Source: a virus
Reading direction: 5' to 3' (one strand)
Virus record (IMG/VR): IMGVR_UViG_3300035698_020241
Span: 32,001-96,000 of that record
DNA length: 64,000 nucleotides
The notes below the pieces were generated by a model. The model made no database searches. It had not been told where the DNA came from and saw only the letters and a program-made list of their open reading frames with translations. The number at the start of each line of letters is the position of its first letter. Positions within the stretch are counted from its first letter, which is position 1. Shown in pieces: positions 1 to 64,000 of this stretch. A program made the translations under genes and the position numbers.

Positions 1-2406
1 ATTTATCGGCGTTGTTTGTTGTTTGTTTATATGTTCTAATGTTTCCATAAAAATAGGCCATCTAAGCCAGTTTAACATAACTGTTGAATATAATGGTTTT
101 TTAGATTTAATAATCTCATACACCGTATCTTTGTCAAATTTATCGCATTTTGATATTAAGGTATTCAATTTTCTTTCATATTTCACATTGGATTTCTTAA
201 ATCCTCCGTTCTTTTTATTTGTATTACCGTATATATTAATACCCCATTTATTAAAAAAATTATCAGCACTTTTTTGTGCATATTGGTTATTATATCTTAC
301 TTTTCTATATTCTGGTGGATCTTGCGATACATCATTAACTGCTTTTAATTCATTTAGTGCTAATATTGCCCACAACCATCCGTCTTGTTTAATTTGCATA
401 GACAGATCAGTATCTCCCCAACCCACATAATAATTTTCCCAATCATAGTCACATTTTTCAAATACTTCTGATCGCATCATTGTTGTTGCACTACCAGATG
501 CGTCCGCATATTCAAAAGGAGGTTTAGGTTGGCTACCTCGTAACATATTTCCTGACACATTATATGATGTATATCCTGGAGAACACCAAGAAGCAACAGC
601 ACCTAAATTCTTCTTAGATATTAACAATGACGCAAGTGCCTCTACACCACCTGGTTGATGTGTTGTATCATCATCACCAAATAATATAAATGGTGTATTA
701 AATTCCAAAGCTTTATGTAATGTCTCCCATCTAGGTTTACCTGAACCGTGATTATGTTCTGTAAAAGATACATGTCCATTATAAAATTTATCTACAATAT
801 TTGAAATTTCTTTTCTACCCTTTTCATCCAATCTTCTCGCACCCTGAACTCTCAATGCTATGTTAATAGGAATTCCTATGGTATCAAGAAAATGGTTTAA
901 TGTTTTTTTTAATTTATCATAGCGTATATATGAAAGCATAACTATAGTTATCAAAGGTTCTTTCGTGTAATAAACTTCTTCTAATGCCTTTCTATCAAAT
1001 CCATCCCACATATTACATAATCTATCTATTTCTGGTTTTTTCGGACGGACATGAAACGGCGTGATCTTCATGTAAGGATCACATACATCAGTCTTGTAAT
1101 CATTAGACCGGTCACATATTCCCCAATTATTACCTATTTCTTTTATATGCTGTTTCCATTCAGGTTTATTCCATTTCAAAATTTGGCCACTTCTAACTCT
1201 TAAATCATTCGCGTCTTTTGTTCTATGAGAATGGAATAAATGATGTATTTTTGTCTGAAACCTTTTAGGAGGATATCCCATAGTATAGAATTTTGAAAGA
1301 GTTACATTATCTTCAAAACCCCACCCTTCTACCTCAAACATACCACGCATTTTATAAAACACATCTCTTTTTATAAATGTGGCGCCGCCAGCGGCACCAA
1401 ATATATTAGGTACTCGTTTTTTTACAACACGATGTTCTTCAATTTTTCCTGATTTCATATATTCTTTTGTTGCGTCCTCATTTAAAAATGGTAAAACACC
1501 CCAAGCAGCAGCAATAGGATAATCACAAGTAAACGCTTCATTAATCCAATCATTATTAACTATCAAATCAGAATCCATCAATATTAATGACTGGCCTGTT
1601 GATAATTCCTTTACACCAACATTAAATGCCCAGCCTCTATTAAATAATCCATCATACTTAGTGAATTTATAATTAAAATTCTTTACAAAATCAGAATCTA
1701 ATCCACGGATTGGACCAATTTCATGAATACATATTTCTAAATTCGGGTAATCTCTTTTATATGGCAATTTTTCTATGCATTTTTTAAATAATTCAAATCT
1801 TTCAGGATTATGCATATAAGGTATAATTATCGACACACTTCTATTTTCTGATAATATAACTTTATCAGTATCAGTTATTTTTATTAAATCTTTACGCATA
1901 TCACTATCAATATCGTTTCGTCTTCTACTAATATTAACAAATGTTTTTTGATATATATTACTCATACCTTTCACAGTCGCTTTTTGTTTCATATTATTCA
2001 CAGATACGATTTTATACATATTATCATCAATAACTTTTTGTCTTCTATTCTTACTAACATATGCGTTTTTATATATAGCCTCTGTAGCGGCTTTTTGTTT
2101 GATATTATTCTCAATAGCTTTTTGTTTCATATTATTCACAGGAGATTTATATATCGTATTATTCTCAATAGCTTGTTGTCTTCTAGTAGTATGAACAACG
2201 GCCTTTTGTTTCAAAGCCTCCACCGCTGCTTTTTGTTTAATACTATTCTCAATAGCTTGTTGTCTTCTAGTAGTATGAACAACGGCCTTTTGTTTCAAAG
2301 CCTCCACCGCTGCTTTTTGTTTAATACTATTCTCAATAGCTTTTTGTTTCATATTATCCATATGATTATTTTTTTTCATATCATTATCTGTGACTCTAAT
2401 ATCCAT
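1..2406 (-). CDS. Multi-domain GT-A (GT2-like) glycosyltransferase with repetitive N-terminus; runs off the left edge (absent from ORF track)
   Basis: Manually translated from ATG at 2406 with no stop before base 1 (>=802 codons). Domain 1 has SIIIPY, FNRGWAFN, LMDSD (DxD) and GWGFED; domain 2 has ITIVMLSY, FGDDD and YYVGWGDTD; a third domain begins LYSTVMLNWLR. Confidence 0.85.
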   Translation of the reverse strand, partial: MDIRVTDNDMKKNNHMDNMKQKAIENSIKQKAAVEALKQKAVVHTTRRQQAIENSIKQKAAVEALKQKAVVHTTRRQQAIENNTIYKSPVNNMKQKAIENNIKQKAATEAIYKNAYVSKNRRQKVIDDNMYKIVSVNNMKQKATVKGMSNIYQKTFVNISRRRNDIDSDMRKDLIKITDTDKVILSENRSVSIIIPYMHNPERFELFKKCIEKLPYKRDYPNLEICIHEIGPIRGLDSDFVKNFNYKFTKYDGLFNRGWAFNVGVKELSTGQSLILMDSDLIVNNDWINEAFTCDYPIAAAWGVLPFLNEDATKEYMKSGKIEEHRVVKKRVPNIFGAAGGATFIKRDVFYKMRGMFEVEGWGFEDNVTLSKFYTMGYPPKRFQTKIHHLFHSHRTKDANDLRVRSGQILKWNKPEWKQHIKEIGNNWGICDRSNDYKTDVCDPYMKITPFHVRPKKPEIDRLCNMWDGFDRKALEEVYYTKEPLITIVMLSYIRYDKLKKTLNHFLDTIGIPINIALRVQGARRLDEKGRKEISNIVDKFYNGHVSFTEHNHGSGKPRWETLHKALEFNTPFILFGDDDTTHQPGGVEALASLLISKKNLGAVASWCSPGYTSYNVSGNMLRGSQPKPPFEYADASGSATTMMRSEVFEKCDYDWENYYVGWGDTDLSMQIKQDGWLWAILALNELKAVNDVSQDPPEYRKVRYNNQYAQKSADNFFNKWGINIYGNTNKKNGGFKKSNVKYERKLNTLISKCDKFDKDTVYEIIKSKKPLYSTVMLNWLRWPIFMETLEHINKQQTTPIN
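2161..2340. repeat. 84-bp perfect tandem repeat (about 2.1 copies) encoding 28-aa units in the glycosyltransferase N-terminus
   Basis: ATTCTCAATAGC recurs at 2161, 2245 and 2329; the minus-strand unit is AIENSIKQKAAVEALKQKAVVHTTRRQQ. Confidence 0.95.
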
Positions 2407-2407
2407 A

Positions 2408-3580
2408 CTACCCCCATAATACCTTAGGAATTACAAGTTTTTTTAATATTTCTTTTTGTTCTGTGCTCCATTTAGGTATAAGATTAAGAACATATTCAAC
2501 TTCTTGTTCAACGGTTCTTGTAGGTTTATAACCTAAATCAGTAAGATTTTTAGTTATATACTTATAGTAATGGTCTCCGGTATGCTCATTACGAGGTGTT
2601 GTTATGTTTACTCGTTCAACATTCTTTATACCACATTTATCTGCTGTTTTAATTACCATATTTGCTACATCATTCATTGAAAACCACTCTGATAACTGAT
2701 TCCATACTTGTGGTCTACATTTCTTTGCTGGATTCTTTACAGCCAACATCATAGCCTGTACTGAATCATTCAATGATAAAAATCCTCTTTTATGATCTCC
2801 ATCTCCATATATTGTTAACGGTACACCAAGTAAGGCTTGAATTATAAATCTATTTAACACTGTACCAAAACATTCATCTGAATTAAAATCTGAATAGATT
2901 TTTGATTTATCTATAACATCTGTATATAATCCAAATACTATTGATTGTTGAGGATCTGTACATCTTAAACCCCATGATCTTGAACAAAAATCTATAAGAT
3001 ATGTTGATCCTGTTTTACTTGAATGATATATGGATCCAGGTTTTCGTGGAAATATCTGTTCTGTGGATTGTCTACCCTTATGTTCAAATTTAAAATATCC
3101 TTCTTCAATATCTATATTTGATTGATGATCATATTCACCAGTAGTTCCTATGGTTATATAATGAATTTCAGGATCATTATTCTTTATAGCCCATAATAAG
3201 TTATTGGTTCCCATAGTATTATTTTGTAGGGTAATTTCGGCGTGTCTCCGATCTATCATAGAATATGGACCAGAGTTGATGTGTGCTAAGTTAATAATCG
3301 TAGATGGTTTCCATTTTTGGATTATTATGTTCAAATGAGAAAAATCCTCTGCAATATCTATTCTTTCAAAGATATATTTCCCCATTTTTTTATACTTCTT
3401 TGTTTTTTCTAATTGTGTTAAAGTTGGACCTGCAGGAAATGAATTCATCTCCTTTATCAAGTCAATCTTCATAAGATTATCAAGTCCGATAACCGTATAA
3501 CCCTCACTCAAAAGGGTTTGTGTAAGGGCATTTCCTATGTAACCATTACAACCACACAATACAATTGTTTTTTCATTCAT
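2408..3580 (-). CDS. sqdB: UDP-sulfoquinovose synthase homologue (SqdB/SQD1/Agl3 family SDR)
   Basis: GCNGYIG Rossmann motif, PYSMIDR, GTTGEY, NIDIEEG, YHSSK (YxxxK with His), FGTVLNRF and PLTIYGDG match the SQD1/SqdB pattern. Confidence 0.85.
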   Translation of the reverse strand: MNEKTIVLCGCNGYIGNALTQTLLSEGYTVIGLDNLMKIDLIKEMNSFPAGPTLTQLEKTKKYKKMGKYIFERIDIAEDFSHLNIIIQKWKPSTIINLAHINSGPYSMIDRRHAEITLQNNTMGTNNLLWAIKNNDPEIHYITIGTTGEYDHQSNIDIEEGYFKFEHKGRQSTEQIFPRKPGSIYHSSKTGSTYLIDFCSRSWGLRCTDPQQSIVFGLYTDVIDKSKIYSDFNSDECFGTVLNRFIIQALLGVPLTIYGDGDHKRGFLSLNDSVQAMMLAVKNPAKKCRPQVWNQLSEWFSMNDVANMVIKTADKCGIKNVERVNITTPRNEHTGDHYYKYITKNLTDLGYKPTRTVEQEVEYVLNLIPKWSTEQKEILKKLVIPKVLWG

Positions 3581-3596
3581 ACAAATTAATCTCCTA

Positions 3597-4718
3597 TTAA
3601 TATACTTTAATAAATTCTGACGAATTGCCTCCTGTTGATTTAGCTCCTTGGTACCATGTGTTTACTATATCGTCAGCTACACTTTTATGTGTATTCAAAA
3701 AGGCACCAATTTCAAGGGAATGTAATATTGATTGCCAGTAACCTACAGCATCTATCACTATACCACTTTTATCTATTACATTTTTACCTTTAATTCTCAT
3801 TTTCATATTCTTTTCAATATCAGATGAAGAAAACTTATATCCGGTTTGTTTCCATAAGTTTAAAACTAATTTTGTAAGTTTTTGAGGTCCTTCATCAACA
3901 TACTGTTTTATACGGGACTTTGGCATTTGAGGTATCTTATACTTATCAACCATTTCTTTTTTGGCAGATGATGGAACCTTACCATGTCTAGCTGCTCCGC
4001 CTTTCATGATTACCTCACCACCGATATCTGCTTGTTTACTGATTCTAAAACTTCTAAAATTTATACCTATACTTTCTTTAGTAGTTATAACCAACATACC
4101 TGTAGGATATATTGCTTTAGGTTTTCTGATAATTTTGTATCCCACTATTTCAAAGTCACCACCTGTTCCTTCATGGGTAACCTTGGCTGATTTACCAACC
4201 TTTTTTAATGATATTGGTAAAACAATTCCTCTTTTCAAACTCTTTGATATATACATATTGAGTTCCGCTAAATGTCCAAACTGTGGTAACACCTCATCAA
4301 CAGATGCCCATATATCAGCAGGGTTCCATTTATCGTTTGCTAATTTTATACCATCAACATTTTTAAGTTTATTAAATTCTGAGTAAACAAGATTCATAAA
4401 TCCTGTACCTCTATAAAAGGTATAATCACCTCTTTTTAAAAACTTTGAAGATTTTAAAGCATTTGAAGCTTTTACTACACTTTCGGCCCAATCAGGTTTT
4501 TCTTGTGCAAATTCAAATAAATCACTTTGACCTGCATCAACTTTACAATACTTATCATATGATTGACCAAAAAGTTTACCATTTAATAAGTCTTCAACTG
4601 TAATATTTTTCTTCTTTTGTGCTATACCTAACGCAACACAATGAAGTCCTTCTTGTAATCTTGTAGTATTAGACGCTTCACCAGCAACCTCATTTATATA
4701 ATCATTAAATCTACTCAT
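3597..4718 (-). CDS. Hypothetical phage protein, possible PD-(D/E)XK-like nuclease
   Basis: 373-aa ORF; KWNPADIW...ISLKK pattern is only suggestive. Confidence 0.55.
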   Translation of the reverse strand: MSRFNDYINEVAGEASNTTRLQEGLHCVALGIAQKKKNITVEDLLNGKLFGQSYDKYCKVDAGQSDLFEFAQEKPDWAESVVKASNALKSSKFLKRGDYTFYRGTGFMNLVYSEFNKLKNVDGIKLANDKWNPADIWASVDEVLPQFGHLAELNMYISKSLKRGIVLPISLKKVGKSAKVTHEGTGGDFEIVGYKIIRKPKAIYPTGMLVITTKESIGINFRSFRISKQADIGGEVIMKGGAARHGKVPSSAKKEMVDKYKIPQMPKSRIKQYVDEGPQKLTKLVLNLWKQTGYKFSSSDIEKNMKMRIKGKNVIDKSGIVIDAVGYWQSILHSLEIGAFLNTHKSVADDIVNTWYQGAKSTGGNSSEFIKVY

Positions 4719-4733
4719 TGTTATTCTCCGTTA

Positions 4734-4991
4734 TTAACCTTCTGGCACAACAACATTTTTTCCTTCAGCTTTTTGTTTTTTATAATCATTCCAATACATT
4801 GACGAATTGCCTTCCCAATCACAGCAATCTGTTTTATTGTTATATTTTAACTCAAATCTAAATGTAGAAGGTATTTTAGTCATTATATTTCTACACTTTT
4901 GACACTTCCTTGGCCAATCACACTCTTTTACTGGTATTAATTTTTCTACTATTTCTTCACATTCATAACACACGAATTCGTATAGTGGCAT
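4734..4991 (-). CDS. FmdB-family zinc-ribbon protein
   Basis: MPLYEFVCxxC...CxxC signature. Confidence 0.75.
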   Translation of the reverse strand: MPLYEFVCYECEEIVEKLIPVKECDWPRKCQKCRNIMTKIPSTFRFELKYNNKTDCCDWEGNSSMYWNDYKKQKAEGKNVVVPEG

Positions 4992-5035
4992 TACTTAATC
5001 TCCTTTACATATTTTTATTATATTCATTTTTATTA

Positions 5036-5857
5036 TTAAACTTCTTTTAAAAAATGTGAAAGCATTCTTAACACACCTTTTGGTTTTATATCTTTATATG
5101 TAGGAAAAGCGAAAGACTTTTCATTACCTAAATAATGTATTCCACCTTCTCTATATTGTCCTACTGATTCTCCCCATGAAAAAACAGGAGATTTCTGCAT
5201 ATTTGCTATTACTGTCCAATGTCCTAATGGACATACAACAGCTTTAGCCATTGTAATATATTTCAAAATTTTCAAATATCCATTTTCAAAATAATTTATA
5301 TCTGAAAGTATTTTATTTTCATCAGGAAAATTAGTTTTCATATCACCAATTATCATGAATCCCTTATCTTTTAAGAATTCTAATATATGATCTGTTAAAA
5401 CTAAATTTGTAGTCGTATCCGGTATAAAAATCAACTTATCTTTATATTCATCTTCCACATCACCCAAAGGTATCTTTTCAAATATCTTCTTATGTATAGG
5501 ATATGAAGGTGTTGATTTGATATATTTTAAAAAGTGTATATCAATATCCTTTTTACTACATTTTTCCTTCTCTACTATTTCTTCTTTAAACATCTTAATG
5601 ATTGTATTGAAATCTTTCTGATTTAAGGAACCATAAGTATATCCATGTTGGCCATTTTCATCCCTTGATATATGTTCACCTACAGGTATAAATTTATGTG
5701 GGAAGTTATAAAGAAAGGAACGATTCCTATGCGTACAAACATACACATTATCTATTCCAACAACTTCATGTATCCATTTAATATGAGGCTGAAAATTTAA
5801 TATCTCATTCTTAAAATCACCAATATATGGTCCTAATGCTAACACAGTTTTTTTCAT
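5036..5857 (-). CDS. Hypothetical protein, possibly glycosyltransferase-related
   Basis: Long ORF; probable start MKKTVL at 5857; function uncertain. Confidence 0.55.
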   Translation of the reverse strand: MKKTVLALGPYIGDFKNEILNFQPHIKWIHEVVGIDNVYVCTHRNRSFLYNFPHKFIPVGEHISRDENGQHGYTYGSLNQKDFNTIIKMFKEEIVEKEKCSKKDIDIHFLKYIKSTPSYPIHKKIFEKIPLGDVEDEYKDKLIFIPDTTTNLVLTDHILEFLKDKGFMIIGDMKTNFPDENKILSDINYFENGYLKILKYITMAKAVVCPLGHWTVIANMQKSPVFSWGESVGQYREGGIHYLGNEKSFAFPTYKDIKPKGVLRMLSHFLKEV

Positions 5858-5874
5858 ACAGTTTCGTTTCACCT

Positions 5875-6333
5875 TTATTTTATTATCACATTTCCATTCC
5901 ATTCATTGAGAATCATTTCCTTCTCATCGAATGTTTGTTTATCAATCATAATAACTTCCGTATTTTTTAACACATCTCTAAACATACCATCAACCAAAAT
6001 CAATGACAGTTCAACACCTTCAAAGTTTAAAAAATTTATTAATACCTTGTTATTTCTCCTGAAGAATGAAATCAACCTATCTTCAGTGGTGTTCATAATA
6101 TAATACTTCTTAGAAGTCTTTCTTAGGATGTAATTATAAGTTCTTACATCTTTCTCAATAACAAACCTATTAGTCAATGGGTATAGTGATAGAACATCCT
6201 TAATTTTGTTTTCATTTGGATTATCAAAATCTAGTTTTATCAAATGTACTCTTGGTAGACCAGTAAGTTTTTCATCGTATAAATTTTCCTCATTAACAGT
6301 AATATAATCAGATCCAATTTTAGTTATACGCAT
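5875..6333 (-). CDS. Hypothetical protein
   Basis: ORF with RBS, co-oriented with neighbours. Confidence 0.7.
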   Translation of the reverse strand: MRITKIGSDYITVNEENLYDEKLTGLPRVHLIKLDFDNPNENKIKDVLSLYPLTNRFVIEKDVRTYNYILRKTSKKYYIMNTTEDRLISFFRRNNKVLINFLNFEGVELSLILVDGMFRDVLKNTEVIMIDKQTFDEKEMILNEWNGNVIIK

Positions 6334-6347
6334 TTACATTTTCCTCC

Positions 6348-7403
6348 CTATTTTATCCACTTATTTGTGTGTAATTTTACATACGCTTCAGACCAATCAT
6401 AACTGTTATTAACTATAAAAGAAAAAACATCACTAAATCCGTACTTTACACTATACATATTTATATCTTTACACTCTTTATATTTACGAGGGAATAAAAA
6501 GTATTTAACTTTTTTTGCATATTTACTTGGTGATATATCCAATCGTCTACCCTTTCTTTTTTTACCAATCATAAATTTTGTCATTAAATCAATTCCGGCT
6601 TTATCATTATCCGGCGCCACAATTATATATTCATCTGTTAATTTAAATATCTCTTTCATCAAATCGTCTGATATTTCTGCACCCAGACAAGTTGTTCCCT
6701 GCGAACCAATAGTCATGGCATCTAATAACCCCTCTACAATTATGATAGGTTTTTTTCTATCAAATTTATGTTTGTTATGTATGATACTACCTTTTGCTAT
6801 CGTTGGATTTTTATACTTTGGATCCATATCGGACCCTGGAGGACGACGAGCCTGAAAATAAATAATATCTTTATTTTCATCGTATATAGGAATAATTATT
6901 CTACCTTTATAATCATCTTTAAAAGCATATAATAATTCATATTCCTTAGATAGTTTCCTACTTTCACGAAAATCACATAAGAGTTTCAAATATTTCTTAG
7001 CCATAACTCCTTCTTGAGGAAGCATATCCGTTATACAACTATCTAATATATAATTATGATTCTCGGTAGATATCTCTTTTACAATCTTTTCTTTCTTTTT
7101 ATTGGAAAGTTTTTGAATAAGATAATCTGGATTATATTTGAAAAGATCCTTTTTGGCTTGATTTATATCAACACCTTTTATCATTGTATATAATTCAAGG
7201 AATGAACCACTTTTCATACAGTTAAAGCAGTGATACATAGGATTACCATTATTGAAATCAAGATGGAATCTTTTTTTGGTTTGACTTTTTTGTGAATCAC
7301 CACATAATAAACATCGAGCATGAAAATGTGTACCATTTTTTGATACAGTAACTAAAGCAAAAAATTCATACATAAAATCATCCACAACTTGTAAGTCTAA
7401 CAT
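6348..7403 (-). CDS. DNA primase (T4 gp61-like)
   Basis: Zinc-binding CxxCGDS...CFNC and TOPRIM motifs IVEGLLDA and DND. Confidence 0.9.
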   Translation of the reverse strand: MLDLQVVDDFMYEFFALVTVSKNGTHFHARCLLCGDSQKSQTKKRFHLDFNNGNPMYHCFNCMKSGSFLELYTMIKGVDINQAKKDLFKYNPDYLIQKLSNKKKEKIVKEISTENHNYILDSCITDMLPQEGVMAKKYLKLLCDFRESRKLSKEYELLYAFKDDYKGRIIIPIYDENKDIIYFQARRPPGSDMDPKYKNPTIAKGSIIHNKHKFDRKKPIIIVEGLLDAMTIGSQGTTCLGAEISDDLMKEIFKLTDEYIIVAPDNDKAGIDLMTKFMIGKKRKGRRLDISPSKYAKKVKYFLFPRKYKECKDINMYSVKYGFSDVFSFIVNNSYDWSEAYVKLHTNKWIK

Positions 7404-7417
7404 TTAATCTCCTTAAT

Positions 7418-7449
7418 AAAAAAACCCACACGGTAAAAACCATGTGGGT
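7418..7449 (-). terminator. Intrinsic terminator-like hairpin
   Basis: ACCCACATGG/CCGTGTGGGT stem followed by a U-run on the minus strand. Confidence 0.65.
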
Positions 7450-7494
7450 CCATTATACACTAACTAATTGTAATTGTAAATATAAATTATATTT

Positions 7495-7686
7495 TTATGC
7501 TAACTCAAAAAAGTAACATTCAAAATCCAATGGTGTATATATTATAGGCTTATTTTTATCCATATCTTCAAAATAACCTTTTATACAATACACTTTACCT
7601 TTTCGTGTTTTGCAATGATGGCAATTTACACAAAGTAATAATTTATTTTTTAATTCCTGGCATTCTTTTAACGGCATCATCTTCAA
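7495..7686 (-). CDS. Small Cys-rich hypothetical protein
   Basis: CxxCxxC motif. Confidence 0.55.
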   Translation of the reverse strand: MKMMPLKECQELKNKLLLCVNCHHCKTRKGKVYCIKGYFEDMDKNKPIIYTPLDFECYFFELA

Positions 7687-7978
7687 TCTCTTTCCTTATT
7701 TTTGGTGGGAATAATTTAAAAAACTTTGACATTTCAACTTCATCAACATTGAACATTATTGACATTGCGGCGGCAACTTCAAAAGGACCCCAACCTTTTT
7801 CTACTTTTTTTGTTTCGACATAAACCTTAGCCATAGCCCTCTTTAGTGTCTGTGAAACAGCTTGTCTTGAAATACCAAGTTCTTTTGCTATCTCTGCACC
7901 TGTCTTTGCCAAAACTTCTTCTTCAAAGACCATTTCTTGTCTTTCGCAATCTTCTATATGTTCTCTTAAACTACCCAT
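7643..7978 (-). CDS. Helix-turn-helix DNA-binding protein
   Basis: TGAEIAKELGISRQAVSQTLKRA (sigma region 4-like HTH). Confidence 0.75.
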   Translation of the reverse strand: MGSLREHIEDCERQEMVFEEEVLAKTGAEIAKELGISRQAVSQTLKRAMAKVYVETKKVEKGWGPFEVAAAMSIMFNVDEVEMSKFFKLFPPKIRKEIEDDAVKRMPGIKK

Positions 7979-8017
7979 GTTATTTATCTCCTAAAGTTTG
8001 TTGTTTATTAATATTAT

Positions 8018-8686
8018 TTATACGGTTTCAAACTCTTTTAGAACTTCTGGTTTATATTTTCTTAAAAAATTTATACAGTATTTAGTCTTATCGTTTACCC
8101 TCTGACCTGCTGGGTGAGATTTATCCCAAAGTTCTAAATTTTCAGGATCATTATCATTTCTAATACCATTTTTATGATGTACCTCTTCGTTTTTAGTTAA
8201 AGGTCTTCCTAATACACCGCTCATTATTTTTATATGTTCTCTAACTTGTCCATTACTATTAGAATTAGGATGTTTAGGTTCTCTAACTAAAATATATCCA
8301 CTCTCTGTCAAACTTTTATTTCCCCAAGCTAAACATCCACAAGATTTATGTCTATTGTTTCTTATATTACCAGATTCAGCAATGGTAATATTTCCACAAT
8401 CACATTTACATAACCATCTAGTACCTTTTTTATCATCAAATACTCTTTCAATAACCGTTAATTTATGAAATCTTTTTCCTGCTATATTATATTTTATACT
8501 TCGTTCTTTTTTCTGACATCCACAGTGGGTTTTTCTTTTTAGGTTTAAATCAGAAGTTTTTACTACTATTTCACTTCCACAATCACATTTACATAACCAT
8601 CTAGTAGGTTTTTTATCAACCATTTTAATGATATTTAAAATTCCATTTCTTTGTCCTGTTTTATCTTTCAGATTTGACATAAACAC
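8018..8686 (-). CDS. HNH homing endonuclease
   Basis: Two WLCKCDCG repeats plus EVHHKNGIRNDNDPENLELW. Confidence 0.9.
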   Translation of the reverse strand: MFMSNLKDKTGQRNGILNIIKMVDKKPTRWLCKCDCGSEIVVKTSDLNLKRKTHCGCQKKERSIKYNIAGKRFHKLTVIERVFDDKKGTRWLCKCDCGNITIAESGNIRNNRHKSCGCLAWGNKSLTESGYILVREPKHPNSNSNGQVREHIKIMSGVLGRPLTKNEEVHHKNGIRNDNDPENLELWDKSHPAGQRVNDKTKYCINFLRKYKPEVLKEFETV

Positions 8687-8734
8687 TCCTCAATTTATAT
8701 ACATTCTTATCAATATGTAATGTTTTAATTGTAT

Positions 8735-9109
8735 TTATACTTTACTTGAAAATTCTTTTTGGATAAAATCCAAAAATTTCTTATCAATAAAATCACGTTT
8801 ATACATTTCTCTTATAATATACCAGACAGACTTTTTCATATCATTATAGCAATCATCTTTAAAATCAGCTCGCCATAAATATTTCATAGAATTACCAAGA
8901 TTAAAACCCATATGCTCTACAACATCTATACATTCTACTGGTATATGATTATAATGTGATGGGTGATTTGACCTTTCAGGTCCTATATCTTCACTACCTC
9001 TCAGTATACCATCAGCATCAAGTCCCATTGCTATATCACATATATGATTCTCGAACTTTTCACACAATTTTCCACAATGCGTACATGTCCATTTAGTATC
9101 TTTTTGCAT
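8735..9109 (-). CDS. DUF3310-family protein
   Basis: NHPSHYN...ECIDV...FNLGNSMKYLWRA. Confidence 0.8.
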   Translation of the reverse strand: MQKDTKWTCTHCGKLCEKFENHICDIAMGLDADGILRGSEDIGPERSNHPSHYNHIPVECIDVVEHMGFNLGNSMKYLWRADFKDDCYNDMKKSVWYIIREMYKRDFIDKKFLDFIQKEFSSKV

Positions 9110-11985
9110 TATATTAACTCACATCCTCCTGCAGAACATGCCAACTCTGTGGCTCCTATAGTATAGTCGGAACTTTCGTATATATTCAAATCTTCAAAGT
9201 TTATCTTACGAGGAAAATCTTTTACCAGTTCTTTATATTTTTCTTCATCAATCTCCTCATAAGGAGGTAACTGATAAATTCCTGTATCATATGGTAAAAA
9301 ACTAATACCTGATACTATATCCCAATTCTTGTATACCCAAGCACCAACTTCAAGCCATTCATCATCCCTTACATAACAAGTAATACTTGGTTTATGCTCA
9401 CACCACGCAGTTTGCATTATTCTCCAATGCTCAAGTTGTGCTATTGCAGTTTTATCATTTCTGAATATTGCTCGTTTTGTGGGTGATTTAATTGGAAAGT
9501 CAAAGACAACTGTTGAACATTCATCAACTGTTCCTTGTTCCAATTCAGGGGTATGATTTACTCCTTTGTCTATTAAAAATTTACATATTGGATCTGTTCT
9601 TGAAACTCTTACTCTCCTGATATAATACATTGAATATCGTGGATGAATACCAGAAGATGTGTTAACTAACTGAGATACCGTACCACTTGGTTTGATAGCT
9701 GTAATGGCTGTAGGCATATTAATTCCTAAATTTTTACTCCACTTTTCTGCTACTTTTATAGCAGTGGTTCTCATAGACTCCAACCAATCAGATACTTTCT
9801 CAGATTTATTCTCATTACTCAATACTGGGTGATCCATTATACCTGTAAGTGATACACCAAGTAATCGTTCCTCATCACAATTCACCTTCCAACTTTTATC
9901 AAGAAATTTGAAATCTGTAAGTGTGGATTGTAATACACCAAGTATAGTTGCAAACTTAACTTTTTCAGTTAGATCATTCAGTTTATCACTATATCTAACT
10001 ACTACTTCTGAAAGGTTACAGAACTGGTTTGGTCTTAGAATAATTTCACTACATGGATTTGTACCGAAATCCCAATTTGCATCCCTTCTACCATTTATTG
10101 CTGCTATTCTCTTGGCACCTTCTCTATTGAAAATACCTCTTTCACCTGTACCTGACTTAATAAGTCTTCCCCATTCTTCCATGAATATTGGTATTTCAGG
10201 TCTTTCAGTATAAGCCACAGAATTGTTTGATAACTGTCTGTAAGGCGTTGACATCCAAAATTGTCCCTCTTTAGCCTTCATCATTCTTTGATCTGATAAA
10301 TTTGAAAGACTGATAGATGCGCTCCTTCTTACACCACCTACAACTACAATACTCGCAATATAACAAGCTAAATCATGAACCTCAAGTGAATTGAGTTTCC
10401 TGCCTTTAGCATTATGAAATGTTTGTATTGTAAATTCAATTAATCTTTTCAATGGACCAGGACCCGATGCCCTGCCACCAAATGTTTTCAGTATGGAACC
10501 TTTAGGTCTTATAAGGGTAAAATCAGTGTCAATTTCCTTACCTATGTATAATCCCTCTATGAATTGGCGATAGCCCTCTGCCCAACCAAACTTTGAATCT
10601 TCAAATATTATTACTTCATCACATCTGTTTATCATTGCTGGTATTTCTGGCAGTTTATTAATATGTTGTCTCTCTACTGAAAAACCTACACCACAACCGT
10701 TCATCATGATATACATGATCTCGGAGAGTGCTTTTACTCTATCTATTATTGTATAGGCACAATTTCCTGTTACGATACCATTAGGCATTACAAATGATTT
10801 ATCATCTTCCACTTCAAGACACCATACATCTGATTTAAAAGTATTACCTATATTTTTGACCTTCCAAGCAGTTCTACCATAATTATGCTTATTTTCATCA
10901 AAACCTAACTGATACGATGATATGAAATACCTATATGCTTTATTACTATATTTACCAAGATTTGTTTCTTGATTAACATCACCTTTTGATGTTATATAAA
11001 CACCGGCAATAGGAAAACACTTTTCAATAAAATCTTGTGCTTCTTTAGATACCTGTACTATATTTCTATAACGGGAAATCTTTATATTATCATCATCTTT
11101 TCTTTTGAGATTTGTGTTTTTACCACCATCTCCGTCTAAAAATCCTCTAATAAAAGCCCTTAATAATCTTGGATCATCCACTGAAGGATCTGGTAAGGTT
11201 TTTAAATATTTACCAGTATATACCATAAAATCTCCATCAAGTGAATTACTTGAAGATGTTTTAAATCCTAATTCTTCAAATCTATGTTTATATCTTATAT
11301 CATCTCCACACAATCTTATCATTGATCGTCTTGGTGATCCATCATCATTCTTTGTTACTGTTCCGTCTGCATATACAAGACCGTAAGCCCAATATACCCT
11401 CTCATCTGTAGGGGCTCCATCATACACAAAATCTTCAAACATATTAGGTTGTCCTAATAATGTATGTCCTTCTTTTAATTCGGTAGTTTCACTACCATCC
11501 TTTAATAACCATCTATGGTCCTTTGTTGTATTAACAACAAAAGGTTTTGAATTTCCTTTTTTAAATGTTACAGGATAAAGAAAATCTTTACCATAATTTC
11601 TTACTTTTGCTTTTTTCCAATTACCTTTATGTGTTAATACTACTGTAAAATCACCATCTTTAAAATCTTTAAATGATTTTACACCACATTTTGTAACAAA
11701 CTCTGTTTCTCGTCCAAAGCAGTTGTACCCTGCTATGTTATCATTCTCAAGTGCTGGGCCTGCACTCCACAATGCCCTCATTGAAGGCATTATTTTCTTT
11801 TCAAGAACAAATTCCTTTGCTTTGTCAAAAGCCCTTTGTAAGTTAGTGGGAACCCTATCTCCAAAAAAATCAAAATACCGATCAACAGTCTCTTCCCATG
11901 TTTCTCTTCTCTGCTGATCCCATATCCATCTACTGTAAGTTCTTTTATAAATGAACTCACTGTAAAAACTACTAATGTCCCTCAT
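9109..11985 (-). CDS. nrdJ: Class II (B12-dependent, monomeric RTPR-type) ribonucleotide reductase containing an intein
   Basis: YKRTYSR, MPSMRALW, GCGVGFS, GTNPCSEI, TAIKPSGTVSQL and a C-terminal CxxGxC. Confidence 0.93.
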   Translation of the reverse strand: MRDISSFYSEFIYKRTYSRWIWDQQRRETWEETVDRYFDFFGDRVPTNLQRAFDKAKEFVLEKKIMPSMRALWSAGPALENDNIAGYNCFGRETEFVTKCGVKSFKDFKDGDFTVVLTHKGNWKKAKVRNYGKDFLYPVTFKKGNSKPFVVNTTKDHRWLLKDGSETTELKEGHTLLGQPNMFEDFVYDGAPTDERVYWAYGLVYADGTVTKNDDGSPRRSMIRLCGDDIRYKHRFEELGFKTSSSNSLDGDFMVYTGKYLKTLPDPSVDDPRLLRAFIRGFLDGDGGKNTNLKRKDDDNIKISRYRNIVQVSKEAQDFIEKCFPIAGVYITSKGDVNQETNLGKYSNKAYRYFISSYQLGFDENKHNYGRTAWKVKNIGNTFKSDVWCLEVEDDKSFVMPNGIVTGNCAYTIIDRVKALSEIMYIMMNGCGVGFSVERQHINKLPEIPAMINRCDEVIIFEDSKFGWAEGYRQFIEGLYIGKEIDTDFTLIRPKGSILKTFGGRASGPGPLKRLIEFTIQTFHNAKGRKLNSLEVHDLACYIASIVVVGGVRRSASISLSNLSDQRMMKAKEGQFWMSTPYRQLSNNSVAYTERPEIPIFMEEWGRLIKSGTGERGIFNREGAKRIAAINGRRDANWDFGTNPCSEIILRPNQFCNLSEVVVRYSDKLNDLTEKVKFATILGVLQSTLTDFKFLDKSWKVNCDEERLLGVSLTGIMDHPVLSNENKSEKVSDWLESMRTTAIKVAEKWSKNLGINMPTAITAIKPSGTVSQLVNTSSGIHPRYSMYYIRRVRVSRTDPICKFLIDKGVNHTPELEQGTVDECSTVVFDFPIKSPTKRAIFRNDKTAIAQLEHWRIMQTAWCEHKPSITCYVRDDEWLEVGAWVYKNWDIVSGISFLPYDTGIYQLPPYEEIDEEKYKELVKDFPRKINFEDLNIYESSDYTIGATELACSAGGCELI
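10762..11721 (-). mobile_element. 320-aa intein with LAGLIDADG endonuclease in nrdJ
   Basis: AGYN|CFGRETE...IVTGN|CAY junctions; LAGLIDADG-like YGLVYADG and FIRGFLDGDG; VWCLEV block F. Confidence 0.9.
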
Positions 11986-12019
11986 TAAATATTACATGTC
12001 TCCCCGTTCTCCTTTATAT

Positions 12020-12520
12020 TTAAAGGTTAAACTTGTTTATTTCTACTTTTGTTACTTTACCTGTTACACTTACCAATTTACCACATTTAACACAATGCAA
12101 TGTTTCAGCGTGAATAGTTATATCCTGATATAAACCTACATAATCAAGAGTTCCAGCAGGACTTTCCCGTGTATAATCTATCCAAATAACATATGATACA
12201 CCGCATTCACAATCATAAGGTGAGGGTTTAGAGGTCTGTTGTGTTTGCCATAGTCTTTCTCTTATTTGGTCCTCACCTTCCCATATTCTTCTTCTTACTC
12301 GGTCCTCATGGCGATCTCTTTCTAGATTGTAACGGCTAATACCTCTATCCATATCATCATATGATACAGCATTATTTCTTGCAGTTGCCTTTACAGTTTC
12401 AACAACAATATCATCCACTAGTTCTTTACCAAACTTATCTAGTGTTTCACCTATTTCATCAAAAATCTCGTCCACATTATCACCAAGCAAAACCAGGAGC
12501 CTTGGGCTCCTGGTTTTCAT
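12020..12520 (-). CDS. Hypothetical protein
   Basis: ORF in operon context. Confidence 0.6.
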   Translation of the reverse strand: MKTRSPRLLVLLGDNVDEIFDEIGETLDKFGKELVDDIVVETVKATARNNAVSYDDMDRGISRYNLERDRHEDRVRRRIWEGEDQIRERLWQTQQTSKPSPYDCECGVSYVIWIDYTRESPAGTLDYVGLYQDITIHAETLHCVKCGKLVSVTGKVTKVEINKFNL

Positions 12521-12538
12521 ATTTATATTTATATCTCG

Positions 12539-12745
12539 TTATATTCTGAGATATTCTCTTGCATCATCTGTTATTCTTTCAACTTTCAGATCCTCACGAA
12601 ATTTCTCAGGTATTTTTTTAAATACCGCTATTATTTCCTCTCTGTCCGTAAAGATTTTAAACGAACCATATCCATATGGAATTTGATGTTCTTTTTCAAA
12701 AGAATCTCTAACTTTCGGGTCAACAATAGCATATCTCTCAATCAT
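12539..12745 (-). CDS. Hypothetical protein
   Basis: ORF with RBS, coupled to neighbour. Confidence 0.6.
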   Translation of the reverse strand: MIERYAIVDPKVRDSFEKEHQIPYGYGSFKIFTDREEIIAVFKKIPEKFREDLKVERITDDAREYLRI

Positions 12746-13044
12746 TTCTGCTCCTTTTTATGAAAAAAGATTGTATTTCTTTTTTCCTGTCTACGTTTCT
12801 CAATTATACTTACTAACACATCACCATGACATGGTTTCGGTTTACACCAACATCCTAATATCTTACCTTCTAACTCATCCAGTGACGACATTAAATGTTT
12901 TTGAGTCAATATCCACTTTTCATACTTCTTAATCCTATCACATCTAGTTCCATTTGTAAATGGATTTTTCCACTTAGATGGGTTTGCGATTAGAACATCG
13001 TAAGTATCATTTTTTAAATGAACTACTTTCGTTTTATTTTTCAT
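12742..13044 (-). CDS. DUF4326-family protein
   Basis: SKWKNPF...ELEGKILGCWCKPKPCHGDVL. Confidence 0.85.
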   Translation of the reverse strand: MKNKTKVVHLKNDTYDVLIANPSKWKNPFTNGTRCDRIKKYEKWILTQKHLMSSLDELEGKILGCWCKPKPCHGDVLVSIIEKRRQEKRNTIFFHKKEQK

Positions 13045-13396
13045 AATGACTACAACAAAAGTCCTCTCTTGTTACAAATTCTGGGTTAAGAGCTGTATGG
13101 GTTTCAATCGTAAACAAACAATCCTCCCTGTCAGTCTTATCACAGTATCCATATCTTGGTGTAATTTCTCTCTCTTTTCGTAACCAAAATGCACATGCAC
13201 CACAATTTTTTTCTCCATCCTTAACAATCATATGCTCATAGTCTTTAGATTCCATATGAATAATATGTTCAAATCTTTTAAGGGCCTGTCTTATTGTTTC
13301 CGCTTTGCTTGGAGAATCTATTTCCTTGGTCAACTCATTTAATCTTTTGACTGCCTCTTTTGAAAAGTCAAAACTTATTCTTTTATATACTTTCAT
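13034..13396 (-). CDS. Ribbon-helix-helix protein with Cys-rich C-terminus
   Basis: RISFDFSKEAVKRLNEL...SKAETIRQAL, then CxxC...C...CC. Confidence 0.6.
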   Translation of the reverse strand: MKVYKRISFDFSKEAVKRLNELTKEIDSPSKAETIRQALKRFEHIIHMESKDYEHMIVKDGEKNCGACAFWLRKEREITPRYGYCDKTDREDCLFTIETHTALNPEFVTREDFCCSHYEK

Positions 13397-13409
13397 TAGT
13401 GTCCTTTCC

Positions 13410-14294
13410 TTAGTATAAACTCATTAGCTTTCGTTCAATATTTGTAAAGTCATCCAAAAATCCACGCATATTATATTGTTTAAAGAATTTACGAATGTTT
13501 TGAGGTGGTGGGAAAGTTGATCGTTTATATGATATTGTGATTCTATCTCTCATTGACTGTGGTATATAACCAAAGTCCATAAGAATTCTATTTCGTTTAA
13601 AATTGTCCTGTAAATCTTTCTTTTCAAGCCATTCTTCATAACCTTCTTTCATCACTTTATCACAAGATTTTGGACCAAAACCTGGCTTTCTTTTACCTGC
13701 AGTTTCGGGCGTCTGGCCCCAATTATTTGGTGTTATTACATTAAATATATCATCTTTTGCTTGTCCCATTAAACTTTTTCTTATAACAAAAAGTTCTGTA
13801 TCATCACATTGAGAATATTTTTTATTCTTGGGATTCCATACCCGTACACTATCACTACATAGTTGTAAATAATCTTCATCATTGCTTATAACTATACTCT
13901 CACCTCTATTTTCCATGGCGAGTATGCCTATAATATCATCTGCTTCTGCACCTCTAACTTTTAATACTTTATAGGGCATGAAATGCTTCAAGTCAGCCGC
14001 AAGTCTATCTATAGCACCATAAAGTAAGTTAAAATCTACCTCTGTTTTATCTCTTTTCTTTTTTCTGGATTCTTTATATCTGGGGAAATAGGATTTTCTC
14101 CAGGTGTTCTTGTCGTCCACAGCAATCACAACTTCGTTGATACCTTTCTCAAGATACATCCACTTATGGATTACTTCACATACCATGTATCTCCATATGT
14201 CAAAATTCGGTTTAGGCGTGTACACTGCCACTTCTTTTAGGAAGAAATAGCGGAAGGCTAGATTATTAAAATCTATCAGTATCGTTTTTTTCAT
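13410..14294 (-). CDS. rnh: T4-like RNase H / 5'-3' exonuclease
   Basis: ILIDFNN, WRKSYFPRYKESR, EADDIIG, SNDED and DDIFNV. Confidence 0.9.
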   Translation of the reverse strand: MKKTILIDFNNLAFRYFFLKEVAVYTPKPNFDIWRYMVCEVIHKWMYLEKGINEVVIAVDDKNTWRKSYFPRYKESRKKKRDKTEVDFNLLYGAIDRLAADLKHFMPYKVLKVRGAEADDIIGILAMENRGESIVISNDEDYLQLCSDSVRVWNPKNKKYSQCDDTELFVIRKSLMGQAKDDIFNVITPNNWGQTPETAGKRKPGFGPKSCDKVMKEGYEEWLEKKDLQDNFKRNRILMDFGYIPQSMRDRITISYKRSTFPPPQNIRKFFKQYNMRGFLDDFTNIERKLMSLY

Positions 14295-14353
14295 TTTTAC
14301 ATCCTTTCATATTTCACTACTTATAGTATAACATATGAAGATGTTTTTGTAAA

Positions 14354-14551
14354 CTAATCGTTTTTCTTCTTGTTTTTCTCTATTAAAAATGACTTAGCAA
14401 ACGCTATCAATTTCTTGATTTGGGTTTTTGATTGTTTATGACACATGAATATAGGAAGCATGTTAAGTACTTCCTCATTCGTAGGCTCATATTGCTCCAA
14501 ATACCCTTGTGCTGTATTAGGTTCAATTTCTTTCATTATGTTTCCTTTCAT
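14354..14551 (-). CDS. Hypothetical protein
   Basis: Short ORF behind a TTTACA promoter. Confidence 0.55.
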   Translation of the reverse strand: MKGNIMKEIEPNTAQGYLEQYEPTNEEVLNMLPIFMCHKQSKTQIKKLIAFAKSFLIEKNKKKND

Positions 14552-14596
14552 TATTTTAATACCTATATTATAACATATAAAGGTAGTATTGTAAAC

Positions 14597-15052
14597 CTAT
14601 GGTTTACCTTTATACAACGCCGTTTCTGCCGCATATACTTTATTAAAACATTCAGCATAACTTAAAATATTTAATCCATTTGAATACTTCATCCAACTAT
14701 AAAGATATAAAGATTTTATTTTACCAATAGGCAAAGTACACCTTGTACTTTTATATTCTTTACATGTAAGGGTTGATGCTCCATATGGAAACAATGATCT
14801 TACTTTAGTTGAACTATAATTAATAGGTGATACAAAAAATGTCTTAGTTATAACAACATCTAATATTTCAACAGAACTACTTAATATCTTTTTCAATACA
14901 TCTATCTGTGTGTTTCTATCTGGTTGTTTAATTACTCCTGCTAAACTACCAAGTTTAAATATCAATGAATCTGTTTGTTCTCTTACTCTATCTACAACAT
15001 CATAAACACAGATTGCTCCTTCCTTTTTAGGTGAAATTAAATCATCAAACAT
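14597..15052 (-). CDS. Hypothetical protein
   Basis: ORF coupled to neighbour. Confidence 0.6.
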   Translation of the reverse strand: MFDDLISPKKEGAICVYDVVDRVREQTDSLIFKLGSLAGVIKQPDRNTQIDVLKKILSSSVEILDVVITKTFFVSPINYSSTKVRSLFPYGASTLTCKEYKSTRCTLPIGKIKSLYLYSWMKYSNGLNILSYAECFNKVYAAETALYKGKP

Positions 15053-15345
15053 TATTTAATCTTCCTTGTGTATCCATCATGACTTATATGAAATGCTTGT
15101 TTATACATAGAACCTGCCATATATTTTGATGCAGATGTGCCGTTTTTAAATCTTACCCTTTTACGTCCATGACGCATATTTTGATGAAACTCATCTTTAC
15201 TTACATTAAATACAGGTAGACCTCCCTTCTCACCGTCAGCAAAACAATCAGCTACACATGTTTTTACTTTTCCGAGTTCTCCTGTTACAGCATGATCTTT
15301 AGCTGCTAAATCTTCTGGTCTTATATTACCACCTATTTCACTCAT
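15052..15345 (-). CDS. Hypothetical protein
   Basis: ORF coupled to neighbours. Confidence 0.65.
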   Translation of the reverse strand: MSEIGGNIRPEDLAAKDHAVTGELGKVKTCVADCFADGEKGGLPVFNVSKDEFHQNMRHGRKRVRFKNGTSASKYMAGSMYKQAFHISHDGYTRKIK

Positions 15346-15773
15346 TAAACTTCCTCCTCATTTAATATTTCTTCCACTAACATTTCTAATCCTTCATCAG
15401 ATATGGAATGACTATTTCCTAACATTTTCATTGCTGCCATTTTAACAATTTTCTTCAATTTTTTAAGTTTACTTTTTTTCTCAGGTTCCTCTACTCTTTT
15501 AGTATCATCAGATTTTACTATATTTATAGTATTCGTTCCCATTTCCTCATCATTAAATGCATCTTTTAATCTTTTATATTTTACTCTCATTTCCGAATTC
15601 ATGGAAATATAGTATCTCAATAACAAAGGTTTCATACCTTTTTTTTCCATAGTAGTGGCCAATTTATTAAAATCTTTATTGTTAGATATAACCTCATTAG
15701 GGTTTACCAATTTGTCAAATAAAAATGCCACTGTAAAATCTGCATACTCATTGGGTGTTATATTTATCTTCAT
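15345..15773 (-). CDS. Hypothetical protein
   Basis: ORF coupled to neighbours. Confidence 0.65.
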   Translation of the reverse strand: MKINITPNEYADFTVAFLFDKLVNPNEVISNNKDFNKLATTMEKKGMKPLLLRYYISMNSEMRVKYKRLKDAFNDEEMGTNTINIVKSDDTKRVEEPEKKSKLKKLKKIVKMAAMKMLGNSHSISDEGLEMLVEEILNEEEV

Positions 15774-16312
15774 TTTATCTCCGCCAATTCTTTAATATTT
15801 TCAGGTGTTATAATATTGAAAAAATTCTCAAATGAAAAGAACTCAACAGATGGTAAATAATCACATTCCCATGTCATAACAATAGATGGAAGTTCACAAA
15901 GTTTCTCATTTATACAACTAAGTGTCCATGATACTTCTTCCTCTATACCAACTATATGTTTTTGACCCTTTTTCCTATATATAAGCATTCCTGCTTTATC
16001 ACCTTTTTTAGCATCGTCCATACATTGTATCCAAAAATCTCTAATATTAAAATTTTTTATGTTTTTAAAATGTTGCCAGAAAGATGTTTTTGGATAACCA
16101 TTTTTACATTCAATGCTAAAATAATCTGTTAAAAACTCCGCATCAGGTGCTAAAGCTCTTATATCACCTGATAGATCAACATTCTCCTCATGTATAGTGG
16201 CTAAACCACCACTACCTGGCATTCGCCAATATTTATAAGGTTTTGGTTTTCCTGTTAACCATGATGTAAGTTCCTTACTTACATCCCTTTCAAAATCTCC
16301 TCCTTTCCCCAT
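15770..16312 (-). CDS. Holliday junction resolvase (Hjc-like PD-(D/E)XK)
   Basis: KGGDFER...SGG...GDI...SIECKN. Confidence 0.8.
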   Translation of the reverse strand: MGKGGDFERDVSKELTSWLTGKPKPYKYWRMPGSGGLATIHEENVDLSGDIRALAPDAEFLTDYFSIECKNGYPKTSFWQHFKNIKNFNIRDFWIQCMDDAKKGDKAGMLIYRKKGQKHIVGIEEEVSWTLSCINEKLCELPSIVMTWECDYLPSVEFFSFENFFNIITPENIKELAEIK

Positions 16313-16428
16313 ACACTAATCACCTCGTTTATATTTTGTCGCACAACTGTAAGTCTGTAGAATATATCTATACAGACATTTATTTTAAAAAATTCTTATT
16401 ATGTTTACCATAAAAAAATTACACTCTC

Positions 16429-16584
16429 CTACTTATGTGAATCACATGTATCGCAATCACCAGCACAGTCACAATCTTTACAATCATCACCCCATTTATC
16501 TTCATCTGGTTCTGGTTGTGTAGTCTCTGACACTTCTTGATCGCATCCACCAGTACATCCTTGGCATCCATCTCCATCACTCAT
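16429..16584 (-). CDS. 51-aa acidic Cys-rich peptide (not in ORF track)
   Basis: MSDGDGCQGCTGGCDQEVSETTQPEPDEDKWGDDCKDCDCAGDCDTCDSHK behind an AGGGAGG RBS. Confidence 0.75.
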   Translation of the reverse strand: MSDGDGCQGCTGGCDQEVSETTQPEPDEDKWGDDCKDCDCAGDCDTCDSHK

Positions 16585-16603
16585 AACAATTACCTCCCTT
16601 ATG

Positions 16604-16628
16604 AAAAGGACCTCCCAATGGGAGGTCC
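16604..16628 (-). terminator. Intrinsic terminator
   Basis: GGACCTCCC/GGGAGGTCC 9-bp stem plus UUUU. Confidence 0.7.
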
Positions 16629-16641
16629 CGATTTAAAACTA

Positions 16642-17448
16642 TTACATATTTTCAAGTCGTTCACACTTGAAACCTTTATACTGTTTTATTCTTCCACTAA
16701 CTATATGTTGAAAATTACTTTGATATAATTTTATACCAGTATTTTCTTCATAATCTCTACAAAAACTAGTTAAACAATTTGTAAAAATTTCTTTACCATC
16801 TGGATGAATAATTTTCCACTTAATATTTTTCAAACCTTTATTATAATTAGGATTATTCTCTCCAATCTTACCATACATAGGATTACTTTTCCCTTTATTA
16901 TGTATTTTTCCTTTCTCACTCAAAATTATTTTCGTTTCAATAGAATGTTTTTTCCCATACATACCATTATTTTTACCACTAAATTTTTTTCTATATGAAC
17001 CACTCTCATAAAGAACTTTCATTTTTTTCTGGAAATCTTCATCCTGTAATAATTTCTTACGTGCTTTACTAATATTTTTCCTATGTTCTTTTGAAAATTT
17101 TCTACCTATTAATGAATTTGATAATTTATTTCTCTGTTCCTTACTGGCCTTCCAACCATAATGTCCCTCACCACCCCAAGTCATATTATATCCATTTTCC
17201 GATATATGACTGTGATATTGTTTAATGTAATGAAACTCCATCTCATCCAATTCTTCTTTGGAATTACATTCTTCAACTATAGTCCATTCAAAAACATCTT
17301 CATTATATTTTTTAAGAGCCCTATGAAAATAAAAGTTAGTATTCTTAGATTTCCAATAATGTTCCTTTATTCTATTATCTAAATCAAATTTTGTTTGTCC
17401 TATATAACATTTTGAATTTATTTTATTTTTAACTTTATAAATTATCAT
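16642..17448 (-). CDS. GIY-YIG homing endonuclease (Seg-like, NUMOD3 repeats)
   Basis: IIYKVKNKINSKCYIGQT, NGYNMT, NGMYGKKHS and NPMYGK. Confidence 0.9.
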   Translation of the reverse strand: MIIYKVKNKINSKCYIGQTKFDLDNRIKEHYWKSKNTNFYFHRALKKYNEDVFEWTIVEECNSKEELDEMEFHYIKQYHSHISENGYNMTWGGEGHYGWKASKEQRNKLSNSLIGRKFSKEHRKNISKARKKLLQDEDFQKKMKVLYESGSYRKKFSGKNNGMYGKKHSIETKIILSEKGKIHNKGKSNPMYGKIGENNPNYNKGLKNIKWKIIHPDGKEIFTNCLTSFCRDYEENTGIKLYQSNFQHIVSGRIKQYKGFKCERLENM

Positions 17449-17541
17449 ATAAATATCTCCATTTCTATAAAGTATTTATATACCTTCTACTAAACGAACT
17501 GGAAATAATATAAAAATTGTAAACGCCTATTATTATTACGA

Positions 17542-18543
17542 TCACATTGATTCTAATTCTTTTAAAAGGTCCGAATCTAATATATCACCATCATCAGTAT
17601 CCATAGAACTAACCTTTTCTTTTTCAGATTGTTCTAAAGGAGTATCTGTAGATGTATCTGGACTATCCCACTGGGAATCATCTATATCATCTTCGGTTGT
17701 ACTTCCGAGGCCGCCTGTTATTTTAGCTACTCTGTCCTCTTTAGCTTTATTTTTTTTGATATCGTCCTCAACTATCTCATAAACCATTTCGTCTTTGAGA
17801 ACTTTGATTACGAATTCTTCACCCCTATCAAGACTCTTAATATATTCATCAAGTCCAACAGTTGTTTTCATTATCTTATCTATCTCATCATCCGTACCGA
17901 TTGCTGATGAGCGTCTTGCAAATGTTGACTGACTATAATCAGGCCATATGTTGCCTCTTGCATCCTTTTTTGTGGAAAGTACTTTAAGAATGAAATTATA
18001 TCCTTCATCACTTGGATCAAATATTGAATGACCAAGGCCATTTTTTGTATCTGTAATTTCTTCTTTAAGTTTCATTTCAACTTTACCAGGAAACTCATAT
18101 AATCTTACATTTCCAGAAACTTTCTTATCATCCTCAAGTTCTGAATCCCGTGGATCGTCAACAATATAAAAGTTACCAACGAACTTTTCCTTTCTTTTAA
18201 AATTACTAGCCATTGCCTTATCTGCAGCAACACCCATGTATAACTTTGAAGTTGCTGTGCATAATGGACAGAATGCATCAAAATTATGTGTTTTTGGACA
18301 TACTATAAATGCCCATTGCTCACCAGATTTGAACATATGATAGTAATATTTATTATAAAAGTTACCATCCTTATCAGGTATAAATCTACCCTCATAAACT
18401 TTTGCTCTTGAATCTGTTCCCTTTTCAGGGGTTTTCCATACGAACTCTGAGCGTCTTATACCACCGCTTTTTGGCTCGTCTTTCTCATCCGTTTTCTTAC
18501 TTTGGAATTTGTTAAATTTTTCCTTGTTTATCCATTTACTCAA
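17542..18543 (-). CDS. Single-stranded DNA-binding protein (T4 gp32-like)
   Basis: CP...CPLC zinc motif, IVDDPRD, GYNFILK, YSQSTF and an acidic tail; TTG start at 18543 after AGAGGAG. Confidence 0.88.
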   Translation of the reverse strand: MSKWINKEKFNKFQSKKTDEKDEPKSGGIRRSEFVWKTPEKGTDSRAKVYEGRFIPDKDGNFYNKYYYHMFKSGEQWAFIVCPKTHNFDAFCPLCTATSKLYMGVAADKAMASNFKRKEKFVGNFYIVDDPRDSELEDDKKVSGNVRLYEFPGKVEMKLKEEITDTKNGLGHSIFDPSDEGYNFILKVLSTKKDARGNIWPDYSQSTFARRSSAIGTDDEIDKIMKTTVGLDEYIKSLDRGEEFVIKVLKDEMVYEIVEDDIKKNKAKEDRVAKITGGLGSTTEDDIDDSQWDSPDTSTDTPLEQSEKEKVSSMDTDDGDILDSDLLKELESM

Positions 18544-18685
18544 TCTTTCTCCTCTTATATCACCCACTGCGGTTGATTAGTTGTAAAGTGATATAATTTT
18601 TATAATTTATTTTTTTATCGTACCGCAGATTTCTTCATATTTTATAATAACATATAAATTATAAAATGTAAACTATTTAAAATAA

Positions 18686-18967
18686 CTATTCACACCACAT
18701 CATATCACGGATATTATCTTTCCAATACTCAAAATCTCCGTCATTATCAAGGCCGTTTATACTGGTTAAGCCTTTATGATGAGCATAACAAAATTTGAAG
18801 ATTTCGTTCTGAGCGTCTGTAATACTTACCAAATGTTCTTCCAAAAGGTCTTCTCTTAAAATATCAACAACAGCCTTTTCAACAAGAAGATCATTTTCTT
18901 CCTTATTTGTTTCAATTGTTAAAACAGCACTACCATCATCATTTTCTTTAATTTCCAAAACTTCCAT
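18686..18967 (-). CDS. Hypothetical protein
   Basis: ORF with RBS. Confidence 0.6.
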   Translation of the reverse strand: MEVLEIKENDDGSAVLTIETNKEENDLLVEKAVVDILREDLLEEHLVSITDAQNEIFKFCYAHHKGLTSINGLDNDGDFEYWKDNIRDMMWCE

Positions 18968-18989
18968 TTTACTTTCCTTTCACAATTTA

Positions 18990-19169
18990 TTATTCATTTA
19001 ATGGTTCTTGTTTACCGTCTGTCTCGTTTAACTTTTTCTTTTTTGTCCACAGGGGGTCGCCCTTCAACTTTTCGTTTTTTAGATAATCCTTCTTTGGGTC
19101 TTTCCATAGTGGATCGCCCTCTATTCTTTTTTCCTTTATAAGGTCTTTTCTTTTTATTACTTTTGCCAT
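18990..19169 (-). CDS. Small basic protein with two GDPLW motifs
   Basis: Start MAKVIK after an AGGAG RBS. Confidence 0.6.
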   Translation of the reverse strand: MAKVIKRKDLIKEKRIEGDPLWKDPKKDYLKNEKLKGDPLWTKKKKLNETDGKQEPLNE

Positions 19170-19263
19170 ATCTCTCCTTAGTAACCCCTTTATCATCCAT
19201 AAGGTCATTCCATGCATGTTCCATTGCGGTTCGTGGGTTCTTAATCTTAAATAGTTCTTTCAT

Positions 19264-20157
19264 TTATTTTCCTTTCTTTTCAGTTTCTTTCATCATCTTC
19301 AATAGCTTAACCAATTCATCTTGAGCAGGTGCTGTATCTTTAACACTCCAAACAGACTTTTCCTCATCTTTTTCCATTGCTGATTTTACTTTATCTTGTA
19401 TCTCTGCAAGATCGGCCATAATAACTTCAGGAGTTTTTTCTACAACATATTCTTTTTCTCCCTCATCTTCATAGAAACTCTTTACAGACTTAACACCCAT
19501 TTTTCTTGATGTGTAATAATTACTAATTGCAGTATTCATAGTGTGTTTTGCATCATTGACACCTTTAGAGGTAGCGTCAAATGACATAGTATTACCAGCA
19601 CCCATACTGAAACCTGTAACAGCTGTTGCCTCAACATCAATATTAGCTCCCAGAAATGTGAATGTCCAGTTACCTTGTTTCTCAAGTTTCTCAATCTTCT
19701 CTTTTATCATAATACGGCCTGGTTCTCTTTTGAACTCTTGTGATGCATTCTCACCACCATCTGTTATGATTATGAAAAGAACTGAATGATCTTTTGATAG
19801 GTCTTTTATATACTCATTCTTTTCAAATTTAGATATTGTCAATCCTATAGCATCGTATAATGCTGTCAGACCGCCTGTCCAATAACCATTAAGTTCGGCA
19901 ACATTTTCAAGATATGTATCAAGATGTCGTGTTTTTATTTCATTATCAAACTCAACAACCGTTATCAGTGTTTTGATACCCTCTGTCTCTTCCTTTATCT
20001 TTTTAATTTGATCATTGAAATTATCCATTGATTCTTTTCTGATATTTGACATTGAACCACTATGGTCCATAATGAATACAACATGATTTACAGCCTCAGG
20101 TTTTTCACCTGTTATAGCCTCTTCCAATAAATCAAACAAATTTTTTTGTTCTTCCAT
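19264..20157 (-). CDS. von Willebrand factor A domain protein
   Basis: FIMDHSGSM (MIDAS), TALYDAIG, IITDGGENAS and FLGAN. Confidence 0.88.
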   Translation of the reverse strand: MEEQKNLFDLLEEAITGEKPEAVNHVVFIMDHSGSMSNIRKESMDNFNDQIKKIKEETEGIKTLITVVEFDNEIKTRHLDTYLENVAELNGYWTGGLTALYDAIGLTISKFEKNEYIKDLSKDHSVLFIIITDGGENASQEFKREPGRIMIKEKIEKLEKQGNWTFTFLGANIDVEATAVTGFSMGAGNTMSFDATSKGVNDAKHTMNTAISNYYTSRKMGVKSVKSFYEDEGEKEYVVEKTPEVIMADLAEIQDKVKSAMEKDEEKSVWSVKDTAPAQDELVKLLKMMKETEKKGK

Positions 20158-20170
20158 TACAAATTCTCCT

Positions 20171-20704
20171 TTATGATGTTAACATTTCATCTATCTTATC
20201 TATTAAATCGTTATTTATTATATCAGGTAAATTATCAAATGATTTTACAAATTCTATATCAGGTAAATCATCAAAATCTTCGGATATTTCACCAGCTAAT
20301 TCTTTAAATGGTATCTTCATACCTCTACCAACTTCTGCCTTTATATCTACAAGTATTTCACCATCATATTCTCTAAAGTCAGGTGTTCCTTTTAATAATG
20401 TTTTAGCCCAATTTATAATAAATTTTCTATTTTTTGGATTCAGAATATATGTGTTTATTGACCAAAAATTATCACCGTATCTTCTTATTCTAATCCAACC
20501 ACGATTAACTAACATTAAAATTATAGATTCTCTTGCTTTTCCTTCTTGACCCATTCTTTCATTATACTTCTCATATTGATCTTTTATAAACTCTTTTGAA
20601 ATACCAAACTTATTGGGATTTCTAATAATTGCTGTTATGTGGTTAGACACATAAACAACCTTACCTTTTGGACTTATGAAATATGCAGGACTAAATCCAG
20701 CCAT
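20171..20704 (-). CDS. Hypothetical protein
   Basis: ORF with RBS. Confidence 0.65.
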   Translation of the reverse strand: MAGFSPAYFISPKGKVVYVSNHITAIIRNPNKFGISKEFIKDQYEKYNERMGQEGKARESIILMLVNRGWIRIRRYGDNFWSINTYILNPKNRKFIINWAKTLLKGTPDFREYDGEILVDIKAEVGRGMKIPFKELAGEISEDFDDLPDIEFVKSFDNLPDIINNDLIDKIDEMLTS

Positions 20705-20714
20705 ATTGCCTCCC

Positions 20715-21398
20715 TTAATATAATAAATTCATCGCCTTATAGAGTTTATTAGATGAGTTGGAGGGGTTAGGAATTGATATACCTTCAAGTATAATATTGA
20801 TAATTCTTCCTTTATTTCTCGTTTTCTTTAACTCTGTAAAACCTTGTAACCCTATAATTCTATTAAATCCATAATCTATAGATTTACCTGATATTGCTCC
20901 AAAATCTTCCCATTTCTTACCATTTTTACCAAATAATCCAAAATCTTTACCTATTCTAGCGACTATAGCATCTTGTTTATACTTTCTTGCCATTTCAAGT
21001 GTAACATCAAAAAATTTTGGATTTTTTTGATCGTTTAATATAAGCCATGATTCTTCAAGTGTGTCTTGTATCTTACCATCATATTCAGAACATTTATCAA
21101 TTGTTATATTATCAGGTAATTCAACACTACATTCTTTCCAATGACCAACTAATCTATACGCGCCATATGCTTTTATATTTCCAAGTTTCTGTCTTAATGA
21201 TTTTATTAGAGAATTATTATTTTGTTGATTCTGTTTATATGTATTATTCTTTCTAAATGCAGTAATCATCACAAAATCATCATCACCTTTAAGTTTTGAT
21301 AGTATTCTGCTTAAAGACGCTCCTGATTCTAATAATGTTCTTTCTTCAATTTCATTATCTTGTTTATATATTAATTCTAAATAATTTTTAAATTTCAC
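20715..21398 (-). CDS. Hypothetical phage protein
   Basis: ORF beginning MKFKNYLE. Confidence 0.65.
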   Translation of the reverse strand: MKFKNYLELIYKQDNEIEERTLLESGASLSRILSKLKGDDDFVMITAFRKNNTYKQNQQNNNSLIKSLRQKLGNIKAYGAYRLVGHWKECSVELPDNITIDKCSEYDGKIQDTLEESWLILNDQKNPKFFDVTLEMARKYKQDAIVARIGKDFGLFGKNGKKWEDFGAISGKSIDYGFNRIIGLQGFTELKKTRNKGRIINIILEGISIPNPSNSSNKLYKAMNLLY

Positions 21399-22021
21399 TA
21401 TAGTTTATCCTTTAACTTTTTTAAAAAATTCTCTGAACCTTTTAAACTTAATATTATATCTCTATATTGTTCAATAATATATGGCACTTGTACTCTCTCA
21501 TCATCCGTTAAGTTTAACATTTTCATATGTATCAACCAGACAATAAAATACTTATCAACTTTATTATTAAGATAATGATAAACAACAAGTTTCAATTCAT
21601 CTTTTTCTATCATACAATAACGACTAACAGAGGATATGGTTTTCTCCTTCATGTATAGTTTTACAAACTTTAAGGAATTGATTATTCCTTCTTTAGTCAT
21701 TCGTATATCTCTTTTTATATGTTTATCGTGTTGTATATATAAGTTTATTATTCTTTGATCAAAAAATTGAACATATGTAAATGATTTAAGTATTTCAAAT
21801 CCACATTGCATGAATCTATATACATCTATTTTATTCCATTTTGTGTTGAAATATTTGGAAGCAAGTGTCAACGCCTCTCTATTCTTATCTGACATTTTCT
21901 TTTGAAAATGGTCGTCCCAGTTCTTTGGCATTCTATAAGGTCTATTCTTAGACTCTGCCTGGGCCCGTCTAAATCCAAAATATATATCATATTCAGTTAT
22001 CATATTATAATTATACACCAA
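21398..22021 (-). CDS. Hypothetical protein, possibly gp59-like helicase loader
   Basis: Size, composition and position near gp32; assignment weak. Confidence 0.45.
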   Translation of the reverse strand: MVYNYNMITEYDIYFGFRRAQAESKNRPYRMPKNWDDHFQKKMSDKNREALTLASKYFNTKWNKIDVYRFMQCGFEILKSFTYVQFFDQRIINLYIQHDKHIKRDIRMTKEGIINSLKFVKLYMKEKTISSVSRYCMIEKDELKLVVYHYLNNKVDKYFIVWLIHMKMLNLTDDERVQVPYIIEQYRDIILSLKGSENFLKKLKDKL

Positions 22022-22064
22022 AATTTAGTATTTGTAAACAAATTCAGTTATAGTAATATTATTA

Positions 22065-22304
22065 CTATGCTACTTCATCAGGAGGTATAGTTGATCCGCC
22101 TTTTTCTACATCTACACACCAAACTCCATTTTTATTTTCATAAGCATTTGAGTCACATGTAAAAATAGTTTCACAATGTCCATTTTTCACAGGGTCATCA
22201 TTAGGTTCAAACATTTTAAATATATCACCTTTTCGTAAAAAGGACATGCTTGTACTTTCCCATTTATCTCCGACTTTTTTAAAAACCTTTCTTTTGAGAT
22301 TCAT
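22065..22304 (-). CDS. Hypothetical protein
   Basis: ORF with RBS. Confidence 0.6.
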   Translation of the reverse strand: MNLKRKVFKKVGDKWESTSMSFLRKGDIFKMFEPNDDPVKNGHCETIFTCDSNAYENKNGVWCVDVEKGGSTIPPDEVA

Positions 22305-22557
22305 AAAATTTCTCCTTTATTCTTATTGCTTCTGTGCAGATATCACAAAAATATCTAACTGAATAAGGTCTTTTACAATAAATACGACTTATTATTAATA
22401 ATCCTTTGTTAGTAACAAACTTATTAGTTTCTACTTTGTTAAGTTTTGTATTACCTACTACTCCATTGGTTTTTGAACTTATATAAAATTTAACATCATT
22501 CATCTTATATGAATGAAACTGACATAAAGGATTAGCACAAAACTCTTTTTGTATCAT
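22279..22557 (-). CDS. Hypothetical protein
   Basis: Probable start MIQKEF overlapping the upstream stop (TAATG). Confidence 0.55.
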   Translation of the reverse strand: MIQKEFCANPLCQFHSYKMNDVKFYISSKTNGVVGNTKLNKVETNKFVTNKGLLIISRIYCKRPYSVRYFCDICTEAIRIKEKFYESQKKGF

Positions 22558-23678
22558 TATTTTCCGTTCTTTTTTGGTAATCTTTTTCCAAAAAGTTTCA
22601 AGTATGTATTTAAATATCGTTTCAAATTGTTTCCTTCTTCCCACCATAATTGTGTTCCTACAGCCTCCCTATCTTTCTTATATGTTTTAGCTCTTTGATC
22701 TATATCACCTGCAAGAAGTTCAATATGACTTATCATTTCTTCATCAGTTTTAGCTCTTAACTTTGTGTTTTTATAAGGGTATACATCACTGAATACACCT
22801 GGCGCTCCACATGCAGAGAATTCTAACATCTTAATATTACTCTTACAACTATTGAATACACTATCTTCCAATGGAGCTATACATATATCAGGCTCTATTG
22901 ATTTCATAACATGTGGATAATTAAATACTGATGCCCATGGTACGAATGTTATTTTATTCTTTATATTATTGAGTTCCTCAGGCATAGCACCCATAAACAC
23001 CCAATCATATTTATCCGTTGTTTTTCTTATGAAGTTTAATAATCCGTTACTAAAGTCTCCACCTTTTATACCTTTTTTTACCATCTTTTTCAAAGCAAAA
23101 TGATTCTGTGAACCTCCCCAAAAAATACGAGGCCTTCTTTCTCTTGGTTCATTATGATGTTTAGGATATATATCACCCCAAATAAATTTTGGAAGATGAT
23201 TTGGTATAACCTCTATTCTTTTATTATATTCTGAATATATTTTCTTTAGTGGCTCTGTGGAACATATCATACCATCAGCCCACGACATCATTCTTTTAAC
23301 ATTTTCTTCATTCTTAACATAATAATCACTGGCAAAATTCCATGAAGGTATGCCAAGTAATAGATCATCAATTTCATATATTACAGGTATTTTTATTTTT
23401 TTCTGGATTTTTTCTTTATAATGTGCAAAGATTTTAACATGTTCGGATGTTGACGCTCTTTGGAATTGAACATATGATATATTTTTATAAAAGCCTATAT
23501 CAGATGCATAATGACCAATCATTTCTGTGCTCGCTTGAACACCATTCTCACGATAATGATTTAATAATAAATACGGGTAAATCATACGGATTGTACCACA
23601 TCCTTGAGTATCTCCTAGGTAACCTAGGAATGATAATCTGGTAGGTGTCTTAATTACTTCTAATTTCTTTATACTCAT
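22557..23678 (-). CDS. GT-B fold (GT4-like) glycosyltransferase
   Basis: YEIDD and DICIAPLEDSVFNSCKSNIKMLEF...G.P. Confidence 0.85.
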   Translation of the reverse strand: MSIKKLEVIKTPTRLSFLGYLGDTQGCGTIRMIYPYLLLNHYRENGVQASTEMIGHYASDIGFYKNISYVQFQRASTSEHVKIFAHYKEKIQKKIKIPVIYEIDDLLLGIPSWNFASDYYVKNEENVKRMMSWADGMICSTEPLKKIYSEYNKRIEVIPNHLPKFIWGDIYPKHHNEPRERRPRIFWGGSQNHFALKKMVKKGIKGGDFSNGLLNFIRKTTDKYDWVFMGAMPEELNNIKNKITFVPWASVFNYPHVMKSIEPDICIAPLEDSVFNSCKSNIKMLEFSACGAPGVFSDVYPYKNTKLRAKTDEEMISHIELLAGDIDQRAKTYKKDREAVGTQLWWEEGNNLKRYLNTYLKLFGKRLPKKNGK

Positions 23679-23681
23679 ATT

Positions 23682-23915
23682 TCACAGTTTCTCCTCTACA
23701 AAATGTATGGACATTATATCATCAAAACTAATATCCTGTTCTAATATATTATCTATAATATTATTGAATATCATTGACAATACTTCTTTCTCCATTGATT
23801 TACCAAAAAGTTTATACATTTTTGATTCATCTGTTTTCTTGAAGGTGGTGTATAATTTAACACTACTACCATCCTTCATATTTACTTCAACACATTTTTC
23901 TTTAACTTCTGACAT
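23682..23915 (-). CDS. Hypothetical protein
   Basis: Probable start MSEVKE after an AGGAG RBS. Confidence 0.55.
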   Translation of the reverse strand: MSEVKEKCVEVNMKDGSSVKLYTTFKKTDESKMYKLFGKSMEKEVLSMIFNNIIDNILEQDISFDDIMSIHFVEEKL

Positions 23916-23931
23916 CTTATCTCCTAAATAG

Positions 23932-24432
23932 TTACTTGTATAACTCCTCAAGTACTTTTTCTATACCTAATTTTTCCATTTTCTTTCTGATAAACTCCAT
24001 TACAGTTGGAGCAACTGGTTTTACTCTCAAATACATACCAATCTCTCGGCAGGTTTTATCCTCTTTTTTATTGTTACATGGTTTACATGCAGCAACACAA
24101 TTCTCAAAAGTAGATTTACCTCCCTTAGCTTTTGGTATTATATGATCTATAGTCAACTTTGAAGGCTTTGCTCCACAGTATGCGCAAGTAAGTCCGTCTC
24201 TTATTATAACAGCTCTTTTACTGAACGGTACTTTGCTTCTATAAAGAGTTCTAATAAGTTTAACAAGTTTCATTACTAAAGGTATTTGATAAACAGATGT
24301 AATAGTATTCATTACATCTTTAGAATATTTCAATACTTCTACTTTACCTTTAGCCACCATCTTAAATGCCTTTTTGATACTAACAACATTTAAAAATGTA
24401 TGATCAGAATTTAGAATTATACAATTAGTCAT
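23932..24432 (-). CDS. HNH endonuclease (McrA-like)
   Basis: RDGLTCAYCG...TIDHIIPKAKGG...ENCVAACKPCNNKK. Confidence 0.9.
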   Translation of the reverse strand: MTNCIILNSDHTFLNVVSIKKAFKMVAKGKVEVLKYSKDVMNTITSVYQIPLVMKLVKLIRTLYRSKVPFSKRAVIIRDGLTCAYCGAKPSKLTIDHIIPKAKGGKSTFENCVAACKPCNNKKEDKTCREIGMYLRVKPVAPTVMEFIRKKMEKLGIEKVLEELYK

Positions 24433-24433
24433 G

Positions 24434-24718
24434 CTATCTCCTTTCAGATTTTAAATCAATTACTCCTGCATCCATAATCCTTTTTGCTATGGTTGGTTTA
24501 TCTGCAAGCATTCTAAGGAACTTTCTATAATCCTCTGATGCCTCTGTTTTTGTATATCTTGTTTCTATACCCAATTTTTCAACTGTGATATAATCTTGTC
24601 CTATTTTACAAAAAACACATTCTTTATCGTCTTCTTTCCCTGGTGATACTATTTGTCCTGGTATTACCCACATGAAATCAGGTACAAAAAAGTGTTTACA
24701 TTTTACACATTGTGACAT
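24434..24718 (-). CDS. Hypothetical zinc-binding protein
   Basis: Two CxxC pairs. Confidence 0.6.
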   Translation of the reverse strand: MSQCVKCKHFFVPDFMWVIPGQIVSPGKEDDKECVFCKIGQDYITVEKLGIETRYTKTEASEDYRKFLRMLADKPTIAKRIMDAGVIDLKSERR

Positions 24719-24727
24719 TACTCCTCC

Positions 24728-25135
24728 TTATAACAGAGTTAAATCTCCTGTTATAACATCTATTTTTTTATTATTTCCTGGTCCCACAGCCAAGCATGTA
24801 ATGGTAGGCACACCTTTAAACTCTGTAAGTCCTGCATCTTTTATAAGTGCATGCGGCACTTCATGAAATAAACATTCATCCCTAAGTGTGAGTAATTCCA
24901 ACTCACTTTTCACATATACAACTATCTTTGTATATCTATCTCTTAACCATAACCTCATTGGATCATCATAATCCATTGTAAGTTTCAAATGCATTTGGCC
25001 TTCAAAATTTGAACATCGCATTCTATCAAGCATAACCCTCATAGAGGCATGTGCCACTTGAGCACACATTTTACCTTTCCTCATATTAAGGTCCTTTCTT
25101 ACAACTATAACTTGTTTTACATTGCCATCTTCCAT
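24728..25135 (-). CDS. pth2: Peptidyl-tRNA hydrolase type 2
   Basis: KQVIVVRKDL.M.KGK..AQVAHAS, KIVV, DAGLTE, TCLAVGP and ID.ITGDL.LL. Confidence 0.92.
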   Translation of the reverse strand: MEDGNVKQVIVVRKDLNMRKGKMCAQVAHASMRVMLDRMRCSNFEGQMHLKLTMDYDDPMRLWLRDRYTKIVVYVKSELELLTLRDECLFHEVPHALIKDAGLTEFKGVPTITCLAVGPGNNKKIDVITGDLTLL

Positions 25136-25171
25136 ATTTATCCTTTTTTACCAATTATAAATACTATAAAA

Positions 25172-25960
25172 TTAAGTATCTAATATCACCATAAGTTGTT
25201 CGTATGATATAATATCAATACCATATTTCCTCGCCTTTTTGGACTTACCACTCTGACTATCAGGATCATCAGTTACCAACATATTAACATCTTTACTTAT
25301 ACCCTTTACGGTTCCACCAAGAGATTCTATTTTCTTTTTAATAGCAGGTCTACTCATGTTTCCCTTACCTGTAAGAGTGAATTTCTTACCCTGTAATTTC
25401 TGTCCTACCTCAAACTTCAAACCTTGTTCAAGAAGAAATGTATATAATGGATAAAATTTACCACGATTTATAACAATGGATTCTGCTATAACCTCACCTA
25501 TACCATCTATATCCTCAAAGAAATCTTCATCATCTGAGAAAAATTGTAACATCATATCTTTAGGTGATATATCAGAATATGTATCACATATTGACTTACC
25601 AACCGATCTACCAACATTAGGCATTCCAAATGCTGATATCAGTTTATTTGGAGTAGTTCGTAATGTTCCTTGAATCTCATTAACGATCTGTTCTCCTCGT
25701 TTCATTCCGAAACCTTCTATCGTTGCAATTTCAAACTCATCAATCTCATACGCTTTCTGTATAGTGTTAATATTTAATTTCTTGAGGGTTTTTTCAGTTA
25801 TATACTCTGCTCCAAGGCGTACCAAAAAGTGTTCAACTTCTTTATAGGCTTTAGCAAGACAATCTACATTATTACATACCATATCAACACCTCTTGGAAC
25901 AGCACGGCCTCCACATGATGGACAAAATTCCGGAACATAATTAAAACCATTCATTTTCAT
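25172..25960 (-). CDS. ligA: NAD-dependent DNA ligase, C-terminal part (Zn finger, HhH, BRCT)
   Basis: CPSCG...C....C, EGFGMKRG, GMPNVG, DGIGEV, KFTLTG and SGKSKKARKYGI. Confidence 0.85.
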   Translation of the reverse strand: MKMNGFNYVPEFCPSCGGRAVPRGVDMVCNNVDCLAKAYKEVEHFLVRLGAEYITEKTLKKLNINTIQKAYEIDEFEIATIEGFGMKRGEQIVNEIQGTLRTTPNKLISAFGMPNVGRSVGKSICDTYSDISPKDMMLQFFSDDEDFFEDIDGIGEVIAESIVINRGKFYPLYTFLLEQGLKFEVGQKLQGKKFTLTGKGNMSRPAIKKKIESLGGTVKGISKDVNMLVTDDPDSQSGKSKKARKYGIDIISYEQLMVILDT

Positions 25961-26091
25961 ATCCTTTCACACATGTATCCCTTATTATTAGCATTACATT
26001 TATGGCCTTTTATTCTATCATTTAATGTTCTTATTGTTTGTCCTACGTAAGACTTTCCTGTAATTTTGTTTATTGATTTATATATTATCAT
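25957..26091 (-). pseudogene. 44-aa GIY-YIG endonuclease remnant between the two ligase halves
   Basis: MIIYKSINKITGKSYVGQTIRTLNDRIKGH aligns with MIIYKVKNKINSKCYIGQTKFDLDNRIKEH of 16642..17448; ATGA overlaps on both sides. Confidence 0.8.
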
Positions 26092-27125
26092 TTATAAACC
26101 TTTGAAATGAAAGGTATTACATCACCAGATCTCTGGATATCAATCATTGATCCTTTACATATTTTATTCTCTTGGATGTATTTTGCATTATGACCTGTGG
26201 CCCTTTGTATACTAACACCGTTTATTATAATAGTTTTAACAATAACTGTTGGAATTATTCTTCCAGTTCGTGAGGTATTCCATTCAACATCTATAACCTC
26301 TGTTTTAACACCTTTTTCATTTACTTTGAACGCTATTTTATTTTCAGGATAAAGAACATCCTCTCTTACATAATTGTCAGGTGTAATAACAAGACCATCA
26401 ATATCTTTCAGGTGAGATTTACACATCGTCAAGAAGTCTGTTAAAGATTCTATAACATCTGGAGAATTTGACATATGCATAATATTAGGAGTTTTCAATC
26501 CCATACTTTGCATCAATGTGAATTTGCTTATTTCACTATCATGTTCAACAGAACCCCCATCAAGTATCTCATAGAAGTATGGAACTATATATTTTGCATT
26601 CTTTATACCATCTTTATTCAGTATACCTGCAGTGCCATTTCTACGAGTTTTAAATCCAAGTTTCTTATGTGTGTCTCCTATCAACATAGCTTCACATCTG
26701 AAGGAAAAGTTATGTTTAAGATTTTTTATAACAGGACAGAACATCTTTGCCTTATCTGTTATATCACTACCCTGATAGCCATCACCTCTGGTTGTAGCAG
26801 AAATAACCTTACCGTCTTTAAATCCATATGTAACCATGAAACTTACACCATCAAGTTTTTCTGATATACAATGTGGTCCTGGGTGTTTCTCAATCCACTT
26901 TTCTATTGTATCCGTCTTTTTTTTATGAAGGCTGCCGAGTACAAAAGGTAGGTCTACCTTTTTACCAGAAATAGGAGCACCAATATCATCAAAGTAAGGA
27001 TGGTCAGGTCTTATAGCCCTTGCCTTATCTTTCAAATCATCATAATCGGCGTCTGTTATTTCAACATCACCGTTATAATAGGCATCATCGTGTTCCTTTA
27101 AGGTTCTTATCATCAAATCAAACAT
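26088..27125 (-). CDS. ligA: NAD-dependent DNA ligase, N-terminal part (adenylation and OB domains)
   Basis: HDDAYY, EKLDG, TRGDG.G.DIT, RNGTAG, IDGLVI, IAFK, SRTG, RATGHN and RSGDVIP. Confidence 0.9.
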   Translation of the reverse strand: MFDLMIRTLKEHDDAYYNGDVEITDADYDDLKDKARAIRPDHPYFDDIGAPISGKKVDLPFVLGSLHKKKTDTIEKWIEKHPGPHCISEKLDGVSFMVTYGFKDGKVISATTRGDGYQGSDITDKAKMFCPVIKNLKHNFSFRCEAMLIGDTHKKLGFKTRRNGTAGILNKDGIKNAKYIVPYFYEILDGGSVEHDSEISKFTLMQSMGLKTPNIMHMSNSPDVIESLTDFLTMCKSHLKDIDGLVITPDNYVREDVLYPENKIAFKVNEKGVKTEVIDVEWNTSRTGRIIPTVIVKTIIINGVSIQRATGHNAKYIQENKICKGSMIDIQRSGDVIPFISKVYK

Positions 27126-27134
27126 CTTATCTCC

Positions 27135-27476
27135 TTAGTGTAACCCATCTACAAGTCCTAATGAACTTGCAATAATCAACCAACCTTGTATATCAGTTAA
27201 ACCTTCACTAACAAACCATTCAACAGCTTTATATGGAAAATCCCTTAAAAATTCATCTTTCAAAATTTTATAATTCTGAGAATTTATTAACTCTAATATT
27301 GTTATACCGTTATCATCGGCGATCATTTTATTTAATTGTTTCTTATTTGACAACCCTTTAAATTTTTCACCAAATTTTTCACCGATTCTATCCGATTCTT
27401 CATTTGTCATGTTATTAAGAGTAACAATAGCCGCTCTTAATTCAAAAACATTATAAGGTATTTCCATCTTTTCCAT
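27135..27476 (-). CDS. Hypothetical protein
   Basis: ORF with RBS. Confidence 0.6.
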   Translation of the reverse strand: MEKMEIPYNVFELRAAIVTLNNMTNEESDRIGEKFGEKFKGLSNKKQLNKMIADDNGITILELINSQNYKILKDEFLRDFPYKAVEWFVSEGLTDIQGWLIIASSLGLVDGLH

Positions 27477-27492
27477 ATTTTTATCTCTCCTA

Positions 27493-28251
27493 TTAAACTA
27501 TATCTATATCAGAGTTTCTATCTTTTCCATCTTTTCCATCCTTTTCATCACCATATACTTCTCTTTTATGATATACATCTTCAAGTTCTTTACAAAGAAC
27601 CCTTTTTATTTTTTTTAAGTCTCCTACTTTCATATCATCCAGTTGATCATCATACATAAGTCTTTTTATAGTTGAGTCTACAACTGCTTGTCTACCCTTT
27701 GACTCACCTAATTCACCTACTGCAGAAAGAGAACGAACCGTGGCTTCCACAGAGTCACATATCATCAAAACGGCTGCCTCTATACTTTGAGGAGGACTAC
27801 ACTTATATCTGAATAAATCCTCTGGAATATCAGGGTTTATATCTATTGCCTTTTTATAAAAAAATTGTAGTACAGTACTACCATGATGCTGTGCGATTAT
27901 ATTCATCACATCCATTGGCATATCTTTTATATCCAAAAGCATAACAACACTATCACCAACATGTCTTGTAAGTATCTGATAAGATAATATAGGATCAATG
28001 TTTTCATGAATATTTTTCCCACCATTCTGATTCTCACTGAAAGCCTCAGGATAATTTATTTTACCTATATCATGGTAATGTGCCGCAACAAGTAAAGTAT
28101 CAACATCAAGTCCTAGTTTCAAAGCAACACTTTCACAAAAACTAGCAACATTCTTACAATGTTTAAAGGTACCAGGTGCTACCTCTCTAAATTTTTCAAG
28201 TAAGGGATACTTTGAATCCAAAAATTTTTTAATATCTACCTTGTCTGGCAT
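27493..28251 (-). CDS. Stand-alone HDIG domain of the PgpH/YqfF (7TM-HD) phosphodiesterase family
   Basis: APGTF.H..NVA, YHDIGK, F.ENQ, QHHG, FRY...PQS.EAA.LM.CD.VEA.VRSL and QLDD. Confidence 0.8.
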   Translation of the reverse strand: MPDKVDIKKFLDSKYPLLEKFREVAPGTFKHCKNVASFCESVALKLGLDVDTLLVAAHYHDIGKINYPEAFSENQNGGKNIHENIDPILSYQILTRHVGDSVVMLLDIKDMPMDVMNIIAQHHGSTVLQFFYKKAIDINPDIPEDLFRYKCSPPQSIEAAVLMICDSVEATVRSLSAVGELGESKGRQAVVDSTIKRLMYDDQLDDMKVGDLKKIKRVLCKELEDVYHKREVYGDEKDGKDGKDRNSDIDIV

Positions 28252-28355
28252 TTTGTTTGCTCCTTTTCATTTAATTTCTATACCTATTACTTTTATTATA
28301 TCACAGTGATCCTGTCTTGTAAACCAAAAAAACCGTAGTAATCCACGGTTGAATA

Positions 28356-28433
28356 TGGTAGCGAAGGTGGGAGTCGAACCCACAAAGACGCTTACTTTTG
28401 AGGCAAGCCGATATACCAGTTCTCTACTTCGCC
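28356..28433 (-). tRNA. tRNA-Leu(CAA)
   Basis: Cloverleaf, CT-CAA-AA loop, GTTCGAC T-loop, CCA end. Confidence 0.85.
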
Positions 28434-28434
28434 T

Positions 28435-28508
28435 TGGAAGCGATGATGGGTGACGATCCCATATACTAACGGGGTTGCAATCCGTTGCCCAGGCCGCTGG
28501 TCATCGCT
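28435..28508 (-). tRNA. tRNA-Cys(GCA), atypical T-loop
   Basis: AGCGATG/CATCGCT acceptor, TT-GCA-AC loop, T-loop ATCGTCA, CCA. Confidence 0.65.
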
Positions 28509-28520
28509 CTATGTTTTTTC

Positions 28521-28820
28521 TTATTTAAGTTTGACGCCTGTTATTTTTCTTATCATGTTCTTGAATTTATCCCAGTCCGCCGCTCTTACTATCATTTCCA
28601 TTTCTTCAATCTGTTTATGTGTAGCCTTCTGATAAAACTGGGCCATTTCCTGAAATCCTATATTAGCCTCATAAGACGCTTCATCCTTACGAGGACTTAA
28701 GATATAATTTTTAAATGTTGGCATATATTTCTTCCATTCCTTTAATCTTAAAGCACTTGTACAACTGTTTGACGGTTTCACAGGGAAACTTGTACGACTT
28801 TTCATAGTTATTTTACCCAT
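28521..28820 (-). CDS. Hypothetical protein
   Basis: ORF with RBS; the start could instead be internal (MPTFKNYIL). Confidence 0.6.
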   Translation of the reverse strand: MGKITMKSRTSFPVKPSNSCTSALRLKEWKKYMPTFKNYILSPRKDEASYEANIGFQEMAQFYQKATHKQIEEMEMIVRAADWDKFKNMIRKITGVKLK

Positions 28821-28856
28821 TTATATATCTCCTTAGATTGTTTATAAAAAGGTGTT

Positions 28857-28932
28857 TGGAGCGGGTACTTAGGAATCGAACCTAAAATCTCTAGTCGGGT
28901 AGACCATTGTAATACCATTATACCATACCTGC
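28857..28932 (-). tRNA. tRNA-Gly-like, apparent anticodon ACC, degenerate
   Basis: Gly-type D-arm, T-arm and TCCA end; mismatches in the acceptor and anticodon stems. Confidence 0.55.
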
Positions 28933-28947
28933 ACATTGTACCTTTAT

Positions 28948-29316
28948 TTATGAAATTCTTGGTAAATCTTCAATAGAAGTTTTCTCTACCAATTTTATAT
29001 TTGAGGAATATAACTGCCTTTTTGTTCTACTACCGAAATGAACGGCGAATAATTCCCTCTCGTAATCCCATAGAACTTCAACAAAATTATCTTCATCCTT
29101 TATAAATGTTCTATAAAAAACTCCTCTTTCATTTTGAACTATCGGTATACGATGGTTTTTACGAAAAGAGTGTCTTTCAGCATATTCTGGGTTCAAGAAA
29201 TCCTCATTTTCCTTTTCAAGGACTTTTATTCTATCTCTCGTTTTACACCCTATACTACCTATAATTAATCCAAATACAACACTTAAACAAATTACTATCG
29301 CAATATCCCAAAACAT
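28948..29316 (-). CDS. Membrane-anchored hypothetical protein
   Basis: N-terminal hydrophobic helix. Confidence 0.6.
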   Translation of the reverse strand: MFWDIAIVICLSVVFGLIIGSIGCKTRDRIKVLEKENEDFLNPEYAERHSFRKNHRIPIVQNERGVFYRTFIKDEDNFVEVLWDYERELFAVHFGSRTKRQLYSSNIKLVEKTSIEDLPRIS

Positions 29317-29454
29317 ATTATTTCTTCTCCTTTTTCATTTCTTCTACTTTACATTTATGGAAAAAATTACCAAATAATTGGAAAATTCCAATCCATCCTA
29401 TTTGTTCACCACATGATTGACAACACCAACTATTATATTTTACATTCTTCATCA

Positions 29455-29994
29455 TTAAAATCTATAAACCGTTGATTTTTCAGGTATTAATACATTTTCA
29501 TCTGGACCTAAAGTATTGATAACACTTGCTGAGTATGCCCAATCTATTACACTCTGCTTTTTACCTTCATGGGTACAAAGTTTTTTCGGATCTGGTCTAT
29601 AACCAACACGGCCAAGGTCAAGTCTATCCATATCCCAGCATGTCGTAATAGTGACATCATGAGATCGTGTTCCACCCATATTATGATGTTTAATGGCATA
29701 CATTAAACAATCAATTTGCTTATGTGTATATTCTTTAAGTTCATATTTGAGTAAAGACGCAACATATCTTGCACCTCTTATACCATGGAAATCGTCAGGA
29801 CCTTCTGTTACTCTTTGTGAATCATGGAGTAAAGCGAACAAATCACAAACATCTTGATCTGCTCCTGTCAAAGGTGCAAGGTATCTACCTATCCTTAACA
29901 CTCTGGACCAGTGGGACATACCATGTGTACCTTCAATTCTCAGTCTATATTGACCCAGCACTTTTGACATTATACTATTTGTATCAACTGACAT
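29455..29994 (-). CDS. HD-domain phosphohydrolase
   Basis: HG.SHWSRV, ALLHDS, HG.RGA and CWDMDRLDL. Confidence 0.85.
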   Translation of the reverse strand: MSVDTNSIMSKVLGQYRLRIEGTHGMSHWSRVLRIGRYLAPLTGADQDVCDLFALLHDSQRVTEGPDDFHGIRGARYVASLLKYELKEYTHKQIDCLMYAIKHHNMGGTRSHDVTITTCWDMDRLDLGRVGYRPDPKKLCTHEGKKQSVIDWAYSASVINTLGPDENVLIPEKSTVYRF

Positions 29995-30044
29995 ATTATT
30001 CCTTTCTATCTATTATTATACATGGTTTTATTCAAAATGTAAAC

Positions 30045-30794
30045 CTACTCTGGGAGCCAATCCCACCATCCTTCCTCATGAGTCATTGAGAGTGCTGTCC
30101 AATCACAACCCTTGTATGAGTTTCTACGATAATGATGAAAATGTCCAAAATACCATTTTTTCGGTCTATACTTGTCAAAAGCGATATTTAAAGCTACACA
30201 ACTCGGGTCTGTATGTTTCCCTAGGTACATCTCCATTTTCATTCCATCGAAGAAATATCTCGGGCATGTATGGGATATAATGATATCCACATCAATATCC
30301 GGTAGCGCATCAACATCCGCTTGATCTATGACCTCAGTTTTCCACCAGTCGAGACCTTGAGTTCTATATTCAAAGTCAATACTATGTCCACCGCCGATGA
30401 AAAGTACAACCCTTCCATCAGGTAGAGTCACATAGGACCCTCTGGGACAATGCCACACATCACTGAAATTTGGCATAGGAAAAGGCTCACGTTTATCTAT
30501 AAGAACCTTTAGTGAATCATGGTCGTCATGATTTCCATCACACCAGTAAAATCTTATATCATTACCATTTATGTCTCTATTCTTTAGACCAAACTGATCC
30601 CAAGGCTTACGTTTAACACAGCCATTCATATTCATTTCTGTATTTTGATGGAGTTTAGGAAAATACCCAAAGTCACCGCACTGGAGTATCATGTGAGGTT
30701 TCCTGCTACTAATCAATTGATTAACAGGATACCAAACTCCATGTGTGTCACCGAGTACCATTATTCTATCTTTATTTGGTTTACTAATCTGCAT
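30045..30794 (-). CDS. Calcineurin-like metallophosphoesterase
   Basis: GDTHG, CGDFG, DGNHD, SHTCP and GHFH. Confidence 0.9.
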   Translation of the reverse strand: MQISKPNKDRIMVLGDTHGVWYPVNQLISSRKPHMILQCGDFGYFPKLHQNTEMNMNGCVKRKPWDQFGLKNRDINGNDIRFYWCDGNHDDHDSLKVLIDKREPFPMPNFSDVWHCPRGSYVTLPDGRVVLFIGGGHSIDFEYRTQGLDWWKTEVIDQADVDALPDIDVDIIISHTCPRYFFDGMKMEMYLGKHTDPSCVALNIAFDKYRPKKWYFGHFHHYRRNSYKGCDWTALSMTHEEGWWDWLPE

Positions 30795-30808
30795 TCTCTT
30801 TACTCCTT

Positions 30809-31444
30809 TTAAAACACTTTCAATAGGAAAAGATATAGTTTTTCTTCTTTTCCTTCTTCTATTCTTTCCATTTCATAGGCTATACCAACATCAATCAATT
30901 TATTAACCTTCTTTTTTATAATTAAGAATGTTTCATAAAACCGTATATCATAGCCTATTGTATAATCTATATTTTTATAAATCCATATAACCTTTGTTGT
31001 GGGACATGGTTTTGAATCTTTAATATATAACGAAAAACCAAAAGATAATCTATAATCATATTCATATTCATCAATTTTTCTATTGATATCACCTGGTAAA
31101 TATAAATTTGCATTCTCTGAATTTCGTTTTTTACTATATTCTATTCTACCATATGAGGTTAATACATCAAACTTTCGTAATGTATATTGACCTATTGGAG
31201 TCTTTTTAAATTTATTACCTATAAATTTTGTTGTATAATCTATTGCGGCATCCCTTCTTATATCCTCAAGTTCCTCTCTACCATATGAATTTTCAAGAAA
31301 CTCCTCATCATAAGACAAGGCATAATAAGGACTATTATAATTTGATTGTTCTTTTTCAAGGATATCAGCATTTGATGTGAACGTGAGCGCACAGAGAAAC
31401 AAAGTAAAGAGGACGATTTTTAGAATATGGACCGTCGCCCTCAT
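30809..31444 (-). CDS. Secreted/membrane hypothetical protein
   Basis: N-terminal signal-like hydrophobic segment. Confidence 0.6.
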   Translation of the reverse strand: MRATVHILKIVLFTLFLCALTFTSNADILEKEQSNYNSPYYALSYDEEFLENSYGREELEDIRRDAAIDYTTKFIGNKFKKTPIGQYTLRKFDVLTSYGRIEYSKKRNSENANLYLPGDINRKIDEYEYDYRLSFGFSLYIKDSKPCPTTKVIWIYKNIDYTIGYDIRFYETFLIIKKKVNKLIDVGIAYEMERIEEGKEEKLYLFLLKVF

Positions 31445-31447
31445 AAA

Positions 31448-32401
31448 TTACAATGCTTCTTGTAACATTTTTACTATCCACTTGGCATGGTTATACACAT
31501 ATTGGGTTTCTTTTTTGTCAAGACTTTCCATATATCCGCTATTGTCTTTAAGAAAATCTTTTTTAGCGTCTTTAAGCATATATTTTATATATTCTCCCAG
31601 TTGCTTATTTTCTTTCATCTCACCATATTTAGAGAATATTCCCTGTATCCGCATTGGTGTGAGATATGATCTAAATTCATCATGTAGGTCAAGGAGTTCC
31701 TGAGATATAGGGTCTTTTTGACTCTTAACTCTTTTCTTTCTTTTCATTTTTTCTATGAATTTTTCATTCTTTTTCTTCAAATATACTGTATGTCCGCCAG
31801 AATTTATGTAATATTCATAGTAAGGTTTAATAACCACACCTTCCATTATATTATCACCTTCTGCAATAGGATATATACAACTTTTAAGAACCACATCATA
31901 CTCTATAGCTTTTCTTAATCCCGTTACCATATCAACCGTAGGACATAACAGGTATAACAGTCCTCTATCTCCAAAGAAACATTCCATTCCTTTATCAGAA
32001 AGCATATGTTTATCCAGTCTCATGTTAAAAAATAATAAATGTTTTTTATCCCCATAATCAACACCCTTGTTTATACCAGGACCTATAAACTCTCCATAAA
32101 GGTTTACAAGAGAATCACTTTTATCAGAATATTTCTGCATATGCAGCATGAGTTCCTGCATATGAATATCATTATACAGGAAGTCACGAATTCCAAAGAA
32201 ACTTTCACCTATAGGTATAACACGATTCCTAGAACCTACTTCCATAGGTTTATTTGGTTCGAATATCAACTGTATATTTGTTCCATGAAGTTTTTCCTTC
32301 AGTATGAACAAAGTATCCTTTAATTCAGGAAACTCTGAAAGGAACTGATCCACAGTTTTACTTTGATAATGGTTGTCTATTTCTGGAAATTTTATAAACA
32401 T
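31448..32401 (-). CDS. RNA ligase 2 (T4 Rnl2-like)
   Basis: KEKLHGTN (KxHGxN), GEFIG, MEGVVIKP and KKKNEKF. Confidence 0.88.
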   Translation of the reverse strand: MFIKFPEIDNHYQSKTVDQFLSEFPELKDTLFILKEKLHGTNIQLIFEPNKPMEVGSRNRVIPIGESFFGIRDFLYNDIHMQELMLHMQKYSDKSDSLVNLYGEFIGPGINKGVDYGDKKHLLFFNMRLDKHMLSDKGMECFFGDRGLLYLLCPTVDMVTGLRKAIEYDVVLKSCIYPIAEGDNIMEGVVIKPYYEYYINSGGHTVYLKKKNEKFIEKMKRKKRVKSQKDPISQELLDLHDEFRSYLTPMRIQGIFSKYGEMKENKQLGEYIKYMLKDAKKDFLKDNSGYMESLDKKETQYVYNHAKWIVKMLQEAL

Positions 32402-32423
32402 TTTCTTTACCCTTTCTATTGTT

Positions 32424-32497
32424 TGGCGGAGTATAGGGGAATCGAACCCCTACTAATAGATCGACAATCTACCGTGCTGCCACTACACCAATACTCC
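32424..32497 (-). tRNA. tRNA-Asp(GTC)
   Basis: Cloverleaf with CCA. Confidence 0.9.
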
Positions 32498-32586
32498 ATA
32501 TTTTCATTATACTTATATTATATCATTGTTTGATTGTGTTGTAAACTAATTCTTTGAAAGATTTTTTTGGTAAGTGTATTTCTATT

Positions 32587-32660
32587 TGGCAGGGGCACAG
32601 GGAATTGAACCCCGTCTTTGACCTTCAAAGGATCATGTGCAACCATCACACTCCACCCCT
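32587..32660 (-). tRNA. tRNA-Gln(TTG)
   Basis: CT-TTG-AA loop, T-arm, CCA. Confidence 0.8.
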
Positions 32661-32699
32661 ATATTTTTACATGTATATTCTCATTATTTCCTGTGACAA

Positions 32700-33065
32700 T
32701 CATGAGTCCATCATAAAATTCCATCCATCCTTTCCTTTTACCCTTTTCTTATATTCATCCCATGATATTATCTTTTCTGTTGACCATTCATTCTCTGCAT
32801 CTCTATGAAATTTATCACAATATACATCATAATGTTCAACGATTTCATCATATGTCGGAGGTCTTTTCGAATTTATAACACCTACAGAAGAAGGTTCACA
32901 GGAAAATGTACCGGAATTAATAAAATTACTTTTGTGGTTGTAACTTGCTCCTCTTTTTCTTCCGCGATCAAAAACACTCTTAGCCTTTTTAACATAGGCC
33001 TTAACATAAAACTTTAAAGCTTTATAACTCAATACACCTATTTCACATAAGTCTTTTATTAACAT
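32700..33065 (-). CDS. Hypothetical protein
   Basis: Probable start MLIKDL just after the tRNA. Confidence 0.55.
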   Translation of the reverse strand: MLIKDLCEIGVLSYKALKFYVKAYVKKAKSVFDRGRKRGASYNHKSNFINSGTFSCEPSSVGVINSKRPPTYDEIVEHYDVYCDKFHRDAENEWSTEKIISWDEYKKRVKGKDGWNFMMDS

Positions 33066-33081
33066 ATTATTCCTTTCTATT

Positions 33082-33161
33082 TGGTACCCCCGGAGGGAGT
33101 CGAACCCATCAAAATACACGGCGTCTAAGGCCGCAGCATATACCAGTTCTGCTACAGGGGC
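33082..33161 (-). tRNA. tRNA-Leu(TAG)
   Basis: Cloverleaf with CCA. Confidence 0.88.
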
Positions 33162-33181
33162 TTGATTTTACTATTTATGTT

Positions 33182-33264
33182 TGGTACCCCTGGGGGGACT
33201 CGAACCCCCACGTCCGAAAACACAGGGTTTAAACCTGACGACTATACCATTCGCCTACAGGGGT
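33182..33264 (-). tRNA. tRNA-Leu(TAA)
   Basis: Cloverleaf, long variable arm, CCA. Confidence 0.88.
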
Positions 33265-33341
33265 TTAATTTTATAAAATGATGTTTGGAGAAACCGTTAC
33301 TATATGTTACGGTCTCTCCAAGCGCAATTTTGTTTTAAAAT

Positions 33342-33884
33342 GAGAAAGGCTGCTTCCACACTCTTTTTCAGTCCACCCTATCTTCTTTTTTAAAGGACGG
33401 ACCTTTTAGTTCCACAGCCCACTCGGTTTCTTCGTGCGCAAATGCTTCGTCCGGAACAAAACAAATTCACACTCTTTTTCTTTTAACCCAATCTAATTTA
33501 CTACTAATCTATTAATTATACTTCATCTATTATTGGCAAATTGTTATTTAGTTATAGGCTTTGCCTACGCCTTACTACCTTTCTTATGTAATGACAATCT
33601 ATTTGTACTTGTCATTGCTATTAGTATACCTATATACACTAACCTTTTTCATCTTCGCGCCGGTAACAGCACTTTAACCGTCCAGAATGTTGGACCCAAA
33701 GTCTCTTGTCATTTCTGACCGTCGGTTCCTCAATAACCGGAATCTCCATTCCATTAACCTACACGGAGTTATTATCTATGGTTCCCTTTTATTAAAGTCT
33801 CTGATAACTGTGATTACCAGATGCTTTTAATGTGTGAGGGGAGTTGGCCGTTACAGAAATACTTTCAGTAGCGTGCTCCTCCTC
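33342..33884 (-). ncRNA. Candidate large (~545 nt) structured ncRNA (ROOL/GOLLD-like context, family unassigned)
   Basis: No credible ORF; ends pair (GAGGAGG-GC with GCCTTTCTC); at least 9 internal hairpins with G-U pairs; followed by a strong hairpin at ~33286-33321. Confidence 0.6.
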
Positions 33885-33892
33885 CGTTTATT

Positions 33893-34528
33893 TTATTTGT
33901 TTAAAAACTTTAATCTTCTTCCTTTAAGCCATCCTTTAATTTCATACTTAGGAAATTCTTCCTTTTTAATTTTCTTACATAATTTTCTTTTGAAATTATA
34001 AATCCACATAGTACCATACTGACTGTTTCCCTCTCCAGATTGGTGTTTACTATTTTTTTCACCGATTATTCTTTTCGTTTCATCTGTATGTTTTTTTCCT
34101 CTAAATGTATTACCACATATCTCTCTAAATCTTTTATCATATTCAGGATCATTTTCTCTTTTATTCTTTATTATCTTATTAGTTTTAATAACACCTTTCT
34201 TACCACCTTTTGAACGATGCTCAAAGGTCAATACATTATAATTGGTATGATCCCATCCACCATAACCACCTTCTTTGATATTATAAGTGTCTTTTCTTCT
34301 AATAAACTCTTTATTAACTATTTGACTTTCCATTTTAAACATATCTTCTGAATTATCAAATATTTCAATATATTCTTTCTCAAAGTTTTCTATTCCATAC
34401 TTTTTTATAGCATTTCGTAAGATATCACTAGAACCCATATAATTATCATCTAATTTAGATGTCTTATGAACTCCTATATAAATCTTACTATTGGTCAAAT
34501 TTTTAATTTTATAAACCGTATATAACAT
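33893..34528 (-). CDS. GIY-YIG homing endonuclease
   Basis: YTVYKIKN...IYIGVH, YMGSS, TYNI.EGG and NUMOD3 FRGKKHT. Confidence 0.9.
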   Translation of the reverse strand: MLYTVYKIKNLTNSKIYIGVHKTSKLDDNYMGSSDILRNAIKKYGIENFEKEYIEIFDNSEDMFKMESQIVNKEFIRRKDTYNIKEGGYGGWDHTNYNVLTFEHRSKGGKKGVIKTNKIIKNKRENDPEYDKRFREICGNTFRGKKHTDETKRIIGEKNSKHQSGEGNSQYGTMWIYNFKRKLCKKIKKEEFPKYEIKGWLKGRRLKFLNK

Positions 34529-34550
34529 TCCTCTATCCTTCTATTTAAAA

Positions 34551-34950
34551 GTGGAGGACGGCGGGAATCGAACCCGCGTCTTGAATAAAATCATACATAA
34601 TTCATACGCCTATTTCCGTCAACGTACTTTGAAGAAAAGGACGGATACCGTTCTACAAAGTTGTGATATTGTTTGTTTAAGTCAGTCGGTCAATATCCAA
34701 GCCAAACTTTCCGATCCTACTAATTTATGCCTCACTAAGATGTAGGATGCCCTTTAGTGAAACATGCAACTATATAGCTGCAAATGCGGGAGTTGGAACA
34801 AGTGACTTGAAGAAGTCGCTTATCTTAGTTACCGCGTTTTTTATAAATGTTTTAGCATTTATCGTTTTGTAGTCATTTTAAGGTAGCCTACTACATTCTA
34901 CCAGACGCAATTACATACTCATACTACCCAATCGAAACCTTTTCGCCCCC
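34551..34950 (-). ncRNA. ssrA: tmRNA; tag AKTFIKNAVTKISDFFKSLVPTPAFAAI (34856-34770)
   Basis: 5' GGGGGCGAAAAGGTTTCGA; 3' GACGCGGGTTCGATTCCCGCC..TCCA; ATAAAT-GCT resume context. Confidence 0.92.
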
Positions 34951-35099
34951 ATTGATTGTTTTAGGATCAACAGCCCATGAACAGCCCTGACAAACTTCCC
35001 TTGGGATTTCAACATCTACAATGATGTCTCTTGCCAGAACAAAACCCATACACTCCTTGATCTCTGTTTTACATATTATACATTTTCTTTTCATAATTA

Positions 35100-35182
35100 T
35101 GGCGGAGGATAGATGAATTGAACACCCATGTTTCACCATGCCACCGGGTTCAAACCGGATTTGTCCCTTGACGGTACCCTCC
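35100..35182 (-). tRNA. tRNA-Ser(TGA)
   Basis: TT-TGA-AC loop, long variable arm, GCCA end. Confidence 0.8.
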
Positions 35183-35194
35183 ATGTTCTTTATA

Positions 35195-35283
35195 TGGTGA
35201 GGGATGATGGAATTGAACCACTCGTCGCCCTCCGAGATTTTTTATGACCACGACTTTACAGGCCGTTACCCGGAACATCCCCC
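35195..35283 (-). tRNA. tRNA-Tyr(GTA)-like with near-absent D-arm and enlarged variable arm
   Basis: GGGGGAT/ATCCCTC acceptor, CT-GTA-AA loop, TTCAATT T-loop, ACCA end. Confidence 0.6.
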
Positions 35284-35343
35284 ATATATTTCTTTTATCT
35301 ATATAATTCTAACACATTTTATCACTTGTGTCAAGATTATAAT

Positions 35344-35577
35344 TTATTTCTCTCTCTCTCTCATTGCTTCTTTTATATTTGTACCTTCAAGACCGGACAC
35401 GATTATTCGTGATCCATCAGGTCCATATAGAACTATATCATTTTTTTCTACTTCTCCATTTTGTACTACATCTATATTTATACCAAACTGCTCCGCTTCT
35501 CCACGGAGTTCTCGAACAGCGTTTCTAAGTTTACGTTTTCTGTTCCATTGTATGATTCTTTTTATCCATTTCGGCAT
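35344..35577 (-). CDS. Hypothetical protein
   Basis: Probable start MPKWIK after AGGAG. Confidence 0.55.
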   Translation of the reverse strand: MPKWIKRIIQWNRKRKLRNAVRELRGEAEQFGINIDVVQNGEVEKNDIVLYGPDGSRIIVSGLEGTNIKEAMREREK

Positions 35578-35713
35578 CTTTCTTCTCCTTATATAGCGTT
35601 TCGATACCGAAGGATAATACATATAAATCTGATACAATTATACTGAAATTATGAAGTTCTTTTGCTGTATCTGATCTCTTATCAAACTTCTTCATTAAAT
35701 CATTAACATTCAT
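35531..35713 (-). CDS. Hypothetical protein
   Basis: Start MNVNDL after AGGAG. Confidence 0.45.
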   Translation of the reverse strand: MNVNDLMKKFDKRSDTAKELHNFSIIVSDLYVLSFGIETLYKEKKDAEMDKKNHTMEQKT

Positions 35714-35876
35714 TTTTATCTCCTTCAACATCGAAAGTTCCTATTTCTATAGGATAATATCTTGAACAATTTTTGTTTTTTTCATCTTTAACACAAGTAC
35801 GACAATTTCCACTTCCATCATTTAAATCAACATCATGTTTAGGTCTTATAAACTGATATAAACAAATAGTTTCCAT
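35703..35876 (-). CDS. 57-aa Cys-containing protein, paralogue of 46188..46352 (not in ORF track)
   Basis: METICLYQFIRP...NDGSGNC.TCVKDE.NK.CS..YPI.I.T.DVE is shared by both copies. Confidence 0.7.
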   Translation of the reverse strand: METICLYQFIRPKHDVDLNDGSGNCRTCVKDEKNKNCSRYYPIEIGTFDVEGDKNEC

Positions 35877-35900
35877 TAACTTCTCCCTGAATATATAATA

Positions 35901-35988
35901 TGGCGGCGAGACCCGGATTTGAACCGAGACAGGTTTGACCCTGGATAGATTAGCAATCTACTGCGATACCTGATTACGCCATCCCGCC
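35901..35988 (-). tRNA. tRNA-Ser(GCT)
   Basis: TT-GCT-AA loop, long variable arm, GCCA end. Confidence 0.88.
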
Positions 35989-36497
35989 ATTTGTTTTGTT
36001 ATTTCATTTTTTTCATCATGTACATTAAAAATACTTAATTGCCCCTTCCATTGTATGGGGTTTTCAAACTCAATACCGTTATATAGTTTCCACCAAAAAT
36101 TTACATTTGTTTTGGCCCACACGCTATCATAAACACCTAAAGTGGAATTACACGATCTAAATACCTCAGATATTTCCACAGCGCCGACTATATAACCTAA
36201 ATGATAGTCCTCTGGTCGCATCAAATGATCATGAAAACCTTCATCTTGTAAACTTTTCCAATCATCTTTATTGAACTTCAATGGTGCCTGTATCAGTAAA
36301 GGTCCTCTATGATTTGTAAACCAATTTCTATTTTCTATAGATTTTACACCTTTTACTATTAAATCAGCCCAAGGTTGACGAACAGATAAACACTTGTATG
36401 TGTAACCGAATTTACCAAGATTTAAATCCTCTTTCAAATTAATATCCGGATTTACCGAACATATTAGTTCATCAAACATTCTTGTTATAGAACTCAT
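35958..36497 (-). CDS. ASCH-domain protein
   Basis: CLSVRQPWADLIVKGVKSIENRNW...RGPLLI...GYIVG, KGQLSIF. Confidence 0.85.
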   Translation of the reverse strand: MSSITRMFDELICSVNPDINLKEDLNLGKFGYTYKCLSVRQPWADLIVKGVKSIENRNWFTNHRGPLLIQAPLKFNKDDWKSLQDEGFHDHLMRPEDYHLGYIVGAVEISEVFRSCNSTLGVYDSVWAKTNVNFWWKLYNGIEFENPIQWKGQLSIFNVHDEKNEITKQMAGWRNQVSQ

Positions 36498-36721
36498 TTT
36501 TCGATTATCCTTTTTATAATATAAAGTATAAGACCTATGGTAAAATTTACTAATTTATACAATATAAATACTATAAGAATGTGCCAAACCTTCAATTCTA
36601 CAACTGATTTGAGTAGAAACGGTAGTATTCCATGATACACCATGGAAAATACCAAACATCCTACAAATACAACAACAAATGTTAATAACATCATTCCAAA
36701 TAATTGTGTTTTACTTAACAT
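36494..36721 (-). CDS. Small membrane protein
   Basis: Two hydrophobic segments. Confidence 0.6.
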   Translation of the reverse strand: MLSKTQLFGMMLLTFVVVFVGCLVFSMVYHGILPFLLKSVVELKVWHILIVFILYKLVNFTIGLILYIIKRIIEK

Positions 36722-36863
36722 ATTTTATCCTTTCTTTTTTAATGTGTGCAGCTGTGTGGGTATCGAACCCACATGGCCCGTCAGCCAACCTATCCATCGG
36801 TTATTAAAAATAACCTTTCCCTAAATGTATGGAGGCTCTCACCTGAGTCGCTACATATAATTT

Positions 36864-36939
36864 TGGAGCGGATATCCGAATTCGAATCGGAACTGAAAGA
36901 TTGGAAATCTTTCGTGCTGCCATTAAACACTATACCCGC
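36864..36939 (-). tRNA. tRNA-Gly(TCC)
   Basis: Cloverleaf, TCCA end. Confidence 0.88.
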
Positions 36940-36943
36940 TTAA

Positions 36944-37489
36944 TTATTTCTTTCTTTTATATTTTGGTACAAATATACCATAATTTTTGGCCCATTTCTT
37001 TACTGTACTATCGGATACTCCAAATAACAAACCTATAGAAGTATATGTATTATGTTCAATCAATTCTTTTAACTCCTCTTTTAAAGGCCACTTTACCCTT
37101 CTCAAATTCATATGAGAACATTTAACAGAACATGTCACATAATTTACTAATTTTATATTACCACATATAGGACAATCGTTACAGAATGTTCTTTTTAATA
37201 TGGAAAGATCATAGACAGGTGATTCGTTTATTTCAATAAGTCCACTTTCAACCTGTCTATGACAATTAGAACATAAAAGAACACATTTTTTCATTTCATC
37301 AATAAGATTAATGAAACTATTTAATGTCATTCTATTCAAAGTGGACATAATTCTACTTATTTCTACAACCTTTTTTTGTACATGATGAAAATCATATACA
37401 CATAATGGATATGATTCACCACAATAAAAACACTTATTTCCTAACATATCAACTGCTACTTTTTTTATATTTTTCCTTGATAGATCCAT
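36944..37489 (-). CDS. HNH endonuclease with C-terminal Zn/HTH region
   Basis: CxxCG...DFHH...CVLLCSNCH; paralogue of 60282..60818. Confidence 0.85.
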   Translation of the reverse strand: MDLSRKNIKKVAVDMLGNKCFYCGESYPLCVYDFHHVQKKVVEISRIMSTLNRMTLNSFINLIDEMKKCVLLCSNCHRQVESGLIEINESPVYDLSILKRTFCNDCPICGNIKLVNYVTCSVKCSHMNLRRVKWPLKEELKELIEHNTYTSIGLLFGVSDSTVKKWAKNYGIFVPKYKRKK

Positions 37490-37582
37490 GATATACTCCT
37501 TATTTCTAACTTCTATCTTTATTTATATCACTGGTTCTATTTTTCTTATTTTATTTTTCATTGACGTATACCCGCTAATATT

Positions 37583-37894
37583 TTATTGCTCTATTCCTCT
37601 TGTTATGTCTATTAATTTATCACCCATGATTAAACACTCCTCACCACCGATAAATTTATCAATTTTTTTATCTTCACTTAATAGTATAACACTTCCACAT
37701 GAAAAGTAAATCTCTTGTGGATCATATCCAACAACCCTTTTCAATGCTGGATAATCACAATTTGGACAAGGTGTCATTTCCCGATCTATATCATCATTAG
37801 TTTCATACACTTGGATTACTTCCTCAGAAGGTTGTAACCTCAATAATATCCATTTAAAAACGGTCATTGTTGTTTTATATAGAAATTTTTTCAT
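37583..37894 (-). CDS. Hypothetical protein
   Basis: ORF in operon. Confidence 0.55.
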   Translation of the reverse strand: MKKFLYKTTMTVFKWILLRLQPSEEVIQVYETNDDIDREMTPCPNCDYPALKRVVGYDPQEIYFSCGSVILLSEDKKIDKFIGGEECLIMGDKLIDITRGIEQ

Positions 37895-38292
37895 ACAATT
37901 ACCAAGTTACATATATTATCTGGATGAAATTTCTTCCATTTTTTAATTGTGTCCTCGGTACCGCCCTTCCTTGAAGGATCAACAACAGCTATTAAGATAT
38001 CTGAATCTTTTGCTACTGTTGTATTTCTCTCATAGAACGCCTTTGCATATACATATTTAGGTGAATCTTTAGGAACAGGTTTCGGTCTATGTATAATGAG
38101 TTGTCCATTATCTTCGGTCAATCTTGTCCAATCCGCTATCTTCTCTGCGAATCTATCACCACCTTTTGGGCAACCTCCTGAACAAATCTTATCACCTGGT
38201 TCATAATATTTTCTGAACAATTCCATTACAAGTTTAAGATCATCTTTACCGTCTCTTTTCCTTGAGCCGACTATACCTATTGTTTTTGACAT
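37891..38292 (-). CDS. SLOG-superfamily (DprA/Smf/YspA-like) protein
   Basis: IGIVGSR, CSGG..GGD..A, ERN......DILIA and GGT.DTI. Confidence 0.78.
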   Translation of the reverse strand: MSKTIGIVGSRKRDGKDDLKLVMELFRKYYEPGDKICSGGCPKGGDRFAEKIADWTRLTEDNGQLIIHRPKPVPKDSPKYVYAKAFYERNTTVAKDSDILIAVVDPSRKGGTEDTIKKWKKFHPDNICNLVIV

Positions 38293-38558
38293 TAATATTC
38301 CTTTTCAGACAGCCATGCACAATCTATCCATACAGCCACAGCTTCTAATTGTTTTGTAGAGAACACAATCTCCTCATTCTTAATAACAACATGATTTCTA
38401 TCATCATCAATTGTTTCTACATACCAACATGAGTAACCTTTAGATTCTAAATTTTCAGATTTTTCTTTATTAAAATGGGTTTCCTGTCTCCACCATTTAG
38501 TACCAATATCATTGATAAAATCTGGGTCTCTTCCTTTTTTATAAAAATCAAAATCCAT
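38292..38558 (-). CDS. Hypothetical protein
   Basis: Coupled ORF. Confidence 0.6.
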   Translation of the reverse strand: MDFDFYKKGRDPDFINDIGTKWWRQETHFNKEKSENLESKGYSCWYVETIDDDRNHVVIKNEEIVFSTKQLEAVAVWIDCAWLSEKEY

Positions 38559-38581
38559 TGTATTATCCTTTCATTAAATTT

Positions 38582-38764
38582 TTAATTATGACATCCAGTT
38601 GAAAACTGATACCTAAATTTTTCAGGATGTTGTAAAAAATATTTACAATTATCATTTTTACACACCTTTACATAATCAAACGGCATAACCGCTTCTATAT
38701 CAGTGCTATTACACTTAGGACATTTAATTATTTTACCGTTTTCCTTCATGATTTTTTCTTTCAT
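38582..38764 (-). CDS. Small zinc-ribbon protein
   Basis: CPKC...C...C. Confidence 0.55.
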   Translation of the reverse strand: MKEKIMKENGKIIKCPKCNSTDIEAVMPFDYVKVCKNDNCKYFLQHPEKFRYQFSTGCHN

Positions 38765-38822
38765 CCAAAACTATCATTTTTCTTTAACATCTTTATTCCT
38801 TATTATATTATATCATTTTTTC

Positions 38823-39371
38823 TTATAAATGTAAATTATCAATCTTTAACATAAGGCTTGATAATCTAATAGGTCTGTAATCTATTTGTTCCACAGACAC
38901 ATTTACATGTATCACTTTCTTTGATTTATATATAAAATCACCCTTATCATGTACATGTCCTGCTATTGATATTGTTCGTGGTGGAACATCAAGTTGTGGT
39001 CTATGTGAGAAATAAAATCTTATATCCTCATTTGGACAATCAACTATAAAAGGATTTTTTATCAATGTTACTCCAACATCGTCAAACCATTTTATACCTT
39101 TTCTATCGTGGTTACCTTTGAGATTAAAAATCTTACCTGGTAACTGATCTATTACTTTTTTAGTCATTTCTTTACTACCAAATGATAAGTCTCCAAGATG
39201 AAGAACCGTATCATTCTTTTTTACTACCTGATTCCAATTGGTAATAATTTTTTCCTGCCAACCATGTGATCTATTAGCATATTCTGCTATATTTCTATGA
39301 TATAGATGTAAATCTGATATCAAAAATATATCGTAAATCGTTTCTCCATTAAATATACAGTTTTCTTCCAC
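38823..39371 (-). CDS. Calcineurin-like metallophosphoesterase
   Basis: ISDLHL.H.NI, HLGD, KGNHD, SHRP and GHVH. Confidence 0.88.
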   Translation of the reverse strand: MEENCIFNGETIYDIFLISDLHLYHRNIAEYANRSHGWQEKIITNWNQVVKKNDTVLHLGDLSFGSKEMTKKVIDQLPGKIFNLKGNHDRKGIKWFDDVGVTLIKNPFIVDCPNEDIRFYFSHRPQLDVPPRTISIAGHVHDKGDFIYKSKKVIHVNVSVEQIDYRPIRLSSLMLKIDNLHL

Positions 39372-39470
39372 TTTTTTACCTTTATTAGAAATAAATCGTT
39401 TTACTCCAAATACTTTCTTTTCATTCCAGGAACTAACTTTGAATCACCTCCTGAACATTTGTTCTTTTAT

Positions 39471-40331
39471 TTATTTTACGAATTTTTTTATAAAATCTAT
39501 ACATGTGTTTTTGTTATTCATCCAGTCATTTTCTTTTATCACTAACAGGTCAATATTTTTTTCTTTACATTGGACAACCTTCTGATGGTCTCTGTATTTT
39601 GTTTCAATATCATTGTGCCAATATTCGCCGTTAAACTCAATGGCTTTATTAATGGAAGGTATGAAAATGTCTAATTCTAAATTCCATCCTGTTTTAGGAT
39701 TTATAATTTGCGTTCTATCATTCTCCACAATATATTCAGGTGTTAATAATTTAACAACTTCTAATACTTCCTTCTCTGTTTTAGAAGTTGATGCTTCTTT
39801 CCAACATTCTGGACATCTGCTACCTTGTTGAAAATTATTCCATACCATTTCAAACTCATGGCCTTTAGGACACTTCATTCTCAATTTAACATGAGCATTT
39901 TTATACTCCTTACTCAAAAGTTTATAACCCTCTTTTTCTATATTCTTTCTTACATATTCATTTCTTATACATTTAGAACATCTTCGTCCTTGTTTGAAAT
40001 GACTCCATATCATTTCAAATTTATGACCTTTAGGACATTGAAATTCCAATTTAGTTTTACTATTTTTATATGTTTTACTTAAAAGTTTATAATCTTCTTG
40101 CTCTATTTGATCTTTTACATATGAATAAGACAATCTTTGTTTTTCTATACTACATATAGAACATCTATCACCTTGTTTCAAATGACTCCAATTCATTTCA
40201 AATCTATGACCTTTAGGACACATTAGTTTTAATTTAACATGAGCATTTTTATACTCCTTACTCAAAAGTTTATAACCTTCAACATTCTCAATTTGTTCCT
40301 TTACATAATCATATGTTAATTTCTTAGGCAT
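39471..40331 (-). CDS. Putative homing endonuclease: three CPKGH zinc-ribbon repeats plus PD-(D/E)XK-type domain
   Basis: Three LLSK.YKN...L..CPKGH.FEM.W....G.RC..C repeats; ELDIFIP...AIEFNG.YWH. Confidence 0.8.
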   Translation of the reverse strand: MPKKLTYDYVKEQIENVEGYKLLSKEYKNAHVKLKLMCPKGHRFEMNWSHLKQGDRCSICSIEKQRLSYSYVKDQIEQEDYKLLSKTYKNSKTKLEFQCPKGHKFEMIWSHFKQGRRCSKCIRNEYVRKNIEKEGYKLLSKEYKNAHVKLRMKCPKGHEFEMVWNNFQQGSRCPECWKEASTSKTEKEVLEVVKLLTPEYIVENDRTQIINPKTGWNLELDIFIPSINKAIEFNGEYWHNDIETKYRDHQKVVQCKEKNIDLLVIKENDWMNNKNTCIDFIKKFVK

Positions 40332-40503
40332 TTTTAATCTTTTATTTAATAATCTAAAATAATTAGTTTACTTTTTCCTCCAATATGTTATCCTATCTCC
40401 TGTAGCCAGCCGCGATATACCATTACCAATAATATATACCTATACCACCTATTATTATAATAGATATATACTATACTCCAATCATACATTACATTTCCTA
40501 CTA

Positions 40504-40719
40504 TCAACATCCTTTTATAATATTATATATATTATTTACTACCATATCTATTTTCCTATTATTATTTCCATATAATATCATCACTAATCTTCCTAATGAA
40601 ACATCATAAACATATCCTTTTAATTCTATATCTTCACTTATACAATATTTACCAATATTCTCTTCTAATCCTGGATGTGGTATTATATTAATGAGTACAT
40701 CTATTATTTTTATATTCAT
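40504..40719 (-). CDS. Hypothetical protein
   Basis: ORF with RBS. Confidence 0.5.
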   Translation of the reverse strand: MNIKIIDVLINIIPHPGLEENIGKYCISEDIELKGYVYDVSLGRLVMILYGNNNRKIDMVVNNIYNIIKGC

Positions 40720-40749
40720 AATCTTATCCTTTCTATTCTATTTATCATA

Positions 40750-40827
40750 TGGTCCCCCTGGCAGGATTCGAACCTGCGACTTTTTGATTCGTAATCAAAC
40801 ACTCTGATTCCGCTGAGCTACAGGGGG
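40750..40827 (-). tRNA. tRNA-Arg(ACG)
   Basis: Cloverleaf with CCA. Confidence 0.9.
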
Positions 40828-40840
40828 AAGTATTTTTAAT

Positions 40841-40911
40841 TGGCACACCGTCCAGGAATCGAACCCGGCACAACGAAGTTTGGAGCCTCATTTGATCCCA
40901 GATCACGATGC
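40841..40911 (-). tRNA. tRNA-Trp(CCA), short D-arm
   Basis: CT-CCA-AA loop, T-arm, GCCA end. Confidence 0.75.
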
Positions 40912-41339
40912 TCATATAAACAAAAAAGGGATTCTACACTCATTATTGGTAAAATCCCTTTCTAAATCTAACTATTTTTAATATGATTTTACCTATATGG
41001 AGTTTTCTCCTTGCCAATCTGAGCCTAGTAAATCGCTGGAATAATTATCTAAACTGCGATATGCTGATACTATTTTCATTACTCTCCATCCTTAAAAATC
41101 ATAATTTATTTTACTTTATCCTATTTATAACATATTTGGTTGATTTTGTAAATATATATTTTTATTTTAATCCGTTCATATTTAAAAAGTCAATAGGTAA
41201 GACGACCCCCAAAAGTGCTTTCGTTTAAGTCCGTGCTAGGTACTATAACCCTTTTCTGCATTTTAACGGACGGTATGTCTCTTTACTGCACATCAACCTA
41301 TAAATTCATAATAACTATACAACTACATCATAGTTAAGT

Positions 41340-41579
41340 CTAATCAAATAATAACGACAATTCCATGAAATCATTTAACGAATCTTCAACATTTACCATG
41401 ATATTATTTACATGTTCTTCCATTTCCTTAGTAGAATACTCTATCATTTCGATGCATTCATCAAATTCCATATAACCATCTTTCAGACCGTCAGTTGCAG
41501 CCCCAAGTTCTTCAGGAATATCCCTAAGTATTTTTATTGATTTTGAACATTCCTCAACTAATTTTTCAATTTGTCTCAT
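41340..41579 (-). CDS. Acidic hypothetical protein, weak paralogue of 41729..42031
   Basis: LRDIPEEL versus LKEIPEEI. Confidence 0.6.
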   Translation of the reverse strand: MRQIEKLVEECSKSIKILRDIPEELGAATDGLKDGYMEFDECIEMIEYSTKEMEEHVNNIMVNVEDSLNDFMELSLLFD

Positions 41580-41712
41580 TTTATCACACCTTTTTAATCT
41601 TACTGGTTATGTTACTTTTTGGTTTACGTTTCAAAGACTTACCTCATTTGAAACCTTTATTCAAGGTTTCAGGTTTGGCTTTCCCTTGCCTATATTATTT
41701 GTACTTACCGTA
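41576..41712 (-). pseudogene. Decayed copy of the 3' end of 42036..42572
   Basis: TLNKGFK*GKSLKRKPKSNITSKIKKV versus TLNKGFKRGKALKRKPKCKITSKIRKV; AGA>TGA change and an upstream frameshift. Confidence 0.7.
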
Positions 41713-41728
41713 CATCAACCTATAAATT

Positions 41729-42031
41729 CTATCCTACTATTATAGGTTCTGTTATATGACTCAATTCGTTTAAAAGTCCTACAGGTAAAGAAGTATCATT
41801 TAAGATTATTATACCGGCTTCATCTGAAAGAATTTCTAACATATCGTCAACCGTTTCATATATGATATCTAATTTAGCTGCCGTTTCTGCAGCAAGTTCT
41901 ATGATATACTCACTTGCATCAATTCCTATGTCCATACGAAAAACCGCGTTATCAATTTCTTCAGGAATTTCTTTAAGTCTATTCTTTGCATCTTTATAAT
42001 CCTTGTGTATTTCATCAAAATTTTTATCCAT
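41729..42031 (-). CDS. Acidic hypothetical protein
   Basis: ORF with RBS. Confidence 0.6.
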   Translation of the reverse strand: MDKNFDEIHKDYKDAKNRLKEIPEEIDNAVFRMDIGIDASEYIIELAAETAAKLDIIYETVDDMLEILSDEAGIIILNDTSLPVGLLNELSHITEPIIVG

Positions 42032-42035
42032 TTTG

Positions 42036-42572
42036 TTACACCTTTCTTATCTTACTGGTTATTTTACATTTTGGTTTTCGTTTTAAGGCCTTGCCTCTTT
42101 TAAATCCTTTATTCAAGGTTACTGATTTGGCTTTATTTCCTATATCATCATACGACTTTGTTGCTGTAGGATCATCATCTACGAAGTCCTCAGCCTCAAA
42201 AATTTGTTCATCTCCACTCAAAGCTCTTCCAAGATTTTCAAGATTTTCCCTTGGAAACCAACCATCAACACATAAGTCCCTCATGATACTTTTGAGTTTT
42301 TTAAGAACTATAGGAGATAAAGGACCGTCTTTCGCCTTTACTCTTTTTGGAAGTTTTTCAAGTAATACAGTAGGCATACAACTTTCATGATTTGTAACCA
42401 TGGTGAATCTACCAGTTTTACCATACTTAACTTTCTGTCTGGTTATACCATTGAAGGCAAACCATCTGAATCCTTTCCTTTTATCCTCAGTCAGTGTGCT
42501 GAAAATTAACTTATTGTTTTCATCTATCTGTATGAAGGGACTATTACTTCCCTCAGAATATTTCAATATCAT
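42036..42572 (-). CDS. Hypothetical protein with basic C-terminal tail
   Basis: ORF with RBS. Confidence 0.65.
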   Translation of the reverse strand: MILKYSEGSNSPFIQIDENNKLIFSTLTEDKRKGFRWFAFNGITRQKVKYGKTGRFTMVTNHESCMPTVLLEKLPKRVKAKDGPLSPIVLKKLKSIMRDLCVDGWFPRENLENLGRALSGDEQIFEAEDFVDDDPTATKSYDDIGNKAKSVTLNKGFKRGKALKRKPKCKITSKIRKV

Positions 42573-42580
42573 TATATCTC

Positions 42581-42979
42581 CTATTCAAACTCAAAAGATT
42601 TACATTCAGGACAATTATATGTTTGTTTTATTCTATCATTTACAACAGGACAGTCATCCTCATTATATTTACACCCATGTTTAACACAACAATGAGTTTT
42701 ATGGACACCCTCTCTTGCCTCTACAACATAATAATCAAGCCATGTTTCACGCTCTTCATTATATATCTCTATTGCTTCATCTTCATCAACTTTATCTTCC
42801 TCCATGATATCACCAACTTCCCTGAGACCGTGAAGTCCACAATAACCTTCATAAGATTCTATGGCTGATTCCCAAGCTGCTTTACTTGCTTCATCTTCCG
42901 ACTCAAATTCATCGGTATATGAATATGTTGCTCCACCGAAGCCGCCTCCGAGTCCTGCATATATTTTAAATTTTTTCAT
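42581..42979 (-). CDS. Hypothetical phage protein (acidic N-terminus, Cys/His-rich C-terminus)
   Basis: YAGLGGGFGG and HCC..HGCKY...CPVV. Confidence 0.7.
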   Translation of the reverse strand: MKKFKIYAGLGGGFGGATYSYTDEFESEDEASKAAWESAIESYEGYCGLHGLREVGDIMEEDKVDEDEAIEIYNEERETWLDYYVVEAREGVHKTHCCVKHGCKYNEDDCPVVNDRIKQTYNCPECKSFEFE

Positions 42980-43148
42980 TATTTTCCTTATTTTCTGGTT
43001 TTTTTGGTCTACTCATACATATAGTGCAGTTATGATCTGTACAAGTATCCTCTATCCATATATTACATTCTTTACAGAATACGGAGTCATATTTTTCATT
43101 ATATGTTCCTGGTTTTACACACTTAGGACATCTTTTATATCTTTCCAT
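42966..43148 (-). CDS. Small Cys-rich protein
   Basis: CPKC...C..C...C...C..C. Confidence 0.6.
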   Translation of the reverse strand: MERYKRCPKCVKPGTYNEKYDSVFCKECNIWIEDTCTDHNCTICMSRPKKPENKENNEKI

Positions 43149-43179
43149 ATCACATTATCTCCTTTGTATTTTAACATTT

Positions 43180-44031
43180 CTATACAACTACAAGAGCGCC
43201 AGTGTTTATTCCGTAAAGATCCGTAGCCAAACGATTCAGGGTCTTATGTCTCTGTGAAAAAACATTGGAACCCTTACGAGCCTTGGCAACATGTGTTGAT
43301 AAATAAGTAAGGACATTGAATGCTCCCCACATAGTGTTATCAAGTTTCTGCTCTATTAAAAGAGGCTCATAACTATCAATTATTGACTTGGCAACCTTTA
43401 CACCAAGATACTGGTGTTTTTTAGCCTTGGTACCATCATCAGACTTTGTATGACCATTTACAAAATTCTCAAAAAGTCTTTTGTCCATGGGTATTTTTGA
43501 CCAGTCTTTCCAGATTTCTGTATTTTTATGAAATGCATCAAACTTCATTTCAAAAGAATTACGCAATCTTTCAGGATTATTGACAAAATGGGCAAACGAC
43601 TCTTTAAAAAGAGAAGATTTCCCCATAACCATACCATTGGTACATGCCCAACGATATCCCATTAACTCATAACCGAAAGCAGTTTTACCGTTATAACCGT
43701 TATGTATTTCTAACATAACACCTGTTGCGTCACCAGGTAAAACTTCGGAAGTAAGACGATCATCACCGAATATTACACGGCGTTTCCATCGTTTTGTCTC
43801 TGCGTCCATATGATCCTGAACTTCTTTAACCTCAAACGCTGTCATCGCCTCATTGAACATTTCATCAATATCAGAATTGGTAACAAGTTCATAACCAGGA
43901 GAAACAATACCAAGAACATCATCTGTATCATCATTGATAAGTGCTTCCTTATCAAGAATTATACCGGAATCAGTTTTTAATGTTTCCCGTCTAACACTGA
44001 AAAATGGATTTCTTTCTTCAATATATCCCAT
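43180..44031 (-). CDS. DUF932-family protein
   Basis: LGIVS..YELVTN, NGYNG..AF and R..CTNGMV. Confidence 0.78.
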   Translation of the reverse strand: MGYIEERNPFFSVRRETLKTDSGIILDKEALINDDTDDVLGIVSPGYELVTNSDIDEMFNEAMTAFEVKEVQDHMDAETKRWKRRVIFGDDRLTSEVLPGDATGVMLEIHNGYNGKTAFGYELMGYRWACTNGMVMGKSSLFKESFAHFVNNPERLRNSFEMKFDAFHKNTEIWKDWSKIPMDKRLFENFVNGHTKSDDGTKAKKHQYLGVKVAKSIIDSYEPLLIEQKLDNTMWGAFNVLTYLSTHVAKARKGSNVFSQRHKTLNRLATDLYGINTGALVVV

Positions 44032-44049
44032 AATTACATTTCCTTTCTT

Positions 44050-44232
44050 TTAAGTTTTTCCAACTATTATTTTTTCATCATAATCATAGTCAAAAGATTT
44101 AACTCCTTCAGAACCATTAATATCCACACAATCAAAATAATCCTGTTCACCACTATTACATAACCATTCAACAAAATACTTAGCTTGTGCTGAATTTTTA
44201 AAAATTAGTTTTACTTCGTTTTTTGTTTTCAC
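44050..44232 (-). CDS. Hypothetical protein
   Basis: WLCNSGEQDYF motif; ORF with context. Confidence 0.55.
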   Translation of the reverse strand: MKTKNEVKLIFKNSAQAKYFVEWLCNSGEQDYFDCVDINGSEGVKSFDYDYDEKIIVGKT

Positions 44233-44567
44233 TATACTCCTTTATACCAAATTATAAATCTTTTATCATTATTTGGTAAAAACATTTCACTTACATTAAT
44301 GATGTTTTCAACAGGTATACATTCCTTTTCTAACCACTCATTCATAACATTCATTATATCTGTATTTTTAATAATTACCTGTCCAAAGGTAACTACCTTA
44401 AATGTTTTTCTTTTCAATTTCTTACCGGCTTTATAGAAGTCAATTTCTGATATAACTTCTCTATTGATCTTTGCTCTTTCCTCATTGAGACATTCTACAT
44501 ATTCAATATTAACCCTCATTATTATCTCCTTAATTTGGGGTTTTAAACTCATAATTATATTTTTCAA
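44232..44567 (-). CDS. Hypothetical protein
   Basis: Coupled ORF. Confidence 0.5.
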   Translation of the reverse strand: MKNIIMSLKPQIKEIIMRVNIEYVECLNEERAKINREVISEIDFYKAGKKLKRKTFKVVTFGQVIIKNTDIMNVMNEWLEKECIPVENIINVSEMFLPNNDKRFIIWYKGV

Positions 44568-44782
44568 TCACTAAAATCATTATATCAAAAATTGCACGCG
44601 ATGTAAATTAAAAAATGCGTGATTTGTTTTCAAAACAAAACAAGGGGTTAGATGATTCTAACCCCTTATGTATCTGATAAAATAATTTATACATCTCCAA
44701 CATGTATGCTGGTTTTTAAATCCTGTAAAATAACTTCCACATTCTTTACAATGATGTACAAAGTCAATTCGTTTTTTCATTA

Positions 44783-45520
44783 TTATCTCCTCCCATTATA
44801 CATACCATCACCTTTAACTGCGATAATATGTCTCACATCAATTCTCCTCTGTTTTCCGATATCCTTGTGGAAATCACTTTCCCAGATAAAAACAGATTTT
44901 GGAGTGGTTCTAATAAGGTCTCTCCACTGCTTACCACCCTTGTAATTTATCTGTACCCTGTAATTATAATGATTTCTACTATAATCAAAATTCTTTTTAA
45001 GTCCAAGAGACACGAATTTTGCATTCGCTATCTGTTGTTTCATATTTTTTACAACTTTTTTATTTTCAGTGATTTTATCCTGAACTTCAAGTCCGATTTT
45101 AAGGTCGTCACTATCAGCCATTCCTACAATACCAAAAGTATGTCTATAACACTGGATTTTCCAGATTCCTTGACTTTTGAAGTCAAAAACACTGTATTCT
45201 GTGGCTCCTGATAATCTACCGCGAGTTATAGGACGAACTTTTATAATAACTCCACGAATATTACCTTTTCTTGATGCCCATGTAACAATGGCACCAACCA
45301 CAGCGTTATAAACTTTTTCATTAAAACTGCCGGCAGCCCTTTTAAATTTATCTTCATCAAAAGTTTTACCGTCAACAGAAAGACCCCATCTACGGGCTAA
45401 ACTTAAAAGCATATCAGGATCATTTTTCCATTGATTAACTTTTTTCATCATATTTGTTGCATTAGGAACATTGGAGACATCGGGATGAACTTGTTTTGCT
45501 ATATCTGTATATAAACTCAT
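44783..45520 (-). CDS. Hypothetical protein with N-terminal J-domain-like HPD motif
   Basis: Start MSLYTDIAKQVHPD after AAGGAG. Confidence 0.65.
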   Translation of the reverse strand: MSLYTDIAKQVHPDVSNVPNATNMMKKVNQWKNDPDMLLSLARRWGLSVDGKTFDEDKFKRAAGSFNEKVYNAVVGAIVTWASRKGNIRGVIIKVRPITRGRLSGATEYSVFDFKSQGIWKIQCYRHTFGIVGMADSDDLKIGLEVQDKITENKKVVKNMKQQIANAKFVSLGLKKNFDYSRNHYNYRVQINYKGGKQWRDLIRTTPKSVFIWESDFHKDIGKQRRIDVRHIIAVKGDGMYNGRR

Positions 45521-45606
45521 CTTCAAAATCTCCTTTCGTTTTATTTTCAATCATTAAATACATTATACCAACTCAAGGGTATATCTATTGTATAGGTACA
45601 CCCTTT

Positions 45607-45870
45607 TTATTTTGGACAGATATGTTCTCTTCGTAGTCTTGAACTTGCATTCATTTCTGTAATTAACTCACCACAATCTTTACATTTGTATATAGTGTTA
45701 CAACCACTATTCATTTCATGTGTGAATTTATTACCATTCCATAAATCAGAATCAACAGACCTTACTAATTCTAATTTTAACATCTTCATTTTTCTATTAA
45801 CATTAATTTTACCGTGTAACAATATCCATGTGCCTAAACACGCCATACCAGTTATTACAGTTATATACAT
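45607..45870 (-). CDS. Small membrane-anchored Cys protein
   Basis: RBS directly after repeat copy 2. Confidence 0.6.
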   Translation of the reverse strand: MYITVITGMACLGTWILLHGKINVNRKMKMLKLELVRSVDSDLWNGNKFTHEMNSGCNTIYKCKDCGELITEMNASSRLRREHICPK

Positions 45871-45937
45871 TTTTTAATCTCCTTTTCTACCAACTCAAGG
45901 GCGTCCTATTGTATAGGTACGCCCTTAGACTTTGAGA

Positions 45938-46111
45938 CTACATACTAAGATCAATAACATTAAAGTTTTTACGAGTGAGTCTATTGGAAACCTTGATCAA
46001 GTTGGTGATAAAAGCTCTAACATTTTTGAAGCTTTTGAATTCACGAATTTTCTTGGCTCCTGCCATGATGGGATTACCATCTTTTTCAATTACAAATATT
46101 TTTGTACTCAT
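45938..46111 (-). CDS. Small basic protein, paralogue of 47274..47447
   Basis: R.FKS....R.F..N.IKVSN.LT.K.F is shared. Confidence 0.7.
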   Translation of the reverse strand: MSTKIFVIEKDGNPIMAGAKKIREFKSFKNVRAFITNLIKVSNRLTRKNFNVIDLSM

Positions 46112-46187
46112 AATAATCAATCTCCTTTCGTTTTATTTTTCAATCTATAATTAGTATAACAAATTTCAAAACCGTTGTAAATTACTT

Positions 46188-46352
46188 TTATTCTTTAATC
46201 TCAACATCAACAGTGGAAATCTTTATAGGATAAAATTTTGAACATTTTTTGTTGTTTTCATCCTTAACACAAGTACAACAATTACCACTTCCGTCGTTCA
46301 TTGAAACATCCGAACATGGTCTTATAAACTGGTGTAAACAAATAGTTTCCAT
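46188..46352 (-). CDS. 54-aa Cys-containing protein, paralogue of 35703..35876
   Basis: Start METICL after AAGGAGATTGAA. Confidence 0.7.
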   Translation of the reverse strand: METICLHQFIRPCSDVSMNDGSGNCCTCVKDENNKKCSKFYPIKISTVDVEIKE

Positions 46353-46353
46353 T

Positions 46354-46509
46354 TCAATCTCCTTCACATTTTGAACATTTAGGTTTACCGGCTTGATAAA
46401 TGCCACAAAATTCACAGGTATATTCTATGTTTCCTGGATGATCTTTTACCCATTTACATGAACAATTAAATCCATAAATAACATTATCACAAGTACATTG
46501 TGTTTCCAT
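46354..46509 (-). CDS. 51-aa Cys-rich protein (not in ORF track)
   Basis: METQCTCDNVIYGFNCSC...CEFCG...CSKCEGD with RBS after repeat copy 3. Confidence 0.7.
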   Translation of the reverse strand: METQCTCDNVIYGFNCSCKWVKDHPGNIEYTCEFCGIYQAGKPKCSKCEGD

Positions 46510-46575
46510 TTCAATCTCCTTTTCTACCAACTCTAGGACGTCCTATTGAATAGGTACGCCCTGTGAGTCTAAAAT

Positions 46576-46800
46576 CTAACGTCTGCCACCTTTTTTTTGT
46601 TTCTGCTGACCGACACGTCTTTTGATTTTTACTGGAACTTTTGTTCTTTCGATTATTTCCCATGCAAAATGACAACCAGTTCCTATTTTTGGATTATCAA
46701 CAAACCTGGTCTGTATGGCTGGATCTGGATAAACGGTACATTTTTCAGTTTCCCAGTCAACTTTTTCACATTTTAAACAAGCGTAGGTTAAATTAGTCAT
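46576..46800 (-). CDS. Small Cys-containing basic-tailed protein
   Basis: RBS after repeat copy 4. Confidence 0.65.
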   Translation of the reverse strand: MTNLTYACLKCEKVDWETEKCTVYPDPAIQTRFVDNPKIGTGCHFAWEIIERTKVPVKIKRRVGQQKQKKGGRR

Positions 46801-46880
46801 TTTATTATCTCCTTTATAGTTTAATTTTCTACCAACTCAAGGACGTACTATTATATAGGTACACCCTTTTGGGAGAGTTA

Positions 46881-47024
46881 TTAGTCATCTTTATGGTCTT
46901 TACCACATACGGTACAAGTATACTTGTATCTTCCTTTTTCACCGCCTACAGTGTGTAAACGAATTTTTTTACCGTATCTTTTATCTTGAAAATCACTTTT
47001 ACATGTGCATCTGAATTTCTTCAT
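46881..47024 (-). CDS. 47-aa zinc-ribbon protein (not in ORF track)
   Basis: MKKFRCTCKSDFQDKRYG...CTVCG behind a promoter and RBS. Confidence 0.7.
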   Translation of the reverse strand: MKKFRCTCKSDFQDKRYGKKIRLHTVGGEKGRYKYTCTVCGKDHKDD

Positions 47025-47096
47025 TTTATTGTCTCCTTTATTGTTTAATTTGTTTATGTATCAATAATAACAAATTCTAACATTCTTGTAAATCAA

Positions 47097-47214
47097 AAAA
47101 GATAGTGCCTTATATAGCGCTCTCGGATTTACATCCAAGAAGTTATTCTGGCATTGATAAAGGTTATGAATAACTCAACTAATCCCTTATCTATCATACA
47201 GGTGACTATCTTTT
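47097..47214 (-). ncRNA. Candidate 118-nt pseudoknotted ncRNA
   Basis: 10-bp closing helix, 8-bp stem, 9-bp crossing helix, GTAA-capped hairpin; G-U pairs fix the strand as minus. Confidence 0.6.
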
Positions 47215-47273
47215 CTACCAACTCAAGGGCGTCCTATTGTATAGGGACGCCCTGTATTTGTTGGAGATAAATC

Positions 47274-47447
47274 CTACAGACGGATCATTTCAAAATCTTT
47301 AATAGTGAGACCATTGGACACTTTGATTATGTTACGGACAAAATTTCTTGCTTTACCAAGGCTCTTGAAAACACGACATTTTGTACCCTCAGAATTAGCC
47401 ATTAACAGACGTCCTTTTTTTGTTACTGCACACTTTTGAGCCTTCAT
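47274..47447 (-). CDS. 57-aa basic protein, paralogue of 45938..46111 (not in ORF track)
   Basis: MKAQKCAVTKKGRLLMANSEGTKCRVFKSLGKARNFVRNIIKVSNGLTIKDF... Confidence 0.7.
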   Translation of the reverse strand: MKAQKCAVTKKGRLLMANSEGTKCRVFKSLGKARNFVRNIIKVSNGLTIKDFEMIRL

Positions 47448-47634
47448 ATTCTTATCTCCTTTATTTTTTGTTTGTTTGTTTGTTTATGTGTACATACTAT
47501 CAAATCCGAACATTCTTGTAAATCTTTTATTTAAAATCTTTTTAAAGACATACGGATCCAACTTTGATCCATAAACCTTTAGAAATACTTTAAACTTTGC
47601 AGTTTTAACTATTTGTTTTTACTCTGTTTTGTCT

Positions 47635-48777
47635 TGATTGACACGCTAGCGTTTTAAGTGTTATTGTTAAGACCCTGATAATATTGTTAATTCACCTCGG
47701 CCGATGATGTTTCACAATACATGTAAGTACAACTTACATTGTGTCTGTTACCTCTTTGATCTGTATTCATTATATCAAATCCGAAAGCCGTTGTAAATGA
47801 AAAATAATAACTAACGAATTCAACACTTTGTAACTTACTGATTTTTCAAACTCAATCTCGATCACTGGAAAGATTATAACATACTGAAAACATTTTGTAA
47901 AGAGAAAAATAACCTGTAATGGTTTCAGTGGTTTACTCGAAGGGTGTGAATCTCCAGCGCAGAACCGATATGGTGTGTGGCTCAAAAACCGCCCCTGGAG
48001 CCACGGAGATTGCGGAGGATCGACGGAAAAATCTTCTGAAGGTCTCAGTAAGGGGTAAGGCAGCCTGCGCAAAATCCCAAAAGTAAAGATAATTTTATAT
48101 AATGGCCATGACCCTTCAAGGTGTTGATATATCACTATCGAGATATGATGGTGTTGATACCACATGGTGTTGGGATATAAACACTCATAAGTCCGTGATA
48201 TGATGATGCTCTGGTGCGGATTACCGTATAGGACCAACGGAGAGTGCGAGGACTGGGCGGAAATCTGATCTGAAGGTACTGACATCAACCTTAGATACCA
48301 AGATCAGTCTGCGCAAAATCCGTCAGACTGATAATGATTTCAGATAGTTACCTGAGCTGTTAGATACCAGATCGTCCAAGCCCTTGAAATCATTGAGAAT
48401 AATTCTTTGTTTACATACCAGTGGCCGTTTGTTATAATGTATACATTGATCGGGTAACACACTGAGTGAATTCAAAGAGTTACAAAGTTATAAAGTGTTG
48501 AAATTGTTCAGGAAATTTTTTGATTTACATTTGAGTTGAGATTTGATATAATGGAAACAGATTGAGAAAGTAATACAACAAAAGTTGTAACAACAAAAGT
48601 TGTACAGTAAAAGTTGTTACACAATAAAAGTTGTAATTAAGATTTTTGATTTACAAGTAAAATGAAGTTTGTTATAATGAGTATAAGAATAGAATTGACT
48701 ATCACCAATTTCATTAATGGACTGCAGACCATAAATGGAATTCAACAATAACTTTTAAAACGCTAGCGTGTCAATCA
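47635..48777. repeat. 23-bp perfect inverted repeat pair (47635-47657 and 48755-48777) with longer imperfect flanks
   Basis: TGATTGACACGCTAGCGTTTTAA and TTAAAACGCTAGCGTGTCAATCA. Confidence 0.9.
48580..48634 (+). repeat. Four direct repeats of AAAAGTTGT (iteron-like)
   Basis: Copies start at 48580, 48595, 48609 and 48626. Confidence 0.85.
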
Positions 48778-49288
48778 CGATAAAACAAAAAAACAAATAA
48801 TTGAAAAAATTATAAAGATTATAAAATGTTTAATTCAGGCTTAACGATAGAGTTAATATGTTGATAATGTACCTGTTTTTAGTATACCATTGTAAATTCA
48901 GACATAATTATCACCTTTGTACCTATCATACACCACGAGTAGTCACTGATAGCTCTACATTGCGGATTTTGTGATCTTGAAAAGTAACTGAGGAGAAAAC
49001 AATCAAACAGTCATTTTATAATTTTTATAATTTTTTGAGTTAAAAGTAAATGGTTTCAATATGTTGATAATTTAATGTGGGTTATCTTGACGGAATAACT
49101 GGTTCGCAACCAAACATGGAAATGTCGAAAGTATAACGAGGTATTGCGCATCGTATCAGCTTTTGTCCAAAGTATCAGTTACTTTGGCGAGTTCGGTAAG
49201 GCAATAAATATCTTTTGATTATATCAATTCCTATTATCAACATTTTAAAGTTATTTACTTAACAGTTTGAAATGTTTATGAATTATTT

Positions 49289-49399
49289 TATACTGAGGCG
49301 AAAATGGTACACGTCCTGTTGAGAAGCAGAGTTGGTAAGGTTCGATTCCTTACAATTAATAAACTGGAGTCAAACGTGGGTTCGACCCCCACCAGTATA
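49289..49399 (+). ncRNA. tRNA-like element with two tandem T-arms
   Basis: TATACTG/CAGTATA closing stem; GTAAGG-TTCGATT-CCTTAC and GTGGG-TTCGACC-CCCAC. Confidence 0.55.
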
Positions 49400-49482
49400 T
49401 TTTTTTTGTTTACAAACATTTCGTTTTTGTGTATAATGAAGTTGAGTTTGAATTTAACATTTAAAAAATAAAGGAAATTACG

Positions 49483-49740
49483 ATGGGCTTTGACAAAACA
49501 AAAGATAAAGAATTAATGTCGAAAGAGTTAGAAAGTGGTCTTCGCATTTCGGTTTTTTCTTATAACGGCGGCGAAGCCAAACTCCAGATCGGCCCCAGAG
49601 TTTTTGATAAAAGGGACGGATCCAAGGGTTACGGAAAAGCTGGCAGAATGTCTCTTAAAGAGGCTGTTGCTTTGGCTGGTCTTATGCCTCGTATATCAGA
49701 GGTTATGAACGGTCTTCCGGCTAATTCTCTTCCTGAATAA
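49483..49740 (+). CDS. PC4-like putative ssDNA-binding/transcription protein
   Basis: SVFSYNGGEAKLQIG...GRMS..EA pattern; strong RBS and promoter. Confidence 0.55.
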   Translation: MGFDKTKDKELMSKELESGLRISVFSYNGGEAKLQIGPRVFDKRDGSKGYGKAGRMSLKEAVALAGLMPRISEVMNGLPANSLPE

Positions 49741-49940
49741 CAGTTTACAAAAAACAAATCGCACTGTCACTGTGAGGATGGATAACATGGTCAAACGATG
49801 GACGACTATCTCTATGTAAAAAAACATGAATTTATGTGGATTTCAAGATAGATACCGAAATCAGAGCGACCAGAAACCAGTAAACACATAGAAGATTCCA
49901 GGTTGTAAACCCTGGTCGATTTTTGAAAATAGTATAAATT

Positions 49941-50093
49941 AATGTGATAGCTTAATGAGAAAGCGCCTGCCGGTAAGGGCGGGAGATATCAGGATAGAGG
50001 CCTGAACATATTGATAACTAATGGTAGTTTAAAGCGGATAAAACACCGGCCCAATTTGGGGTCGGAGCTGTCGGAACCGGGCCTGACCCATTT
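49941..50093 (+). other. Two highly degenerate tRNA-shaped elements (49941-50012 and 50020-50093)
   Basis: D-, anticodon- and T-like stems are retained in order but the loops are non-canonical. Confidence 0.4.
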
Positions 50094-50158
50094 AATTTAT
50101 ATTATTTTCTTAAAAATGAGTTGACATATCATATGTATGTTAACTTAACATACATGGG

Positions 50159-50340
50159 TATTTTAAAATTGACACACGTTAAGCGTCTTGCCCCCAAAGC
50201 GCTCCTATTACCTGCTTGAACTATGAAATCAGCGGGAAAAACAGCCAAACCGGGCCCGAGATGTGAAACCATGTGAAAATTATGGTAGAAATCTATAGCA
50301 GCGAGCTGTTATAGTCACCGTTACCTTCAATTTTAAAATA
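50159..50340 (+). ncRNA. Candidate ~180-nt structured ncRNA
   Basis: 14-bp perfect terminal inverted repeat enclosing several hairpins. Confidence 0.5.
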
Positions 50341-50546
50341 TCAAAGTGCATGAAATCCGTGCACAGTGGATAAGAGTGAGTGGCAGGTGTTCGTTTCGGG
50401 CGCACAACCCCCCAATATTTTTATTCATTTGTTCAAATTGACTATATTTTGATCCGAATATATACTTTATAGTCAATAGGGAACTCGGTAAAAATTTTGT
50501 TTGACATATCATGTTATACATGTTATACTCAAACCATAATAATTGT

Positions 50547-50622
50547 TGCGGAGTAATGCAGAGGTCAGCAGCTAAGGCTCATAACCTTAGAGTCATGGGT
50601 TCGAATCCCATCTCCGCTACCA
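50547..50622 (+). tRNA. tRNA-Met(CAT), initiator-like
   Basis: Unpaired 1:72 position, CT-CAT-AA loop, CCA; TTGACA-N17-TATACT promoter upstream. Confidence 0.85.
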
Positions 50623-50626
50623 CGAT

Positions 50627-50716
50627 TTACAAGGTAATGCAGTCTATAACGGGAATACTTGAAATATAGTTGTAATGGCCAGACTGCCCCAGTTGGGTGC
50701 GTCCCGTTCCTTGTAA
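50627..50716 (+). ncRNA. Candidate 90-nt pseudoknotted RNA directly after tRNA-Met
   Basis: TTACAAGG/CCTTGTAA enclosing the crossing helices GCAGTCT/AGACTGC and AACGGGA/TCCCGTT. Confidence 0.55.
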
Positions 50717-50749
50717 TAATAACAGAAACCCTTATAAAGGAGTCTAAAA

Positions 50750-51001
50750 ATGAGTAAAGAGATAAGAGAAAAATTGAAGAAACCTGTTGTTGTTTTAAAC
50801 ACAGAATTTGCAGCTACGGATGTCGTATTTAAGAAGGCATGTGAGTTGGCAAGCGCTGATTTGGAAGAGAAAACAGGCGGTAAGGTAAGAGATAGAATAA
50901 AACCTACCCAGCGTCAAGCTTCCAAATACCGTAACAAAAAAGGTTCTGCCTTTCTTTTCAAAGTAGAGGCAAGTGCCCACTTGGCAAGTGAAAAAGAATA
51001 A
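50750..51001 (+). CDS. Hypothetical protein, paralogue of 51376..51612
   Basis: EFA.TDVVF.K.CELAS...KPT..QASKYRNKKG.A is shared. Confidence 0.75.
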   Translation: MSKEIREKLKKPVVVLNTEFAATDVVFKKACELASADLEEKTGGKVRDRIKPTQRQASKYRNKKGSAFLFKVEASAHLASEKE

Positions 51002-51195
51002 TAGTTTTTTAGTTTACTTTATCCTGGCCATGTGTTAAGATAGAGTTAAATTAAAAAGGAGAAAATATAATGAAAAACACATTTATTAAAGTACTGAAAT
51101 ATATCTTATTAGATCGGAAGATTTGGTATTATATTATAATTGGTCTAATGTTTGGATATTTATTAGGTTTCTTAATTACATAAAAGGAGATTAAT

Positions 51196-51363
51196 ATGGC
51201 TTTTGATAATGATTATAAAGATTGGCGAAAATCTTATAGAGGATCAAAAAAATATGACAGAACTTGTAGAAATAACGGTTCATGTCAATACTGTAAAGGA
51301 AATCGACTTTACAATTCTCAAAAAAGGATTATAGAGATAAATTCAAAAATTAACGATATTTAA
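51196..51363 (+). CDS. 55-aa Cys/basic protein (not in ORF track)
   Basis: RKSYRGSKKYDRTCRNNGSCQYCKGNR after AAGGAG. Confidence 0.6.
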   Translation: MAFDNDYKDWRKSYRGSKKYDRTCRNNGSCQYCKGNRLYNSQKRIIEINSKINDI

Positions 51364-51375
51364 AGGAAATGAAAA

Positions 51376-51612
51376 ATGTTTGTAATAAGCAGAGAAAATA
51401 AAGATATCACAGATTTAGAATTTGCCAACACGGATGTAGTGTTTAGAAAGTCATGTGAGTTGGCAAGTAAAAAAATTGAAGTGAAAACAGACGGTAGAGT
51501 AAAGAATGGTGTAAAACCTACTGAAAATCAGGCATCCAAGTACCGTAACAAAAAAGGCTTGGCTTATCGTGTAAGAAAATATGATAGGGAGATTTTGAAA
51601 TGGATGTTTTAA
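51376..51612 (+). CDS. Hypothetical protein, paralogue of 50750..51001
   Basis: See paralogue. Confidence 0.75.
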   Translation: MFVISRENKDITDLEFANTDVVFRKSCELASKKIEVKTDGRVKNGVKPTENQASKYRNKKGLAYRVRKYDREILKWMF

Positions 51613-51876
51613 TCATAAAAAAAGACAATGGTAAACAATATCTCATATATTCTGAAAAACAAAGAATTATAGAGACTTTGAAGCGTGAAAAAGAAACAAA
51701 GGAAATGATGAAAAACTTTATCTTCAAATAAATTCTTTTTTCAATTTACATTCTTCTGGCAGTGTGTTAGAATGGTGTAAATTGTGAAACGAAACATGAA
51801 ATAAAAATTTTAATTTTTCATTTACAAAAAAGTAGGGATTTAGTATAATGACCTAAGTCGAAAATAACTTTAAACT

Positions 51877-51917
51877 GACGAATCAGAGTAGTCCATGGGG
51901 GACGAATCAGAGTAGTC
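51877..51917 (+). repeat. 17-bp direct repeat in the leader of the HU gene
   Basis: GACGAATCAGAGTAGTC at 51877 and 51901. Confidence 0.9.
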
Positions 51918-51951
51918 AACTAAAATAGCCAAATATAAAGGAAAAAATATT

Positions 51952-52278
51952 ATGAATAAAGCTGATCTTATCAACTTCGTAGCAGGCGACACCGGCGTAA
52001 CCAAGAAAGATGCCCGCACGATTATCAATGCAGTACTTGAGGGAATGACTGACGGTCTTTCCACAGACGGTAAAGTAACACTCGTTGGTTTCGGTACCTT
52101 TTCCGCAGTAGCTCGTAAGGCTCGTAAGGCTCGTAACCCTAAGACGGGTGAAGCAATTGACGTTCCAGCCAAGGTAGTTCCGAAGTTCAAAGCTTCTAAA
52201 GCTCTCAAAGAGGCCGTTGCCGATCTTGACCTCGACGCTCTCAAAGCAGATGTCGTAGTTGATGAAGTAACTGACTAG
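51952..52278 (+). CDS. hup: HU/IHF-family DNA-binding protein with acidic tail
   Basis: MNKADLI...GKVTLVGFGTF...ARNPKTGEAI...PKFKASKALK. Confidence 0.93.
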   Translation: MNKADLINFVAGDTGVTKKDARTIINAVLEGMTDGLSTDGKVTLVGFGTFSAVARKARKARNPKTGEAIDVPAKVVPKFKASKALKEAVADLDLDALKADVVVDEVTD

Positions 52279-52285
52279 ATTTTAT

Positions 52286-52315
52286 GAAGTGGGGAGACAA
52301 CAATCTCCCCACTTC
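52286..52315 (+). terminator. Strong hairpin after HU (no U-run)
   Basis: GAAGTGGGGAGA/TCTCCCCACTTC 12-bp stem. Confidence 0.6.
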
Positions 52316-52319
52316 ACTG

Positions 52320-52542
52320 TTTCAAAAGTTTATTGAGGTATATACTCAAATAATGAGTATACAAGGTTTTGTCCGTCGTCCAGTTAACTTTATGCGAGAT
52401 AACAATTCTATTTGTACTATAGAAGGAGGCTACCTTTAGTGATTATGCTGTCACCACTCTATTGATTAGTCATAAGAACAAAACGCGGAAAAATTGTGAA
52501 TGAGGCACAAGTTTGTGTGTATATCTCAATAAGCTTTTGAAA
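52320..52542 (+). ncRNA. Candidate ~220-nt structured ncRNA
   Basis: 26-bp closing helix with three G-U pairs, internal hairpins, terminator immediately downstream. Confidence 0.55.
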
Positions 52543-52646
52543 AAAGAAAAGGGTAATAGACAACAAATCTATTCCCTTTTTTAGGTTTACAGTACTTGAT
52601 ATCTATGGTATAATGGAGGTATAAAATAAACGAAAGGAAATTAAAT

Positions 52647-52826
52647 ATGTTTTTTATTAGTGATTTAGGATATGGTTATGTGGCAAAAGGGAAAAAATTT
52701 GACACATACCAGGAGGTAATTGATTACAAGAATAAAAATTATCCTAATGATTCTCTTTATATCTGTCAATATAGTGAAGTTGATGAGGAAACAAAGGCAT
52801 ATTGGAGAAGTCACTGGGAAGATTAA
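52647..52826 (+). CDS. Hypothetical protein (59 aa, not in ORF track)
   Basis: Promoter, RBS and ORF MFFISDLGYG... Confidence 0.55.
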   Translation: MFFISDLGYGYVAKGKKFDTYQEVIDYKNKNYPNDSLYICQYSEVDEETKAYWRSHWED

Positions 52827-52847
52827 AATAAACGAAAGGAGTGTGTC

Positions 52848-52994
52848 ATGGCTAAGATAAAATTTACAATAATTATTACAGCGTCAACGGTAAAGAAAGC
52901 ACAAGGACGCATTCCTATTGCGAAACCTGGTCACTTTTTTAAAGACAAGAAACACTATAACAGAACCATTAAACACAAGAAAGGCTTGGTGTAA
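52848..52994 (+). CDS. 48-aa basic peptide with ArfA-like motif (not in ORF track)
   Basis: ...FKDKKHYNRTIKHKK; AAGGAG RBS. Confidence 0.55.
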   Translation: MAKIKFTIIITASTVKKAQGRIPIAKPGHFFKDKKHYNRTIKHKKGLV

Positions 52995-53061
52995 AATTAA
53001 AGAAACATTGACAATCATTAGATAAGAAACCTTAACCTTAAAATAAGAAAGTTTATATAAA

Positions 53062-53541
53062 ATGAAATATACAACAAAAGTTCCTACGAAATATAGAAAT
53101 AAACTAACAAGAGGTATTATTCATATATTAAATAATGAGCAGTATGAATATATATGGAAATGTGTTGATAAAGTAAATGATAAATTTGACTCATTTTTAT
53201 ATGATTTAAAAGATGAACTTATAGGACCTGTTGAATTTAAGACATCACATAATGGCACCTTTGAACTTAGAAGAAGTGGTACATATGCTAATAGAATAAG
53301 GGACTATAGTAAAAATAAATTCCTTGTATGTGTAAGTTTTAAAACTCGTTATTTTTATATGGTACCAACAAAAATAATAGAAGGTAAATGTTCAATATCA
53401 GAAGTTTGTTTGAAAAAAAATAAATGTGCAAATTTTAAATTATCTTTTTCTAAATTTAAAGAACTGATCTATGTAGGATGTTATCCTATTGAATGGGCCG
53501 TTAAAACATATAAAAATCACAGATATCTGGAGAAAATATAA
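53062..53541 (+). CDS. Hypothetical protein
   Basis: 159-aa ORF. Confidence 0.55.
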   Translation: MKYTTKVPTKYRNKLTRGIIHILNNEQYEYIWKCVDKVNDKFDSFLYDLKDELIGPVEFKTSHNGTFELRRSGTYANRIRDYSKNKFLVCVSFKTRYFYMVPTKIIEGKCSISEVCLKKNKCANFKLSFSKFKELIYVGCYPIEWAVKTYKNHRYLEKI

Positions 53542-53761
53542 TTTAAAGGAGAAGTTCAATTTGAAAGATTTTATAGGAAAAGGAGAAACATGAGATATAT
53601 TATAGTGGCAGAGGACAGTTCCATTTACAAAACAGATACAATAACCGATAGTGAAAGGAATGCAGTTGAATCCGGAATTCTTGATGTTATTGATACTAAA
53701 TATATGACCCAAATGACATCTGAGGATGGATGGGTTGAACTTGAGAAATGGGGATACTAAA

Positions 53762-54043
53762 ATGGGATATAAACAATGTAAACAATGTAATAAAGTGTTC
53801 TATCATCATGAATCATGTGGTTCTGAAAGGTGTTGTGATAATGGCTTTTGTTCCGATAAGTGTATGAAGGAATCAGATGTATACAAATCTATGATGAAAA
53901 ATGCTGAGGAGTTTTACGATTCCCTTTCTATGACACAAAGGAAAAGATTTAATAAACTAATGGATGTTTATACTGACTATGAGGATGAAATTGATGCTTT
54001 AATATATGAAGTGGACACTTTCTTAAATAGTAAAGGAAAATAA
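53762..54043 (+). CDS. Hypothetical zinc-binding protein
   Basis: Start MGYKQC; CxxC...C...FCS..C. Confidence 0.6.
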   Translation: MGYKQCKQCNKVFYHHESCGSERCCDNGFCSDKCMKESDVYKSMMKNAEEFYDSLSMTQRKRFNKLMDVYTDYEDEIDALIYEVDTFLNSKGK

Positions 54044-54044
54044 A

Positions 54045-54383
54045 ATGACTATAAAACTGATTCCTACAAAGAACATAATGAAACGAATCCAAAAATTTAC
54101 CATAGATAATGACCTGAGTAGTGATTTACATGATTCGGGAACTGCGAAGATGAGTAAAGGTAAGGGTACATATAAATATGTTGAATTCGGTAAAGGTAGT
54201 GTTTATGGTAAAGTAAGAATATATGGACAGAATTTTATAAGTGTTCAATATAGCACAAAATCTAATGGAAATATGCGACTTTTTAAATCTGAAAAGGATG
54301 CTATAATGTTTTTAAGTCTGGTGTTTGTACAAACACCAGACTACAAGGAAGCAATGAAAGTGAGGACTCTACATGAATCATAA
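54045..54383 (+). CDS. Hypothetical protein
   Basis: ORF with RBS. Confidence 0.6.
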   Translation: MTIKLIPTKNIMKRIQKFTIDNDLSSDLHDSGTAKMSKGKGTYKYVEFGKGSVYGKVRIYGQNFISVQYSTKSNGNMRLFKSEKDAIMFLSLVFVQTPDYKEAMKVRTLHES

Positions 54384-54753
54384 TAGAATATGTAAGATTA
54401 AATGTGATGATTATAATAAAGGACCGTTTATTCCTGAGTCGTTTGAACCTAAACTCATATGGACAATAACAGAGTCATATTTTGAGGAACATCCAAATCC
54501 AAAAGGATTGCCAAAATATATAAAAATTGTGGCTTATGTTGGTGATAGTAAATTGTGTGTTTATTCACATCCTTATAGTTACGGTCAATTTACCGCTTCT
54601 GGTTATAATTGGGGATTCGGTGGAAAGGCCTTCTGGCTTGATACAAATGACCCTGAGGAAGCAATTTATATAACAGAACATAAGTTATTTGACTGGGCAG
54701 ACACGAAACGATGGTATTATGAACAAATAGCAGATTTAGTTAATCCATATTAA
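54373..54753 (+). CDS. Hypothetical protein
   Basis: Coupled ORF. Confidence 0.6.
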   Translation: MNHNRICKIKCDDYNKGPFIPESFEPKLIWTITESYFEEHPNPKGLPKYIKIVAYVGDSKLCVYSHPYSYGQFTASGYNWGFGGKAFWLDTNDPEEAIYITEHKLFDWADTKRWYYEQIADLVNPY

Positions 54754-54764
54754 GGAGAATATAA

Positions 54765-55106
54765 ATGATTAATAATCCACAACTTATAGTATTAAGTAAG
54801 GATGAATTTAAACATATGAAAAAAACCTTAGCTGGCCAAGGTATAAATGTGGTTAATGAGGAAATTGCTGTTACAGTTTTATTAGAAAATAAATCATGGA
54901 TAGCAGTAAACGGTGACACATGGTCTGATTTAGACGATGATGAACAGCATATAGTATTAGCACATGAATCAGCACATACAACGGGTATAATAGACGAGGA
55001 AGAAGCGGATATATGGGCATTAGATGTCCTAAATCCAAAACAAAAAACAATGTTAATAAATATGTGGGGGGTAAGACATGGACACGATTTCAAGAATAAT
55101 TCATAG
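54765..55106 (+). CDS. Small HExxH putative metallopeptidase (IrrE/ImmA-like motif)
   Basis: LAHESAH...EEEAD.WAL. Confidence 0.6.
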   Translation: MINNPQLIVLSKDEFKHMKKTLAGQGINVVNEEIAVTVLLENKSWIAVNGDTWSDLDDDEQHIVLAHESAHTTGIIDEEEADIWALDVLNPKQKTMLINMWGVRHGHDFKNNS

Positions 55107-55304
55107 AATAACAGACGAATATATTTACCTGAATGTACTTAGATTTTATGTCTGGGTGCTTTTTTCCATTTAATAGTCGGAAAAACAGATCAAGATGTAT
55201 AAATAATTTCGTAAAGAGATTTTTAAGAAAAATAATTAGTTTACATTATATATAATTTATAGTATAATTATTATATAAAATAATGTAGGAGGAAAAAAGT
55301 TTAG

Positions 55305-55595
55305 ATGAATAAAAAAGAGTTGGTAAATTATGTTGCCGCTAACACGGAACTAACAAAAAAGGATGCAAACACATTGCTTAATTCTGTTATAGAAGGAATT
55401 AAACATGGCCTTACAAGTGACGGAAAAGTTGGTCTTGTAGGTTTTGGTACCTTTTCTCTAGTAAAGAGAAATGCTAGAACGGCTAGGAACCCACAAACTG
55501 GTGAGCCTATTGCCGTGCCAAAGAAAGTGGTTCCCACTTTTAAAGCAAGTAATACACTTAAAAATACAGTTGAACATATGGAACTGGATGATTAA
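55305..55595 (+). CDS. hup: Second HU/IHF-family DNA-binding protein
   Basis: MNKKELV...LVGFGTF...ARNPQTGEPI...FKAS..LK. Confidence 0.93.
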   Translation: MNKKELVNYVAANTELTKKDANTLLNSVIEGIKHGLTSDGKVGLVGFGTFSLVKRNARTARNPQTGEPIAVPKKVVPTFKASNTLKNTVEHMELDD

Positions 55596-55669
55596 CGCCT
55601 AAAGGTAAAAAAATTAATAGGGCGTTGGTCATGAGATCAACGCCCTTTTTTATTGGAGAATATGAGTTT

Positions 55670-56032
55670 ATGAGTTTATTTAAAAAAGTGGATATGATAG
55701 GACATTCAGGTAAGAAACTTAAATGGAAGATTGAATGTGACGCTCTAACAAATAGTGATTGGATGGCATTAGCCTTCATGATATCAGAAAGAATAACATT
55801 TAATAAAGTCGTTGGTATACCAAGAGGTGGTACCAAACTGGCTAATGAATTAAAAAAATATACGGACCCCGAAAGTAAAACAATCTTGATGGTAGATGAT
55901 GTTTTAACAACTGGCGGTTCAATGGAAGATGCAAAGAGAGGTTGGCAGGAACAGAAAAATATTGTTGGTTATGTTATATTTGCAAGACAGAAACCAGCAG
56001 ATTGGATAAAATCATTATTTACAATGGAGTAA
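55670..56032 (+). CDS. Small phosphoribosyltransferase (OPRT-like)
   Basis: VGIPRGG and the PRPP motif MVDDVLTTGGSM. Confidence 0.85.
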   Translation: MSLFKKVDMIGHSGKKLKWKIECDALTNSDWMALAFMISERITFNKVVGIPRGGTKLANELKKYTDPESKTILMVDDVLTTGGSMEDAKRGWQEQKNIVGYVIFARQKPADWIKSLFTME

Positions 56033-56037
56033 AGAAA

Positions 56038-64000: not shown

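Follow-up and report, generated by a model that had tools for sequence, protein, structure and literature searches.

Genomic context of the locus

The window analyzed here is a 64,000-nt stretch (positions 32,001 to 96,000) of IMG/VR record IMGVR_UViG_3300035698_020241, a 126-kb virus contig that is estimated to be about half complete and has a G+C content of 31.7%. The phage record contains 25 tRNA genes, a tmRNA gene, and genes for the RNA ligases Rnl2 and RtcB, phosphoesterases, an NAD ligase, and a ribonucleotide reductase; its source is an uncultured, jumbo-phage-type genome from a salt lake. The stretch of interest, flagged in a preliminary description as positions 33286-33884, is on the minus strand and, as that description claimed, lies within a run of minus-strand tRNA genes and the tmRNA gene. 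Its neighbors in the window are a 211-aa ORF and tRNA-Leu(UAA). Eight metagenome runs from salt lakes contain DNA that is nearly identical to the stretch, and one marine run contains a relative.

The tmRNA gene is located at 34549-34950 (minus strand; Rfam RF00023, 108.6 bits) and the tRNA-Leu(UAA) gene at 33182-33264 (minus strand), and both are complete. In the homologous Logan contig L004, described below, the tmRNA occupies 2625-3024, the new RNA begins at 3025, and tRNA-Leu(UAA) starts at 3462, one base past the end of the RNA alignment, such that the RNA abuts both neighbors with no spacer. The tmRNA is directly upstream of the RNA in the genomes that lack the endonuclease gene found in the window. 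The tmRNA tags are unusually long in both phages (window 34549-34950, minus strand; L004:2625-3021), with ARAGORN assigning the L004 tag 27 residues and a C-terminal AVAA.

The endonuclease gene is a free-standing homing endonuclease gene of the GIY-YIG type (33893-34528, minus strand; phrog_314, E 8.5e-40) that sits between the tmRNA and the RNA, outside the latter; the GIY-YIG/SegE Pfam matches to this ORF are weak. The gene is absent from L004 and from the marine relative. A 445-nt marine contig carries positions 33716-33796 of the RNA with three substitutions and a 2-nt deletion, then 129 other letters, and then the 3' part of the tmRNA, thereby linking 33796 to 34557 with just those 129 letters, and therefore that genome is also without the endonuclease gene. 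The first ∼50 nt of the flagged stretch (33835-33884, minus strand) are best regarded as the flank of the endonuclease insertion. This flank contains a local hairpin, GAGGAGGAG...CTCCCCTC, is paired locally in the minimum free energy (MFE) fold, and has no counterpart in L004. The ∼50-70 nt past the endonuclease gene (33835-33900, minus strand) give a weak, low-identity alignment to the 3' ends of both tmRNAs. Tentatively, the flank may be what remains of a tmRNA 3' end that was displaced; such a duplicate, now decaying, would fit insertion of the endonuclease cassette at the 3' end of the tmRNA.

Judged by consensus match only, a sigma-70-like promoter stands at the head of the operon (35306-35334, minus strand; TTGACA-17-TAGAAT with a TG, score 11/12), a promoter-like site at 2179-2207 precedes tRNA-Tyr in L004, and the next strong site in both genomes precedes tRNA-Asp (32517-32545; L004 4005-4033). 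No strong sigma-70-like site adjoins the RNA in either genome.

Between promoter and tmRNA, L004:2286-2478 holds tRNA-Tyr(GTA) and tRNA-Ser(TGA), both detectable by ARAGORN. The aligned part of the window (34951-35305, minus strand) keeps the T-arm and acceptor ends, and neither tRNA is called there by ARAGORN. A small Cys4 ORF with two CxxC pairs (window 34927-35094, minus strand, 56 aa; L004:2484-2642, plus strand, 52 aa) is found between the tRNA-Ser-like gene and the tmRNA, its final codons overlapping the tmRNA 5' end. The indels that separate its two versions are multiples of three; it matches no Pfam family and is uncalled as a gene on the Logan contig. A possible role for its product is that of a zinc ribbon that binds RNA, with the tmRNA or the new RNA as its target. 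Elsewhere in the window, the ribonucleotide reductase ORF (9109-11985, minus strand, 958 aa) includes an endonuclease-like segment (residues ∼271-353) before the reductase match, and an intein or a fused homing endonuclease is therefore possible.

Coding potential and folding energy

The longest ORF in the flagged stretch is 61 aa, and all three sense frames contain many stops, both under the standard code and when any one stop codon is reassigned. Across the genome, coding is complete with the standard code. The stretch is thus free of long frames, as had been proposed from inspection.

The proposal that the stretch is densely paired was evaluated against 100 dinucleotide shuffles. The 599 nt as flagged have an MFE of -164 kcal/mol (z -5.4), and none of the 100 shuffles folded as well. 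The sense strand of the conserved part (33337-33834) gave a z of -3.6, as compared to -1.05 for the opposite strand, and the L004 homologue was weakly better than its shuffles (z -1.65). Dense pairing is therefore borne out on the sense strand only. Since the complementary strand is not better than shuffles, G-U pairs appear to be at work in an RNA that is read in the direction of the tRNAs.

Homologues and sequence conservation

A search with the neighboring Rnl2 led to the 8.6-kb Logan contig L004, which is syntenic with the window gene for gene and encodes proteins 42-78% identical. The homologue of the RNA is L004:3025-3461 (437 nt, nhmmer E 5e-20), which spans exactly the interval from the last base of the tmRNA to the first base of tRNA-Leu(UAA). 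Contigs from the marine run supply a partial third copy; the comparative set consists of two full copies and this partial one, all three from saline waters.

Conservation is patchy. The ∼120-nt core of the RNA is 80% identical between the window and L004, as compared to 74% for the tmRNA and 70-79% for four neighboring tRNAs. Invariant blocks of 13-26 nt (16-26 nt in the core) alternate with indel-rich segments and replaced hairpins; the blocks are TCCGGTTAT.GAGGAACCGACGGTCA, GGGTCCA.CAT..TGG.CGGTTAAA, TATAGATGAAGTAT, AAACCGAGT, and the CTCATTTT tail. This pattern is typical of structured RNAs. The conserved RNA extends over about 33337-33830 (minus strand), which is ∼495 nt here and ∼437 nt in L004. 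The extent first assigned, 33286-33884 with ∼545 nt, thus does contain the RNA, but both of its ends are specific to this genome when compared with L004.

The RNA found no match in a similarity search of a phage GenBank collection. Pattern scans of IMG/VR, JGI metagenomes, and GTDB with a repeated motif and four conserved blocks picked up nothing but a gene for a tandem-repeat protein and chance matches in high-GC sequence. Of the contigs reached with three neighboring proteins as queries, only L004 was syntenic and usable; those from other relatives (P0062/L040, P0063, P0065) are 1.0-1.6 kb long, and L040 holds no RNA. A covariance model built from the 5' hairpin and core (R1) found a single copy in its own whole record and none in the L002 record or in 50 jumbo-phage records that also encode the phosphoesterase; the only other hits were two AT-rich hairpin artefacts. 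A profile search with the longest antisense ORF, used as bait for mis-called genes on short contigs, gave low-complexity and repeat-protein noise only. From IMG/VR, Rnl2 recovered a single relative, in the phage L002 (35% identity). The region past its tmRNA was considered as a homologue of the RNA and rejected, as it is coding with TGA as sense: the genes at L002:15150-17500 have many in-frame TGA codons that are read as sense, in contrast to the standard code of the window genome.

Architecture and covariation

RNAalifold and a shared-helix search, run on the pair of full copies, yielded four helices (hairpin H1, hairpin A, the base of hairpin S5, and the long-range helix of the 3' domain) that were matched position by position. 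Over 35 pair positions, 17 pairs are unchanged, 7 have a one-sided change, 8 have a double change, 3 are gained (mismatched here, paired in L004), and none is lost; these counts are an optimistic upper bound because both sequences had already been seen when the helices were chosen. When the 3' partner was slid by one to three columns as a control, 2-8 of 18-25 changed positions were still paired in both sequences. Many of the kept pairs are G-U, which is workable on this RNA strand alone. The absence of disruptions and the reliance on G-U pairs are hard to reconcile with neutrally drifting DNA.

The conserved RNA begins with hairpin H1 (33794-33827, minus strand), which has 13 pairs here and 14 in L004 and is placed equally in both genomes, 7-8 nt before GGAACC. 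Its stem, TCTGGTAA/TTATCAGA, has four double and two one-sided changes that keep pairing, and two mismatches here are pairs in L004. The near-invariant core domain follows (33672-33790, minus strand). It consists of block B1 (GGAACCA.AGA.AATAAC), hairpin A (33738-33753, minus strand), block B2 (33717-33742, minus strand; TCCGGTTAT.GAGGAACCGACGGTCA), a GTCA/TGAC hairpin, a GTCCA/TGGAC hairpin, and block B3, which runs to CGGTTAAA. Hairpin A keeps its pairing through one double and one one-sided change, and in the marine variant the 2-nt deletion, whichever way the gap is placed, results in a 5-bp stem capped by a GAGA loop. B3 in the marine overhang has one additional change, and the position concerned has a different letter in each of the three copies. 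AACCG, CGGTT, and TCCGG are each present more than once, so that several pairings among their copies are mutually exclusive and no single fold of the core is picked out.

A perfect 15-nt complement of the core hairpin GTCCA-ACATTC-TGGAC occurs at 39800-39814 (minus strand), within an HNH/zinc-ribbon homing endonuclease gene. The complement codes for CPECW there; with ∼0.03 such matches expected by chance, it is probably still a coincidence.

Downstream of the core is a variable hairpin region (33535-33671, minus strand) that is poorly alignable; the MFE folds place four hairpins here and three different ones in L004, and the marine contigs skip 33542-33653 and 33566-33647. Next is the invariant block B4 (33518-33532, minus strand; TAATAGATGAAGTAT), for which folding suggests two possible long-range partners, the B2 loop (TTATTG/TAATAG, one double change) and the 3' tail (AGATGA/TCATTT). 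The 5' and 3' halves are joined by an A/U-rich, C-poor linker with TAGA/TTAGA repeats (33473-33517, minus strand). It is predicted to be largely unpaired, and in L004 it is longer and tandemly repeated.

Hairpin S5 (33434-33472, minus strand) has a variable stem and the conserved palindrome TCCGGA (33450-33455) at its tip. Its base, GTGTG/CGCAC as compared to GTGTA/TATGC in L004, keeps all pairs through three one-sided changes and one double change. TCCGGA stands at the tip in both genomes on stems of different sequence, and in L004 it lies within a 10-nt apical loop. In the 3' domain (33337-33430, minus strand), block B5 (AAACCGAGT.G.C.GTGGA) pairs with block B6 (GAAGC.G.CTT.CTC), and the domain ends in the conserved CTCATTTT tail. 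The long-range B5/B6 helix, GAGTGGGCTGT with GCAGCCTTTCTC, has 11 aligned positions, of which 7 are unchanged, 2 have double changes, 1 has a one-sided change, and 1 is gained; the 10-bp expansion hairpin inside this helix (33370-33403) is no more than a stub in L004. GGAAC/GGAGC in the 3' loop has possible partners in GTTCC/CTCC of S5 or TTCC/CTCC of B2, and the same double change fits both; a pseudoknot would result in either case. Between the RNA and tRNA-Leu lies a 13-bp hairpin (33287-33319, minus strand) that is specific to this genome and was uncalled in a terminator scan. It has no U-tract and is therefore not a canonical terminator.

The stems listed in the preliminary description are all present in the sequence, and the comparison with L004 separates them. 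TCTGGTAA/TTATCAGA (H1) and GTTCC/GGAAC are kept with compensatory change, and CGGTT/AACCG and GTCA-GAAA-TGAC are invariant or compatible. GTCCA/TGGAC is present but acquires one U-U mismatch in L004, whereas CTCCGT/ATGGAG, TTAGTGTAT/GTATACTAA, AATGACAA/TTGTCATT, and GTCCGTCCT/AGGGTGGAC exist here but are genome-specific. The stem proposed to close the molecule, 5' GAGGAGG.GC with 3' GCCTTTCTC, is unsupported: L004 has no counterpart of its 5' strand, and its 3' strand forms a helix with GAGTGGGCTGT that shows two compensatory changes. The motifs GAAAAAGAGTGTG and AGAGACTTT are indeed duplicated here but are unconserved in L004, and scanning the collection for one of them turned up nothing other than an unrelated tandem repeat. 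Likewise, the strong hairpin said to follow the RNA is real but is missing from L004.

Comparison with known RNA families

All 4227 families of Rfam 15 were searched with cmscan using permissive filters and E ≤ 10. Neither positions 33330-33840 of the window (511 nt) nor L004 3022-3465 (444 nt) matched ROOL, GOLLD, OLE, RNase P, an intron, a riboswitch, tRNA, or tmRNA at this threshold, and the wider stretch 33000-35100 gave no match to ROOL (RF03087) or GOLLD (RF01998). The RNA would therefore represent a separate, rare family and not a divergent ROOL or GOLLD, which was one of two readings offered at the outset. The other, a new class, is supported by homology, synteny, and base-pair covariation in four helices, at a comparative depth limited to two full copies.

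Several candidate identities were tried and rejected. A group I or group II intron has no model match, and the flanking tmRNA and tRNA-Leu are complete. A tRNA-bodied RNA with a grafted domain is not found by ARAGORN or the Rfam tRNA and tmRNA models (33286-33884; L004 3025-3461), and the two ends do not pair with each other. A tRNA-like core, with the D-loop-like GTAGGTTAATGG and a 5-bp hairpin with a 7-nt loop, is missed by both ARAGORN and Infernal, and its arms misfit. A match to rli61 is sub-threshold (30 bits against a cutoff of 50) and covers the genome-specific terminal hairpin alone. For docking to the tmRNA or tRNAs, complementarity is at most 8-9 nt with none conserved, and whole-molecule duplex energies are no better than those of shuffles.

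Discussion

The comparative sequence data confirm the original observation of a real, conserved, structured RNA gene, which belongs to a new and apparently rare family. Our preferred reading, which we hold to be fairly probable, is that the stretch is the gene of a structured noncoding RNA that is cut from a tRNA/tmRNA operon transcript and acts in trans as a folded scaffold. A single polycistronic precursor would contain, after the promoter, tRNA-Tyr, tRNA-Ser, the small Cys4 ORF, the tmRNA, the new RNA, tRNA-Leu(UAA), and tRNA-Leu(UAG), with the homing endonuclease gene lying in the operon between the tmRNA and the new RNA in this genome. Having no promoter of its own, the RNA would be released by the enzymes that mature its neighbors; its 5' end would be set by maturation of the tmRNA 3' end and its 3' end by RNase P cleavage at the 5' end of tRNA-Leu. 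The RNA is modular, with a 5' hairpin, a ∼120-nt multi-helix core, replaceable hairpins, an A/U-rich linker predicted to be unstructured, and a 3' domain closed by the long-range helix beside the hairpin with the self-complementary UCCGGA tip. Such a scaffold could self-associate through loop-loop contacts, as in ROOL, GOLLD, and OLE, or it could bind a protein from the phage's set for translation and RNA repair (Rnl2, RtcB, phosphoesterases, the tmRNA, and 25 tRNAs); both options are conjecture. The size, the invariant blocks, the replaceable hairpins, the floppy linker, and the self-complementary loop resemble ROOL and GOLLD and, together with the precedent of T4 described below, are the reasons why a trans-acting scaffold, tied to translation and RNA repair in the phage, is favored.

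A further-reaching possibility, to which we assign a small chance, is that self-assembling phage RNAs include a third, independent class, represented by this RNA, or that its core is a new ribozyme. In the first case, the invariant core and the UCCGGA tip would form a multimer of RNA alone that has the variable A/U-rich linker in its interior. The RNA would be produced from one transcript in a constant ratio to the tmRNA and tRNAs and would act on the translation apparatus during infection. The conserved palindromic UCCGGA at a hairpin tip is the sole hint that such a homo-oligomeric, RNA-only cage may form.

The main rival to the trans-acting scaffold is a cis-acting processing or regulatory spacer that guides, times, or protects the precursor of the tmRNA and tRNA-Leu and is then discarded, with no function in trans. 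This is unlikely. In its favor, the RNA touches both neighbors without a spacer in L004, has neither promoter nor terminator of its own, and has its invariant CTCATTTT tail adjoining the RNase P site. However, an element of ∼440 nt whose internal blocks are invariant and whose hairpin-tip motif is conserved far from the junctions goes well beyond what known tRNA leaders need. In addition, a 636-nt endonuclease gene here parts the RNA from the tmRNA, and an extra ∼85-nt hairpin parts it from tRNA-Leu, yet the core sequence is unchanged.

Conservation could also reflect an element that is functional only as DNA or not functional at all, such as a homing-endonuclease target, an origin or iteron region, or a slowly diverging spacer. 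A homing endonuclease does adjoin, such genes settle beside conserved sequence, and L004 has iteron-like tandem TAGAAATTAGAAGC repeats. We nonetheless regard this explanation as quite improbable, given that the compensatory and G-U pair conservation is strand-specific and senseless for duplex DNA, that folding is asymmetric between the strands, and that the conserved blocks surpass the flanking tRNAs in conservation.

That the RNA is catalytic, for example a tRNA-processing ribozyme, RNase P-like but strongly diverged or of another kind, is suggested by its location in a tRNA operon and by GAGGAA-CCG, TAGATGAAGTA, and GAAACCGAG, which we take to be short resemblances to conserved regions of RNase P. 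This is very unlikely, as no RNase P (bacterial A/B, archaeal, nuclear, type T), intron, or small-ribozyme model matches at E ≤ 10, the look-alike blocks stand in a different order, and the 3' strand pairs internally with B5. P1/P2-type end pairing is lacking because the L004 RNA starts with a hairpin right after the tmRNA. A divergent member of ROOL or GOLLD would share the size class, phage origin, and tRNA-island setting (PMC12286853), but the failure of both homologues to match either model under relaxed filters makes this highly improbable. A protein-coding role, through small peptides or an alternative genetic code, is scarcely credible: a 12-codon frame (ATG/GTG to TAA) follows GAGG in the core of both genomes and the distant L002 reads TGA as sense, but four of the seven differences in the mini-frame fall at second codon positions, long frames are closed under any stop reassignment in a genome that uses the standard code, and the longest antisense ORF recovers nothing beyond noise.

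For the trans-acting scaffold, the closest comparison is with ROOL and GOLLD, phage RNAs found near tRNA islands that assemble via kissing loops, contain a variable, disordered linker, and are of unknown function (PMC12286853). The new RNA has the same setting, being on a virus contig with 25 tRNAs and a tmRNA and located between the tmRNA and tRNA-Leu. Like ROOL and GOLLD, it is phage-encoded, adjacent to a tRNA island, and several hundred nucleotides long; it has many hairpins with conserved junctions, a variable and apparently disordered internal linker, and a conserved hairpin-loop sequence that might form loop-loop contacts. It differs in matching neither covariance model, in being shorter than GOLLD, and in being placed between the tmRNA and tRNA-Leu with no promoter of its own, in three copies that all come from saline waters.

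RNAC and RNAD of phage T4 are located in the T4 tRNA gene cluster, are released by the tRNA-processing machinery, and are simple RNAs of ∼120-140 nt. The new RNA is likewise a non-tRNA RNA among phage tRNA genes, and its promoter positions and abutment to its neighbors suggest release by processing; unlike RNAC and RNAD, it is three to four times larger and has a multi-domain fold. The function of the T4 RNAs is also still unknown (PMC9697503). With bacterial RNase P RNA the new RNA shares a size class (300-450 nt), an association with tRNA maturation, and a few short motifs of similar appearance, but it has no covariance-model match, a different order of blocks, and no pairing between its 5' and 3' ends.

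The value of the finding is limited by the very few copies and the uncultured host. Within these bounds, the RNA is a compact test case, as its invariant core, replaceable hairpins, and conserved palindromic loop are separately mutable. It appears to be physically fused into a tmRNA/tRNA transcript, if co-transcription holds, within a gene set for RNA repair and translation rescue. Big, intricately folded RNAs of unknown function are rare, and the few that are known (ROOL, GOLLD, and OLE) proved to form unexpected RNA-only assemblies. Two of these three share the phage tRNA-island habit with the new RNA, and a further, unrelated family in such islands strengthens the idea that phages have repeatedly evolved big structured RNAs tied to their tRNA sets.

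Follow-up and report, generated by a model that had tools for sequence, protein, structure and literature searches.

Five near-identical copies of a short hairpin element punctuate an array of small genes in an uncultured virus. They lie between 45566 and 47253 of the window that we analyzed, a stretch of 64,000 nucleotides (bases 32001-96000 of a 126-kb IMG/VR virus contig), and all five point in the same sense, on the minus (transcribed) strand. Every copy begins 2-20 nt after a stop codon and stands before the next ribosome-binding site (RBS), except for copy A, which is followed by an ORF-free stretch instead. We tentatively favor, at a little less than an even chance, the reading that the element is an intercistronic RNA module composed of a hairpin and a constant leader, that transcription reads through it, and that it possibly also provides homology for recombination.

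The early array and its repeated element

The contig is ~53% complete (CheckV), has a GC content of 31.7% and encodes a ribonucleotide reductase, a primase, an NAD-ligase, an RNA ligase, RtcB and a gp44-type clamp loader, together with 25 tRNAs and a tmRNA. Because the clamp loader has its affinity with cyano-, pelagi- and methylophilales myophage counterparts (~33% identity), the phage is a distant member of the T4-like group. Four salt-lake metagenome DNA runs contain near-identical DNA, and none of 50,697 phage records matched the region by megablast. Transcription runs outward in both directions from a non-coding strand-switch region at ~47.6-49.4 kb, and the element array forms the start of the leftward (minus-strand) arm. 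The ORFs of the array are 47-87 amino acids long and mostly without a family match. Its features, in the order of transcription, are the following (bit scores refer to R1, a covariance model built from the copies themselves):

47522-47494, minus strand: promoter P1, sigma-70-type (TTTACA-17-TAGTAT, with TG), drives o57a, copy A and the non-coding stretch
47447-47274, minus strand: o57a, a basic protein of 57 amino acids, with homologues at the same position in at least 16 relatives' loci
47253-47210, minus strand: copy A, hairpin 47253-47226 and tail 47225-47210, 20 nt past the o57a stop (74.3 bits)
47209-47095, minus strand: ORF-free structured stretch after copy A, ~120 nt, folding to -33.1 kcal/mol
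47092-47064, minus strand: promoter P2 (TTTACA-17-TATTAT, with TG), drives o47, B, o74, C, o51 and o54
47024-46881, minus strand: o47, Cys-rich, 47 amino acids, a conserved anchor in relatives
46867-46824, minus strand: copy B, between o47 and o74 (70.1 bits)
46800-46576, minus strand: o74, an ORFan cassette with no homologue among the relatives' loci
46562-46519, minus strand: copy C, between o74 and o51 (71.4 bits)
46509-46188, minus strand: o51 and o54, abutting Cys-rich ORFans with the common junction GGAGATTGAAATGGAAAC
46181-46153, minus strand: promoter P3 (TTTACA-17-TATACT, with TG), drives o57b, D, o87, E and o245
46111-45938, minus strand: o57b, a paralogue of o57a
45925-45882, minus strand: copy D, between o57b and o87 (75.5 bits)
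45870-45607, minus strand: o87, an ORFan with a zinc-ribbon-like CxxC at the C-terminus
45604-45566, minus strand: copy E, between o87 and o245 (63.8 bits)
45520-44783, minus strand: o245, a conserved anchor and the query used to retrieve relatives
44669-44640, minus strand: canonical intrinsic terminator (13-bp stem and U-run), ends the P3 unit

The element is intercistronic and lies within operons. Only three promoters serve nine ORFs, and o74, o51, o54 and o87, which come after copies B, C and D, each lack an own promoter; no element separates o51 from o54. In the ORF-free stretch, the closing helix pairs the element's GAAAAGAUAGU (the GAAAAG of copy A) with ACUAUCUUUUU.

On the minus strand, the unit reads A-GGGYGU, a 1-base bulge, CCUAU, a 3-nt loop, AUAGN-ACGYCC-U and then UWGAGUUGGUA, that is, a stem of 7 bp and 5 bp interrupted by a 1-nt bulge, closed by a 3-nt loop and followed by a tail. 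The bulged base is generally A, is C in copy A and is paired in copy E. The core of the tail, GAGTTGGTA, is invariant in all five copies; the base that precedes it is T except in copy C, where it is A. The conserved block of copies A-D reaches GAAAA (44 nt), and in C and D conservation extends to 54 nt through AAGGAGAUU, the RBS, and the ATG (repeat family D1), the tail of copy C leading straight to AAGGAG and ATG. Stem changes are few: copy B has two G-U pairs and one C-U mismatch, copy C has one G-U pair, and copy E has a 13-position stem in which an inserted base pairs the bulge and a C-G pair is replaced by U-A. In copy E the tail merges with a perfect extended -10, TGGTATAAT (-10 hexamer 45567-45562), and the sequence downstream of it is homologous to the promoter at 44607 (repeat families D7 and D15).

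A sequence-only reading of this DNA had described a five-copy hairpin element, and the repeat is real: the pattern TACCAACTCWAGGRCGTNCTAT has four exact matches against none expected (100 shuffles), and a looser regular expression together with R1 recovers the fifth copy, which is more diverged. The R1 scores are 64-75 bits for the minus strand vs 16-20 bits for the plus strand. The same reading was right that the element follows an ORF stop and precedes the next RBS or, in one copy, a structured RNA (the stretch after copy A), that the sequence past the stem is near-invariant, and that TTTACA promoters are interspersed (three, at 47522, 47092 and 46181). The irregular spacing that it reported also stands; it gave a range of 308-637 bp, and the copies measure 386, 305, 637 and 321 nt from start to start. 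The minus-strand sense of the array and the fusion of copy E to an extended -10 go beyond that reading.

Neither the looser expression nor R1 finds a sixth copy in the 126-kb contig. Across IMG/VR, exact and degenerate tail and hairpin patterns gave chance matches only, inside coding sequence and with no hairpin; locus L112, in which the tail and the RBS occur once, inside the end of an ORF, was judged to be chance. The GTDB genomes contained one match, about the chance expectation and without the hairpin, and the element therefore has no host reservoir there. In Rfam, no family reached the gathering threshold, and relaxing the limit to E 5 over 44500-49500 brought up nothing relevant.

No copy has a U-tract on the sense strand (0/5), as the sequence-only reading had stated. 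Past the stem, the next nine nucleotides, UUGAGUUGG (or UAGAGUUGG for copy C), show no enrichment in U, and a terminator scan that calls U-run terminators nearby calls no sense-strand copy. Copies A-D also lack a -35 box. In C and D, a -10-like TAGAAA box stands 11-13 nt from the ATG, and a transcript begun at this box would come without the evident Shine-Dalgarno sequence. We rejected promoter function for copies A-D on this geometry; four of the five copies thus have no usable promoter. Since the U-run is missing, while real terminators occur elsewhere in the contig (a second canonical one lies at 55620-55645 on the plus strand), and given the geometry of the TAGAAA box, the element is neither an ordinary terminator, in agreement with the sequence-only reading, nor, in four of five copies, a promoter.

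The hairpin might still act as a leaky or factor-dependent terminator, or as a pause site, and so grade operon expression. It is stable, GC-based and placed just past stop codons, and the stem-loops of PeSLs, in which by definition a terminator stem-loop directly precedes its own sigma-70 (or Mot) promoter (PMC2839356, PMC4122927), terminate effectively in RB49. However, the nucleotides that follow the stem, the silence of the terminator scan and the lack of own promoters for o74, o51, o54 and o87 all speak against such a site, which we consider improbable.

Hairpin pairing and sequence constancy

The hairpins fold with -14 to -23 kcal/mol (z -2.7 to -4.9), and the stem pairing is kept in 96.7% of cells across the copies. 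All of the one-sided stem changes (4/4) produce G-U in the sense RNA and A-C in the antisense, and one stem pair is altered on both sides, from C-G through U-G to U-A. Because the G-U changes are sense-only, one pair has changed on both sides and the bulge is paired in copy E, the substitution pattern favors a hairpin formed by the transcript or by this one strand of the DNA. The 4:0 wobble bias has a p of ~0.06 at best, and the covariation is not significant among five near-identical copies, 204 of 500 shuffles reaching the observed values. Folding is similarly stable on either strand, and for copy A the plus strand gives the better fold.

T7 early RNase III sites, the second precedent named by the sequence-only reading, are stacked helices of ~20 bp with an internal loop, and their hairpin stays on the upstream product. 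The element resembles them as a set of similar hairpins repeated between the cistrons of a polycistronic early mRNA. It differs in its stem, which at 12-13 bp is too short and to which the flanks add no more than random flanks: pairing of the upstream flank with the tail yields a gain in stability that 21-52% of random flanks match. We therefore rejected a long RNase III-type helix extended by the flanks, and the precedent is not supported. CsrA-type GGA sites were also rejected, by inspection, the upstream GGA being missing in copies B and E.

The two cassettes that the sequence-only reading had singled out do carry paralogous ORFs in the same promoter-ORF-element layout: o57a and o57b, both of 57 amino acids, share 42% residue identity (E 1e-11). 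Their stop-to-hairpin spacers are unrelated and their promoters only broadly alike. Copies A and D, by contrast, are identical at 43 of 44 positions, the sole difference being the bulge base. Such identity beside so diverged a pair of ORFs indicates that the sequence of the element is itself held constant, either through selection on nearly every base, which suggests recognition by a factor, or through homogenization by gene conversion or recombination. If the role lay in RNA structure alone, the base-by-base conservation of loop, stem and tail would go unexplained. In a tree, o57b groups with the homologue of another phage and not with o57a (support 86/81), which suggests separate origins of the two, while an AU test does not reject their sisterhood (p 0.19). 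Whichever origin holds, the element looks young or frozen beside cassettes that are old.

A bulged base on the 5' arm of a hairpin is a common protein determinant, as in the MS2 and PP7 operators. Together with the conservation of the loop, the bulge position, the stem and the tail core far beyond structural need, it would fit a protein recognition site, namely an RNA operator or cleavage site at which a phage-encoded translational repressor or endoribonuclease would effect coordinate shut-off or processing of the cassettes. The layout of a hairpin with the RBS close by may likewise be compared to the T4 gp43 operator (PMC3014915). On the other hand, the stem carries several changes in copies B and E, and no candidate binder was identified: the contig (~53% complete) encodes no RNase III and has no match to RegB, the latter result being uninformative because control genomes likewise gave no match. 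We regard a protein site as unlikely, and a DNA operator or roadblock version of it, with half-sites AGGGCGT-N14-ACGCCCT, as less likely still, since copies A-D have no promoter to control.

The 7 bp-bulge-5 bp geometry also matches an acceptor/T-arm minihelix with the bulge at the site of the tRNA body, and the element might then be a punctuation mark that derives from a tRNA or mimics one, with RNase P or RNase Z as the processing enzyme. The many tRNAs of the phage, its RtcB and its RNA ligase would suit this idea, and the 3' arm and tail align to the 5' half of tRNA-Thr(cgt) (GCCCTTG, AG and TTGGTAGAA, with two gaps). Yet this alignment is post hoc and marginal in a shuffle test (38-100 of 2000), the loop is one of 3 nt and not a T-loop, no CCA or discriminator context is present, ARAGORN and Rfam call nothing there, and no phage tRNA has the same stems. 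A tRNA-like punctuation is thus extremely improbable.

The same joints in relatives, and known repeat families

To place the element in its lineage, we compared 30 metagenome loci encoding o245 homologues of 36-48% identity; two closer homologues, P0001 (77% identity) and P0002 (56%), lie outside the loci compared, and IMG/VR protein-seeded scans with o245 and o283 returned zero relatives. The anchor order o57, o47, o245, o283 is kept in the relatives. Between o47 and o245 their content varies: o245 directly follows o47 in three loci, one or two unrelated ORFs intervene in five others, and in the studied phage the interval holds five ORFs, bounded by copies B-E. Because the relatives keep the anchors and vary what lies in this interval, the region is a cassette-like hyperplastic early region. 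In line with this, an invariant cassette order, on which the sequence-only reading would have abandoned its cassette array, was not found.

The element, for which that reading had proposed a scan of relatives, is missing from them (0/30 loci); the joints recovered from them are terminator-promoter composites, on which R1 has no match. In at least seven relatives, such a composite directly follows o47. The 3' arm of its hairpin includes the -35 TTTACA, the U-run falls in the promoter spacer, and TGT-TACACT comes next. It is thus a textbook case of a PeSL in the sense of Comeau et al. (PMC4122927). The joint after o57 contains another conserved stem-loop, which overlaps TTGACA. The element therefore occupies positions that in relatives are held by PeSL-type composites.

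This correspondence raises the possibility that the element is a disarmed terminator-promoter composite that has lost its -35 and U-run, whose TGGTAGAAA tail is a decayed extended -10, and which spread by duplication. The composite after o47 and the TTGACA stem-loop after o57 correspond in position to copies B and A. A MAFFT alignment brings GGGTGTA, the CCCT foot and the TGn -10 of element and composite into register, copy E retains TGGTATAAT and the downstream homology to the 44607 promoter, and 'half' PeSLs have been described (PMC4122927). In contrast, R2, a covariance model of the relatives' composite, finds none of the five copies even when run unfiltered to a limit of E 10, R1 matches no composite, and the similarity is a short one, noticed post hoc. 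As far as the alignment goes, descent from a PeSL may reasonably be considered; the disarmed composite as an account of the element is possible, if somewhat unlikely.

The comparison with PeSLs, the other precedent of the sequence-only reading, holds in part. Like PeSLs and PmSLs, the element is a repeated intergenic stem-loop motif that ends in the Shine-Dalgarno and ATG of the next gene, and it is clustered among small ORFans in the hyperplastic early region of a T4-like phage, with variable content adjoining. Unlike a PeSL, it has no -35/N17/-10 promoter of its own (copies A-D have no -35, and copy E has an extended -10 only), and the array promoters P1-P3 are separate from it, none being preceded by it. 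Nor does any of the five copies have the U-run of a terminator: as in an intrinsic terminator there is a hairpin, but the tail that follows offers no U-tract. The stem, moreover, is longer and far more conserved in sequence than those of PeSLs.

Two further families of repeats share its general appearance. The REP/BIME sequences of enterobacteria are imperfect, bulged palindromes of ~30-40 nt that occur in hundreds of copies genome-wide, often as inverted pairs, and are linked to RAYTs; they are transcribed, lie between cistrons or at 3' ends in operons, and are thought to protect upstream mRNA from 3' exonucleases. The element is similar in being a bulged, highly conserved, imperfect palindrome that is transcribed between cistrons within operons. 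It differs in that its five direct copies fall within 1.7 kb, with none elsewhere, and in that the contig (~53% complete) has no Y1 transposase (PF01797). With integron cassettes it shares the succession of ORF and imperfect palindrome, the extrahelical base, and an irregular spacing set by ORF length. However, the sequence-only reading's term 'integron-like' describes a likeness in layout and no more: no integrase, attI or Pc accompanies the array in this incomplete contig, where a tyrosine recombinase/integrase (PF00589) is absent from the ~53% recovered, and the promoters are interspersed. Of the attC core sites, R'' (RYYYAAC) and R' (GTTRRRY) are absent, the tail GTTGGTA fitting GTTRRRY at 5 of 7 positions, and the left flanks show no relation among copies. 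Measured by the defining features that were tested, the element is not a member of the PeSL, REP, RNase III-site or attC families, while by analogy it may be said to resemble a PeSL or a REP in some respects. Most likely, it is a variant of the repeats already known in T4-type phages.

Recombination and read-through as possible roles

The element could be primarily a DNA-level recombination joint, a PeSL-like linker for the insertion, deletion and exchange of early cassettes through homologous recombination, with the RNA hairpin secondary. Recombination of T4-type phages between short repeated regulatory cassettes is documented, as are PeSL mini-circles and indels in RB49/phi1, T4/PST and KVP40/nt-1 (PMC2839356, PMC4122927). 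The setting would suit such a joint: the early region is that of a T4-like phage and hyperplastic, the content of the o47-o245 junction varies among relatives, near-identity over 44-54 bp adjoins diverged cassettes, and o57b groups with the homologue of another phage. By this analogy, a role in recombination is plausible. As the primary role it is doubtful. The excised circles or deletions between copies that the sequence-only reading named as a check are absent from the contigs of four runs, which are identical to the window and bridge copies A, B, C and E; no copy-copy joint was seen either, and at a depth of 2-6x these results have no bearing on rare recombination. The AU test leaves o57a and o57b as possible sisters, the joints of the relatives differ and are connected to the element by neither R1 nor R2, and the sense-specific G-U pattern is unexpected for a function of purely double-stranded DNA. 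Recombination at the element was not observed because no close relative carrying it was found.

In the read-through module that we favor, the element would be a transcribed, lineage-specific unit of 44 nt in which a stable hairpin of 12-13 bp is followed by a fixed single-stranded leader, UUGAGUUGGUAGAAAA, which differs by one base in copy C and in which GAAAA is replaced in copy E. Because the element has no U-tract, RNA polymerase would transcribe through it. The hairpin would then mark the 3' side of the upstream cistron, where it may be a barrier to 3' exonucleases or a landmark for cleavage of the tail. The constant leader, in turn, would place the same unstructured sequence ahead of the RBS of every small gene downstream and insulate it from the upstream cassette. 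At the level of DNA, the five near-identical patches of 44-54 bp would suffice in length for T4-type recombination machinery, and recombination between them would explain both homogenization and cassette-like turnover.

A more far-reaching proposal, which we consider quite improbable, is that the 44-nt module is the dedicated site of a phage nuclease, recombinase or RNA-processing enzyme, encoded in the missing half of the genome, that would both cut the early polycistronic RNA into units and move gene cassettes that have no promoter. If true, this would be a case of true cassette capture in a lytic T4-like phage, unlike integrons or passive PeSL homology.

Practical impact is limited for now, as the phage is uncultured. 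Should the element prove to be an RNA stabilizer, insulator or processing site, it would offer a compact natural part for the design of polycistronic units. Short repeated regulatory cassettes are a means by which T4-type phages diversify their early ORFan regions, and the element would extend this idea, as a near-invariant, cassette-punctuating repeat with neither promoter nor terminator that replaces the terminator-promoter composites of relatives at the same joints. As a recombination joint, it would show that any conserved intercistronic leader can assume the role of a PeSL.

Structured and duplicated sequences among the small early genes

Downstream of copy A of the element (a 44-nt hairpin with its tail), we observed a structured stretch that holds no ORF and folds to -33 kcal/mol.

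Window 47095-47215, (-): ORF-free structured stretch of ~120 nt, 3' of copy A

Its closing helix of 11 bp pairs GAAAAGAUAGU, which comes from the element, with ACUAUCUUUUU, which lies just 5' of the early promoter P2. In relatives, the same position is occupied by a conserved 'RKADV...' ORF of 59-76 aa in place of the ORF-free stretch.

The abutting ORFs o51 and o54 (window 46340-46520, -) carry one identical 18-nt string, GGAGATTGAAATGGAAAC, at their starts, and the o51 stop codon falls within the o54 ribosome-binding site and start-codon (ATG) context, an arrangement that suggests tandem duplication or coupling. The similarity between the two proteins is not significant (E 1.0).

In the strand-switch region, both this phage and its relatives carry repeated, GC-richer non-coding modules of the GGAGG/CGGAGGATCGA type. 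The modules may represent a conserved structured RNA family; they have no match in Rfam.

GC-richer repeated non-coding modules
Window: 47997-48043 and 48231-48277
L016: 7403-7498 and 7590-7685
L015: 5220-5316, 7287-7383 and 7470-7566

Sequences resembling the element and other window features

Window 55620-55645, (+): canonical terminator, AGGGCGTTGGTC...GATCAACGCCCT then TTTTTT
Window 61254-61328, (+): tRNA-Thr(cgt)
Window 34549-34950, (-): phage-encoded, full-length tmRNA, 108.6 bits
Window 9109-11985, (-): ribonucleotide reductase (RNR) ORF, 958 aa

The terminator shares the stem base GGGCGT/ACGCCC with the element but, unlike it, has a U-run, and its upper stem is different. With two gaps, the element's 3' arm and tail, GCCCTTGAGTTGGTAGAA, can be aligned to GCCCTTGTAGTTCAATTGGTAGAA, the 5' half of tRNA-Thr(cgt); this post hoc comparison was marginal in a shuffle test (38-100/2000). 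The 25 tRNA genes are spread over both arms, and every listed tRNA sequence has a 3' CCA except tRNA-Val, which as listed ends TATC. In the RNR ORF, residues 271-353, N-terminal to the RNR domain (408-957), match an endonuclease family weakly and may be a homing-endonuclease-like segment, inserted or fused.

Stem-loops after o57 and o47 in relatives

Two further structures follow homologues of the anchor genes o57 and o47 in metagenome loci of distant relatives.

Nested stem-loop after the o57 homologue
L020: 8405-8480
L016: 8745-8820
L018: 1290-1365
L015: 8550-8620
L012: 250-320

Terminator-promoter composite after the o47 homologue
L012: 1233-1295
L013: 288-350
L015: 9910-9972
L016: 9893-9955
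L018: 2202-2264
L019: 332-394
L020: 9913-9975

The conserved nested stem-loop overlaps a TTGACA box, and its inner helix covaries among relatives (AAGCCCTGT/ATAGGGTTT, AAGCCTTGT/ATAAGGTTT, AAGCTCCATT/AATGGGGTTT). The composite, common to at least seven loci, is compact: the 3' arm of its hairpin is itself the -35 box TTTACA, the spacer holds the U-run, and TGT-TACACT follows. Compensatory changes occur at two pairs. This composite is a clean family of PeSLs (promoter-early stem-loops) outside the cultured T4-like phages.
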